50,370 bases of DNA from a virus (lineage: Duplodnaviria; Caudoviricetes), in IMG/VR virus record IMGVR_UViG_3300025096_000031, positions 1 through 50,370 of that record; one strand, given 5' to 3'. The notes beneath the pieces are model-generated. The model saw nothing but the letters and a program-made list of their open reading frames with translations, was not told the origin of the DNA and ran no database searches. The position numbers and the translations under genes are program-made. This document shows positions 1-50,370 of the stretch, in pieces. Every line of letters starts with the position of its first letter. Within the stretch, counting starts at the first letter, position 1.

Positions 1-143
1 AGATCCTAAAACATATGATCCTAATTATAAAGCACCCGTTGGATATAAGACAAGTGAGTATGCTGCTGCGGTCCGTAAATGGCGTCCTGTAAATAGAGAT
101 AATACTCTATTGGATGATTATACCCCCGAAATGGAAGAAGAGT
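1..143. repeat. Terminal direct repeat, left copy (circular assembly overlap)
   Basis: 1-143 is identical to 50228-50370 except C127 vs T50354. Confidence 0.97.
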
Positions 144-3100
144 CATCTGTTCTATTGGAGCAGATGGACAACTATGTCTATCCTACATTATTCCCCATAA
201 ACCCAGATGCTGCTACGCCTGATCCTTCTACCTGGACGGAGAAGAGTGGCAACGAGGCATTCCAGGAGGCAAAGTTAAGGGGAGAAGTCCTGGAGTTTAG
301 AAATGAACAGGAGGCTATGGCCTTTGCAGAATCTAAAGGTAGTGGAGATTGGAAGTCTGTACCAGAGGAACCAGATCCACAAATGGATCTAACAATAGGT
401 AAGCCTGTTGAATATAAATCTGCTTTTGCAGAAAAGATTTTGGCATATGATTCATTGCAAGAGAAATGGGTGGTAGATCCTAATGTAGGTTATGATGATT
501 TTCAAGCCCCATCAATGAAGACAGGATATTATGATTCTAAAGAACAGAAGTGGATGAATCCAGAGATTACCAGGAATCTGCCTGACGGATGGGACCGCAG
601 AACAAGTAATATGACTCACGATGAGCATAAAAAAGCGATTGATATATATGATAATGTTGATAAGGATATGTATATCCCGTTTAAGGAAGAAATTGTCAAT
701 ATACCCCTGCAGCCGCCTGATGTAGCAGGTAAGCAGTATGAACTCTCAAGTGCTGATGATTATAAACAATATTACTATGCAACGGCCATTAAGGCTCTTT
801 CTGAATATTATGAACTACCAGAGGTGTATTTCGATCAGGAAGATGTTGATGCCTATGCTGCAGCGAAAAGTCTTTCTGTAGGCCAGGCAACGGTTGCTGC
901 AATAAACTCAACTTTATCATCTGTATCTGTTGGTATAACAGAAAACCTATGGGATCCAACCCCTAATCAGGATGTCATAGCGAAACACAAACAAATGTTA
1001 CCATATAGTAAGGAAGGCCAGGGTTGGCCTAAAATACAACGATCCTTGTTTGCGGTAGGGCATACAGGCGCAGAGGTTTCAGCATATTTAGGACCAACAA
1101 AAGCATTAGGATTGTTGAAACTGAAAAATGTCCCTGTAGGTTATGCTGCTATGATGAGATCTGCAGCAGTTTTTGGTAGTGTAGGTGGTGGTCGGAGAGT
1201 ATTTGATCCAGATGAAAGGGAACATATGACGCTCTCAAAATGGTTGGTTGGTACCACATTGGATACTGCATTAGGATCCGCATTCCCATTTATGGGTAGA
1301 CTTGGTGGTGAGGTATTAAAGACACCTAATACATATAGGGCTTTCGCAAATTATATGGCACAAAGCACGGCATTGACGGGTGGGATGACCGCAGTAGGAT
1401 TTGCAGATGGCCTGGCTGCATATATGATGGAAAATCCTAATCAGACATTTACCGAGGCTTTTAAGACGGTTGGTGAAGGTGTTGTAGATCCAGAGATGTT
1501 ATTCCAATCGTTTATGACAATGTCTATACTGCACGGATTGGGTGCAGGACCGAGATTCTTTAAAGGTGGAAAATTGAAAGCAGAAGAGTTGGCCAAGTTA
1601 GAAAAGGTTGTCGGGTTAATGTGGGAAGATGCCCCATTTGATATAAAGAAGAAACCAAATACGGTCCCTGAAATGGTTGAATACCAGGAGAAATATAATC
1701 TATGGGTAGAGTCCAGGGGGAATAAGGCAGAATATCAGATAGAGAACGGAAAACGCATCGAGCATAATGAAAAGCGTGATGCATTAAATGAAAAAAGATT
1801 AATGGACAGGGATTATTACCAACAAGAATTAGATGCAATGGATTGGAAGGATGTGTTTGAATGGGCGAATGCAAGGCAGCAGGATTATTTCAGACATAAG
1901 GGGATGTTATATAAGGTTGAGTTAAAGTACCCCCGTCCCGTTATTAAGACATTAGAAGAGGGCGTAGCCCATTCCCAATGGATTGCGAAAGAGAAACAGA
2001 AGGTCCAAATGGAAATGGACCAATTTGAAAAGAGTGGTCGGGTTAATAAGAATTTATTGGGTGATAAAACGGTGGAGCAGTATGAGTCTGGCCTGAAAGA
2101 CAAGATGGAGAAACTCAACATTATGGAAAGTGATGTTGGGGCCGTCATTAGGAAGGCTGCTGATGTAGAATTAGATGGTGGAAAGGCCAGGAAGGGAGAT
2201 CCAGATAAGGTAGTTATCCAGGAAGATATATTAAAATCAGGTCTTGAGGATGCTGTAGAACCACCAAAGGAGATCACAAGCAAGGAAATCACAGAAGGTA
2301 AGGGCCTGGGTGATAACTCTATCACGATATTGGAATCAATGTTTAATAAGCAGGAGGCTTTTACAAATGAACAAGCGCAAACGGCATCAATTCTCGAAGG
2401 ACATATAAAAGAAAAATTTGATGCTATGGCAGAAGGTAAGCCGCAGTTATTAAAAATGATTCAAGATTCTAAACTTCCAGATGGAACAAAAAAACGGATC
2501 CTGGGCGAATGGTATGATGTTAGGGTTGAAAAAGCAGCAGGACAGAAGATGGCCGAAGATCCAGGAAGAGAAAAACAGATAGAAGGATTTGTAAAAAAAG
2601 AAGGTAAAATAACAGAAGATTCAGTTGAATGGCAGGACCATAAAAGTAAGGATGGTAAACGGACCATAGCGCAGTACACGGAGATCGGTGATAGTCCTAC
2701 GGGGAAAATATATATCCGAAGGAATCCTGATGGTACATATCGTGTGTCAAAATTTGTTGAGAAGGCAGATGGTCCTGTACTTTATTCTATGGGGGATAAG
2801 GTGCATAAGGATTTCAATAGTGCATTAAAATCGGCGGAGATGGAAGTAAGCAGCAGTAAACCAGATGTACCAAATAAGACTTGGACAGGAGATGAATACA
2901 AGCAAACACACAGACCAAGAGAAGATGGACCAACTGCAAGTGATTTAACGGGTAAAGATTCATTTGCACCAGATGATATCTATGAAAATCCACAACATTA
3001 TATAGGTGTTACTCCAAAGGATCCTGCATATAAAGAAACCATAGATGCATTCCAGGCTATGAGAAATGCAAAAGGTAATCCAGATGCAATGATTACTGTG

Positions 3101-6100
3101 TATAGAACGGGACCAAAGAATGAGTTGAATGATGGTGATTGGATAACGCTATCAGAATCATATGCCAAACAACATAGTAAGCACCCAACAGATCCAGAAC
3201 AAGATATGCCTGTTCATAAATTTGAGGTCCGTGCAGGTGATATGAAGTGGTCTGGTGAAGTGTTAGAGGAGTGGGGATATTTCCCTGATATAATAAAGCC
3301 AGGTGTAAAAAATCCTGGGGCAAGAAGGAAACTGATAAAGGAGTTTGATGCAGGGAAAAGGCAATTGTGGGAACTTACTATGGATGAGAGAGGCTTAACA
3401 CAATTAGGCGAAGATGCGCTCACAAAGAATGTGCCAGAACTATCTAAACTTGACAAAGAACATAAACAATCAGTTTTGGATGCGTTAGGACGGGGTGAAG
3501 ATGTAAGGCCAGAAGTATTAGAATCTTTCGGTATAACAAATACAGGTCGAAGTAAGCCACCTGGTGATCCCGAATCGGAACCTGTAGTCCCTGTTCAGCA
3601 GCCTGGCAAGGTGAGTAAGTTTAGGAAAGAAAAGGATCCAGAGAAGAGATATGAGATATTGCGTAAGGGTAGGGTTCAAACATTAAATGATATAGCAGGT
3701 GCAAAATTAAGCAAAACGGATAACGCAGTATTTGAAGGCACCCATAAGCAGATCACATTAGTAGAGAGCAAGGATGATCCTTCTGTTGTTTCTGTACTAT
3801 TTAATGGATCGAAGGAACCACAAAATAAGGCACAGAGAGATTGGGTGGCAAAAAATATGCCAATGAAGGGTAGAGATTTTATTCAACAAAAAATTATTGG
3901 TGAGCAGAAGGGTTGGGTATTATCAGAGAGAGGAAATAAACTATACGACCAGGGGCAAATAAATAAAGCGGTCAAATCAGGTGGTATGACACAGAGTGAG
4001 TATGATACACAGGTCAAGCCTACCAGGCCTAAATCATATCGGGGATCACAGGTGGTTGTACTTGATAAAGATCAATCAAGGGTGAAAGACACAGATCTAT
4101 ATAGGGTAAAACAAAAAGGTGGGACCTTTAAGAATATAAGTGATGGTCGCTATGTGATCTATGACAGTAAGGGTAATAAGCCATTAAATGATGCTCTTAA
4201 TAAGTTAGGTGAGGGCGGTAATGATATAGGACCATTTAAGAATAGTAAGGCTCTTGATAATATCCAACCAAGTAGAAATAATGAATTAGGTAATGATGGT
4301 GTTATTGTAGGTTATAGTCGGGGAGCAGGGGGCCACGGAGAATCAAGCACTAAAGATTACACGGCCTGGTTGAGTGATGGCCTCAATGCCGTATCTGTAG
4401 ATGCAAAATATATTGATATGTTCCAAAAGTTTTTTGGTCCAGACCTGACATATAAATTCAGCAAAACTAACCCAAATATAAGCGCAGTTACTATTTTCGA
4501 TTCCAAAGGTAAAGAAATTGGAATGGTGATGCCTATCAGGAATGATAAAGCAGATGCACCACCTAATATCCAGGGGTATTTAGGGGCCAAGCAGAGTGAA
4601 AAGGCCAATAATAATCCGTTCCTGGCAAAAGGTGGAAGTGGTAAGGGTGGTTTAGGATCTAAAAAATTTACAAGGGAAGATAAACAAGGCAGCGCTAATG
4701 ATCAATTTGAGATGGCTGACCTTAATGATCCTATCAAGAGGGCTGACATAGGTAACGACCTGATCAGGAATCTATCCTTAAATAAGGGAGAGAATGTTAG
4801 ATTTAAGAGAATAAAGAATTTTGCAAAGAATGCGGTGGCGATATTCTTTCCCAAGTCAGAAATCATTAGGGTTAACTCTTTAAAAGATGTAGACGATCTC
4901 TCTCACGAAATAGGCCATTATTTGGACATCAGTTTATTCGGAATATCAGAGTCGATGAGAGTAAAAGGACACGATCAGTTGGCTATCCAGGTAAAGAAGT
5001 GGCGGAATATGAAACAGGGTACATCAAAGGACACCAAGATGAAAGTATTGGTGAACAAGTATGGCCAGGAGGCGGTAGATAGGTGGGAGGAACGGTTAGA
5101 GGTCCAGGATGAATTGATATCCTTCCTACAGAAAAGATTTTACCCTGAATTGACAGTTAAAGAGGGAATTGCAGAATTTGTTTCTGATTATGTAACTAAT
5201 CCCAAAAATGCAGCAAAAGAGGCCCCAAAGTTTTTTGAAATGTTTGAGGGTATAATTAAGGATACACCTGTTCAGAAAGCATTAGTACAGGCCAGGGACC
5301 AGATGAAGGATTGGGATGCTCTGGATCCAAGAGTCCAGATAGAATCTACAATTCATCGTAAAGGTGAAGAAGGATGGTTAGAGGGTATTGTAAAAGAAGT
5401 GTATGGGGATGCATACTTTAACCTGGTAGACTTTACTCAACCCCTGCGTAGAGTAACGGACAATTTTATGGCAGACAATCCAGGTGCTAAAGGTCACGAA
5501 TTGGTTATCAATCAGTTTTTGTCAAACCTGGGGACAGAAGGTAAGGCACAACAATTCCTGGATAATCATCCATTTAGAATAACAAATGGGGAGATTACGA
5601 TCAGAGAAGATATTCCAGGGCTTATGAAAATACTGCAACCATTCATAGCAGGTGGAGGCACAAAGATTAAGGCATTAGAGGGCTACCTGGTTGCTCAAAG
5701 GAACATAGAATTACATACAAGATATAAGGGCCAGGCGGCTACATTGGGCCTGGAGAAGTCGCGTCAAGTTCGGGAACTGTATGAGAAGGATTTCCCAGAA
5801 TTAAAAGAAGCAGCAGAGCAAATATATGAGTACCAGGACGCCGTACTTGACTATTATAAAGATTCGGGGATGTTGAGTGAATTGGATGTTGATAATATTA
5901 GACAACTAAATAAGTTTTATATTCCGTTTAATCGTTATTTGCACGGCGAAGAAATGTATAAGGTTGGTAGCCCTGGTGGTAAGTATAGTCTTGATAAGTT
6001 TTTAAACGACAAGTCTTATCAAAAGGTTCGGGGTATTAAGGGTGCAAAAGAAGATGTGATGCCGCCATTAGAGCAGATTATAGCCAATACATTCCAATTG

Positions 6101-8272
6101 ATCAGCGCAGCAGATATGAACAGGACAAAGGTTACATTGGTCAATAATCTGTTGTTGACAGGAAGTGGCTCTGGAGTACAGAAGATACCGAATAGTAAAC
6201 TGTTTGTAACAGAACAAAAAGATCCAAATACAGGGGAAGTTATCAATAGGATCTATCAGCATAGGAAGGTCCCAATTGAAGGTCCTGGTATTATATCAAT
6301 GAGGGTGAATGGTGAAATTGGTTATTATGAAGTCACTCCAGATGTGTACAAAGCCTTTCAACATCTAAACACAACAACAAGCAAGTATCTCAAGGTGGCT
6401 GCTTTACCTTCCACAATATTAAGGAAAGGTGCCGTTGAATATAATCCACTATTTGGTTTAAGAAATGTACCCAGGGATATAGGATCATCTATATTCTATA
6501 CAAAGCACGGATATAACCCCTTCCATTTTATTACAGGGGCCAAAAGTTATAATGCTAATGATATTGTTTTTCAAAAGTTCCTGGCAAGTGGTTCAGCACA
6601 AAGTTATTTAGTTGGTATTGATAAACACCTGGATGTGGGTAAGAACAGTATGTATGCACATCCTGCGTATCAGGCAATAGATGGTTGGCGGCCTAATGGT
6701 TTAAATCCATTTAAGCAGTTCAAGAAGTTTAATTCATTTACAGAAACGGCTAATAGGGTTGGTGGATTTGCTAATGCACTCAATAAAACAGGAGATGTGT
6801 ATCTTGCAATGGCTGAAGGTAGATCTATTGCTGCAGATTATGGGTTAAGAGGTGCAAGTATGCGTAATGCAGGTGCATTATGGCCGTTCTTGAACGCCAG
6901 GATTCAGCATACAAAACAATTTGGTATTGCACACAAACCAGAAAATTTAGCCAAGACGATCACAAAGGGTGCTATATACTATGGCGCCCCAACTATAGCC
7001 AATTGGATGTATTGGCATTCATCTGAAGAGTTGGCTGATCGGTATGCTGATATGCCGACCTGGAGAAAATACGGATTCTTTAATATACCTATACCAGGCA
7101 GCCAATATACATTCAGCCTACCAACGGGCGGTTTCGGCTATGTATATGGTAAGGCCCCAGAAACATTTTTGAATTACCTGAATGATCCTAATTTTGGTTA
7201 TAGGGAAATATTGGAATCATTAGCATCAGGATGGGAACAGATTATGCCTGTAGGTGGCGGTGGAGGATTTGCAACCGAAATACTCCCTTATCCTGCACAA
7301 TTGATTGCAGAAAATGTTGTTGGCCACGATTTTTTCACAGGTCGGAGAGTTATACCCAGGGAAATGGAACACCTGGATAAGTCACTACAGTATGATGAGA
7401 ATACACCTATACAATTGAGGTGGATTGCTGATAAAATAGGAATGTCCCCAAAGAGGCTGCAGCATTTTGTTTCTTCTACATTTGCAGGGACGGGTGATTT
7501 TGCTATGGATGTTGTAGATGACCTGGCGGTGGCCACAGGCCTGTCGGACCATAGGTATGCTACCTGGACAAAGTTGTCTGATTATCCATTTATGAGGGCG
7601 TTTGTGAGTAGGATGCCTTATAGAGGTAAGCAAGGCTTAACATATCAAAAGATGTGGGAGAACCTGGATGGTTTACAAACAATAGATAATACAGTTAATA
7701 AGTGGATCTCTTTAGATAATAGGGATGCAGGTGGAGTCAAGGAAAGAATAGATAATTTAAGTAGTGGTGAGGTGCCTAAACAGTTAGATAAATATCTTTC
7801 AAAAGGTGATAATATGCAGAAGTACCAATGGATGCATACTGAATTCGATTCTGGTTACCCTGATCTACAGGGGAATCCAAAGTACACAACGAATATGAAA
7901 CAGATCAATAAATTCCACGATGTAGTGAAAATGATAGGAGATATCAATATCCTGGCTATGAAAGAAAAGGGGTATATGACGGACCAACCTATGGCCGCAG
8001 ATTTTAAAAGGTTGTGGAAGAATATGAGTAAAGAAGAACAGGCAGAATATAGGGGTAATGAAAAGTTGCTCTCTGGCCAGGATATCGTATTCCATAATAA
8101 TCTTATTATAACGGACATCACCAAGCAGTTGTACAATGCTATGGAAAGTGGTGATAATTTTGTATTGGACCAATCGTTGATGCTTACTGATGATCTTATA
8201 AAGAAATATTTAGTAGATTTTCCTTTGAAATTTGGTAAAAAGAATATCAAAGAGAAAATCCTACAGAAGTAG
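1..8272 (+). CDS. Giant polyvalent/ejection protein, 3' part (true start 49407 across the junction, ~3030 aa); ART-like, zincin-like and LPD38-like regions
   Basis: Frame is open from ATG 49407 across the repeat. Motifs: HEIGH (4904-4918) plus downstream EGIAEF; YR...GDWITLS..YA..H...EEWGY (~2900-3290); C-terminal region resembling LPD38 (YADMPTWRKYGFFNIP...HDFFTGRRVIP...SPKRLQHFV). Confidence 0.75.
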   Translation, partial: DPKTYDPNYKAPVGYKTSEYAAAVRKWRPVNRDNTLLDDYTPEMEEESSVLLEQMDNYVYPTLFPINPDAATPDPSTWTEKSGNEAFQEAKLRGEVLEFRNEQEAMAFAESKGSGDWKSVPEEPDPQMDLTIGKPVEYKSAFAEKILAYDSLQEKWVVDPNVGYDDFQAPSMKTGYYDSKEQKWMNPEITRNLPDGWDRRTSNMTHDEHKKAIDIYDNVDKDMYIPFKEEIVNIPLQPPDVAGKQYELSSADDYKQYYYATAIKALSEYYELPEVYFDQEDVDAYAAAKSLSVGQATVAAINSTLSSVSVGITENLWDPTPNQDVIAKHKQMLPYSKEGQGWPKIQRSLFAVGHTGAEVSAYLGPTKALGLLKLKNVPVGYAAMMRSAAVFGSVGGGRRVFDPDEREHMTLSKWLVGTTLDTALGSAFPFMGRLGGEVLKTPNTYRAFANYMAQSTALTGGMTAVGFADGLAAYMMENPNQTFTEAFKTVGEGVVDPEMLFQSFMTMSILHGLGAGPRFFKGGKLKAEELAKLEKVVGLMWEDAPFDIKKKPNTVPEMVEYQEKYNLWVESRGNKAEYQIENGKRIEHNEKRDALNEKRLMDRDYYQQELDAMDWKDVFEWANARQQDYFRHKGMLYKVELKYPRPVIKTLEEGVAHSQWIAKEKQKVQMEMDQFEKSGRVNKNLLGDKTVEQYESGLKDKMEKLNIMESDVGAVIRKAADVELDGGKARKGDPDKVVIQEDILKSGLEDAVEPPKEITSKEITEGKGLGDNSITILESMFNKQEAFTNEQAQTASILEGHIKEKFDAMAEGKPQLLKMIQDSKLPDGTKKRILGEWYDVRVEKAAGQKMAEDPGREKQIEGFVKKEGKITEDSVEWQDHKSKDGKRTIAQYTEIGDSPTGKIYIRRNPDGTYRVSKFVEKADGPVLYSMGDKVHKDFNSALKSAEMEVSSSKPDVPNKTWTGDEYKQTHRPREDGPTASDLTGKDSFAPDDIYENPQHYIGVTPKDPAYKETIDAFQAMRNAKGNPDAMITVYRTGPKNELNDGDWITLSESYAKQHSKHPTDPEQDMPVHKFEVRAGDMKWSGEVLEEWGYFPDIIKPGVKNPGARRKLIKEFDAGKRQLWELTMDERGLTQLGEDALTKNVPELSKLDKEHKQSVLDALGRGEDVRPEVLESFGITNTGRSKPPGDPESEPVVPVQQPGKVSKFRKEKDPEKRYEILRKGRVQTLNDIAGAKLSKTDNAVFEGTHKQITLVESKDDPSVVSVLFNGSKEPQNKAQRDWVAKNMPMKGRDFIQQKIIGEQKGWVLSERGNKLYDQGQINKAVKSGGMTQSEYDTQVKPTRPKSYRGSQVVVLDKDQSRVKDTDLYRVKQKGGTFKNISDGRYVIYDSKGNKPLNDALNKLGEGGNDIGPFKNSKALDNIQPSRNNELGNDGVIVGYSRGAGGHGESSTKDYTAWLSDGLNAVSVDAKYIDMFQKFFGPDLTYKFSKTNPNISAVTIFDSKGKEIGMVMPIRNDKADAPPNIQGYLGAKQSEKANNNPFLAKGGSGKGGLGSKKFTREDKQGSANDQFEMADLNDPIKRADIGNDLIRNLSLNKGENVRFKRIKNFAKNAVAIFFPKSEIIRVNSLKDVDDLSHEIGHYLDISLFGISESMRVKGHDQLAIQVKKWRNMKQGTSKDTKMKVLVNKYGQEAVDRWEERLEVQDELISFLQKRFYPELTVKEGIAEFVSDYVTNPKNAAKEAPKFFEMFEGIIKDTPVQKALVQARDQMKDWDALDPRVQIESTIHRKGEEGWLEGIVKEVYGDAYFNLVDFTQPLRRVTDNFMADNPGAKGHELVINQFLSNLGTEGKAQQFLDNHPFRITNGEITIREDIPGLMKILQPFIAGGGTKIKALEGYLVAQRNIELHTRYKGQAATLGLEKSRQVRELYEKDFPELKEAAEQIYEYQDAVLDYYKDSGMLSELDVDNIRQLNKFYIPFNRYLHGEEMYKVGSPGGKYSLDKFLNDKSYQKVRGIKGAKEDVMPPLEQIIANTFQLISAADMNRTKVTLVNNLLLTGSGSGVQKIPNSKLFVTEQKDPNTGEVINRIYQHRKVPIEGPGIISMRVNGEIGYYEVTPDVYKAFQHLNTTTSKYLKVAALPSTILRKGAVEYNPLFGLRNVPRDIGSSIFYTKHGYNPFHFITGAKSYNANDIVFQKFLASGSAQSYLVGIDKHLDVGKNSMYAHPAYQAIDGWRPNGLNPFKQFKKFNSFTETANRVGGFANALNKTGDVYLAMAEGRSIAADYGLRGASMRNAGALWPFLNARIQHTKQFGIAHKPENLAKTITKGAIYYGAPTIANWMYWHSSEELADRYADMPTWRKYGFFNIPIPGSQYTFSLPTGGFGYVYGKAPETFLNYLNDPNFGYREILESLASGWEQIMPVGGGGGFATEILPYPAQLIAENVVGHDFFTGRRVIPREMEHLDKSLQYDENTPIQLRWIADKIGMSPKRLQHFVSSTFAGTGDFAMDVVDDLAVATGLSDHRYATWTKLSDYPFMRAFVSRMPYRGKQGLTYQKMWENLDGLQTIDNTVNKWISLDNRDAGGVKERIDNLSSGEVPKQLDKYLSKGDNMQKYQWMHTEFDSGYPDLQGNPKYTTNMKQINKFHDVVKMIGDINILAMKEKGYMTDQPMAADFKRLWKNMSKEEQAEYRGNEKLLSGQDIVFHNNLIITDITKQLYNAMESGDNFVLDQSLMLTDDLIKKYLVDFPLKFGKKNIKEKILQK

Positions 8273-8283
8273 TATATTTACAT

Positions 8284-8487
8284 ATGCTTAAAGCAGAAGA
8301 TATTAGTAAAAGATTGAGTGAGTTGGATTCTCTCATCAATAACGCAATAGCAGAAAAGAATCAGTTAATCGGTTACAAACAAGCACTAATAGAGGCACAA
8401 GATGAAAAAATTTCTGGAAATGCTCAAGAAAATGGGGATGAAGTTCGCCATAGGGCAGATAAGGTCAAAAAAGGATCACATACTTGA
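8284..8487 (+). CDS. Small coiled-coil hypothetical protein
   Basis: ORF immediately after the giant gene; heptad-like pattern. Confidence 0.55.
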   Translation: MLKAEDISKRLSELDSLINNAIAEKNQLIGYKQALIEAQDEKISGNAQENGDEVRHRADKVKKGSHT

Positions 8488-8620
8488 TGGCATAAATAAG
8501 AAAATGGATCTTCCCCTGTTATCAGAATCTGATGAAAGGGAATTATTGGATGGTATCTGGTCTTTAATAGATGATGTATTAGAAGAGATTGTAGAAGATG
8601 ATTCCAAAGTTTCTGGTTGA
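8402..8620 (+). CDS. Hypothetical protein (lysis-region)
   Basis: 72-aa ORF with an amphipathic basic N-terminus and acidic C-terminus; overlaps neighbours. Confidence 0.6.
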   Translation: MKKFLEMLKKMGMKFAIGQIRSKKDHILDGINKKMDLPLLSESDERELLDGIWSLIDDVLEEIVEDDSKVSG

Positions 8621-8756
8621 AAAAATAATTAAACTTGTTCTAAAGCAGTTGGACCTGGACAAAATATCTGATTATGTCTTTGGTGAAAATGAATTAGATA
8701 GAAAGACAGAGGCCCTGGAAAAAAGGGTTGCTGCTTTAGAGTCAAAAAAAAAGTAA
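8598..8756 (+). CDS. 52-aa hypothetical protein missing from the ORF track (MIPKFLVEKIIKLVLKQLDL...LESKKK)
   Basis: Read by hand: ATG 8598 to TAA 8754-8756, with TAATG overlap onto the lysozyme start. Confidence 0.65.
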   Translation: MIPKFLVEKIIKLVLKQLDLDKISDYVFGENELDRKTEALEKRVAALESKKK

Positions 8757-9181
8757 TGTTTCAAGTAGATCTCGAAGAACTAATCACGGACCTTAAGCGG
8801 CACGAAGGATTCCGTAGTCGTGTCTATGATGACACACGGGGGATCCCAACGATCGGGATAGGTTTCGCTATAAAGGATCTTGAACTTGACGAAGAGGTCT
8901 GTAATCTGATCCTGGAGAAGAAAATAACAAAATTGTTGCCCAGGATCTTCAATAGGTTCCCATTTCTGAAGGACCAACCAAATACTGTCAAAATTGTAGT
9001 AATAAATATGTGCTATCAGATGGGCGTATCTGGGGTATCAAAGTTTAAAAATTATCTTAAAGCGTTAGAAAATAACGACTATATAACTGCTGCGGTAGAA
9101 ATGCTTGATAGTAGATGGAGTCGCCAGACTCCAGGTAGGGCGAAGGAATTGTCTGAAAAGATAAAATCCCTTGCGTCTTAA
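8756..9181 (+). CDS. Lysozyme/endolysin, GH24 (T4-like)
   Basis: LKRHEGFRSRVYDDTRGIPTIGIG gives the E-x8-D-x5-T triad; also NMCYQMG and SRWSRQTPGRA. Confidence 0.92.
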   Translation: MFQVDLEELITDLKRHEGFRSRVYDDTRGIPTIGIGFAIKDLELDEEVCNLILEKKITKLLPRIFNRFPFLKDQPNTVKIVVINMCYQMGVSGVSKFKNYLKALENNDYITAAVEMLDSRWSRQTPGRAKELSEKIKSLAS

Positions 9182-9200
9182 ACCACTCCCAAAGTAACTT
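9171..9200 (+). promoter_or_regulatory. Putative sigma70-type promoter for the recombination/replication module
   Basis: TTGCGT (9171-9176), 18-nt spacer, TAACTT (9195-9200), upstream of the HTH gene. Confidence 0.35.
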
Positions 9201-9238
9201 AAACACACCAAAAATCACTAAATAACATAGGAAATGCT

Positions 9239-9433
9239 ATGCCAGAGATGATATTATATACACCAAAAGAGGTATCGGAGATATTAAAAATTTCGTATCG
9301 GAAGGTATTAGATCTTATTAAAGATGATGAAATAAAGGCCGTTGAAGTACCTGGGGGCTATCGTATTAAAGCACAGGATCTGGAAGAGTGGCTTAACTAT
9401 AATAAAAAGGATAAGGTTAATAATGATAACTGA
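9239..9433 (+). CDS. Excisionase-like/MerR-type helix-turn-helix DNA-binding protein
   Basis: YTPKEVSEILKISYRKVLDLIKDDEIKAV...GGYRI...DLEEWL pattern. Confidence 0.85.
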   Translation: MPEMILYTPKEVSEILKISYRKVLDLIKDDEIKAVEVPGGYRIKAQDLEEWLNYNKKDKVNNDN

Positions 9434-10412
9434 AAAACAGAGAATAGAACGCCGCCAGGGGATAGGCGGATCTGATATCCAACACTTATTTAGTATAGAG
9501 CCGTATGGCTGCCAACGATATTTATGGTTGGATAAACAAGGGAATGATCCTGATTACCCGATCCTTTCTGAAGGTGCTATTAAGCGTGGTAATAAATTAG
9601 AAGATATTATAATTGAAGAATATCGTGAAGTGACAGGCAACAATGTCAGGAAGGTCCATAGGACGCTAACTCACAAGACAATCGAATGGGCCAGGGTACA
9701 TTTAGATGGTGAGATAGTAGGAGATCATAGTTATAATCGTGAACCATCCAGGAATGGCCATCCGCCGCTTGGACCAGGCGTCCTGGAATGTAAAAGTGTT
9801 GGCCGCCAGATGTTTATGAAGATAAAACAGGAAGGGATCCCAAACAGTTGGATCCTTCAGATGCAATATGGAATGTTTATTACAAATCGTTCCTGGGCAA
9901 GTATAGCGGTATTGTGGGCAGAGCAATGGGAGTTTATTACATTTAATGTTGATAGGGATGAAGAGATCATCAAGGCTATTCAATATGAAGGGAATAAATT
10001 TTGGGCCAAAGTAGAAAATGGTCCATCACCAGACCGCCTGGATCCGAAGGATAAAAGATGTTCCAGGTGTCCTTACCGCACATCGTGCCAGGGCGCTGCA
10101 TTATTAGGCCAGGTAGCAGACAATGGTGGGGATATCCATTTTGATGATACACTCACTCCTATGGTCCAGGAATTGGTTGAAATGGAACTTGTGGCCACAG
10201 AGGTTAAGGAGCGTATAGATAAAAAGAAAACTTTAATAAAAGATAAGATTGGCGATAGGCCTATGGTTGATTGCACAGGGTATCGTTTACACTATAAGCC
10301 AATTGAAACGAAACGAATAAACACAAGGCGGTTAAAATCAGAAGAGCCTGGTGTATATGAGAAGTATGCGACAGTTTCAGTTTCAAGGCCATTCAAGAAA
10401 ATAGCAAAATAA
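9423..10412 (+). CDS. YqaJ-like (lambda-type) exonuclease
   Basis: RRQGIGGSD, RGNKLE, HLDG, LECK and QMQYGM motifs; start moved to in-frame ATG 9423. Confidence 0.92.
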   Translation: MITEKQRIERRQGIGGSDIQHLFSIEPYGCQRYLWLDKQGNDPDYPILSEGAIKRGNKLEDIIIEEYREVTGNNVRKVHRTLTHKTIEWARVHLDGEIVGDHSYNREPSRNGHPPLGPGVLECKSVGRQMFMKIKQEGIPNSWILQMQYGMFITNRSWASIAVLWAEQWEFITFNVDRDEEIIKAIQYEGNKFWAKVENGPSPDRLDPKDKRCSRCPYRTSCQGAALLGQVADNGGDIHFDDTLTPMVQELVEMELVATEVKERIDKKKTLIKDKIGDRPMVDCTGYRLHYKPIETKRINTRRLKSEEPGVYEKYATVSVSRPFKKIAK

Positions 10413-10421
10413 GGAGTACCG

Positions 10422-11333
10422 ATGAGTAATAGCATAATTAACAAAGAAACCGCAATGGTATTGACCGACGATCAGAAGGATCTGATCAAAAGAACAGTAG
10501 CAAATGGTTGCACAGATGATGAATTGTCCCTGTTCTTATACCAATGTGAGAGATCTGGCCTGGATCCTTTTTCCAGACAGATACATATGATCAAAAGGGG
10601 CAATAGGGCTACCATTCAGACAGGCATTGATGGTTATCGTGCCATTGCTGAAAGAACGGGTAAATATGCAGGGAATGACGAATATCTATATAATGGTGGC
10701 CAGACAGAATATCAACTCCTGGCAAAAGGTGAAAGGCAGCCAAAGGTTGCAACGGCCTGTGTCCGTAAAATAGTGGGTGGTGTGGTGTGTGATTTTAAAG
10801 CATCTGCATCCTGGCTTGAGTATTGCCCAAAAGGAAAGCAAGATTATATGTGGAATAAAATGCCATATTTAATGCTTGGTAAGTGTGCAGAGGCCCTGGC
10901 GCTGCGAAAGGCGTTCCCCAATGATCTATCAGGGATCTACACGGATGATGAGATGGCCCAGGCAGAAGTACAGAGTATTGAAACAAAAACCAAAGGCAAT
11001 GTTGACGACCTAAAAAGGATTATAGCGCCCGTTGTTGGTGATACACCTTATGAGGATTTTGATCGGGAAAATGGTGATTTTAAGCCCGAAGAAGAAGAAG
11101 AAGAGCGTCAGCCAACATTGATTGACCAGATCCGTGAATGTTTAGGCTCAAAGTATGTTAGTGATGAAACGAGGGATAAAGTAGGTCCCTGGTTGGAAAA
11201 GAGTCCTAACTATGATGCGGTTGAAATTTGCCTTAATAAGTTAAGAGGAATGATCGATGAAGGAGAAAAAGCCCAAAAAGAAGAGCCAAAAAAAGGCGGA
11301 CCAGGGGAAGACGATGACGACCTGCCATTTTAA
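10422..11333 (+). CDS. bet: Single-strand annealing protein Bet (RecT/Redbeta family)
   Basis: GLDPFSRQIH, QTGIDGYRAIAERTG, WNKMPYLMLGKCAEALALRKAFP, acidic DDDDLPF tail; RBS AAGGAG. Confidence 0.92.
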   Translation: MSNSIINKETAMVLTDDQKDLIKRTVANGCTDDELSLFLYQCERSGLDPFSRQIHMIKRGNRATIQTGIDGYRAIAERTGKYAGNDEYLYNGGQTEYQLLAKGERQPKVATACVRKIVGGVVCDFKASASWLEYCPKGKQDYMWNKMPYLMLGKCAEALALRKAFPNDLSGIYTDDEMAQAEVQSIETKTKGNVDDLKRIIAPVVGDTPYEDFDRENGDFKPEEEEEERQPTLIDQIRECLGSKYVSDETRDKVGPWLEKSPNYDAVEICLNKLRGMIDEGEKAQKEEPKKGGPGEDDDDLPF

Positions 11334-11405
11334 AATTGTGCTGCCTAATTATTACGGTAGGCACAGTAGCATTTCTTCTAAAACAATAAAATGGTGGGTT
11401 AGCAA

Positions 11406-12284
11406 ATGATCCGATATAATGAAGTTTCAATAACTACCTGGATATCCAGGGATTTCACAACCCTGACACCACACGGAAAACTGTTGTGGCTCTATTTACT
11501 CACAGGTCCCATTAGAAAGCCCCTACCAGGCATATACAGGGCAGGAATAGGTTCTTGCACGGATGACCTGGGTTGGAGCGCAGATGCCTTTAAAAAGGCA
11601 TTTAAGGAATTGTCTGGTAAAAAGATGGCTATAGCAGATTGGTCGTCCAATGTAATCTATTTGCCGAATTGGGCCAAATACAATAGGCCCCCTGCTAATC
11701 CTAATATATTAAAGTCCTGGTTGGGTATGCTTGATTCCATTCCCGATTGTGATTTGAAAAACGAATATATCCAAACATTGGTGGGTGTGTCTTCAGATAA
11801 TAACACATATACTGAACTTATCAATGAGTGGGTTAATGAACGCCAGGACAAACTACATCGTGTGGAAATTAAAAAGGTGGTTCAGAAGGTCACCAGGGAT
11901 ATATCCCCGTACATTAGCCTGGCAGAGAGATATACTGCTGCAGTAAAGGAAGTATTCCCTAAACTGTCCATATTTAAGAATGGTCATATGCCAGAATCAA
12001 TGTTACAATCTGGGGCATCAGAATTAGAGAAACTTCACAGGTTGGATAAGGTTTCCCTGGAGTCAATGGAAGAGATCCTTGAATGGATTATTAGTTCATA
12101 TGATGAAACTGCTAATTTCAATTGGTTATCTAATCTTCAATCATTGAAATCCATTAGGCGTAAGTCTTCAAATGGTAATACCAAGTGGGAAAATATTGTA
12201 TTGCAATATGCAACACACCTTTCTAAAGGTAAGAAAAAAGATAGGGAGATAGACTATAGCGATGTCACAAATTCTCCAATCTAA
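11406..12284 (+). CDS. Phage replication initiator / replisome organiser-like protein
   Basis: N-terminal winged-helix pattern (GKLLWLYLLT...GIY...DDLGW...ELS...IYLPNWAKYN); position after exo-bet. Confidence 0.65.
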   Translation: MIRYNEVSITTWISRDFTTLTPHGKLLWLYLLTGPIRKPLPGIYRAGIGSCTDDLGWSADAFKKAFKELSGKKMAIADWSSNVIYLPNWAKYNRPPANPNILKSWLGMLDSIPDCDLKNEYIQTLVGVSSDNNTYTELINEWVNERQDKLHRVEIKKVVQKVTRDISPYISLAERYTAAVKEVFPKLSIFKNGHMPESMLQSGASELEKLHRLDKVSLESMEEILEWIISSYDETANFNWLSNLQSLKSIRRKSSNGNTKWENIVLQYATHLSKGKKKDREIDYSDVTNSPI

Positions 12285-12762
12285 ACTCAATAAGGTCCAG
12301 AAGGATTATGTAGAGCAGTTAGATGCTTTTCTAAATGTTAATATGAATGATATCCAGGTAAAGAATTGGACAGTAGCACTTTCTAAATATAATGAAGATG
12401 TGCTGCGTGAAGGTTGGAATGAGTTTGTATATCAGGTCAGGCCAGGGTTAATGCCATCTATAACAGATTGTACAAAGATTATGGACCGCATTAGGTTGGA
12501 CCATAATAGGGAGATCCATAACGCTGCTAAAGCCCCAATAGAACGCACAGAAGACAACGCCCACCTACACGATTGGATTGCTGCTATAAGATATGGTTTA
12601 AATCAAAAGCGTGAGGGTAAGTGGAACGAAGGTGAGCGCCTGGAATATATGCTTGATATAGCAAAAGAAATTAAGTTAGATGTAGAGTCTATAGATGAAT
12701 TGGAAATAGATATTGCCAGATGGCGAAGGAATAACCCTGATGTCGAAACGAGTCCGATCTAA
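12262..12762 (+). CDS. Putative replication accessory protein (helicase-loader/G39P-like N-terminus)
   Basis: W..AL..Y....L......V.....MPSI pattern directly after the initiator. Confidence 0.4.
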   Translation: MSQILQSKLNKVQKDYVEQLDAFLNVNMNDIQVKNWTVALSKYNEDVLREGWNEFVYQVRPGLMPSITDCTKIMDRIRLDHNREIHNAAKAPIERTEDNAHLHDWIAAIRYGLNQKREGKWNEGERLEYMLDIAKEIKLDVESIDELEIDIARWRRNNPDVETSPI

Positions 12763-13021
12763 AAATGAATGGAGAGAACCTATGAAATTTGAAATTGTTG
12801 AAAAAGGCGGTGAGAGTCCCAAAGAGAAATCATCAGGCCGTGGCCCTGGTGAGTCTTCTCCTGGCACTATTCACAACTCACCGCCAATATTATTGAGGTT
12901 GTGTCTTGACTTTATCGTGGGCCATCTTCTGGCGCCCGATTTTCAAAGATACCTGGATGATGCTAAAGTAACATTCAATATAGAGGAATATTATAATGAT
13001 GATAAAATCACAGGAAGATAA
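12740..13021 (+). CDS. Hypothetical protein containing an internal RNA hairpin
   Basis: In-frame ATG 12740 overlaps the upstream gene; fills the gap in the operon. Confidence 0.4.
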   Translation: MSKRVRSKNEWREPMKFEIVEKGGESPKEKSSGRGPGESSPGTIHNSPPILLRLCLDFIVGHLLAPDFQRYLDDAKVTFNIEEYYNDDKITGR

Positions 13022-13376
13022 AGTAATTAGCATATTAGAAAAAATTCCTGGTGCCAGGGATAGCGATACGCTGCTTGTGGCCCTGATATGGGATGATGAA
13101 TTGGGTGGTCCCACAAAAACACATAAAATGTCAGCATATCAGTTGTTGGTTATGCTTTCCAGGGGTGAACTACCTAACTATAGATCCATAAGTCGGTGTC
13201 GTAGTAAGGTGGAAGAATCCAGGGAAGATCTTCGGGGTAAGAATTATGCAGCCAGGCAGCGCCACCAGGCGCAAGTCAAAAAAGAGATAATAGATTGGGA
13301 TAAGGTAGAAAAGGATGGCCTATTTGAACCTGAAGATACCAAAGGTAAAGATACCTGGTACCCATACAAGGACTAA
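12996..13376 (+). CDS. Hypothetical protein
   Basis: 126-aa ORF with GAGG upstream, in operon. Confidence 0.75.
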   Translation: MMIKSQEDKVISILEKIPGARDSDTLLVALIWDDELGGPTKTHKMSAYQLLVMLSRGELPNYRSISRCRSKVEESREDLRGKNYAARQRHQAQVKKEIIDWDKVEKDGLFEPEDTKGKDTWYPYKD

Positions 13377-13398
13377 TACTATGAATAAAGAGGTGGCA

Positions 13399-13725
13399 AT
13401 GAGCCTTAATAAAGAGGCGCAATACACGGCAAAGAAATTTTCAAATGTTGCAAGGAAACAGAATTGGACGGGTGAGGTTTTTGAGGTGGATGAAATAATC
13501 CCATTGTCAGCGCAATCGGCTATGGTAGTATTTAAAAAGACTACAGGTAAAAAAGCATTGGCTCATTTTATTCATATCAGACAACAGAAGAGATGGCTAT
13601 ATTATTTCATTGGTGCAGCACACTTGTTGAATTTAGATCTGTTGACTAAAAAATATGCAGAGATTGAAAGTTTTAATTATCCTAAAAACCTATATGAGGT
13701 TAGCGACCAGGGGACGCTTTTATGA
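13399..13725 (+). CDS. Hypothetical protein
   Basis: GAGGTG RBS before in-frame ATG 13399. Confidence 0.65.
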   Translation: MSLNKEAQYTAKKFSNVARKQNWTGEVFEVDEIIPLSAQSAMVVFKKTTGKKALAHFIHIRQQKRWLYYFIGAAHLLNLDLLTKKYAEIESFNYPKNLYEVSDQGTLL

Positions 13726-13952
13726 AGAAAAAGAAAATGACATATCGGGAACTATTGGCGCACATTGAGAGAAGGGACGAATTGTTAATGCAGCGTTTTT
13801 CTAATGCGGAAAGATGGATCAGCAGCGTGGAGCATATGGTTAAATGGCTGATCGAATTCCTATTTAGTAAGCGTCGCAAAAAGAAATTTGATGCATTTAT
13901 TAAAGAGCAGCAGAAAGAAAAAGATGCCATACCCGATGAAACGAAAGTATAA
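13722..13952 (+). CDS. Hypothetical basic protein
   Basis: ATGA overlap with the upstream gene. Confidence 0.65.
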   Translation: MKKKKMTYRELLAHIERRDELLMQRFSNAERWISSVEHMVKWLIEFLFSKRRKKKFDAFIKEQQKEKDAIPDETKV

Positions 13953-14163
13953 GAAACCTGATGGTACATTCAGGTATTATTATGATACAGGTTTATATAA
14001 GGCTAAAAGTATGCCTGGTTTAATTTGTATGGTACTAAAACACAGAGTCTATTGCTCTATGGTTTCGATATTAAGGTATGCACGGAAACGCACCCCCAAT
14101 GTTATTGGTTCCATAGAGCAATATATTAAAAAGATAAGTGGAGGTGTAGATGCCAAAGAGTAA
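13936..14163 (+). CDS. Hypothetical protein
   Basis: In-frame ATG 13936 within track ORF 13888-14163; tight packing. Confidence 0.5.
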   Translation: MKRKYKKPDGTFRYYYDTGLYKAKSMPGLICMVLKHRVYCSMVSILRYARKRTPNVIGSIEQYIKKISGGVDAKE

Positions 14164-14341
14164 ACTAACTATTGATGATCTGAAGGATGATATATTAAAA
14201 TTGATCGATAAGGTTGAGGCCCTGGAACAAAAGATTATCAATCTAAATTGGAAGGTTAATCTTAAATGTAATGATATGCAGAAAAAGATTGATAAGGTTG
14301 AATTAGGCTATGAATTTAAATTAAAACAAAGGAGTGAATAA
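14150..14341 (+). CDS. Small coiled-coil hypothetical protein
   Basis: Strong RBS GGAGGT; heptad pattern. Confidence 0.7.
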   Translation: MPKSKLTIDDLKDDILKLIDKVEALEQKIINLNWKVNLKCNDMQKKIDKVELGYEFKLKQRSE

Positions 14342-14565
14342 TGGATGGACCATTTAAACATAAAGAAGGATTCGGTACATTGTGGTACCAGGATCAGGAA
14401 CAGGGATCTAACAGGCCCATTGCTAAAGGTAAGGCCACAACGCCTGATGGTGTCGAAGTTGAAATAGCAATCTGGAAGGGTAAAACCAAAAAAGGTGACG
14501 ATGTTCTCCAGGTAAGAATTGATCCACCATACCAGGGCGGCAGCCAGGATGAATCCCCCATATAA
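14341..14565 (+). CDS. Small beta-rich protein, possibly ssDNA-binding (DUF736-like)
   Basis: G.LW...RP...G......EIAIWK pattern; RBS AAGGAG. Confidence 0.5.
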   Translation: MDGPFKHKEGFGTLWYQDQEQGSNRPIAKGKATTPDGVEVEIAIWKGKTKKGDDVLQVRIDPPYQGGSQDESPI

Positions 14566-14971
14566 TATTAAATTCATTGTTAGGGGAGATCCTAAAGCAC
14601 AAAAGAGGCATCGTAGCGGAAGGGGATATCATTATGATCCTTCCAAAGGTGACAAAGCAGACTTCCTGTTATTGGCTCATAAACATATCCCCAAGCAGCC
14701 CATAGAAGGCCCTATATTCGTAAAGGTAAGGTATTATATGCCTATACCCACTTCCTGGCCTAAATACCGCAAGAAGGCAGCAGAAAACGATCTTCTGCCC
14801 CATATTAAAACCCCTGACCTGGATAACTTGGTTAAGTTTACCCTGGATGCCCTGGCGCCGTATTGGGTAGACGACCGCCAGGTGTACCTAATGGATCCTG
14901 GTAAGTATTACTCACCTACCCCCAGAACTGAAGTGACTATTCGGCCAGATCTTCCAGATCCGAATCAGTAA
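14549..14971 (+). CDS. rusA: RusA-family Holliday junction resolvase
   Basis: PKAQKRHR, PDLDNLVKFTLDAL and WVDDRQV motifs. Confidence 0.92.
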   Translation: MNPPYNIKFIVRGDPKAQKRHRSGRGYHYDPSKGDKADFLLLAHKHIPKQPIEGPIFVKVRYYMPIPTSWPKYRKKAAENDLLPHIKTPDLDNLVKFTLDALAPYWVDDRQVYLMDPGKYYSPTPRTEVTIRPDLPDPNQ

Positions 14972-15359
14972 CTCCAGGGTTGGTCCACATCCCGTAGGCC
15001 AACTCTCTCAAGGTAAATCTTTCAAAGCAGCCTAACTCTCTAATCTTTTTAATAAGGTTAACGAAGTCCAGGGCAAGGTGTAATTCCTTGTGCTGCTCCC
15101 AATAGTCTGCCAGGAACCCTTCAAACATTCGCCTACTTGCTAACTCTTTCCCGTCCAACGATTCACCCCTATGGGCTACAATGATCATTGCTAACTCTTC
15201 CTGGGTGAAAACCCCTTTAAGGGCGGCCCTGGATTCTTCTCTCAAAGTTGGAAATGACTCCAGGGCGATCCTGGATCCCTGGAACCGATTCTTATAGTGG
15301 CCCTGATAATACTCATTGGCTGCAGCGCTGATCCTGGTAGTGATGCTATTCTGATTCAT
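14937..15359 (-). CDS. Hypothetical protein, possible N-terminal ribbon-helix-helix
   Basis: 140-aa ORF with AAGGA upstream; converges on rusA. Confidence 0.7.
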   Translation of the reverse strand: MNQNSITTRISAAANEYYQGHYKNRFQGSRIALESFPTLREESRAALKGVFTQEELAMIIVAHRGESLDGKELASRRMFEGFLADYWEQHKELHLALDFVNLIKKIRELGCFERFTLRELAYGMWTNPGVTDSDLEDLAE

Positions 15360-15520
15360 AATAATATCCTTTTATTGATTAGATCTAATTTACACCAGGA
15401 TAGGCGGAATAGCCTACAGAAGTGCATATTTACTGAAAAACAGGCCGCCAGGTTGCCCCTTAACGGAGAGATCTCCAGGTTAGGCGGTAGTAAGTATGGG
15501 GGTTATTTGGGGGTTATCGT

Positions 15521-15560
15521 ATAAAAGAAAAGCGGCAGCCCCTTGACAGACTGCCGCTTT
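15521..15560 (-). terminator. Rho-independent terminator of the leftward operon
   Basis: 10-bp stem AAAGCGGCAG/CTGCCGCTTT (15529-15538 and 15551-15560), followed on the minus strand by TCTTTTAT. Confidence 0.7.
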
Positions 15561-15592
15561 GTGCGGTGTAGTTGTGGTGCCGATTTATAGGA

Positions 15593-15685
15593 TTAAATCA
15601 GCCCCAGAAGATAAGCCGCCAGGTACTGACCTGCAATGAATATTGCAGCAGCAGCCAGGTGCAGCAGCAGATCCCTTTTATTCAT
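15593..15685 (-). CDS. 30-aa single-TM peptide MNKRDLLLHLAAAAIFIAGQYLAAYLLGLI (not in track)
   Basis: TAATG overlap with the upstream 290-aa gene; ends just before the terminator. Confidence 0.55.
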   Translation of the reverse strand: MNKRDLLLHLAAAAIFIAGQYLAAYLLGLI

Positions 15686-16557
15686 TATCTCCAGATTGCC
15701 GCAATGGCAGCCTTTGGAGTGGTCTGAACATACTCACCAGAATCGGATTCATATTTATACAGGATCCCGTCATTATCAATATTCAGGTAGCGCCTGGTAT
15801 CGATATGTTTATACAATTGGATTTCCCGTCTGCCCTTAACATTGTTGATCGGGAAGGAACCCATATGCATAAAATCATCAACATACATTGGGCCGAAGTC
15901 ATCCTGGCCCCATTGATCTGTTTCGTCCTTTTCACAATCATCACAGAGCCGTTCCAGGGGTTTCCAATTATGGCCTGAAGGATCTGGATCGTGGGGATTG
16001 ATCTCCTGGCCGCCAACATCACCATCTCTATTATCATCATTTGAAGATGGGTGACACTCCTCACAGAGTTTCCAATCTTCCATAGGATATAGGTTGGCAT
16101 AGTTATTACCAAGCAATGGCATACCGCAATCGGTGGCCCCGTTACCGCTTGTGTATAGGTGCGCCTGGTGCAGCCTCTTTACCCAGGGGAATTTCCGTAT
16201 GGCAGCCCTGGCCGTTGCAGCATCCTGGTAGTATTCCAGGTAGCCGCTTGATCTTGGCAGCATACAGGGTTCATTCCGATCACCCAGGTCGTGAGCAATG
16301 GTGCCTTTGATGGTCACGAAAGCGTCAGCCTCTGGGCCTGTCAGTTCTCTTTCTGACCATTGAACATATCCGACCAGGGCCTTCATTCCATCTGTTTGGA
16401 ACAGGCGGATGTAGTCTGAATATATCATCATCAGATCCAGGTCATTGGGTGGTACAGTTGGATCCAACATCTCATATTTAATTAGGATCCCCTTGAACTG
16501 TTCATATAGGTTTCTGTCCAGGGCCGTTTGGATCCTGGCGGTTATTGTATTATTCAT
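15685..16557 (-). CDS. Hypothetical mosaic early protein with a Cys/His motif
   Basis: RBS GAGGAG; AH...DCG...CEECH and FMHM...YKHIDTRRYLNID segments. Confidence 0.75.
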   Translation of the reverse strand: MNNTITARIQTALDRNLYEQFKGILIKYEMLDPTVPPNDLDLMMIYSDYIRLFQTDGMKALVGYVQWSERELTGPEADAFVTIKGTIAHDLGDRNEPCMLPRSSGYLEYYQDAATARAAIRKFPWVKRLHQAHLYTSGNGATDCGMPLLGNNYANLYPMEDWKLCEECHPSSNDDNRDGDVGGQEINPHDPDPSGHNWKPLERLCDDCEKDETDQWGQDDFGPMYVDDFMHMGSFPINNVKGRREIQLYKHIDTRRYLNIDNDGILYKYESDSGEYVQTTPKAAIAAIWR

Positions 16558-16606
16558 CTTTTTTGATCTCCTCTTATGCGGTTATTTAATAATTCCCAAT
16601 GGCTAC

Positions 16607-16834
16607 TCAAGAGTACACCTCCAGGATATGTTCACAAAGGTTCGCTATGCCTTCATTAGATCTAACGAAGCCGTGTTTACATAGGCTAAAATCGAAGGCA
16701 TCAGGATCATCATTTTTCATAAATTTCTGATATGCCAGGGCCTTCCGTTCAGTTGGGAAGAAACGGATCGTCAGAAAGTTCTGATCAGGATCCATTTCTC
16801 CGTATGGCGTTTGCCAGGTTAATGACCAAATCAT
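16607..16834 (-). CDS. Hypothetical early protein
   Basis: GAGG RBS; part of the leftward operon. Confidence 0.65.
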   Translation of the reverse strand: MIWSLTWQTPYGEMDPDQNFLTIRFFPTERKALAYQKFMKNDDPDAFDFSLCKHGFVRSNEGIANLCEHILEVYS

Positions 16835-16843
16835 ATTGGCCTC

Positions 16844-17104
16844 CTATTGTTTAGTTGTGCATTCATCATCAATCTGATGGATGCGGTTGGTTATTTTAAT
16901 TAGATCTGCCAGGTACCTATATGAGTAAAGGATCTGATCATAACTCTGTACCCGTTTATTTCTCCTGATGTACTGCCATACCTTTGCTGCAGAGTTCCAT
17001 ACTATGGATCTGTATGCAAGTTTATGCCAATCGTCAGGATCTCTTGGTAGATCTACTTCGCCGCCGCCCTTTATCCAGGCAGCAGTTTTATCATCGAAGG
17101 TCAT
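16844..17104 (-). CDS. Hypothetical early protein
   Basis: AGGAG RBS upstream of ATG 17104. Confidence 0.7.
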   Translation of the reverse strand: MTFDDKTAAWIKGGGEVDLPRDPDDWHKLAYRSIVWNSAAKVWQYIRRNKRVQSYDQILYSYRYLADLIKITNRIHQIDDECTTKQ

Positions 17105-17137
17105 CGTATTATTTCTCCTGTTTTGTTATTGAGATTG

Positions 17138-17163
17138 CTAACTTTACTAACTTTACTAACTTT
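17138..17163. repeat. Tandem 9-bp repeat CTAACTTTA x3
   Basis: Copies at 17138, 17147 and 17156 (last base differs). Confidence 0.85.
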
Positions 17164-17279
17164 GAAAATCTGAAGGGCTAACATTTTAACTTTGGATAAT
17201 AATATCGGGGCGTGTACGCCGCGACCTGGCCAGGCGCAACCAGGGGGAAAAAAAATAAATGTTAGATCTAACGGCCGCC

Positions 17280-17309
17280 GCCAGGATCTGGCCAGGATCT
17301 GGCCAGGAT
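17280..17309. repeat. Tandem 11-bp repeat GCCAGGATCTG (2.7 copies)
   Basis: gccaggatctg gccaggatctg gccaggat. Confidence 0.9.
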
Positions 17310-17641
17310 AAAAAGAACAAAAAAAATATAAGGCGCCAGGGCCAGGGCCAGGGATCCGATCCCCTGCCCTGGTGCTGCCCTGCTGCCGTTGTCCTGCTGC
17401 TGCTGCACTTATTGGCCTCTGATCACCTGGCCAAACGGTTACAGGCTGCAGCGCCTGGCGGCCTCCAGGTGCCAGGCTTAACAGGATCAGGATTATTATT
17501 AAGGTTGTGATCATCTGCCCAGGATCCACCGCACGGCGTAAAACACAGGCCGCACGAAGGCGCCCCAGATCAGCCAAACCATAGACAGGATAAACACCTT
17601 GAAAGAACTCACAATAACATTTATTATTAATCTGGGGTAAC

Positions 17642-18259
17642 TCATTTCAGCACCTCAAATATATTTACGGTTGGATCTTCCAGGGTGTAACATTTTAAGC
17701 AATCCAGACAGGCCCCGAAACAATTAGACGGGGCGCCTTTGTCCTTTTCTGTCTGGTTGTTAAATGTTTTATCGAAACCAGGCGGCAGCGCTGCGGCCTT
17801 ATTAAATTCCTGATCATTACTAAATATTAAAATCAGGTTAGAAGGCTTGGCGCCGTGCTGCTCTATTGCTTTGATCACCAGGCCTGGGCGCTTGGTCCAC
17901 AGGCTGAAAGTAGTGGAAGGGGCCAGGTCACAGATCCGCAGCAAGTTCACGGCGTGAGCCAGGTTGATCAGTTCGCCGTGAGCGCTGAAACGAATATAAA
18001 GCGCATTGGGCGGCTTGGGTAGATATCGGCCAGGGTGTACCCGTTCCGATAAATAACGGCCGTTGTTTTCCCAACTTGGAGCGCAGTTCTGGCGGCTCGT
18101 CTGCAGCATTCTAATGCTATAACAAGCAGCACAGGCGGCCCTTTTCGCTTTGTTCATTGCCTGGCAAAACTTATTGACCAGGGGCGAAGTGTTAAGGGCA
18201 GGGATCCCTTTTAATTTGCCCGTCATTACTGACCAGGTGGCCAGGGTTGGCGCACTCAC
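17642..18259 (-). CDS. Gp88-like Cys-rich (radical-SAM-like) phage protein
   Basis: GKLKGIP...C...C..CYS, IRFSAHGEL, FSLWTKR and C-terminal C...C..C..CY; GTG start overlapping the upstream stop. Confidence 0.65.
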   Translation of the reverse strand: MSAPTLATWSVMTGKLKGIPALNTSPLVNKFCQAMNKAKRAACAACYSIRMLQTSRQNCAPSWENNGRYLSERVHPGRYLPKPPNALYIRFSAHGELINLAHAVNLLRICDLAPSTTFSLWTKRPGLVIKAIEQHGAKPSNLILIFSNDQEFNKAAALPPGFDKTFNNQTEKDKGAPSNCFGACLDCLKCYTLEDPTVNIFEVLK

Positions 18260-18447
18260 GCCAGGGCCACAGGTTGCGGCGCTGCTGCACCTGGTTTAAT
18301 CTCTTTGACCTGGTACCCGTGCGCCTGGATCTGGCCCAGGGTTGAGATCCCCAGGGCTGCCAGGGCCTGGCCAAGTTCCTTCAGGCTGCTAAACCTGGGG
18401 GCCACAGGTTGGCCCGTGCTTGTCAGGATCAATAAGTAATATTTCAT
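18256..18447 (-). CDS. Small hypothetical early protein
   Basis: GGAGGTG RBS; ATGA overlap; start moved to ATG 18447. Confidence 0.65.
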   Translation of the reverse strand: MKYYLLILTSTGQPVAPRFSSLKELGQALAALGISTLGQIQAHGYQVKEIKPGAAAPQPVALA

Positions 18448-18632
18448 CTGATCACCTCCCAGGTCGTCCCGTTCCATTCCTGGAACTCATAACCGCCCCA
18501 GGTTGTAGCATAGTGGACGGAGTTGCCTTGATGCTGCAGCAGCCAGGCAAAGCACTCCCAATAAGTACCCGTGCAAACCTCGGCCGTGACCGTCACGCCC
18601 TGGGCTTGTGTATCTTGTAGGACTCTAAACAT
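18444..18632 (-). CDS. First gene of the leftward operon, 62 aa (MFRVLQDTQ...)
   Basis: AAGAGGTG RBS before ATG 18632; the track's upstream extension runs through a repeat island. Confidence 0.65.
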   Translation of the reverse strand: MFRVLQDTQAQGVTVTAEVCTGTYWECFAWLLQHQGNSVHYATTWGGYEFQEWNGTTWEVIR

Positions 18633-18778
18633 ATAAACACCTCTTTTATTTGTTAGTGTATTAAAGCGCCTCACGCCAGGACACCAGGAACCAGGCCACC
18701 GACGGCGGACAGGTTGCCCCTGGGCTGATTGTATAGAAAATAAAGCGGCACTATTCACGCCAGGAATATACAACCGCC

Positions 18779-18837
18779 CCCAACCATACGCCAAACCCTT
18801 TCGCAAACCCTTCCGCCAACCATTGGCGCAACCGTTC
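18779..18837. repeat. Five imperfect repeats with exact 12-bp period, core AACCNTT
   Basis: AACC at 18782, 18794, 18806, 18818 and 18830. Confidence 0.75.
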
Positions 18838-19159
18838 CAGGCCCTGGGATCTGCCAGGGCTGCGGCCAGGTCTAACGGATCCAGGTTAACCAGGCGCCAG
18901 GATCTGATCAGGTGCAACCAGGCGCCAGGGATCAGGACGGCGGCCCCGTACGCACGGGCGCACGGTCCTTATTTATGCGGCCCCCGATCAGCCAGGCGGC
19001 CAGGTCAACGCAGGATCAGCGCCGAAGTCAACCAAAAAAAAAATATCGGATCGGGCGAAGGTGGGGGTGGCTGCTATATAATGCACTTGCCGCACATTTT
19101 TTAAACAGTTTTTATAGAGGGTGGTAACAGTTAAATAATATATCCAGGTGGGTTACGGG

Positions 19160-19178
19160 AACCGTTTACTAAACGGTT
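19160..19178. promoter_or_regulatory. Perfect 9-bp inverted repeat AACCGTTTA-C-TAAACGGTT (operator-like)
   Basis: Direct reading; lies between the divergent early and late modules. Confidence 0.55.
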
Positions 19179-19294
19179 GTGTTAATGGTACACTATATAG
19201 ATATGGTTATAGTTATGGTTATAGTTATAGTTATTTTAAGAGGAGAATTTTTTTTAATTTTGCAGAATTGTACTTTTGCATATTATCTTACTAT

Positions 19295-20047
19295 ATGCAA
19301 ATACGCTGCAGAAACCGAACATTTGATATCTACGATAAGGCTGCTGCCGAGAGAAAAGGCATTAAAATTGCTAAAAATTGGCGCCAGGCAACCAAAGATG
19401 ATTGGATTTCAACTGCAGATGGTAAGGTCCTACAGGTATTAGGCAGGACCAAACTAAATACAAAGACGAAGAAACCCATCTTCGCTATCAGGACGGGATT
19501 TGGCAAGACGCCGACCTACAAGCATAACATATATGCTGCTAAATGTCCTGACTATCAATGGGATGTTTTTTTAAAGGGTAAATTAACACGGGCCGTCAAG
19601 ACTACGGTCCTTCAACAGGCATTTTTAGAGTACCTGGTAGAGAATTGTCAGCCCGATATGAAGGGAATGTGGATCGCATCAGATCTAATTCAAGCCTATA
19701 TGGCGGTCTACCAGGACAACAACCCTACGAATTCCTTAAGAAGGGCCTTATGGATCCTGAAGAAGGATTCAGCAAAGGAGTTTATGAGTATGAAGATGAA
19801 AGACAAACTGATCGAAAAGGGTTTGGACGATGATTATGTAGCAGACAGGTTAAAGGGATTTATTGAAGATAAGAACGCACCCCATTCTGTTCGTCTACAG
19901 GCATTAAACAAGGCATCTGATCTTCTTGGGCATAATGTTAAAGTCAAAAAAGAACAGGTCCAGGAATCTGTTATGATCCTTTCGGATGATGACAAAAAGA
20001 AATTAAGAAAAGAACAGGATACTTTTGCTAACCAATTAAAAAATTAA
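19295..20047 (+). CDS. terS: Putative terminase small subunit
   Basis: First gene of the late module. C-terminal helical DDDYVADRLK...SVRLQALNKASDLLG pattern. Start moved to ATG 19295 because the track N-terminus is a translated TAT(A/G)GT repeat. Confidence 0.55.
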   Translation: MQIRCRNRTFDIYDKAAAERKGIKIAKNWRQATKDDWISTADGKVLQVLGRTKLNTKTKKPIFAIRTGFGKTPTYKHNIYAAKCPDYQWDVFLKGKLTRAVKTTVLQQAFLEYLVENCQPDMKGMWIASDLIQAYMAVYQDNNPTNSLRRALWILKKDSAKEFMSMKMKDKLIEKGLDDDYVADRLKGFIEDKNAPHSVRLQALNKASDLLGHNVKVKKEQVQESVMILSDDDKKKLRKEQDTFANQLKN

Positions 20048-20060
20048 ATAGGAGTTCAAT

Positions 20061-20369
20061 ATGGCGTTCGATAGATACGATACAATAGCACTTGGCCAGG
20101 ATGGATCAGCCTTCCTGGATTCTGCTGCAACATTATTTATACCTGTTGCACCGTTAAGGGTTGTAGCAATAACCTGTCTCACGGATTGTACATTTACTGA
20201 TTTGGTGGCCGATGACAATACAAAATTTATCGGTACAGGCGGTGCAGGAAAGGGTGGTGATACATTTGCTGCTGCTGATGTTATACCTGCAGGGGTTACC
20301 ATTTACGGTAGTTGGGTTCAGGTAGGTGTCGGTGTCAATGGCGAAAAATGCATATGCTATGTAGGCTGA
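20061..20369 (+). CDS. Small putative virion (head decoration-like) protein
   Basis: AGGAG RBS; IPAGVTIYG..W beta-rich pattern. Confidence 0.55.
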   Translation: MAFDRYDTIALGQDGSAFLDSAATLFIPVAPLRVVAITCLTDCTFTDLVADDNTKFIGTGGAGKGGDTFAAADVIPAGVTIYGSWVQVGVGVNGEKCICYVG

Positions 20370-20372
20370 TAT

Positions 20373-21446
20373 ATGTCTAATCTCGGATTAGGATTAGGAT
20401 TAGGAAAATCAAGTGGAGGAATTACCCCGTTCGTACCTTCCCACCAATTATTTAATACCCAGACAGGCGCAGATTTTAATAGTGATAACGGAGCAGAAAC
20501 CTTTAAGGTAGTAGTACCGCCTCCTGCAGGTGTCCCTTTCACATTAGGGGACCACGAGGCAGGTCAATCTATACAACAACAAGTAAATATAAAATCAGGA
20601 ACCCCAATGGGTAATGATCTTATTTCTTTAGGGTATAACACACAGAATTCTGGTTTTTTATTTTCTGCAACAGGTGATCTTTTAACTTGTCACAAGAGAT
20701 CTGCTGATAATTTCATTGGGATGATAGCCTGGGGATTATCAAGTCCCTGGAATATAGACCTGGGATATTCTGGTCCCACAGAAGAATTGGTTATTTCAAC
20801 TGCAGCATTTGGTGCAGGTTATTCTCACGATAAAATGAATTGGGATGATAATGGGAACATCGTTCATCTGTTTGTTGATTATAATAGCCAACCTTACAAT
20901 TGGTTGGGATTTGATTTAACGACACCATACCAGATAACAGGTGAAGGTACAAAGGTAGCAGCAGATAGATCAAACAATACTGTTAGCGGCAATAACGAAG
21001 GTAGAGGATTCAGTTTTGGCACTAATTCATTCTTTCTTTGTAACGGAAATAGTTTACAAAATATACAGAAATGGGACCTTAATGCAGGTGGATTTCCCGA
21101 TACACTACAACAATCAGTTATACCCGTTCCAGATCAACCGCCAGGTATGGGCAATACCAGGGGCGGTGTCTTTGTATTTGATAGTGGAAATGGCCTTATG
21201 GTTGTAGGCGACAACGGAAATGTTGGTGGTATTTACTATGGCATAAGAAGATACTCAATGTCCACACCATATGATCTTACCACAATGGTAATGGAAGAAT
21301 GGATAGATTTTCAGGCATCAGGAACAGGGTATACAAACGGCCAGGGTGATCCTGAAACTTTTATCTGGAAACCCGACGGAACAAAATATTGGTGGGGTGG
21401 AAGTAACAATTCGGGTGGACAACAAATCTCCCAAGTGTTAGTATAA
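20373..21446 (+). CDS. Putative virion protein with LGLGLGLG N-terminus and beta-propeller-like repeats
   Basis: Recurrent motifs LSSPWNI, LTTPYQI, MSTPYDL and FIWKPDGTK. Confidence 0.6.
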   Translation: MSNLGLGLGLGKSSGGITPFVPSHQLFNTQTGADFNSDNGAETFKVVVPPPAGVPFTLGDHEAGQSIQQQVNIKSGTPMGNDLISLGYNTQNSGFLFSATGDLLTCHKRSADNFIGMIAWGLSSPWNIDLGYSGPTEELVISTAAFGAGYSHDKMNWDDNGNIVHLFVDYNSQPYNWLGFDLTTPYQITGEGTKVAADRSNNTVSGNNEGRGFSFGTNSFFLCNGNSLQNIQKWDLNAGGFPDTLQQSVIPVPDQPPGMGNTRGGVFVFDSGNGLMVVGDNGNVGGIYYGIRRYSMSTPYDLTTMVMEEWIDFQASGTGYTNGQGDPETFIWKPDGTKYWWGGSNNSGGQQISQVLV

Positions 21447-21467
21447 ATTAAAAAATGAGGAATAGAT

Positions 21468-22205
21468 ATGGCAGTATATAATAGTGTTCTAACAGGGTTG
21501 GAAATAGACTCGTCTGGCGCTGCTATCAAAAATGCAGTATCTGGATTTACAGGTTCGGGCGCAGCACAAACGGCAGATGACCTTTCTATCGATAATTTAA
21601 AATTAGACGGAAATACTCTTTCAGCAACGAATGCAGGTGGAGATGTTAACCTTACTCCTAACGGTGTAGGAAAAGTAAGAACAGATAATATGTCCCTTGA
21701 TGGGAATACAATCTCAACAGATAATTCTAATGGTGATCTTATTCTTGCTCCAAATGGGACAGGTATAGTTATGGGAGTTCCTATAGCCTTTTGTCATAAT
21801 TATAAAGATGACGCAGGAACAACCGAAAATTATCTACCCTGGACAGATGGGACAGAATCGGCATCGGCAGGTGATAGAAAAGCATTCCTGGCTCCGTTTG
21901 ATATGGTCCTAAATAAACTTATTTGGCGTATGGGATCCGCAAATGCCTGTACTATGACGATTAAGGTTGAGGCGGTTGATGATGGGGATCCATTTACTGC
22001 AGGTAATACTGCTACCATAGCAACGGCAACCCAGATCCACGATGGTACGGACCACAAAGTCTATTCATCATTAGAGGCAAATTTCAATGTACAACCTATA
22101 GTACCTGCAGGGAAATTAGCGGTTATGACATTTCAGGCTGATGTGGATGCTAATGCTGCCGATGGAGATTATTTTATTTCATCAGTATGGACACTACAAC
22201 CTTAA
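21468..22205 (+). CDS. Short fibre-like virion protein
   Basis: Two copies of DN..LDGNT.S.....GD..L.PNG.G. Confidence 0.6.
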   Translation: MAVYNSVLTGLEIDSSGAAIKNAVSGFTGSGAAQTADDLSIDNLKLDGNTLSATNAGGDVNLTPNGVGKVRTDNMSLDGNTISTDNSNGDLILAPNGTGIVMGVPIAFCHNYKDDAGTTENYLPWTDGTESASAGDRKAFLAPFDMVLNKLIWRMGSANACTMTIKVEAVDDGDPFTAGNTATIATATQIHDGTDHKVYSSLEANFNVQPIVPAGKLAVMTFQADVDANAADGDYFISSVWTLQP

Positions 22206-22302
22206 ACTAATGGGGAACATAAATAAAAAATGAAGGCTTGTGAGGATAAAAAAGCAGGAGTTTTGGTTGGCGAACTAAAGATGTTCCCCAGAAAAATTAA
22301 CA

Positions 22303-22641
22303 ATGAATAATATGAATACAATTGCTGCATTATTACTTGGGCTAATTACAATGGTAGGATCTGCATTCACTATTGATAGCCGCTATGCAAAGGTTACAGA
22401 TGTTAGTGACCTTAAATATGAGATCTATATGGTGGACCAGAGGCTGCACCTTAAAATCTCATCAGACAGAGCCACATATCTCCAGGAACGGATATGGAAG
22501 TATACGGACCGCTATGAAGGCAAAGAGATCCCTGATACGGTTAAGGAGATGATTCGTGATATGCAAAAGGAATATGATGGCATTATGGAAGATATTAAAA
22601 AACAATCAATAGATCCTAAAGCCCCAGGAGAAAAAGCGTAA
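22303..22641 (+). CDS. N-terminal TM plus coiled-coil protein (possible lysis accessory)
   Basis: Hydrophobic IAALLLGLITMVGSAF followed by a charged helix. Confidence 0.55.
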   Translation: MNNMNTIAALLLGLITMVGSAFTIDSRYAKVTDVSDLKYEIYMVDQRLHLKISSDRATYLQERIWKYTDRYEGKEIPDTVKEMIRDMQKEYDGIMEDIKKQSIDPKAPGEKA

Positions 22642-22793
22642 TGGACACAGTTAAAACTTTATCAGCAGGAGTCGGCGGAGTATCGATCTGGTGGATAGAT
22701 CTTATTCACCCAATGGTTCAATTAGCAGTATCCCTGGCTACGCTTGTTTATATCATAGTTAAAATAAAAAATGAAATCAGTAAGGAGAAATAA
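22641..22793 (+). CDS. 50-aa holin-like membrane peptide (not in track)
   Basis: MDTVKTLSAGVGGVSIWWIDLIHPMVQLAVSLATLVYIIVKIKNEISKEK; TAATG overlap; hydrophobic core with basic tail. Confidence 0.6.
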   Translation: MDTVKTLSAGVGGVSIWWIDLIHPMVQLAVSLATLVYIIVKIKNEISKEK

Positions 22794-22795
22794 TA

Positions 22796-23263
22796 ATGGC
22801 AAATAATTGTATTATATCTGTGTCGTTAGAACCACAGATTGAAACTGAAGAAACTATCGATGGTGTCGTTTATTCCTATCTGGGAATAGAAGGAAATGTT
22901 GGCGTGAACGGTGGTAAAAGATCTACCGACTTTGCAGATTCTATGTCCGTTAAATATGTTGGGATCGTAGAAGACGCAGTTGCAGCACTACCTGCTACGG
23001 CACTCCTGGCAGGGTTCACTACGGATGGGACCATACCAACAACATCGTTTGAGGCATTCTATGTAAAATTGGATAGCCTGGTTGGATCCCCAACAGTTTC
23101 CGTACAAATTGGATCAAAAGTACACGCCGTTCTTTCTGCGGTTGGTGATGCGGTTTGTATCCCCTGCAGCGCAGAGGCTATAGCAAACGCTAAAATTAAA
23201 GCATCGGCTTATTCTTTAGATGCTACAGAAGCAGGAGTAACCTGTGTCATAATTGGTAACTAA
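22796..23263 (+). CDS. Putative virion structural protein
   Basis: AAGGAG RBS; Ala/Val/Thr-rich beta-type sequence. Confidence 0.55.
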   Translation: MANNCIISVSLEPQIETEETIDGVVYSYLGIEGNVGVNGGKRSTDFADSMSVKYVGIVEDAVAALPATALLAGFTTDGTIPTTSFEAFYVKLDSLVGSPTVSVQIGSKVHAVLSAVGDAVCIPCSAEAIANAKIKASAYSLDATEAGVTCVIIGN

Positions 23264-24889
23264 ATGAACCTATCTGCATCACAAAAGCAGAATTTTCTGC
23301 GTAAGATGTATATAGATCCATTTTTTTTCGCTGAAACATTGTTTGGCGACAATGGTGATCCTATGCACCATCATATACGATGTAAATCACCAGATTTTCA
23401 CAAAAAAATCGTGAAAAAACTTCTATCTATGGATCCTGGGGACAAATTAGCCGTTGTTGCGCCCAGGGGACACGCAAAAACCACACTATGCTCACTAATT
23501 TATCCGTTACATCGGATTTTATTCGGTGAAGAACACTTTGTTCTGCTTATTTCGGAGTCTGAAACCCAATCGAAGTATTTACTCGAAACAATAGGCGACG
23601 AAATAGAGTATAATCCCGTATTGAAGTATTTTTTCGGTAACAGAATGGGTAGTATATGGGGAAAAGAGGAAAAACAGGTCATTGGTGGCTTTGATGAACA
23701 CGGAAATCCGACAAATAAGTGTAAAATACTGATCCGTGGTACAGGCCAGAAGGTCCGTGGCCTGAAATATGGCGCATATCGTCCAACATTGACAATTATT
23801 GACGATGGCGAAGGCGAGGCTAACACAGTTACCGAACTACAAAGAGATAAGTTTAGAAGGTGGCTAAATGGTGCCGTTATCCCTGGTAGCGCAGACGCGA
23901 AATTGATTTTTGTAGGAACCATAATAGATGACGATTCTTATCTCAATAGAATAGCAGGAGCCAGGTCTTGGGACCGTGACGGAAAACACAAAGTAAAGGG
24001 TTGGGATACAATGTTCTTTCAATCTGTTACGCAGAATACAGAACCTGGTAAATTTGCATCATCAGGAATGGAGATCCTTGATAAAAAAGGAGTCCCAGAA
24101 GTTTTATGGAAAGAACATAGAACTTACGCCTGGTTAATGGCAGAAAAGGATAGATTGGTGTCAGAAGGAGATGCATCGTATTTTTTCCAGGAATACCAGA
24201 ACATACCAATGGATGACTCCTTTCGTGTGTTTAAAAAAGAGCATATTCAATATTATACGGGAATGTACCTGGAGCAGGACGGATACCAATTTTTAATGAA
24301 AACGACGGGCGGAATGAAAAATCAGATACCAATCAATGTGTTTATGGGTATAGATCCTGCATCGTCCGAAAATGTTAAGGCGGACTATTCCGTTATAATG
24401 GTTATAGGCGTTGATGAAGAATTTAATATTTATGTCCTGGATATGTTTAGAGGTCAAATTGCCCCATTCGATTGTGGGGAAAAGATATTTGAATATGCCG
24501 ATATGTATAAGCCTAAATTGGTTAACATAGAAGAAACAGGCCATTTTATGTTGAGGGACTATGTGCAGAAGGTTTCTAAAGAAACAGGTAGATTTCTTAA
24601 TATAATGCCAAAAAAAGCGATTAAGGCTAAATATTTCAGGATAAAAGAAATGCAGCCTTATTTCGCAAGTAAAGCGGTTTTTATGAAAGACTCTCATTTT
24701 GAATTAGAACAGGAGTTGTTGGCCTTCAAGGAACACGGGACCTTCAAAAAAGATACATTGGATGCTTTGCGTTGGTCTATGGACGATATGTATAAACCAT
24801 CTGTGTCAATGAACAAGAAGGGTGAGTGGGTGATCCCAGGCCTTACTGTTGGATGTGATTGGGAAACAGGACAAATGATCTACAATTAA
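23264..24889 (+). CDS. terL: Terminase large subunit
   Basis: Walker A APRGHAKTT, QKVRG, Walker B LTIIDDGE, FVGT, FFQEYQN, nuclease GIDPA...DYS, DTLDAL. Confidence 0.95.
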   Translation: MNLSASQKQNFLRKMYIDPFFFAETLFGDNGDPMHHHIRCKSPDFHKKIVKKLLSMDPGDKLAVVAPRGHAKTTLCSLIYPLHRILFGEEHFVLLISESETQSKYLLETIGDEIEYNPVLKYFFGNRMGSIWGKEEKQVIGGFDEHGNPTNKCKILIRGTGQKVRGLKYGAYRPTLTIIDDGEGEANTVTELQRDKFRRWLNGAVIPGSADAKLIFVGTIIDDDSYLNRIAGARSWDRDGKHKVKGWDTMFFQSVTQNTEPGKFASSGMEILDKKGVPEVLWKEHRTYAWLMAEKDRLVSEGDASYFFQEYQNIPMDDSFRVFKKEHIQYYTGMYLEQDGYQFLMKTTGGMKNQIPINVFMGIDPASSENVKADYSVIMVIGVDEEFNIYVLDMFRGQIAPFDCGEKIFEYADMYKPKLVNIEETGHFMLRDYVQKVSKETGRFLNIMPKKAIKAKYFRIKEMQPYFASKAVFMKDSHFELEQELLAFKEHGTFKKDTLDALRWSMDDMYKPSVSMNKKGEWVIPGLTVGCDWETGQMIYN

Positions 24890-24910
24890 CTATGATAAAC
24901 AATAAAAGAT

Positions 24911-25309
24911 TTGGATACTTTACAATTAGAAAGTTTAGCACAGGAATTGATTGGAGGCTATACCTGGATGTTTGTTGCCGCATTCTTCCTGGTATTGTTT
25001 CGTTCAACAGTAGAAGGCTTAACGCAATCGTTCAAAGTCTTCTTTGGCAAAGGGCTTAATACAGATGATATTATATTCATATGGATTGAGGGAAAAAAGT
25101 ATGCCGCAAGGATAATAAGACTTGGAATGTTTAAGTCCACTTTCACGGTATATGATGTGAGTAGAACATCAGACGGAAAGGCTTACATATCAGGTGGAGA
25201 AAAATTGGAAATACAGAACGATAAGATAAAAGATTTCGTAATAACCAAACCGCTAACAAAGGTGGACCTTGAGTCCTGGGAAAACGGTTTCAGCGATGGA
25301 GATCACTAA
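24911..25309 (+). CDS. Membrane protein resembling an MscS TM-plus-beta-domain fragment
   Basis: TM (WMFVAAFFLVLF) followed by DDIIFI..EG...ARIIRLGMFKSTF; TTG start. Confidence 0.5.
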   Translation: MDTLQLESLAQELIGGYTWMFVAAFFLVLFRSTVEGLTQSFKVFFGKGLNTDDIIFIWIEGKKYAARIIRLGMFKSTFTVYDVSRTSDGKAYISGGEKLEIQNDKIKDFVITKPLTKVDLESWENGFSDGDH

Positions 25310-25503
25310 TGGCAAAAGCAAAGAAAAAAGCACCAAAGAAAAAAGCAGCAAAGAAGGAAAAGTCCTGGATAGAACAAACCTGCCCTGCAAGTTTGTCACC
25401 AATTGGATGGGCAGAAAATATTGTTGCTAATCCAAAAAACTTCGAAAATGGCAATGGTCCAGAAATCAAATACGCCGAGGATTACATTAAAGCAAATAAA
25501 TAA
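25309..25503 (+). CDS. Small protein with Lys/Ala-rich N-terminal tail
   Basis: MAKAKKKAPKKKAAKKEK; TAATG overlaps on both sides. Confidence 0.7.
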   Translation: MAKAKKKAPKKKAAKKEKSWIEQTCPASLSPIGWAENIVANPKNFENGNGPEIKYAEDYIKANK

Positions 25504-27536
25504 TGAAAGTCGATAAATTAAATCTGCCTGATATCGATGCTGAAGATGTGCGTAGCGCATATATTATGTGTGAGAGTATGTCTTCCACATATCGATACCA
25601 GATGGCTGAAGATGAAGAATTTTATCTTGGCCAACAGTTAACTATACCGCAAAAGGAATACCTTATGTCTGTGGGGCAACCCCCAGAGGCAAATAATAAG
25701 ATCCGTCCTGCGGTTGAAACGGTCCTGGCTAATATATCAGCGTCTAACCCTGAATGGGATTGTGATCCTATGCAGAAAGGTGATGAGGAATTTGCATATA
25801 TATGTAATGCTATGCTTGATCGTATATGGGAAGATTCAGATGGTAGTGTACAATATCGACAGATCTGTAAGGATTATATTGTAAAGGGATTAGGATATTT
25901 ATTTGTTTATCCTGATTGGAATGCCGATGAAGGTTTAGGTGGAATGCGTCTTAAAAGGCTGCCGCCAGAATCAATTTTTGTTGATGCAAACAGTATGCTG
26001 CCAGACTTCAGCGATGCATCGTATATCATTTATTCAGATATACATACAAAGGAAAACCTGAAGGTTACATTCCCCAGGTTTAAGGACCTGATAGATGAGG
26101 CATCGTCGGACCATACTTTAAACGAAATATCTTCTGGTAAGTATGATCGGGATGATACCTGGACCAGAGCAGATATCGGCGACAATTATATGGAGAAGGT
26201 TAGGAAGTATATCTATTGGACGAAAGTAAATGTCCCATTCGTTAGATTAACGGATCTCAATACAGGGCATACCCAAATCTATAATAGAGATCAATATCTA
26301 AACGAACTTCAAAAGGATAAAGAGTATCAAAAGTTGCTGAAAAATGAAGTTGTAGACGAAGAAATTATTTATCGTACTCAAATCAGAGAAGTATTCGTTA
26401 TAGGCGACAAATTAGCATACGACGAAGTGCTGCCAATAACTCGATTCCCTATTATTCCTGCTTGTAATGAGCATACGGGTACGCCGTATCCTGCAGGGGA
26501 TGTAAGACACGCTAAATCACCACAAAGGATGTTAAACAGGACAGAGGCGCTGCTTATCTCTCATACATCAGCAACAACAAATTTTAAACTTCTTTATGAA
26601 GATGGTGCAATGGATGCAGGGGAAGTAGCAAAGTGGCATATTCCTAATGCGCTTATTCGTGTTAATCCTGGTGCGTTAAGAGAACAAAAGATTAAAGAAT
26701 TCTCCCCACCTGCTATATCAGGTCAATTGTTCCAGGAGAAGTCCCGTTATGAAATGGATATTGAACAAGTGTTTGGTGCCTATAAATATATGCAAGGATC
26801 ATCCGCAGATGCCCCTGGGACCGTAGGTGAGGCGCAGATCATTGATGAGGCCGTGGCCAGAAAACAGAATTGGAAAGTATTACCTATATATGATGCATTA
26901 GTTAGGGCTGCAAAGATTATCCTGGAATGGACACCATTGGTCTATGATCAACAGAGAACAATTAGAATTATAAATCCTGATGGATCTAATCAGGAAATAA
27001 CGATGAATAAGCCCGTATGGGATGAGAAACAGGGCAGTATCATTAAGTTATTTGATATGGCATCAATTAAACTTGATGTTAGGGTGGTTATTGGTAGTAC
27101 CAGGGCCAAGTCACCACAGGCAAAATTACAAAAAGATTTAATGCTGCTACAGGCAGGTATATACGACAAAACACAGGTAATATTGAATATGCCTGGTGAT
27201 ATAGATAAAGCGTCGTTAATGGCAAGAGTCGGTGAGATTCAAAATCTCCAGGCCCAATTACAACAGTTATCAGAAGAGAATGAAAAACTGAAGGGCGATA
27301 TGCAGACCAGGGAACGGGAACTGTTCCATAGTAAGATGAGAGCAGAAGTATCCGAGGCCACAAAACCTGTAGCAAAAGCACAAGCAAAACTTCAATCACA
27401 AATGCAGTTAGAAGAGAGTCGGGCCAAAGACAATACGGCTATGGCCAAAACGGACCTGAAGAAGGTGGTTGACTCCGCTAACACTAATGCACAACCGATT
27501 AACTCAAACCCTAAAGCACCTGCCGTGGCAGGTTAA
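25503..27536 (+). CDS. Portal protein (P22-like with C-terminal helical barrel)
   Basis: FYLGQQ, NNKIRP.VE, GLGY, FPIIP, Q..LN motifs, C-terminal coiled coil; position after terL. Confidence 0.88.
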   Translation: MKVDKLNLPDIDAEDVRSAYIMCESMSSTYRYQMAEDEEFYLGQQLTIPQKEYLMSVGQPPEANNKIRPAVETVLANISASNPEWDCDPMQKGDEEFAYICNAMLDRIWEDSDGSVQYRQICKDYIVKGLGYLFVYPDWNADEGLGGMRLKRLPPESIFVDANSMLPDFSDASYIIYSDIHTKENLKVTFPRFKDLIDEASSDHTLNEISSGKYDRDDTWTRADIGDNYMEKVRKYIYWTKVNVPFVRLTDLNTGHTQIYNRDQYLNELQKDKEYQKLLKNEVVDEEIIYRTQIREVFVIGDKLAYDEVLPITRFPIIPACNEHTGTPYPAGDVRHAKSPQRMLNRTEALLISHTSATTNFKLLYEDGAMDAGEVAKWHIPNALIRVNPGALREQKIKEFSPPAISGQLFQEKSRYEMDIEQVFGAYKYMQGSSADAPGTVGEAQIIDEAVARKQNWKVLPIYDALVRAAKIILEWTPLVYDQQRTIRIINPDGSNQEITMNKPVWDEKQGSIIKLFDMASIKLDVRVVIGSTRAKSPQAKLQKDLMLLQAGIYDKTQVILNMPGDIDKASLMARVGEIQNLQAQLQQLSEENEKLKGDMQTRERELFHSKMRAEVSEATKPVAKAQAKLQSQMQLEESRAKDNTAMAKTDLKKVVDSANTNAQPINSNPKAPAVAG

Positions 27537-27556
27537 CTCCAAAGGAGAGCATCGTA

Positions 27557-28387
27557 ATGGCAACAGAAGAAAAAAAGGTAGTACAATCAGAGGATAACCT
27601 TATTGATGTATTGGATGAATTCAATGCAAACCAGGAAGGCTCCGAAGATGTTGCTGCTGAAACCAAAGAACAGGCACAAGAGCGCCAGGAGGCGGTTGCG
27701 TACCTTATTGACAACAAGTTTCAGGATACACCTGAAGGTAGAGAGCAGTTGGCTACGGCCTATAAGGAATTGCAGAGCAAGACCGATAAGGAAAAGTCAG
27801 CGTTTAACCAAAAGTTTGATCATTATGAACGATTGGATAAACTCGATAACTATCTAAAAGAACATCCTGAATCAGTTCAGTTGTTACAATCAAAGATAAC
27901 AGAGGAGAAAGAACAGTTGAAAGGCCCACCTGAAAAACCTGAAGGATATGACATCTTGGATGAAAGTATCGAAAATACCGAATCCGCAGCCTGGCGTGAC
28001 GAGTATAATGCCTGGTTGATAGAACAGGGTAGGTTGGCAGCAGCCAATGAAGTTCAACAGTTTAAGGATGATCTGGCGAGTCGTGAAATGGCCCGTCGGG
28101 ACGATAAGGAATTAACAGATCTCGGTCTGGACGATTCACAAAAGAATGAATTCCGAAAATTCTTAAACGATCCTGGTAATCTTAACAACAAAACGCTTGT
28201 TGATGTTTGGCGGTTTCTAAACGGTGATGGAGCAGTAATACCAAGTGGTGATAATACTGCGGCACGAAAAAACCTGCAGACGAGCGCAGCAGCAGTACAG
28301 GGGAACGCCCCTTCTGCTATTACTCCACAATCTGAAGAACTTAATAAGTTTTGGGATGGTATTATGAAAACCACGAATCGGGGGTAG
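27557..28387 (+). CDS. Capsid scaffolding protein
   Basis: Acidic helical protein between portal and capsid; LATAYKELQSK motif. Confidence 0.75.
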   Translation: MATEEKKVVQSEDNLIDVLDEFNANQEGSEDVAAETKEQAQERQEAVAYLIDNKFQDTPEGREQLATAYKELQSKTDKEKSAFNQKFDHYERLDKLDNYLKEHPESVQLLQSKITEEKEQLKGPPEKPEGYDILDESIENTESAAWRDEYNAWLIEQGRLAAANEVQQFKDDLASREMARRDDKELTDLGLDDSQKNEFRKFLNDPGNLNNKTLVDVWRFLNGDGAVIPSGDNTAARKNLQTSAAAVQGNAPSAITPQSEELNKFWDGIMKTTNRG

Positions 28388-28445
28388 CCCGATAGTGGCG
28401 GAATTACTTTAACCACAATTCTGCAGGGTAGCAAAGGAGTCAGAA

Positions 28446-29924
28446 ATGGCACAACCTTATAGTTATGGATCAGGAACCGCTACCCAATTCACCACAGGCG
28501 AACAACGCCAGGTACTTGAGTTAGGCGAAAAGATTCATATGTTTAACCCAGATGTCACGCCCATATTTACTGTTATGGGTAGATTATCTACATCAGTAAC
28601 CCCCGTTCCAATTTTTGAATGGATGGAAGATGAATATTTCATCCGTCCTGATGTAAAATTGATCACAGGCGCAGCAACGGTCCAGGACCGTGGTGGCTCC
28701 GCAGGTGATAACGATACGGGATTCATCATCAGAATGAACCGACAAGCGCAATTTGAGGCGTTTGAAAAAGGTGCGCTTTACACTATCTCTGGTTTAGGGA
28801 CAGGAGAAACGCAGTTTGAATCCGCAAATACTGATGTTGAACTAATGTGTGTTGCTCTTGGTCAAGAGTGTCAAGCAGGGACAGTTGGTGGCGCAGTTGC
28901 CGCATCTGAATTAGATGTTGCATTTGTCCATTCCGACGGAACATTACCTGCTTTTCGTTATGACAAGAACGGCACAACAGTTGCAGGTTTTGCATATACT
29001 GCAACATCAACAATCACATTCACATATGTCGGGAATGTCGGAGAATGCTCCGATCTTGATCAGCCTGGTCATTCTGCTACGCAGACTAACCTAACTGACA
29101 ATGAAACGGCAACTGTGTATCGATCCAGAGTCGGATGGCGTGAAGGCGCAAACATTGGCGAAATGACATCCAAAAAGGTTCGTAGACTATCGAACTGTAC
29201 GCAGATCTTTAGAGAGCCTTACTCAATCACAGGCACACAGAATGCTGCCAAAATGTATGGTGGATCTGAAATGTCACGCTTACAAGCACGGAAATTGAAC
29301 AAAATCAAGATGGATCTGGAATATGCTATCTTGACGAATGGCGCAAAATCCCTTGATGCAACGGCAGAAAATCCCCAAAGAACAATGGCAGGACTTGGTG
29401 TCGGAGGAACGGCAGGAGTTATTCAATCCTTAAACGCAGATGTGAATGCTGAATTGAAGATGACCGAAACATATTCATCTTCTGCAGTTGGTGGATTGGG
29501 CGAAATGGACGATGTCCTGGAAAAAGTATTCCAGGATAGTTTGTCTGGTTCTATGAAGAAAACCGCATTTTGCTCAAATCGTTGGCTGAAGAAATTGGTA
29601 GGTCTGGCTCGTACAGACTCAAATACCAGTATCAATGCTGAAATGGGATCTAACGCTACCGCAGGGTTGCGTGTTACAAAATACTTTGGGCCTATCGGTG
29701 AAATGGACTTTGTGGTCCATCCGTTGCTCAACAGTACATTGGATGCGTATGCGGTTGTTCTTGATTTTGCAAACATTGCTTGGCGCCCATTGGCTACAAG
29801 AGATATGCAGTTGAGATCTAATGTGATCCAGGATGGTCGTGACGGTCAAACTAATGAGTGGTTGATCGAAGCAGGAATGGAAATTCGGAACGAACAAACA
29901 CACGCTATCTTAAAATTGGTATAA
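28446..29924 (+). CDS. Major capsid protein (HK97 fold, DUF5309/SU10-like)
   Basis: TPIF, FEWMED, NCTQIFREPYSITGT, DLEYAIL.G, RTMAG, YFGPIG, EWLIEAGME; strong RBS. Confidence 0.88.
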   Translation: MAQPYSYGSGTATQFTTGEQRQVLELGEKIHMFNPDVTPIFTVMGRLSTSVTPVPIFEWMEDEYFIRPDVKLITGAATVQDRGGSAGDNDTGFIIRMNRQAQFEAFEKGALYTISGLGTGETQFESANTDVELMCVALGQECQAGTVGGAVAASELDVAFVHSDGTLPAFRYDKNGTTVAGFAYTATSTITFTYVGNVGECSDLDQPGHSATQTNLTDNETATVYRSRVGWREGANIGEMTSKKVRRLSNCTQIFREPYSITGTQNAAKMYGGSEMSRLQARKLNKIKMDLEYAILTNGAKSLDATAENPQRTMAGLGVGGTAGVIQSLNADVNAELKMTETYSSSAVGGLGEMDDVLEKVFQDSLSGSMKKTAFCSNRWLKKLVGLARTDSNTSINAEMGSNATAGLRVTKYFGPIGEMDFVVHPLLNSTLDAYAVVLDFANIAWRPLATRDMQLRSNVIQDGRDGQTNEWLIEAGMEIRNEQTHAILKLV

Positions 29925-29946
29925 TTACCAATATTTAACTCATCGG

Positions 29947-29982
29947 AATATCTGGGGCGGTGTCGCATCTGCCCCAGATATT
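29947..29982 (+). terminator. Hairpin after the major capsid gene (terminator or mRNA stabiliser)
   Basis: 12-bp stem AATATCTGGGGC/GCCCCAGATATT; weak U-tail. Confidence 0.6.
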
Positions 29983-29998
29983 ATAAAAGGATTAAGAT

Positions 29999-30904
29999 AT
30001 GAGATATCAAGAATTATACGAAATGGTCGATATGGGTATGCTCCGTGCAAATGTCAATTATCCCGTATCGGACAATCTTAAAGAATTTTTAGTAACACAG
30101 GCGGTTGATAAGATCGGGGAAACTGTTGTTCTAAAGAAAAAGACTCTATCCCCATCTGTAGTAGGGACGACGGCTATATTGGATGCCGACGATATGACAT
30201 CAAAAGTTTATAAGGTAGAGGCAGGAGATAAGAATCTTCCCTTTATCAGCGAAGAAACAACAAACCCAAATACCGACACAACAACAATAACAAACAATGC
30301 CTGGTATGTAAAACAAAACAGAGAGTCTGGGACCATATCTTCGTTGGCGTCTACAGATGCAAGTCCAAGTTCAGTAACTTTCACAGGCTCTATAAACCCT
30401 AATGTAGATCAGGTGGTAGGTAGTAGAATATTTATAAGTGAAGTAGGTGGCATTGTAAAGGCAGGTGAAAAACACCCTTTAAACGGCCAAACTTGGCGTA
30501 TAACGGCCGTAAGTGGCGAAGACCTAACCTTTACCGCTAAAGACAATACGCACACGAATGGGGGCTATTCTGCGTATACTGCAGGAACAGGGGTATATGA
30601 AGAGAGAACATATACAATCCATTTTTTAAAGGCCCCTGAAGGGACCGTAAAAGTTTATTATTATGCAAAGCCCACACCAATGGTCAGTTTGGCAAGTGAA
30701 GTGGACCTACCAAGTGAATTGGTTTCTGCGGTGGTCCATTTAGTTATAGCCAGGTTAATGTCGATTGACGGCCAGATGCAAATGGGATCTGGGCATCGTG
30801 GTATAGCAAAACAGGTAATTGAAGAATGGATCCAAGCCAGGAGCAGAAGAGAACAGTTTCCAGACATTGTTCCACCACCAATGACTAACTTTATAGATAA
30901 GTAG
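29999..30904 (+). CDS. Head-tail adaptor-like virion protein with inserted beta domain
   Basis: Position after the capsid gene; C-terminal VYYYAKP...DLPSEL..AVV pattern. Confidence 0.55.
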   Translation: MRYQELYEMVDMGMLRANVNYPVSDNLKEFLVTQAVDKIGETVVLKKKTLSPSVVGTTAILDADDMTSKVYKVEAGDKNLPFISEETTNPNTDTTTITNNAWYVKQNRESGTISSLASTDASPSSVTFTGSINPNVDQVVGSRIFISEVGGIVKAGEKHPLNGQTWRITAVSGEDLTFTAKDNTHTNGGYSAYTAGTGVYEERTYTIHFLKAPEGTVKVYYYAKPTPMVSLASEVDLPSELVSAVVHLVIARLMSIDGQMQMGSGHRGIAKQVIEEWIQARSRREQFPDIVPPPMTNFIDK

Positions 30905-30912
30905 AGGATATT

Positions 30913-33900
30913 ATGGCAACATTAGGCACAAGAGTTGAAGATCTTATCGGAGCATTCTCCGATACTACGGCAAAGGATAGCGCATTAACAGATGCAGCCC
31001 AGGAAATCTTAAATGTACTTCCAGATGAGTGTCTGTGGTTAGTGATAGATGAAAGCGCAGATATAGTATCAAACGGGTATTCAGTAGACACCTGTAAAGT
31101 TATGGCAGTAACAAGGGATGGTGAGTTTTGTAAGTTGATGCCCCTGGCCTACGAAAATAGAGTTATCAATGTCCCAGAAAGTTTATTTGCCCCGTCCACA
31201 AATATGCCCGTATACATTCTGAAGGAAAATAAGATATCAGTATATCCTACAGGATTTGGTCAGTTTAAGGTCCAAAAGGTAAATTATCCCACAATATTAA
31301 GTACAGATACCAATATAGGTAAGATTGAAAAGTCTGGTGTGACAGTAGATGTATCTGCGTTGTTTACTAAAACATCTCACGGCTTATCGGTTGGTGATAG
31401 TGTAACATTAGAAAGTTGGACCAAAGATGTGGGTGGAGGTGCATTCCCTGAATTGGAAGGGATGACCACACAGGTGGCTACGGTCCCGTTAACATCTACA
31501 TTTACATTAGAAGGAGTTACGGCAGCGTCCGAGGCCGCAACGGGAACCATTGTATCTGGGACGATGTTCCCAAAAGAATTAGAACATATTGTTGTCCTGG
31601 GGGCAGCATTGAAAGGCCGAATCTGGCAATTAGTAGAAAAAAGGGCAAGTTTACCTGCAGCGCCTACAGTAGTTACTCTATCATCTCCCCCATCGTTGGT
31701 GGCCATCGACACTAATCTGTCGTCCCCCATATCATCCACATATACGGCCCCAACTGCTCCGACCAAACCAGGCGCTGCAAATTTTACATACACACCGCCA
31801 AGTAAACCAACGCCGCCACAAGGACCATCGTTCACATATACAAGTCCATCAGCACCAACACCGCCTGGCACACCATCATTCACATATACTGCGCCTTCAC
31901 CACCAACGGCACCAGGCGCACCAAGTTTTACATTTTCACCACCGAATGCACCCATAGCCCCAGGGGCGCCACAGTTTTCATATACAAGTCCATCGTCAGT
32001 ACCGACGGCGCCTGGCGCACCATCGTTCGTGTATTCACCACCAACGGCACCAACACCGCCAGGAACACCTACATTTACATACAATGCGCCAAGCCTACCA
32101 TCGGCGATTGTACAACCTAATTTCACATATACAAGCCCTACACCATTTCCAACGGCACCAGGCACACCATTTTTTCAGTATACAAGTCCTACAATAACGC
32201 TTGATACTGCACCTGTTATTACAGACCTGGATCTGTCAGCGATAACTGTCCCAGATCCCCCTGCCGTATCAATATCATATACTGCTGCTACAGGTGGTGA
32301 TGCATCTAATACAGATGCAACGACACAGGCCACGGGACCAACTGCAGTAGGATCTATCCCTATTGTGGCAGATGCAACATATGGATCCTTACCTACGGTC
32401 CCAACTTATAATACTCCGCCTGTTACTACAAACTTTGCGGATGCAGAAACATACATCTCAATAAATGAAGATATTGAACTTGCCCAGGCGAATATAACAA
32501 AGAACCAGGCCGTACTACAGGAATATCAATTAACGATATCAAACAATTTGAATAAGTTTAATGCAGAATCACAGGAATACCAGGCAGGTATAAAAAAACT
32601 TGATCGTGAATTTGAAGACGCAATAAAACAGAATATAGCGGATGCAAATAACGAAGTTAACAGGATCCTGAAACAAGCAGAGATTGATGCAGCGCAAACG
32701 CAACAAGATACAAAAGCAGCAATAGAAGTGGATATTCGCAATAAAGCACAGGACCAAACATTAGATATACATAACAAAGCCCAGGCCCAGGCATTAGCAA
32801 TAACGAATGCCGCTAAAGATGTAGAGGCAGAGATTGAAACTTCAAGACAAAAGGTGCAGGTATTCCAGGCAGAAGTACAAAGATATCAACAGGAAGTTGT
32901 TACTGCAGTACAGGTATACCAGGTAAATGAGATTCAAAAAGAAATTGCGCTATGGCAGGGAGAGCAAACACATAAGATCCAAAAGTACACCGCCGATATA
33001 AATAATGCCCAGGCCGCTTATAGATCATCATTTGATGAATATGCTGCAGAAAATAGTAAGTATGCTGCTGAAGTCCAGGGATGGGGATTAAAGGTTCAGG
33101 ATGCCCAGGCGTTATATAGGGCATCAGTTGATGAATATTCAGCCGATAGTGGTAGGTATCAAGCAGAGATCCAGAAGTATTCACAAGAATTAGCCAACGC
33201 ACAGGCGCAATACAGGGAAGATGTCGATGAGTACACGGCATCAAATCAGAAGTATTCTACGGAAGTCCAAGCATATGCGACAGAGATAAACGATTCCCAG
33301 GCAAGTTACAAAGCGGATGTTGACATATATAATGCCGAAACCGCTAAATATTCATCAGAAATCCAGGCGTATTCTGCAGAAATAGGCAATGCCCAAGCAG
33401 CGTATAAAGAAGCGGTTGATGAATACACGGCATCAAACGGTAAATATTCCGCAGAAATTCAAGCATATTCCATTGAAATAGGTAAAGCACAGGCGGAGTA
33501 TAAAGAAGCGGTTGACGAGTATGCTGCAGAAAGCCAGAAGTATTCATCAGAGATCCAGGCCTATTCCATTCAGGTCCAAAACGCACAAGCATCTTATAAG
33601 CAATCTGTAGATGAATATGCATCAAGTAGTGGCAAATATGCTGCAGAAATCCAATCATTCAATGCCGAATTGTCGGATGCACAAGCAGTATACAGAGAGG
33701 AAGTAGACGAATATACTGCAGTAATAAATAAATTTGCATCTGAAACACAATTATATAATTCCGAATTACAGAACGCCCAGGCGGAATATAAAGTATTCTT
33801 TGACGAAAAAACATCAGATAATCAATTGTATGGAGTAGAGTTACAGGCCTATTCTACAGAATTGCAGAATGCGGTCCAGGAATACAAGGTCGCTTTAGAC

Positions 33901-34176
33901 ACATTCTCAAATGAGTTACAGACATTATCATCTATAAATCAAAGTATAATAGCAAATAATAATTCAACAATCCAACATTGGCAAACAGAGAATAGCCTTG
34001 ATGTTACTAATTATTCGGCCCAGGTACAGGAGTACCAATCGGAAGTTGGCAGGTACCAGGGAGAACACGGGTTAATGATACAAGAGCAACAGGCAATCCA
34101 ACAACAGTACCAGGTAGCCTTACAGGGTTATATGTCTAAATATCAACCAACGCCAGGGGTTCAGGGGAATGCTTGA
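30913..34176 (+). CDS. Adaptor/ring-like virion protein with Pro-rich and helical repeat stalk
   Basis: Adaptor-like N-terminus (PVY....NKI.VYP; FPKELEH.VVLGAA), a HGL..GD.V insert, 16-aa Pro repeats and 32-aa helical repeats. Confidence 0.65.
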   Translation: MATLGTRVEDLIGAFSDTTAKDSALTDAAQEILNVLPDECLWLVIDESADIVSNGYSVDTCKVMAVTRDGEFCKLMPLAYENRVINVPESLFAPSTNMPVYILKENKISVYPTGFGQFKVQKVNYPTILSTDTNIGKIEKSGVTVDVSALFTKTSHGLSVGDSVTLESWTKDVGGGAFPELEGMTTQVATVPLTSTFTLEGVTAASEAATGTIVSGTMFPKELEHIVVLGAALKGRIWQLVEKRASLPAAPTVVTLSSPPSLVAIDTNLSSPISSTYTAPTAPTKPGAANFTYTPPSKPTPPQGPSFTYTSPSAPTPPGTPSFTYTAPSPPTAPGAPSFTFSPPNAPIAPGAPQFSYTSPSSVPTAPGAPSFVYSPPTAPTPPGTPTFTYNAPSLPSAIVQPNFTYTSPTPFPTAPGTPFFQYTSPTITLDTAPVITDLDLSAITVPDPPAVSISYTAATGGDASNTDATTQATGPTAVGSIPIVADATYGSLPTVPTYNTPPVTTNFADAETYISINEDIELAQANITKNQAVLQEYQLTISNNLNKFNAESQEYQAGIKKLDREFEDAIKQNIADANNEVNRILKQAEIDAAQTQQDTKAAIEVDIRNKAQDQTLDIHNKAQAQALAITNAAKDVEAEIETSRQKVQVFQAEVQRYQQEVVTAVQVYQVNEIQKEIALWQGEQTHKIQKYTADINNAQAAYRSSFDEYAAENSKYAAEVQGWGLKVQDAQALYRASVDEYSADSGRYQAEIQKYSQELANAQAQYREDVDEYTASNQKYSTEVQAYATEINDSQASYKADVDIYNAETAKYSSEIQAYSAEIGNAQAAYKEAVDEYTASNGKYSAEIQAYSIEIGKAQAEYKEAVDEYAAESQKYSSEIQAYSIQVQNAQASYKQSVDEYASSSGKYAAEIQSFNAELSDAQAVYREEVDEYTAVINKFASETQLYNSELQNAQAEYKVFFDEKTSDNQLYGVELQAYSTELQNAVQEYKVALDTFSNELQTLSSINQSIIANNNSTIQHWQTENSLDVTNYSAQVQEYQSEVGRYQGEHGLMIQEQQAIQQQYQVALQGYMSKYQPTPGVQGNA
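31735..32190 (+). repeat. Nine complete (plus one partial) Pro-rich 16-17-aa coding repeats, F-x-Y-x-x-P-x-x-P-x-x-P-G-x-P
   Basis: Translation of 30913-34176. Confidence 0.9.
33007..33915 (+). repeat. Nine complete (plus one partial) 32-aa (96-bp) helical coding repeats, AQAxYxxxVDEYxAxxxKYxxEIQAYSxEIxN
   Basis: Unit starts at 33007 + n*96 up to 33871. Confidence 0.9.
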
Positions 34177-34667
34177 TGAGGAAGAGTTTAATAAGAAGTG
34201 ATAAAATTGAGATCAGACTATCCCAGGTTAGCGGATATGGTGTATTCGCAAAGGAAGATATAAAAGAAGGGACCATATTAGAAGAATGCCGTCTAATATT
34301 TATTCCGTTTGATCATAAAGTTGAAACATTAGGTAGGTACCTATGGCATTGGGATTCAAACGATCCTATGAGATACTGTGCTTTGCCAATAGGTTATGGT
34401 AGTTTATATAATTCATCTGAAGACGAAGAGCCAAGTGTGCGTGTTGAGGCAGATGAAGAAGAACAAATCTTGATATATATTGCAAATAAGAGTCTAAAGA
34501 AGAACGAAGAATTAACAATGAAATATAAGTTTTATAAGGACTATAAATATTATACAACCATAGAACCGCAAAAGAGTGAGAATATAGATCTTCTCGTAAA
34601 TGGATATGGTGGAGATGATAGATCAGAATTGATATCAAGAATATTCCCTGGAGTCCCAATTGCCTAA
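34173..34667 (+). CDS. SET-domain protein (lysine methyltransferase fold)
   Basis: S...GYGVFAKEDIKEG, GYGSLYNSS (canonical NHS is NSS here), A.K.L...EELTMKY. Confidence 0.85.
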   Translation: MMRKSLIRSDKIEIRLSQVSGYGVFAKEDIKEGTILEECRLIFIPFDHKVETLGRYLWHWDSNDPMRYCALPIGYGSLYNSSEDEEPSVRVEADEEEQILIYIANKSLKKNEELTMKYKFYKDYKYYTTIEPQKSENIDLLVNGYGGDDRSELISRIFPGVPIA

Positions 34668-37080
34668 AGAAGTATTAAAAATAACAAATTTTGGAGCAGG
34701 ATTAAATAACAACGCAGATCCATCATCTCTTGAAGATAATGAGTTAATGGAGGCGACAAATGTTGAATTGAGTCAAAAAGGCACAATAAAAATGCCTGGT
34801 GATGCAAAGGCAACAGTTCAGACAGTTGTTACGACAACACCATCTGCAGGAATTGGCTCTAATGGGACCATAGCAGGATGGGCGTCAGATCACTCAATAC
34901 AAACAGATCTGATATACATACTTCCTGCTGTAGGAAGTATTGCTGATTTTGAAGGTAAATGGGCATTTAACAATGCCGTAGCAGGATCTGCAACAGGTAT
35001 GGGTAGGGTTGTCCTTATCAAAGAGAATATCACCTATAACTCCACTACATATGATCAATTATATATTACAAATGAATATACCACCGTAGGATCCATTGCA
35101 AGTGTGTGGGCGGCAACAGATACTATCTGGTATGCAGATGATGCCATAGGTACAGGAATAACACAATATGGGGCGGCAGCATCTGTGGACTATGTGGAGC
35201 CTGGACCAGGTGTCCCCGAATCAAACCAATGGTTGGCACACCTTTCTACAGATGGGTTAGTGTCTATATATAATTATAATTCAGATAGATTTTTTAAGGA
35301 TGTCTTTGATCTTGGTTCAGGAACTTCTGTGAGTGGCAGCGCAAGTGTGCAGGATCAGGTATTGAGATTATCAGATATGACCTTTGAATCACAATATGCT
35401 CTTTCAAATAAGTCTAAATGGTGGGGGTATATTAGAAGAGATATGTTTCAATATGATACTACGGGCGTTGGTATTACATCCGAAAGTAGATGGGTTGATG
35501 AAGATGCGGATCTGTTAAGTTGGGGTGATATAGGCTGCACCATTGCTATGTTCAATGCAGGTTCGGCCAATATAGCCGATTCAGATATTGGGAGTACGGT
35601 AGGGGATAAAATTGTTATATCGTATTGGAAAAATAAGGATGAGTCAGGTCTAAACGCATATGAGGGTGGATGGAATGGTACATTCCTATTTGCATCTTGC
35701 CCTATCTTCGATGAAAAACAGTTTGGTGAAATAGATGAGTTATCATCAATTGATTTTGTAGGACATACACTCAACATATCTGTTAGTGTTTCAGCAGGTA
35801 CGACAGATCCTACATCTTTTTTGTCACCCGTAAACAAGTGGCCTGGACTTGGTACAACGGATAATAAAAGAGTTACGGGTATGCGTATATACTTTAAGTC
35901 AGTTGCTACCGATGATTGGTATATATTGAAGGATATTGATTTTGTTCACGGTGATGTTGGGACCAGGTGGGATACATTAGATACTGCTGCCGAAGTTACT
36001 TATGGTAGGCCAGATATGACATCATTTGTAATAGCGCTTAATCAGGCATCTAATAATGCAGATGAGGAATATGCCATCACAACCACTAATTGTACAACCA
36101 CTTATACTCTCACAGTAACAGATGGTTGGGGAAATAGGCAAGGCTTTATAAGGGTACACGGATTCCATTATGATCCTGTATATGTTGCGGTCCCTGATTT
36201 GGTTACTCAAAGTGGTTCTTCATTGAATATCCCCGTTACAAATCCTGTAGCAGGTACTTATCAATGTTTTGCTGAACTGATAGACGAGAATTATCAATCC
36301 ATTGCAATTACTGCTGCTCTTTCTCTGACATTCGTTGCAGGATCATCGGGCGCACCCCCTTCCCACGGCGGTTATGGTGGATGTTGTTGGGTAGCAATGG
36401 AATTATGGGGGCAGATGGATGATAGAACGCACCAGGCACGATTTTATGTAATAAATAATAATAATTGGTTTACAAGACTTTATAAGAGATATGGTATGGC
36501 CTGGGCAAAGATTGTTAAAAGAAGTAGGTTAATCCAGACTATGGTTAAGCCTATTTGGAAGTATATGTCAGCGCAGGGAAAAGAGTTTTTCAATCGTCCA
36601 ACGGGATACCCAAAGGCTACACGGGCCATCCAGGATCTGCGTAAGAAATATCCTGATATGTTTGAATATTATTTAATAGGAAGTAATGCAAGGCAAGAAA
36701 AGGTAACACATTATTATGATGTTAATATTGTTCCGATAGGAAACGATAGACATACCTTCGCAATATGGGAAGATGTATTAAAAAGCCTACACTATGTACA
36801 GGAAGATGATCAGAGGTATGTGAATCCAAGTATATGTCCACAGTTTGCATTTATTAAAGATTATAGTGGTCGTGATGTTTATAAGCATAGAGATGATGAA
36901 GTTGATTGCTATTTTTATTATGACGAAAAATTTCCAAAGAATTTTGTGATAGAAAATTTAGAAGATGAAGGAGATAATACTATGGGGAACTTATGGCACA
37001 ATCGAATCCCATTGATTGGTGATAAGTGGAGGGCCAGGGGCCTGGATAGACTCCCTTATACTCACAAGGAGATTGTGTAA
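34660..37080 (+). CDS. Tail nozzle/stabilisation-like protein, N-terminal part, with C-terminal CWVA and nucleotidyltransferase-like extensions
   Basis: N-terminus K...F.GLN...D....DNE...A.NV....G; GGYGGCCWVAMELWG...WF..LY..YG; YYLIGS.AR. Confidence 0.55.
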   Translation: MPKEVLKITNFGAGLNNNADPSSLEDNELMEATNVELSQKGTIKMPGDAKATVQTVVTTTPSAGIGSNGTIAGWASDHSIQTDLIYILPAVGSIADFEGKWAFNNAVAGSATGMGRVVLIKENITYNSTTYDQLYITNEYTTVGSIASVWAATDTIWYADDAIGTGITQYGAAASVDYVEPGPGVPESNQWLAHLSTDGLVSIYNYNSDRFFKDVFDLGSGTSVSGSASVQDQVLRLSDMTFESQYALSNKSKWWGYIRRDMFQYDTTGVGITSESRWVDEDADLLSWGDIGCTIAMFNAGSANIADSDIGSTVGDKIVISYWKNKDESGLNAYEGGWNGTFLFASCPIFDEKQFGEIDELSSIDFVGHTLNISVSVSAGTTDPTSFLSPVNKWPGLGTTDNKRVTGMRIYFKSVATDDWYILKDIDFVHGDVGTRWDTLDTAAEVTYGRPDMTSFVIALNQASNNADEEYAITTTNCTTTYTLTVTDGWGNRQGFIRVHGFHYDPVYVAVPDLVTQSGSSLNIPVTNPVAGTYQCFAELIDENYQSIAITAALSLTFVAGSSGAPPSHGGYGGCCWVAMELWGQMDDRTHQARFYVINNNNWFTRLYKRYGMAWAKIVKRSRLIQTMVKPIWKYMSAQGKEFFNRPTGYPKATRAIQDLRKKYPDMFEYYLIGSNARQEKVTHYYDVNIVPIGNDRHTFAIWEDVLKSLHYVQEDDQRYVNPSICPQFAFIKDYSGRDVYKHRDDEVDCYFYYDEKFPKNFVIENLEDEGDNTMGNLWHNRIPLIGDKWRARGLDRLPYTHKEIV

Positions 37081-38300
37081 TGGCTAATTATAGTTATCGA
37101 TTGCCGAAAGAACCACACCAGGGCTTTTTCTTCCCAGATCCCCCGTTTCAAAATGGATATACGAGTTCAAAAACTAAACCATATACACGGGTACGGTGGA
37201 AGTGCCAGGCGTTTGTAAATAAGACCAGATATATTGGGAATGTTTATCTTACATCAGAGGGTGATGAGAATGTTGAAAAGTCAGAAAGATTTGCAGATTC
37301 GGTATTTAAGTCAGATGTTGACAGTTTAGATACATTTCGTCCATATAGAAGAATTGATGTTGCAGCAGGGGATGGTGAAGATATTACGGCTCTGGCCATC
37401 TATGCTGATAGATTGTTGGAGTTCAAGCAAAATACATTATATGTGATTAACATCCAGGGAGATTCGGAGTTTCTGGAGGCTACCTTTAAATATAAAGGTG
37501 TAGATGGTCCACAGGCCGTATGTGAAACGGATTTTGGTATAGCCTGGGCAAACAAACAGGGATGTTATTTATATACAGGTAGTGGTAATGTGCAAAACCT
37601 GATCGAGAAAAATGGGCGTAGGATAATTGCATTATCTTCTGATAGCACACCTAACCAGGTAGAGAATGAACCCTGGGATAATTTTATAACCAATAGCACC
37701 GCAGTAGGTTATTCCCCACAACATAGGAAATTATTTGTAAAAAAGGCAATTGGTGCAGGATCTAATGCGACATATGGAGGATCGAATGCAGATTTGTATA
37801 TATATGATATAGCAAGTGGATCCTGGACATTTCACTATGCTCAATCTGGTTATGGGTTGAACGATAGCAGCGATTTCTTTGTAGATATGAACAAGGAAAT
37901 GGTCTATTGGGCGGAAGAAACGGATAATACAAATGTGCATTTATTAAAATGGCAGGGAAATCCACAGAACCAGAATGCTTGGTCAATATGGACAAAAAGT
38001 TTCGATTTCGGGGATCCGTATCAAGAGAAAAGGATATACAAAGTGGTAATTAGGTGTAAGAGAGGTGGAGGTATGCCTGTGTCTATATCGGTTGATGGTG
38101 GTGAAAGTAGCCTTAATGTTGGGACCTTAACCCAGGGCGCAACCGCAGGTTGGGAAGAGTGTACAACAAATCTACCAATAAATGCATATCAGATTATGGT
38201 AGGTCTTAATGATTATAGTAGTCCCGTATCCCCAAACGAAGAATTTGAGGTATATGAAATCAATATTATTTACAGAAAACTTAAAGTTAAGGGTTTATAA
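37080..38300 (+). CDS. Tail nozzle/stabilisation-like protein, C-terminal beta-propeller part
   Basis: DGEDITAL..YADRLL.FK...LY, GV.....V..T..GI.WAN..G.Y.Y, TK.FDFG.P...KR.YKV. Confidence 0.65.
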   Translation: MANYSYRLPKEPHQGFFFPDPPFQNGYTSSKTKPYTRVRWKCQAFVNKTRYIGNVYLTSEGDENVEKSERFADSVFKSDVDSLDTFRPYRRIDVAAGDGEDITALAIYADRLLEFKQNTLYVINIQGDSEFLEATFKYKGVDGPQAVCETDFGIAWANKQGCYLYTGSGNVQNLIEKNGRRIIALSSDSTPNQVENEPWDNFITNSTAVGYSPQHRKLFVKKAIGAGSNATYGGSNADLYIYDIASGSWTFHYAQSGYGLNDSSDFFVDMNKEMVYWAEETDNTNVHLLKWQGNPQNQNAWSIWTKSFDFGDPYQEKRIYKVVIRCKRGGGMPVSISVDGGESSLNVGTLTQGATAGWEECTTNLPINAYQIMVGLNDYSSPVSPNEEFEVYEINIIYRKLKVKGL

Positions 38301-41300
38301 TGCCGAACCCCGTTGACCAATTTAACAGAACCAGAAGAGTAGTCACACACTCTAAAGAGAGAAATCAGAAAATAACTGACGGGTATCCGATGCCCACGGA
38401 AGGTAGGAATGGAGATGTATCATACAGGCGTATAGGCAATGGGATTGTGATGTTTGTGAGGGATAACGATGGATGGATCAATATGGGCCAAAGCGAAGGT
38501 GCTAATACGGACCTTCAGATTAAGAATAGTAATAAAACTACAGATTATTACAATTATGGCGGTAGTAGTGGTGGTTCAACTTTTACGATGTCAGAAAGTG
38601 TAACATCTAATGATGATTCGTTGAATATATCAGGTGATAATCCGATGACGGGAAATTCTACGATAAATATTGAAGTAGAAACAGATCCATTTAAGGTTAT
38701 CGGAAATAATATTGTGGATAGCGGTGCAGTAGGTGGCATAACATTTGACGGATCAGGTAATACTGCCGTGGATGGAGATCTCACAGTAACAGGGAATAAC
38801 ATAGTAGATAGTGGCGCAGCATCTGGCATAACATTTGACGGATCAGGTAACACGGCTATAGATGGAGATCTTACAGTAACAGGAAATAATATATTAGATA
38901 GCGGAGGAAGTTCTGGTATAACATTTGATGGATCTGGCAATACTGCTATCGACGGTACTCTTCAATTAAGTGGAGATGATATCTTGAGTAGTGACGGCAC
39001 AAGTGTTATAACATTGTCTGATACTGATACAAGCGGATCTATAGATGATGTAACGATAGTGGCGGACCTTACTGTATCTGGGGATCTAACAGTAAGTGGG
39101 ACCGAAACGATTATCAATACAGGCACACTCCAGGTAGAAGATTTAAATATAGAAATGGGCGTGGTTACTACCCCAACGGATGCTACGGCAGATGGTGGTG
39201 GAATTATATTAAAAGGGACAACCGATAAAACTATTCTATGGGTAGATGCAGATGACGCCTGGAAGTATAATCAGCACATTATGATGACCACCACGAATGA
39301 ACTACAATTCCACGATAATACTTCTAAAATATGGGCATCTGGAGCAGGAACATTAGAAATAGAGGCAGCAGCAGGAGTATTACTCTCTTCTCCAAATATG
39401 GCAGGTGTAGGTGATACGGGAAAGATTACATTCGATACAGGTAATGCTGCCGCAGGTGATAGTGGTAAAATTACTATACAAACGGGTAGTGCATCTGGTA
39501 CTGCAGGTGATATAGATATAAATACTGCCGCAACAATAGATATTGATGCATTAACATTAGAAATGACATCTACCACAATGGATGTAGATGCCACTACGCT
39601 TACAATGGATGGGACCACAGGCACGATAACATACACTACATTATTACAGTTGGACTCTACGACCGAAACTGAAATGAATACGGCATTATTGGATGTTAAT
39701 GCAACGACTCTGGAAATGGATGGGACCACAGGAACTATCAGTTATAGCACAATACTAAATCTTGATTCCACTACAGAAATTGAAATGAATACTGCGTTAT
39801 TAGATATTGACGCAACAACATTGGAGATGGATGGTACCACAGGGACCATTAGTTACTCTACAATACTAAATTTAGACTCTACCACGGAAATTGAGATGAA
39901 TACCGCCTTAATGGATGTTGATGCGACAACCCTGGAGATGGATGGAACTACGGGAACCATCAGTTATACTACAATACTAAATTTAGATTCCACCACAGAG
40001 ATTGAAATGGACACCGCATTGTTAGATGTTGATGCTACCACATTAACAATGGATGGGACAACAGGAACCATTAGTTATAGTACAATATTAAATCTTGATT
40101 CTACAACGGAAATAGAAATGGATACGGCTCTGTTAGATGTTGATGCGACATCACTTACAATGGATGGAACGGATGCGGTAATTACATATCCAACTATAGA
40201 CCTGGTGGCGTCTACAGATGTGGACATAGATAGTCCAACAATAGATTTAAGTTCCCAATGGACAGACATTGACCTTATAGCGTCCACCACAAAGGCATTA
40301 ACTATAGATAGTGATCTAATGTCCTTCGATTCAAACCAACGAAGGGTTGGGATATCGACCAATGCACCCTATCACGAATTCGAGATATATGAAGGTAAAT
40401 TAGCATTTAACCTTATAGATGGTGAGGCAGGTATCGTATGGAATAGTGATGCTACAGACGAAATGAGATTATACAGGGATGCTATATCATCTAACCAATC
40501 TGATCTAAAATTGGAACAACATAATGGGACTTCACTATTCACAGATTTTAAATGGTCTAATGTGGCGATTGGAAGTAATACTGTCAATCCAAAAGATAGC
40601 GCGAATTTTACATTGAGGGGGAAGGCTATAGAGGACGAGGCCATAATTGTGTTTTCAGCAGGGGCATCATTGGTATCATATCAATGGTTAATGGGTTATG
40701 AGAATCAAGTGTTTAGCCTTTATGATGGTAAAAATACGAAATATGCTTTTACTGTAACGCCTGATAAGTGTGATATAAAACTTAAACAGGATGAACAGAA
40801 ATTAATATTCTACAATGATGATCTCTTTATACAGACCAAAGATCCAAATTTGCAAATTTTTAATGAAGATTATGGTGGTCTTATTAATATAAAGTCAAAA
40901 TCAAATCCTGCAACCACAACAACATACGATGCAAATATCTATATAGGACCACAGGGCGGTCTTGATGATGCAGTTCGTATACACGGCCATCGTGTTGAAC
41001 TGCAAACAATGGCAGATACAGGTTATGTGTCAGCAGACAATAAATTTAAGGCTTGTAGTAAATACTTTGTATCGGGATCTACGAACATTGATGCTCTTAA
41101 TTATGGGACCATTGAAGACGGCGGTGGTGCAATTACAATAGATTTAGATTATGCGGAAACATATGCCACCCAAACAAAAGCGATCATTAAAGAAGATATG
41201 GTGGAGTTTAGGACCGATGGAGAAGATGCTGATATCTATAATGGATCCGCACCGATAATGTATAATGTCCCTTTTCGGGCAGAGTACAGTTGTAATCTTG

Positions 41301-41506
41301 CAGGGACTTTAGTTGATTGGGCAGCAGATCCTAATGAGGTTAACCAGGCAACCAGGAATGGCTCTGATATGTTATATAATTATTCAGGGTTGGGATATAT
41401 TTCAAATATTAGACAAGCACCTGCAGAACTTGTGATCTGTAGCAATGTAGCAGGTCCGTGGAATAAAGGTTCATATGCCCATTGGTATGATGGAGGGTTA
41501 CACTAA
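38300..41506 (+). CDS. Long tail fibre/spike with beta-helix-type repeats
   Basis: 3x 30-aa and 5x 37-aa repeats; GDLTVSGT...VED..IE.G...D.TADGGGI and RVGI.T.AP motifs. Confidence 0.75.
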   Translation: MPNPVDQFNRTRRVVTHSKERNQKITDGYPMPTEGRNGDVSYRRIGNGIVMFVRDNDGWINMGQSEGANTDLQIKNSNKTTDYYNYGGSSGGSTFTMSESVTSNDDSLNISGDNPMTGNSTINIEVETDPFKVIGNNIVDSGAVGGITFDGSGNTAVDGDLTVTGNNIVDSGAASGITFDGSGNTAIDGDLTVTGNNILDSGGSSGITFDGSGNTAIDGTLQLSGDDILSSDGTSVITLSDTDTSGSIDDVTIVADLTVSGDLTVSGTETIINTGTLQVEDLNIEMGVVTTPTDATADGGGIILKGTTDKTILWVDADDAWKYNQHIMMTTTNELQFHDNTSKIWASGAGTLEIEAAAGVLLSSPNMAGVGDTGKITFDTGNAAAGDSGKITIQTGSASGTAGDIDINTAATIDIDALTLEMTSTTMDVDATTLTMDGTTGTITYTTLLQLDSTTETEMNTALLDVNATTLEMDGTTGTISYSTILNLDSTTEIEMNTALLDIDATTLEMDGTTGTISYSTILNLDSTTEIEMNTALMDVDATTLEMDGTTGTISYTTILNLDSTTEIEMDTALLDVDATTLTMDGTTGTISYSTILNLDSTTEIEMDTALLDVDATSLTMDGTDAVITYPTIDLVASTDVDIDSPTIDLSSQWTDIDLIASTTKALTIDSDLMSFDSNQRRVGISTNAPYHEFEIYEGKLAFNLIDGEAGIVWNSDATDEMRLYRDAISSNQSDLKLEQHNGTSLFTDFKWSNVAIGSNTVNPKDSANFTLRGKAIEDEAIIVFSAGASLVSYQWLMGYENQVFSLYDGKNTKYAFTVTPDKCDIKLKQDEQKLIFYNDDLFIQTKDPNLQIFNEDYGGLINIKSKSNPATTTTYDANIYIGPQGGLDDAVRIHGHRVELQTMADTGYVSADNKFKACSKYFVSGSTNIDALNYGTIEDGGGAITIDLDYAETYATQTKAIIKEDMVEFRTDGEDADIYNGSAPIMYNVPFRAEYSCNLAGTLVDWAADPNEVNQATRNGSDMLYNYSGLGYISNIRQAPAELVICSNVAGPWNKGSYAHWYDGGLH
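38693..38960 (+). repeat. Three 30-aa (90-bp) coding repeats, V.GNNI.DSG...GITFDGSGNTA.DG.L.
   Basis: Translation and DNA similarity. Confidence 0.85.
39581..40170 (+). repeat. Five 37-aa (111-bp) coding repeats, DATTLEMDGTTGTISYSTILNLDSTTEIEMNTALLDV
   Basis: Near-identical protein units with divergent synonymous codons. Confidence 0.92.
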
Positions 41507-44500
41507 TGGGAGGGCCTAAACCAAAAGGATGGGCAGGGGCGCATTGGGTAGACTATGAGCAGGGCGGTATACTTAAAAGAGATCGATTGGTTTCTGGATT
41601 GGTGCATATAAATGCAGTACATACGCCAAACAGATATACAGACAATAGGAAATCTATAGCATTGAGTTTTGTAGATAGTATCGGGGCTATATATGCAACA
41701 GGTTCGGGAACAGTAGGTAATTATATTAAAATACATTTTGCTGCGGCAAGGTACAGTATATTTTGGTTTAATCCATATGGAAATAATACGGCACCTATAA
41801 ATCCTGGTGCTGATGAAATTGTTGAAGTGGATATATCTGCATTCCACGGCAACGCAGACGAAAATCATTTAATAGCAGACGAATTTGAATCCGAATTTGG
41901 GACTTCAGTTGCAGTAAACTCTTATAGACTAAAACAAGGCGAAGTAACTATTGGTGACGATAAGAATAATCATATTATCTTTTTAAGGTATTATGGAACT
42001 CCTGAAGTTATATCGGATGCAACGGATACTATAGGTGGTGACTTCTCAATATCACAGACAAGTGGTGCATCAGGTACATACGACCAAGACGATGCATATA
42101 CAAAAGAAACGGACTTCAAACAGGCATTATTCAATAATACATCAAAGGATGTTGGTGGCGTTGAAACATATTCCAGGAGATCTCCCTTTGATTCAAGCGA
42201 GGCTCCGCCCTGGAGAGGGGAGTTATATGATGACGGAAGATTCAATACAGGCGTAAATGATGATTCCCATTCTGCAGAAAGTAGAAATAAGGCAAAGACA
42301 ACAAGTGCTTCTACGGGGGCATCAGATTATGACACTTCTCAAGGGTATTATAATGCAAGTATGGGGGACCATTGTACATTCTTATATCATATGACGGCAG
42401 CGACCAGGATACAGGACAATCCCAGGTTGTGGGGAACACGAATTAGTAATGATAATACAATGGATATATTAAATGATAACGGGCATCCACCTGTCTGGAT
42501 AGGTGATTTTGATGCGTCTGGAGATCTATCTTCCTGGACAGATGTTGAGGCAGGAGGAAATACTATTACACAGGCGTTTGCAGCAGCGCCTACAGATGGT
42601 GAGCAGTACCCAGAAGATACAGGTTGTTTGGTTGTTACCCACACAGGTTCCACAATTGGAGATCATATAAGGGATTACGGATCTTATGGTGTCAGGGTAG
42701 ACTCCCAAGCAGTTACACCTGGAGTAGATTATAGGTTAACCTGGGATGTCGATCATAATACAGATGGTAGTTTAGCCCCAGGATCTGGTTTGATTGGAAT
42801 AGAGGTTAGGTCACACGCAAGTTATAGTCTTGGAAGTAGCGTAAAATCAATTCCTGGCGGTGGGACAGGAGCAGCAGGTGTAGCAACACAGGGATCGGCT
42901 ACCTTTACTTGCCCAATCGGTGTATCAACTTTCTATATTTTTTTCCTTCATAATCCTGTTTCTGGAACAATCGGAGGTGGAAATATGGTCTGGGCAGGAG
43001 GTCAGTTTGAGGTAAATATGGTTAGTTTAAAGTTAGACTCGGCCCCACACTATTCAGATCTCTTGAATTTTAAATTTGGAACTCCATTGAATAATCAATG
43101 GTACACATCAAAGCCTGATGATGGTTTGTCTTTCTTTTGGATTAGGTCCCATCTGATTTCTGTGCATAATAATAGTGAAATGAATAATGATGAGTTTATA
43201 ATGAAATCTCATCGTGTCACATTTAATGCAACATCCGATGCAGGTGAAGAGGCAGGGTTGGTAGATCTTGGATATAATGGATCCTTTCCTGGATCATATC
43301 TACCACACGGCGTAGATGTTGTGGATAATTATAATTACAGACAATGGAAGAATTATAAACCTGGTGATCTAATTAGAATCTCTGGTGCTGCAGACGCAGG
43401 TAATAATGGAATCTTTCAGATACGATGGGATTGGGACCACAGTTCAGAATATTATATTGGATATAATGCAGATTTTCCTTCTACAGGTGATGAATGGCCA
43501 AATATGCAATTTAGATTGTGTCCTTTTAAAATAGAGGAGAATGGTGATAAAACAGATCCGCATACATTAGTATCAACAGAATTAGTTGGACAGTTATTTG
43601 AGGAAGATATTACAATTACGACGCCAGGGCAATATGCATCAACGGCACAGAATAAGAGGTATCCGTTATTGTTTACTGCTACACCTGCGGTTGTTGATGT
43701 TAGAGGGTATGCGGTAATGGAGAACCAATTAAGTCCAAGCGTGGATAGAATTGTAATCACTAATCCAGGGATAGGGTTTAATTCAACATCTGCAGCAAGT
43801 CTTGTTATAACTGTGGAGGCATCGAATGGTAGTTCGGTTGTAGTGAATGCTTTATCATCAGGGGGTACGGGTTATACATCTGTGGAAACAAATACTGATC
43901 ACGGACTTGAAGAAGGACAGGCCGTTGAGTTGTTTAATATGACAGTTGGGACATATGATGGAGAATACACAGTTGAGTCTGTGACGGATGCTACGAATTT
44001 TATTATTGAAAAAGCATTCACAGTAACTGCTACAGGGGATTGTAGGGCGCTTGGAATATCAGGGATTGTGGACGCAGTCTTTTCTCATACTGCTGCAGCC
44101 AATATTAACACAAGCCCACTTATTACTATAGAAAACCTAACAAGGCGTTACCAGGACAGTTCAAATTCAAAAGTATTTGATTATAGTATTCCTGACCTGG
44201 CCGTAGAAGATCCGCCACCAACAGGCGTAGATGTCCACGCCGTTCCGTATGTGGGAAGGTATGGTAATACAGGAAGGGTATCAAGTTTGAATCATCTGTA
44301 TGATGCTTACGATGATGAATTCACAGGCCTGTACACTTGTGGAAGAAGGGATGAAATGTTTTCGCAGCAGCACGAATACGAAGGTAGGTTGGCCACACAC
44401 CATAAAATGGAAACCTGGCATAATCCTGTATCTGGCACACCTGAAATATATGGTAAGAGAAGTTTTAGTATCTCCCATAGTAAAAATGTATATGATTTTA

Positions 44501-44841
44501 AGATAAAAGATAAATATGACGACCTGACGACTAATGGAGATTATATTGAAGAGTTTTCTAATGGGAAGTTTGGGACGGATAAAGGTACAGGTTATGATCT
44601 ATATAAGAGTCCATATTATAATCGGGTATATAATGTGTCACAAATTGAATTTGGCGAGGCAAAGGTTATTGTTAGGGTGCCTATTAAGGCATATGAAACT
44701 CAAACGGAAACGGATAAAGGAACAAGGCTATTTGACGAGCCGTTGTATGATACACACATAGATGTTATGTGGCAGCCTTTTGGACAAACAGGTATGATTA
44801 AATTAACACCAGGAGAGGCACCAAGTGAAGATCTCACATAA
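41506..44841 (+). CDS. Large tail/receptor-binding-like protein with CBM-like and HGL..G..V beta domains
   Basis: GDFD...W...VTPGVDYRLTW jelly-roll-like segment; DHGLEEGQAV...DGEYTV; ITNPGIGF. Confidence 0.55.
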   Translation: MGGPKPKGWAGAHWVDYEQGGILKRDRLVSGLVHINAVHTPNRYTDNRKSIALSFVDSIGAIYATGSGTVGNYIKIHFAAARYSIFWFNPYGNNTAPINPGADEIVEVDISAFHGNADENHLIADEFESEFGTSVAVNSYRLKQGEVTIGDDKNNHIIFLRYYGTPEVISDATDTIGGDFSISQTSGASGTYDQDDAYTKETDFKQALFNNTSKDVGGVETYSRRSPFDSSEAPPWRGELYDDGRFNTGVNDDSHSAESRNKAKTTSASTGASDYDTSQGYYNASMGDHCTFLYHMTAATRIQDNPRLWGTRISNDNTMDILNDNGHPPVWIGDFDASGDLSSWTDVEAGGNTITQAFAAAPTDGEQYPEDTGCLVVTHTGSTIGDHIRDYGSYGVRVDSQAVTPGVDYRLTWDVDHNTDGSLAPGSGLIGIEVRSHASYSLGSSVKSIPGGGTGAAGVATQGSATFTCPIGVSTFYIFFLHNPVSGTIGGGNMVWAGGQFEVNMVSLKLDSAPHYSDLLNFKFGTPLNNQWYTSKPDDGLSFFWIRSHLISVHNNSEMNNDEFIMKSHRVTFNATSDAGEEAGLVDLGYNGSFPGSYLPHGVDVVDNYNYRQWKNYKPGDLIRISGAADAGNNGIFQIRWDWDHSSEYYIGYNADFPSTGDEWPNMQFRLCPFKIEENGDKTDPHTLVSTELVGQLFEEDITITTPGQYASTAQNKRYPLLFTATPAVVDVRGYAVMENQLSPSVDRIVITNPGIGFNSTSAASLVITVEASNGSSVVVNALSSGGTGYTSVETNTDHGLEEGQAVELFNMTVGTYDGEYTVESVTDATNFIIEKAFTVTATGDCRALGISGIVDAVFSHTAAANINTSPLITIENLTRRYQDSSNSKVFDYSIPDLAVEDPPPTGVDVHAVPYVGRYGNTGRVSSLNHLYDAYDDEFTGLYTCGRRDEMFSQQHEYEGRLATHHKMETWHNPVSGTPEIYGKRSFSISHSKNVYDFKIKDKYDDLTTNGDYIEEFSNGKFGTDKGTGYDLYKSPYYNRVYNVSQIEFGEAKVIVRVPIKAYETQTETDKGTRLFDEPLYDTHIDVMWQPFGQTGMIKLTPGEAPSEDLT

Positions 44842-44862
44842 ATATTTTAAAAGGAGTTAGAG

Positions 44863-46761
44863 ATGGCTTACGGATATCAAGGACCAAGTATGACACCAGG
44901 GGCAAGTGTTGCGTCTGTAATAGATAGGATCAGGCAGCAACGGCAACAGGCCAGGGAGTTGGCAGCCGAAGAGAGAAAGACCAAGATGAATATAGGGATG
45001 GGGGCTTTGAAATTTGATTCAAGTCTTCGTGCCTGGCAGATGGCCAGAGTTGCAAAGCCAGATCTTACATACGGTGAATTTATAATGAATCCAACGGCAG
45101 GAGGCGTATACCAGAAAAAGGCCGCAAATATGATTATGGGTGGCGAGGCAGAGATGCCGAAGATGATGTCTTTGAAACGCTATACGGATCTATTCAAGGG
45201 TAAGGGTAAGGGTGATGTAGATCTCAAAAAAGAATTAGAAATAAAAAAGCCAAAAGTAAAGACAGAAGTAAAGACAGAAGAAATAGATACTTCTTCATTG
45301 TATGAAGGTGCATTTAGGACAGATCCTACGGATGTCCCATCTACATTCGGATCTGGCGACGAATTAGTATACCCTTTAGGTACAAAACAAGGATTCCTGG
45401 GCCAGGGTGGCACATCTATGTCCAGGGCTTTTGGTAAAATAAGAGAGCAAGAAAGACAAGAAAGGGCGGATATGGTAGAAAAAGGTGGAGGAGAGGTCCC
45501 GTCTGCTGATCCTGATGATATGGACCTTACACAGTTGAGTGGCGAGGATATGGTAACAGAGGAAGAGTGGAATGAGATGTCATCAAAAGCACAGGGTAAA
45601 CATTTTGATACAGATGTAGAGCCAGATCCACCATCAGAAGATTTTCTGGCTCAAATTCAAAAGACACTCGCAGAACCTGATATTGCAACAGACGAACAGG
45701 GGAATGTAATAACAGAGATGCCTTCAGGAGCAATAAATCCCGAATTGAAGGGGGAGATTAAATCAGCAGATGAATATCGTGAAAGGTTACAGGGCTATGT
45801 TGATGAATCACAACCAGGTGATGGCCCTACACCAGGCGGTACAGTTATAAAACCTGCTGAAGATTTCAGTAAAAATCTTGATAAGACAAGACAACGACAG
45901 GCAGATGCAAAAGCAAGAGCAGCCCAAGAATTAACAGATGAACAGTTGGTTTCGGAAGGCCTGGAGATGCAGAAATTGCACGAAACACTTACCGAAACTG
46001 AAACTATGGATCCAGACTTATTACAAAAAGCCCTGGCAGAACCATTGAAAGTGACGGATACTCAAGGAAATGTGGTAAGAACGCTTGATGCTAAAAAAAC
46101 GGAAGGATTAAAAGGTCTTTTACAAAGGTCAACCAAAGGTGGTAAATCAGGATATCGTGGCAGAACAGAACAAGAATTGATTGATGAACTTGTAAAGAAA
46201 GAAAAACCAATAAAGCCCGAAGTGGATATTGAGCCTGATCTGCCAGATGACATAGAAGACATTCTTGCAAAGCCAGGAGATGTAAAAACGGAAGGTGCGA
46301 GTTTAGGCGACGCTGCAGGTACGGCAGGTGATATTGTAGGTGGTGCAACGGCCTTGCACACATTATACAATGCAGATCCATCAGATATAGAGATAGGAGA
46401 TGTAAAAGCAGGTTTAGATGTAGCCAAGTTGGGTGCAAAAGGTGCGGCAAAGATGGGATCTGAAGGTGGTGCTGCGCTTGGCCAGACGCTTGGTAAGGCT
46501 GCACCCTGGGTGTCTGTAGCGATGTCTGTCAATACACTTGCTGATAAAAAATCAACAGATACACAAAAAGCAGGGGCATTGATGTCTGCTGCAGGTGCCG
46601 TAGCAATGACAAACTTTTGGAATCCTGCAGGTTGGGTAGCAGGGGCGTTGATGGTAGGTGGAACATTGGCATCATTGTTTGGCGGTAAGGCGCAGAAACC
46701 GAAGAGAAAAACCAGGGCAGCAACGGGATATAGAGGTGGAAGTGGATACAGTTATGTCTAA
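44863..46761 (+). CDS. Putative ejection (internal virion) protein
   Basis: Acidic low-complexity middle; Gly/Ala-rich hydrophobic C-terminal helices (GWVAGALMVGGTLASLFGG); AAGGAG RBS. Confidence 0.55.
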   Translation: MAYGYQGPSMTPGASVASVIDRIRQQRQQARELAAEERKTKMNIGMGALKFDSSLRAWQMARVAKPDLTYGEFIMNPTAGGVYQKKAANMIMGGEAEMPKMMSLKRYTDLFKGKGKGDVDLKKELEIKKPKVKTEVKTEEIDTSSLYEGAFRTDPTDVPSTFGSGDELVYPLGTKQGFLGQGGTSMSRAFGKIREQERQERADMVEKGGGEVPSADPDDMDLTQLSGEDMVTEEEWNEMSSKAQGKHFDTDVEPDPPSEDFLAQIQKTLAEPDIATDEQGNVITEMPSGAINPELKGEIKSADEYRERLQGYVDESQPGDGPTPGGTVIKPAEDFSKNLDKTRQRQADAKARAAQELTDEQLVSEGLEMQKLHETLTETETMDPDLLQKALAEPLKVTDTQGNVVRTLDAKKTEGLKGLLQRSTKGGKSGYRGRTEQELIDELVKKEKPIKPEVDIEPDLPDDIEDILAKPGDVKTEGASLGDAAGTAGDIVGGATALHTLYNADPSDIEIGDVKAGLDVAKLGAKGAAKMGSEGGAALGQTLGKAAPWVSVAMSVNTLADKKSTDTQKAGALMSAAGAVAMTNFWNPAGWVAGALMVGGTLASLFGGKAQKPKRKTRAATGYRGGSGYSYV

Positions 46762-47158
46762 TGCTATCACATACAAAAATGGTTGTCCCAAAGAAAAGGC
46801 ATCTTTGTCAATGATTAAAGAATTTGGCAGTAGGGTTAATATGGCTGAATTGAAGGATTTGGAGGATGCTTTAACCAGGGGAAGTGTATTTGCCTGGGAA
46901 ACAGGGTGGATAGGTTATGAAATAGTAGAGAAAGGTAGTGATCGAATATTCTGGATATTGAGTATATTTAATGACACTAAAGCAGGGATTTATAGTGCCA
47001 AGAAACAAGGTAAGTGGTTCTGGAATAAATTCAAAGAATTGGCCAAAGAGAATAAATGCAATAAAATGAAATTTCAAACAAATCGATTTGGGATGACGAA
47101 ATGGGCAGGGCAGTTTGGATTTAAAATAGAAAAATTTACAATGGAGAGGGATTTATGA
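46754..47158 (+). CDS. GNAT-fold protein (P22 gp14/T7 gp13-position type)
   Basis: GWIGYE...FWILSI...FKELAKENKCNKM.F.T.R......FGFK pattern; start at in-frame ATG 46754. Confidence 0.55.
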   Translation: MSNAITYKNGCPKEKASLSMIKEFGSRVNMAELKDLEDALTRGSVFAWETGWIGYEIVEKGSDRIFWILSIFNDTKAGIYSAKKQGKWFWNKFKELAKENKCNKMKFQTNRFGMTKWAGQFGFKIEKFTMERDL

Positions 47159-47682
47159 AGATTTACACATCTGTTACATTTGAATGGGACCAGGATCAAA
47201 GTAAGTATGTAGAGATTGAATCCGAATCATACGAATATGATGGTCAAATGGCATTATGTTTTGGTGGTGGTGATGATGGTGGTTTAACAAGTGGCCAGAA
47301 GACTACATTAAATCAGCAAAAAGCGGATGTTAGGGAACGCAAGGGAGATGTGTCAGAGTATTTCCAGGAATTGAATCGTATGTCGCAAAGCGAAAGGAAT
47401 ATGAATACACAATCCAGGATAGATGATTTCCTATCCCAATCTTATCTTTTGGACAAAAAAAGTGATAAAGCAATATCTGGTGGTAAAGGTTTGACTAATT
47501 TTGAAACAGAATTTGATACAGAGATGCAGGACGACATTCGGATGGATAAATTCGCCCAGGAAACTTCTAAAGACAAACTTGATTATATGAAAGGCACTAT
47601 AGAACGGAATAAGGCCAGGTTTGATCAATTAGCATCATTGGAGGATATGATTTATCAAATAGATACAGAATTAAAATCGTAA
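47155..47682 (+). CDS. Putative small ejection protein with leader-like N-terminus
   Basis: MKIY...SYEYDGQMALC followed by FGGGDDGG; GGAGAGG RBS. Confidence 0.55.
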   Translation: MKIYTSVTFEWDQDQSKYVEIESESYEYDGQMALCFGGGDDGGLTSGQKTTLNQQKADVRERKGDVSEYFQELNRMSQSERNMNTQSRIDDFLSQSYLLDKKSDKAISGGKGLTNFETEFDTEMQDDIRMDKFAQETSKDKLDYMKGTIERNKARFDQLASLEDMIYQIDTELKS

Positions 47683-47691
47683 GGATTCATT

Positions 47692-49407
47692 ATGGCAAAC
47701 GAAAAAACATTAAACAGATTAGCAAATTATCAAATGGTATCTGATCTTCTTGGTACATACCTTGACTATCATCAGAAGGAAAGAGAAATGATGATGAAGT
47801 ATGGTGAATCAGGCGACGATACCGAAAGAAGAATCATTAAAGAAGGTGGTGTTAATTATTATGCAGATACAGGTGATAGTGTCCTGGGTTTAGATGTGCC
47901 GACAGATGCTGAAGGAAAGAGAGAATTATATCAATGGGAAGATCCTACAAGTGGAAAAGTTAAGACAGGTACTTATGTAGAGGCAGAGGCTGCGGAGGCA
48001 TTAGGGGCATCTTATTTTAAAATGGGTACATTTAGTCAATCAGGTAGTGGAACAGATGGTGGAGATCCTGACTTATATCAATGGAAAAAGGCTGATGGTA
48101 CATTTGGACAAGGAACATATAAAGAGGCAAAGGATTCAGGATTCTCATATGTAAAAATGCCAACAGGATTTGCCCAGGATAATAATGCTGCAGGTGAGCA
48201 GATATATTCCTGGTATGATACATCTGTCCCAGGTGTGAAGGAATACAAGACAGGTACTTATGATGAGGCGAAAGCAAGTGGTTTCCATTTCGGGAAATTG
48301 TCCACTACGCCGCAGCCGAAGGATAGAAAGATATTCCACCAGGGCGGCATTGCATATTACGAAGATACTAAAAAACCTGTATTGGATAATGTCACTAATC
48401 TTGGGGCTAAAGGTGACAATAAGGGTGTTAATTTTGATCTGAAGAATGGGAAAATGATGTATTATTCCAAAGATGATCCAACCACTTTAAAAGTAATGGA
48501 TATTCCTGGATGGTCCCAATCAGCAAGTAAGGTAAATACACAAGTGGTAAAAGATGGTCGTAATTATCGGATAATAAACAAAGACACAGGTGATGTCATA
48601 CACGAAGGGGCATTCCCAGGTACTGCAGGAACAACACACGCAGACCGAAAACAACAAACGAAAGATAGTATTTCTGATTTTGCAACAATGTATAATATGA
48701 AGGATGCTCCAGAGATAGCAGAATTATACAAACTTGTTGATGCTGACGAAGATATAACAGAGAAGGACGAAGAACGGTTTGGGAGTATATTGGACGATAT
48801 GGTGTCCAGAAAATCTGACCAAGTAAAGGAAACAAGGAAAAATACACAATCAAATTATGGCAAATTTATAAACCAGGGCTTGATGGATAAGTTTGGACCA
48901 GGTCAAGGTGGAACTGTTCAGAGTTTCTCTATCCCTGGCGCTGATGTTGATTTCACTATGTCTACCAAGCGAGGTGCAGAATGGGATCCAACCAGGGCGG
49001 CAGGTGTCTTGGCAAGGATAAAAGGATTCCAGAAAATAGCAGGTACAAATTTGGGGCAAATAACCCAGGAAGAAGGCGGCGCTCTTATAGCGGATGTCTT
49101 TGTTGCAAAGCATACAGATTATGGGAGTGTAAAAGGCGGATATAAATTAAAAGGCAATACAATGACGACAGGAGTTGGTAAAGATAAAAGAGAAACTCAA
49201 GTCACGCCAATAGATGATGCCTTTGGTAATAAATACGCATATGGTCCAAATAAAGAATTGTTTTATTATGATGAAGATAATGGTGGTGTGTATAGGAAAG
49301 TAAAAGGGAAACACGCACAATACACCATTGAAAATGGTAATATAGTCACGGGCAATCTCTCCAAATGGTATATGGGTGAAGTGGAAAAATATAAGTTTAT
49401 AGACTAA
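47692..49407 (+). CDS. Putative ejection protein with internal repeats
   Basis: 3x YxW...GTY.EA...G repeats; position before the giant protein. Confidence 0.55.
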   Translation: MANEKTLNRLANYQMVSDLLGTYLDYHQKEREMMMKYGESGDDTERRIIKEGGVNYYADTGDSVLGLDVPTDAEGKRELYQWEDPTSGKVKTGTYVEAEAAEALGASYFKMGTFSQSGSGTDGGDPDLYQWKKADGTFGQGTYKEAKDSGFSYVKMPTGFAQDNNAAGEQIYSWYDTSVPGVKEYKTGTYDEAKASGFHFGKLSTTPQPKDRKIFHQGGIAYYEDTKKPVLDNVTNLGAKGDNKGVNFDLKNGKMMYYSKDDPTTLKVMDIPGWSQSASKVNTQVVKDGRNYRIINKDTGDVIHEGAFPGTAGTTHADRKQQTKDSISDFATMYNMKDAPEIAELYKLVDADEDITEKDEERFGSILDDMVSRKSDQVKETRKNTQSNYGKFINQGLMDKFGPGQGGTVQSFSIPGADVDFTMSTKRGAEWDPTRAAGVLARIKGFQKIAGTNLGQITQEEGGALIADVFVAKHTDYGSVKGGYKLKGNTMTTGVGKDKRETQVTPIDDAFGNKYAYGPNKELFYYDEDNGGVYRKVKGKHAQYTIENGNIVTGNLSKWYMGEVEKYKFID

Positions 49408-50370
49408 TGCAAAGATTCGGAGTACCACAAACAAAAATAGATAGTGTACTTGCTCCTGGTAAGGAAGAGGAGAAAAAGCAAGGTGTCTTCAGGTTCGGTG
49501 TAGATCCTGCTGAACTTAAAACTCCTGTTAATGGCGATGGTGAACAGATCCAAGAAAGCATACCTGGTGAAGGTGCAAGTATTGATACTGTTATAGCGGA
49601 CCAGGCAGCGCAGCAGACGATAGACCAGGACTATGAGAATAGTAAGATTACTTCGACGCCTGATCAGGATCTCCCCATTACAGAAACGGAGGGTAAAAGT
49701 TCGGACCTATCAAATGATCTATTAAATAAGACTCCAGATCAACTGATGGATGATGAGATAAACACATTGACAGATGATGAAGAGTTTAATGTATGGTACC
49801 AGGGATGGCAGAATCAGATAAACGAGCATTATAAGAACAGAGATATTAGGGGCGAAGATGGATCCTTATTCCAAATGGGTGGACCAGACAATAAGATGGC
49901 TCCATACCCTTCAGAACCTAATAATATGATTAAGGCATATGATTACAAAGCCGCATATAAAGACGGGGTAGAACCTTCCCTACAAAAACATAAAGATGGT
50001 AGGCATTTTTGGCATTGGCCAAGCAAGTACAAAGATAAGGATCACCCTAATAGGTATGTAAGTACAGATAGTTATCTAAATGCATACGCACCAGGTATGT
50101 TAGGTGATCAGAAGATCCCAACAAAAATTAAGAAAATGTTATATGATATCCACCAGGAAACAGGTGGAAAGATGGATGAAACAGAAAGAAATACTGTGGC
50201 CTATAAGTGGTTACAGGCCAATGGAGTAGATCCTAAAACATATGATCCTAATTATAAAGCACCCGTTGGATATAAGACAAGTGAGTATGCTGCTGCGGTC
50301 CGTAAATGGCGTCCTGTAAATAGAGATAATACTCTATTGGATGATTATACCCCTGAAATGGAAGAAGAGT
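49407..50370 (+). CDS. 5' part of the giant polyvalent protein (continues at position 144 after the repeat)
   Basis: ATG 49407 (TAATG overlap); frame read by hand has no stop and is in frame with 110-8272. Confidence 0.9.
   Translation, partial: MQRFGVPQTKIDSVLAPGKEEEKKQGVFRFGVDPAELKTPVNGDGEQIQESIPGEGASIDTVIADQAAQQTIDQDYENSKITSTPDQDLPITETEGKSSDLSNDLLNKTPDQLMDDEINTLTDDEEFNVWYQGWQNQINEHYKNRDIRGEDGSLFQMGGPDNKMAPYPSEPNNMIKAYDYKAAYKDGVEPSLQKHKDGRHFWHWPSKYKDKDHPNRYVSTDSYLNAYAPGMLGDQKIPTKIKKMLYDIHQETGGKMDETERNTVAYKWLQANGVDPKTYDPNYKAPVGYKTSEYAAAVRKWRPVNRDNTLLDDYTPEMEEE
50228..50370. repeat. Terminal direct repeat, right copy
   Basis: Matches 1-143 with one mismatch. Confidence 0.97.

Follow-up and report, generated by a model that had tools for sequence, protein, structure and literature searches.

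Proline-rich and helical repeats of matching length within one phage virion protein raise the question of whether the two are folded against each other, and of what keeps their lengths in step. The window, meaning the whole stretch of 50,370 nucleotides analysed here (IMG/VR record IMGVR_UViG_3300025096_000031), originates from an uncultured, SU10-like short-tailed marine phage, and its repeats span positions 31735-33915, corresponding to aa 275-1001 of a 1087-aa protein (hereafter the query) encoded by a single ORF (30913..34176, + strand). A sequence-only reading of this locus had proposed a fold-back of the two arrays into a rod resembling the stalk of streptococcal antigen I/II (AgI/II) adhesins. 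We have thus analysed the repeats, their variation across homologues and the available structure models.

Genome context and repeat arrays

The gene order in the window is terminase, portal, a scaffold-sized ORF, the major capsid protein (28446..29924, +; PF17236 SU10_MCP, E 2.2e-42), a 301-aa ORF and then the query gene. The capsid gene marks the region as an SU10-like head-tail module; the query gene comes after it and before the tail genes, the position expected of a podophage adaptor. The 301-aa ORF directly upstream (29999..30904, +) is a second, separate adaptor-like gene, which scores 25.4-26 bits against PF24175 (SU10_adaptor), slightly below the cut-off of 27; only two close relatives, L082 and L083, retain it, and the relatives L036 and L007 have the same order as the window without it.

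The Pro-rich array (aa 275-437; 31735..32223, +) comprises nine complete units of 16 or 17 aa, beginning at aa 275, 291, 307, 323, 339, 355, 372, 388 and 404 and totalling 146 aa, and a degenerate tenth (aa 421-437). The unit columns read F-T-Y-T-x-P-S-x-P-T-x-P-G-x-P-x, with proline at positions 6, 9, 12 and 15, and self-identity peaks at lag 16 with a value of 0.40, to be compared with a mean of 0.215 ± 0.016 and a maximum of 0.29 in 500 shuffles. Some 270 aa further on, the helical array (aa 688-1007; 32974..33933, +) is composed of nine 32-aa units (aa 688-975, 288 aa) and a degenerate tenth (aa 976-1007), with self-identities of 0.51 at lag 64 and 0.49 at lag 32 (shuffles 0.135 ± 0.009, maximum 0.165). 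Tyrosine, or else phenylalanine or tryptophan, occupies unit positions 5, 16, 23 and 30, giving an aromatic spacing of 7, 7, 7, 11 throughout. The unit counts of the sequence-only reading, with their partial tenths, are therefore confirmed far above shuffled controls, and its unit lengths of ~5.0 and 4.8 nm follow from standard rises per residue.

The repeat units of both arrays are old and diverged. At the DNA level Tandem Repeats Finder recovers just 2.1 copies of period 48 from the Pro array (31824-31923) and 2.3 copies of period 96 from the helix array (33346-33570), and mean pairwise identities amount to 0.59 (DNA) and 0.52 (protein) for the Pro units and 0.59 and 0.46 for the helix units. 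Mirrored genealogies of the units in the two query arrays were not evidenced by a Mantel test (protein r=-0.03, p=0.54; DNA r=0.16, p=0.22).

Both arrays sit within longer regions. The first is an extended Pro/Ser/Thr-rich stretch (aa 246-520, 275 aa, 21% Pro; 31648..32472, +), delimited by composition, model and length coupling as the putative outgoing limb of a hairpin and lacking regular secondary structure in a low-confidence model of the query; the second, the putative returning limb, is a Pro-free helical region (aa 521-1078, 558 aa; 32473..34146, +), recognised by the same coupling, by the absence of proline and by DSSP, which assigns a helix at 521-1076 on that low-confidence model. 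Their length ratio is 2.03. The length match claimed for the repeats thus holds, but not as a property confined to the arrays, since it covers the whole 275 and 558 aa. Within the helix the aromatic residues form a single stripe, with a resultant of 0.94 if 32/9 residues per turn are assumed, against 0.20 for 3.5 and 0.04 for 3.6, and flanked by Ile/Val at unit positions 2, 9 and 20 and by Ala at 12. Together with the i, i+3, i+6, i+9 spacing of the prolines, this stripe makes a pattern compatible with polyproline II (PPII) geometry and Pro-aromatic packing.

Coupled lengths, periods and indels across the family

The query belongs to a large protein family of uncultured phages, with 2154 representatives and 473 IMG/VR relatives. 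In 112 complete representatives the strand ranges from 93 to 429 aa and the helix from 189 to 785 aa, with a median helix/strand length ratio of 1.97; 82 of the 112 fall between 1.8 and 2.2, 30 lie below and none above. When helix lengths were permuted among proteins (2000 permutations), the same band held 17.8 proteins on average and 32 at most; the length of the N-domain shows no correlation with that of the helix (r=-0.04). Another 65 ORFs, from IMG/VR, gave r=0.96, a slope of 1.92, an intercept of 0.3 and 51 of 65 in the band, and the 36 distinct length pairs within it gave r=0.97 with a Theil-Sen slope of 1.98; all sequences compared are kin, and p-values for these correlations therefore overstate independence. 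The ratio has a sharp ceiling at ~2.1-2.2 with outliers only below, down to 0.66, as a taut strand spanning the full length of a helix predicts. Some of the low-ratio proteins look truncated, and others carry extra, probably compact, strand segments.

The internal periods behave likewise. Significant periodicity was detected in both limbs of 29 of the 88 proteins with strands of at least 150 aa, the ratio of the two periods lying within 1.8-2.2 in 23 of these 29 (median 1.96), with independent strand/helix size classes of 16/32, 41-45/83-87, 53-55/98-110, 102-107/200-210 and ~115/227. Arrays were detectable in both limbs of 21 proteins; here the copy numbers of the two limbs correlate with r=0.97, and the array edges measured from the turn agree in antiparallel register (r=0.89 and 0.94) and not in parallel register (r=0.12). 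The 16/32 type itself is carried only by the query, L082 and the fragment L083, with about one unit each in P0001 and L084, and a test of 1:1 counts inside this type therefore rests on very few sequences.

Alignment of close relatives reveals how the limbs change. The query differs from P0001 by exactly two large indels, one of 130 aa in the strand (aa 293-422) and one of 256 aa in the helix (aa 722-977). Converted with rises of 3.08 and 1.5 Å per residue and measured from the turn, the first spans 305-702 Å and the second 302-684 Å. Between P0002 and P0001 the indels measure 71 and 143 aa and lie at 259-474 Å and 227-440 Å. The query's clade holds two independent indel pairs, each with a 2:1 length ratio and mirrored about the turn, which supports the earlier proposal that length is tunable by coordinated expansion of two distant arrays. 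In P0023 a recent duplication of 166 aa in the helix stands alongside near-identical 41-aa strand units. Helix/strand ratios obtained free of limb boundaries range from 1.94 to 2.05, implying ~2.9-3.1 Å per strand residue; as indel and period ratios need no such boundaries, they argue against the coupling being an artefact of boundary definition.

The co-variation of unit counts that had been put forward as a check is thus observed in homologues, in copies, in lengths (~2:1), in periods (~1:2) and in paired indels. Coupling at all these levels implies an antiparallel fold-back in which each strand residue rises by ~3.0 Å, the rise of polyproline II. Matched limb lengths, an antiparallel course and about two helix residues per strand residue, by which an alpha/PPII hybrid stalk is recognised, were accordingly all found.

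An adaptor fold interrupted by a probable hairpin

The identity of the protein that bears the proposed hairpin was addressed through a family member, P0087, whose AF2 model has a mean pLDDT of 83. Its best PDB matches are all podophage adaptors, with Z scores of 10.8 for KHP30, 10.1 for cyanophage A4, 9.8 for Pa223 and GP4, 8.5-8.7 for SU10 and 7.9-8.2 for T7 gp11. These alignments, of ~173 residues, run from model residue 1 to 458-466, and the N-domain and the C-terminus therefore adjoin. Since N-domain and extreme C-terminus together make up the adaptor fold, the Pro strand and the helix form one insertion, which is obliged to return to its origin. The query is linked to the family by profile (hhalign against family alignment A3: probability 100%, E 1.5e-77, 645 columns aligned), and the PF24175 cut-off of 27 bits is exceeded by P0122 (31 bits) and by the family ORF of the L007 genome, G002 (28 bits). 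The query itself has no match to PF24175 at E<=0.1, and three of the five related genomes searched gave no match to it at all. The former label of an adaptor-like protein is upheld by the P0087 fold, by these two PF24175 matches and by the query-family profile, and on this modelled fold, with the ORF, its homologues and hhalign behind the assignment, we read the whole gene as a head-to-tail adaptor with a very long inserted strand/helix hairpin. The presence of two adaptor-like genes in the query genome counts against this reading; either product could occupy the portal.

The first part of the adaptor core (aa 1-137; 30913..31323, +), with N-terminal helices and beta elements, aligns with the family N-domain. 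It is followed by a lineage-specific insertion of 81 aa (aa 138-218; 31324..31566, +), unaligned against the family profile, without a match in Pfam and probably a small beta domain. For 19% of the members of the nearest cluster the Atlas gives E1_FCCH, a lead only for this N-domain insertion. The last N-domain helix (aa 219-245; 31567..31647, +), found by an N-helix HMM, has a conserved motif beginning FPxE; it occupies 221-244 in the query model, and its counterpart in P0087 is 142-167. At the far end of the hairpin lies a conserved turn segment (aa 488-548; 32374..32556, +) with the invariant residues P497, P502, D520 and E522, the helix beginning at about aa 521; the junction HMM matches 156 of 159 family sequences. 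The conserved C-terminal segment that leads back to the adaptor core (aa 1000-1087; 33910..34173, +) is likewise matched by its HMM in 155 of 159. As a conserved element, the tip itself makes a poor candidate for a variable receptor binder.

Adaptors in the match lists are ~180-260 aa long, whereas in the query family a strand and helix insert of 150 to >1200 aa separates the last N-domain helix from the C-terminal end. Proteins of this group (T7 gp11 'tail tubular protein A', SU10 gp11; PF24175) share their fold with the N-domain and C-terminal end of P0087, and the query gene, as theirs, lies downstream of an SU10-type capsid gene; it differs from them in its extra N-domain insertion and in the second adaptor-like gene directly upstream.

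Proposed geometry and alternative arrangements

The reading that we favour, and consider probable, is an adaptor with an antiparallel strand/helix hairpin of AgI/II-like alpha/PPII geometry, the length of which evolves by paired expansions. The chain would exit the adaptor core after the last N-domain helix, at about aa 245, extend outwards in a polyproline-II-like strand (aa 246-520), turn at the conserved acidic motif (aa ~518-522) and return as an alpha-helix (aa 521-1078), whose end would rejoin the core. The strand would lie antiparallel along the helix, each of its residues matched by roughly two of the helix, so that each 16-aa Pro unit, with four prolines on one face and an F-x-Y anchor, would stand opposite one 32-aa helix unit with its four tyrosines in one narrow stripe. 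As both limbs must span an equal distance, a change of length would require the two to expand together, at mirrored positions. The unbroken query arrays would make a thin ribbon of ~45 nm, and the entire hairpin a contour of up to ~84 nm. Side-by-side packing, PPII geometry and Tyr-Pro contacts are what we infer for the query, and the hairpin would project from the neck, presumably in twelve copies per virion.

The most serious alternative, which we nevertheless regard as unlikely, is an oligomeric coiled coil of neighbouring adaptor helices, with the Pro strands outside or in the grooves, maybe on a neighbour's helix; length matching would be kept, and the core contacts would be helix-helix and not 1:1 between helix and PPII strand. 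The coupling of lengths, periods and indels fits this arrangement equally well. It is also favoured by the heptad-like seam, which has a stutter every 32 residues and in which Ile/Val at positions 2, 9 and 20 accompany the Tyr stripe, and by the dodecameric state of adaptors, two of which serve one fibre according to passages on SU10 (PMC9509320). The seam is, however, mainly Tyr/Ala and not Leu/Ile, which is unusual for a coiled-coil core.

A less probable arrangement, to which we attach little weight, is a compact ribbon or bundle folded at unit boundaries, forming a strand-decorated knob or collar round the neck, in which the 2:1 law would reflect unit-by-unit pairing within the bundle and not fibre length. 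Here the P0087 model is informative. Its helical limb has breaks (aa 308-310 and 393-396) where a conserved Ser/Asp-rich motif occurs at the boundary between units; helical hairpins superpose on residues 255-360 (rmsd 2.7-2.9 Å), the first two helices packing as a hairpin; and residues 201-359 align as a single bundle-like body, with a four-helix bundle match at Z 9.1 over 154 residues. As modelled, P0087 is a folded ribbon or bundle and not a single straight rod. Its strand (aa 191-250) has pLDDT values of 65-86 without regular secondary structure, which together with the one-body alignment is consistent with a strand lying on the helices. Monomer AlphaFold predictions, however, often fold long helices back onto themselves, and the query's 32-aa units are without the break motif: its AF2 model, which with a pLDDT of 41 and a pTM of 0.29 is too poor for use, has at low confidence unbroken helices of 113-120 aa in this region. 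Moreover, the sharp ratio ceiling fits a taut strand, and a bundle would not require it. The antiparallel fold-back of the sequence-only reading therefore stands on length, period and position coupling, while its single rod of over 40 nm does not hold for P0087, with broken helices packed as a hairpin, and applies at best to the query's unbroken 16/32 arrays.

Finally, an unrelated Pro-rich flexible spacer next to an independent coiled coil, with similar unit counts by coincidence, is hardly credible: both elements are common in phage fibre proteins, and the sole PDB sequence matches of the query are low-complexity helical proteins (apolipoproteins, E 2e-7 and weaker), but lengths, periods, copy numbers and positions are coupled family-wide, the ratio band is populated far beyond the permuted expectation, and indels are paired and mirror-placed.

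Comparison with known fibres

In the hairpin reading the closest likeness is to AgI/II, of which the query protein is an analogue and not a homologue. AgI/II Pfam families are undetected in the query at E<=0.1 and in ten relatives at E<=0.01, a PDB sequence search with the query returned no AgI/II chain at E<=1, and AgI/II structures are absent from the structural matches listed for P0087. Ala/Tyr composition is typical of the AgI/II helix face, the repeat lengths there are 82/39 residues, and a cell-wall anchor is a defining feature of that family, which includes SpaP, SspB and BspA. In the streptococcal stalk (SpaP; PDB 3iox, A3VP1) an Ala/Tyr-rich helix is paired with a PPII strand at ~2:1 residues, the pairing proposed here; both limbs are repetitive, and Pro-aromatic contacts, solved for AgI/II, would be shared by the phage protein. 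Their order differs, being helix (A), globular V domain and PPII (P) in AgI/II, whereas the phage protein has strand, short conserved turn and helix, without a globular domain at the turn; the units are 16/32 in the query and 41/83, 54/105 or 115/227 in relatives, and the host protein is a virion adaptor instead of a cell-wall-anchored adhesin. In AgI/II, as passages of PMC3707005 describe, exposed Pro side chains touch aromatic residues of the helix.

A neck-borne fibre role, as proposed here, recalls the SU10 long tail fibre (gp12/gp13) and the whiskers of T4 fibritin on the neck. Both are separate trimeric proteins docked on adaptor or neck, whereas the query's rod would be part of the adaptor chain itself, and no homology was found. 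The query gene occupies the position of gp12, the gene that in SU10 comes right after the adaptor gene, as noted in passages of PMC9509320. Literature and PDB searches returned no phage fibre of this helix/Pro-strand hairpin kind, in line with the earlier statement that none had been described.

Implications

We give an even chance to the broader proposal that these proteins are the first viral counterpart of the AgI/II stalk, of independent origin, and serve as neck fibres of a very large adaptor family, mostly from marine uncultured short-tailed phages. The hairpin would act in this case as a self-checking ruler: its strand must be just long enough to span the helix, and fibre length would therefore evolve only by compensated insertion pairs, mirror-placed and recurring with unit pairs of 16/32, ~41/83, ~54/105 and ~115/227. 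The rods may extend from the neck towards the surface of the host, or present a further protein on their conserved tip; host capture and a function as spacers or sensors are among the possible roles.

If right, this would be a second, independently evolved case of the rare alpha/PPII hybrid fibre, and would place a fibre in the adaptors, a class thought to be compact and to form rings of ~200-residue subunits. The family is an unusually clean natural experiment on the coupled evolution of distant repeat arrays, and rods of programmable length might be designed by the simple rule that it suggests. The 2:1 law with its sharp ceiling, like the pairing of indels, is readable from sequence alone and would allow the fibre length of thousands of uncultured phages to be predicted. 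A large block of marine virome 'hypothetical proteins' could be annotated as adaptors with built-in fibres.

Repeat arrays of the 1087-residue protein

The segment singled out by the sequence-only reading, window 31735-33915, corresponds to aa 275-1001 of a 1087-aa protein and lies entirely within its ORF, 30913..34176 (+). Both arrays are present as that reading had described them, each being composed of nine units and a degenerate tenth, with some 270 aa between them. The Pro-rich array (aa 275-420, 146 aa) consists of nine units, each 16 or 17 aa long, with the columns F-T-Y-T-x-P-S-x-P-T-x-P-G-x-P-x, which place proline at positions 6, 9, 12 and 15, and is followed by the degenerate unit at aa 421-437. 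The helical array (aa 688-975, 288 aa) is made up of nine exact 32-aa units in which positions 5, 16, 23 and 30 are aromatic, nearly always Tyr, the spacing of 7, 7, 7 and 11 being kept array-wide; its degenerate tenth unit occupies aa 976-1007. These periodicities are far beyond those of shuffled sequences, amounting to 0.40 in the Pro segment, versus 0.215 ± 0.016 in 500 shuffles (maximum 0.29), and to 0.51 in the helix segment, versus 0.135 ± 0.009 in 500 shuffles (maximum 0.165). The underlying DNA repeats have diverged: TRF detects just about two copies each of period 48 and period 96, and the mean pairwise unit identity at the DNA level is 0.59 in the Pro array and in the helix array. 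A Mantel test for mirrored genealogies of the Pro and helix units of this protein gave no signal. A Pro/Ser/Thr-rich region (aa 246-520, 275 aa, 21% Pro) encloses the first array and a Pro-free helical region (aa 521-1078, 558 aa) the second. An antisense ORF opposite the Pro array, at 31377-32165 (-), encodes 262 Gly/Val-rich residues; most probably it only mirrors the Pro codons and is no gene.

Family and layout

A first search yielded 11 relatives of the protein, a profile search 2154 cluster representatives at E≤0.001 (716 of them at E≤1e-30) and a scan of IMG/VR 473 relatives; the protein itself matches the family profile with E 1.5e-77 over 645 aligned columns. The family-wide layout begins with an N-domain of about 155-265 aa closing with a conserved helix, continues with a Pro-rich region lacking regular structure, then an acidic motif, likewise conserved, at the turn and a Pro-free helical region, and ends with a conserved C-terminal segment. 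Searching the GenBank phage collection with the protein and two family members, P0049 and P0122, returned no real homologue, Pfam and PHROGs gave the protein sub-threshold noise alone (TPPII_Ig-like and phrog_28496), and the family profile, searched against PDB sequences, recovered apolipoprotein-like helical matches only. The N-domain contains a lineage-specific insertion (aa 138-218, 81 aa, window 31324-31566 (+)) that is absent from most of the family; Pfam found no match in either of the two N-domain insertions, and the E1_FCCH-like domains that the Atlas indicates for the nearest cluster provide a lead on the insertion at aa 138-218.

Units of 16 aa in the Pro-rich limb paired with 32 aa in the helical limb were found by a metagenome scan at three loci, L082, L083 and L084, the last being a fragment. 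The L082 protein is 83% identical and has unchanged unit numbers, and that of L083 (1874-3963) is 62% identical and has 14 Pro units versus 10, its contig stopping before the helix array. An IMG/VR search with the query protein alone revealed no further relatives with 16/32 units, and a protein search with only the helix array found distant relatives only.

Coupling between the two limbs

Across the family, the lengths, periods and copy numbers of the Pro-rich limb (hereafter strand) and of the Pro-free limb (helix) are coupled, which is the co-variation among homologues that had been proposed as a check from the single sequence. The strand was measured from where the last N-domain helix ends (located with an N-helix HMM) to where the long helix starts (located with a junction HMM), and the helix from that start to the C-terminus, less the Pro-containing tail. 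A Pro-density change-point for the N-domain end proved wrong in many proteins and was replaced by the HMM of the last N-domain helix, and an N-domain HMM from alignment A1, misaligned in distant members, was left out of boundary setting. The starting set comprised 159 sequences (158 fetched and the query), the analysis covering the best 150 of the 2154 matches; 130 of these 159 passed a completeness filter (initial M, N-domain match starting at most 12 residues in, complete junction match, C-terminal match), and 112 were kept on the basis of an N-helix match of at least 15 bits in consistent order.

In these 112 representatives strands range from 93 to 429 aa and helices from 189 to 785 aa, the two lengths being correlated with a Pearson r of 0.86 and a median helix/strand ratio of 1.97. 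The ratio falls within 1.8-2.2 in 82/112 proteins, below 1.8 in 30 and above 2.2 in none (maximum 2.16); when helix lengths are permuted among proteins, a mean of 17.8 and at most 32 fall in the 1.8-2.2 band in 2000 permutations. N-domain length in the same representatives does not correlate with helix length. A second set of 65 complete ORFs, out of 270 candidate frames at 80 IMG/VR loci, gives r=0.96, a slope of 1.92 and an intercept of 0.3, with 51/65 in the 1.8-2.2 band; once identical length pairs are merged, the remaining 36 show r=0.97 and, by the Theil-Sen estimator, a slope of 1.98. If the strand must at least span the helix, the ratio would be expected to stop sharply at an upper limit and to have outliers on the low side alone, as observed. 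The low-ratio outliers are in part truncated proteins, and part of the rest belongs to a sub-family with an additional segment before the turn, the conserved junction of the two limbs. This sub-family (L018, L057, L065, P0120 and P0145) has ratios of 1.4-1.7 and carries an acidic, Trp/Phe-rich segment right before the turn, which is probably compact and perhaps a small tip domain.

Significant periodicity in both limbs is observed in 29 of 88 proteins with strands of at least 150 aa, and the helix-to-strand period ratio falls within 1.8-2.2 in 23 of them (median 1.96). The strand/helix period classes are 16/32, that of the query, 41-45/83-87, 53-55/98-110, 102-107/200-210 and 115/227. Arrays were compared in 25 of the 29 proteins, those with ratios of 0.49, 0.77, 1.34 and 1.43 being excluded (two of them truncated), and array spans were obtained in both limbs for 21 of the 25. 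In these 21 proteins the copy numbers of strand and helix arrays correlate with r=0.97, and the distances of the array edges from the turn match when the limbs are set antiparallel (r=0.89 and 0.94) but not when they are set parallel (r=0.12). The boundary-free ratios of 1.94-2.05 correspond to an axial rise of about 2.9-3.1 Å per strand residue, which implies the polyproline II (PPII) value rather than that of a fully stretched beta strand.

Compensated indels

Pairs of close relatives evidence the same matching. The query and the family member P0001, 68% identical in their best BLASTP local alignment, differ by exactly two large indels, of 130 aa (aa 293-422) and 256 aa (aa 722-977), which correspond to eight units of 16.25 aa and eight units of 32 aa. 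Counted from the helix start, the first lies 99-228 residues away on the strand side and the second 201-456 residues away on the helix side; with rises of 3.08 and 1.5 Å per residue, this places them at 305-702 Å versus 302-684 Å. Comparison of P0002 with P0001 gives another such pair, of 71 and 143 aa, at 259-474 Å versus 227-440 Å. In a further member, P0023 (aa 170-711), a 166-aa helix duplication with identical stretches goes along with near-identical 41-aa strand units; this co-expansion is very recent and, as its duplication units differ (2x83 versus 41), the matching of lengths seems to be a product of selection and not of mechanical coupling.

Adaptor identity and genomic context

The 50,370-bp viral record is complete, and upstream of the gene it encodes a terminase, a P22-type portal and an SU10-type major capsid protein. 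We have modelled the shortest complete family member, P0087 (466 aa), with AlphaFold2 from a 79-sequence alignment, obtaining a mean pLDDT of 83. Its best PDB matches are all podophage head-to-tail adaptors (KHP30, cyanophage A4, Pa223, GP4, SU10 gp11 and T7 gp11; Z 8-10.8 over about 173 aligned residues), and its BFVD matches are uncultured-virus relatives followed by ordinary adaptors, some called 'tail tubular protein A'. The adaptor alignments span the model from residue 1 to 458-466: as modelled for P0087, the N-domain and the extreme C-terminus jointly form the adaptor fold, from which it follows that strand and helix would constitute one insertion whose two ends must meet. The SU10_adaptor profile PF24175 scores over cut-off in P0122 (31 bits) and within the family ORF of the genome behind locus L007 (28 bits). 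The genomes behind L007 and L075 have PF24175 outside the family ORF only weakly, in short ORFs; it has no match across the whole genomes behind L036, L034 and L049, and nine scanned ORFs around the family gene in that of L036 gave no adaptor match. Together with the match of the query to the family profile, the P0087 fold and the two PF24175 hits bear out the description 'adaptor-like': both fold and position make the protein an adaptor, one with an unprecedented insertion.

The neighbourhood has further features. Directly upstream, a 301-aa ORF (29999-30904 (+)) matches PF24175 just below cut-off (25.4-26 bits, profile positions 76-168) and has an inserted segment of its own; it is conserved in L082 and L083 only, being absent from the other fetched loci, and BLASTP finds no similarity between it and the query N-domain. 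Either of the two proteins may sit on the portal, or they may alternate there. A SET-domain ORF (34173-34667 (+), 164 aa, PF00856 E 1e-9) overlaps the adaptor-gene stop and sits inside the structural module; it has no BLASTP similarity to its positional counterpart in L036. It is curious to find a lysine methyltransferase next to a repeat protein that bears Lys. A giant ORF (2-8272 (+), at least 2756 aa), running open at the record's 5' end, matches phrog_2579 (a ParB C-terminal-like stretch), phrog_9854 and LPD38 (PF18857), and looks like a large polyvalent protein.

Proposed hairpin and its shape

The simplest reading is an antiparallel fold-back, in which the strand would leave the adaptor core outward, the chain would reverse at the conserved turn motif and the helix would run back toward the core, every strand unit lying opposite one helix unit. 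In each Pro unit, four prolines would share a PPII face, with an F-x-Y motif as an additional anchor. The four Tyr of a query helix unit form one narrow stripe bordered by Ile/Val and Ala, with an aromatic resultant of 0.94 at 32/9 residues per turn, which falls to 0.20 at 3.5 and 0.04 at 3.6 residues per turn. Strand-helix packing in this family is what we infer. In the P0087 model the strand residues have pLDDT 65-86, and residues 201-359 appear as one bundle-like body in structural matches, both of which would fit a strand lying on the helices. The AlphaFold2 model of the full query (12-sequence alignment, pLDDT 41, pTM 0.29) is good for secondary structure only, and a complex prediction of helix aa 784-943 with Pro aa 307-387 gave no answer (score 0.00, run with no controls) and counts neither way on binding.

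The single rod over 40 nm long that had been proposed from the sequence would apply, at most, to the unbroken 16/32 arrays of the query, and may not extend to its relatives. The 32-aa units of the query are without a break motif, so that the ribbon formed by its arrays would run unbroken for about 45 nm, within a whole-hairpin contour of up to about 84 nm. In the P0087 model, however, the helix is broken at unit boundaries and the first two helices are packed as a hairpin, which suggests that the common 41/83 relatives may have a folded, not a straight, ribbon.

Relation to antigen I/II stalks

In the streptococcal antigen I/II (AgI/II) adhesins, according to PMC3707005, Pro-aromatic contacts join the helix to the PPII strand, as do water bridges and hydrogen bonding to the backbone of that strand. 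The query protein plausibly works like this stalk, by analogy. It belongs outside the AgI/II family: Pfam and PDB sequence searches show no homology, it has neither a V domain nor an anchor, and its limb order is, as first read, opposite to that of the AgI/II members, strand first and helix second. The Foldseek and VIA matches listed for the P0087 model include no AgI/II chain; since one domain can fill such lists, similarity may exist all the same. PDB structure searches with the same model gave compact adaptors only, with no such rod among the matches listed. A literature search (full texts) found neither a phage adaptor with polyproline nor a comparable phage fibre, in line with the initial statement that none had been described.

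Functional implications

The functional reading is the weakest part of the case. According to PMC9509320, adaptors form twelve-fold rings under the portal, and in SU10 each long tail fibre, the product of the next gene, docks on a pair of them. Whereas that slot holds the long tail fibre in SU10, in the present genome it is occupied by an adaptor with its own rod; this gene position favours, by analogy, rods that would act as neck-borne fibres, twelve single ones or fewer bundles. Such fibres would reach for the cell surface or bear another protein at the tip. Few parts of the family are as conserved as the turn, which argues against the tip as a variable receptor binder. Of most interest, and open to direct testing, are the 2:1 law seen across the family and the indels that compensate each other in mirror positions.
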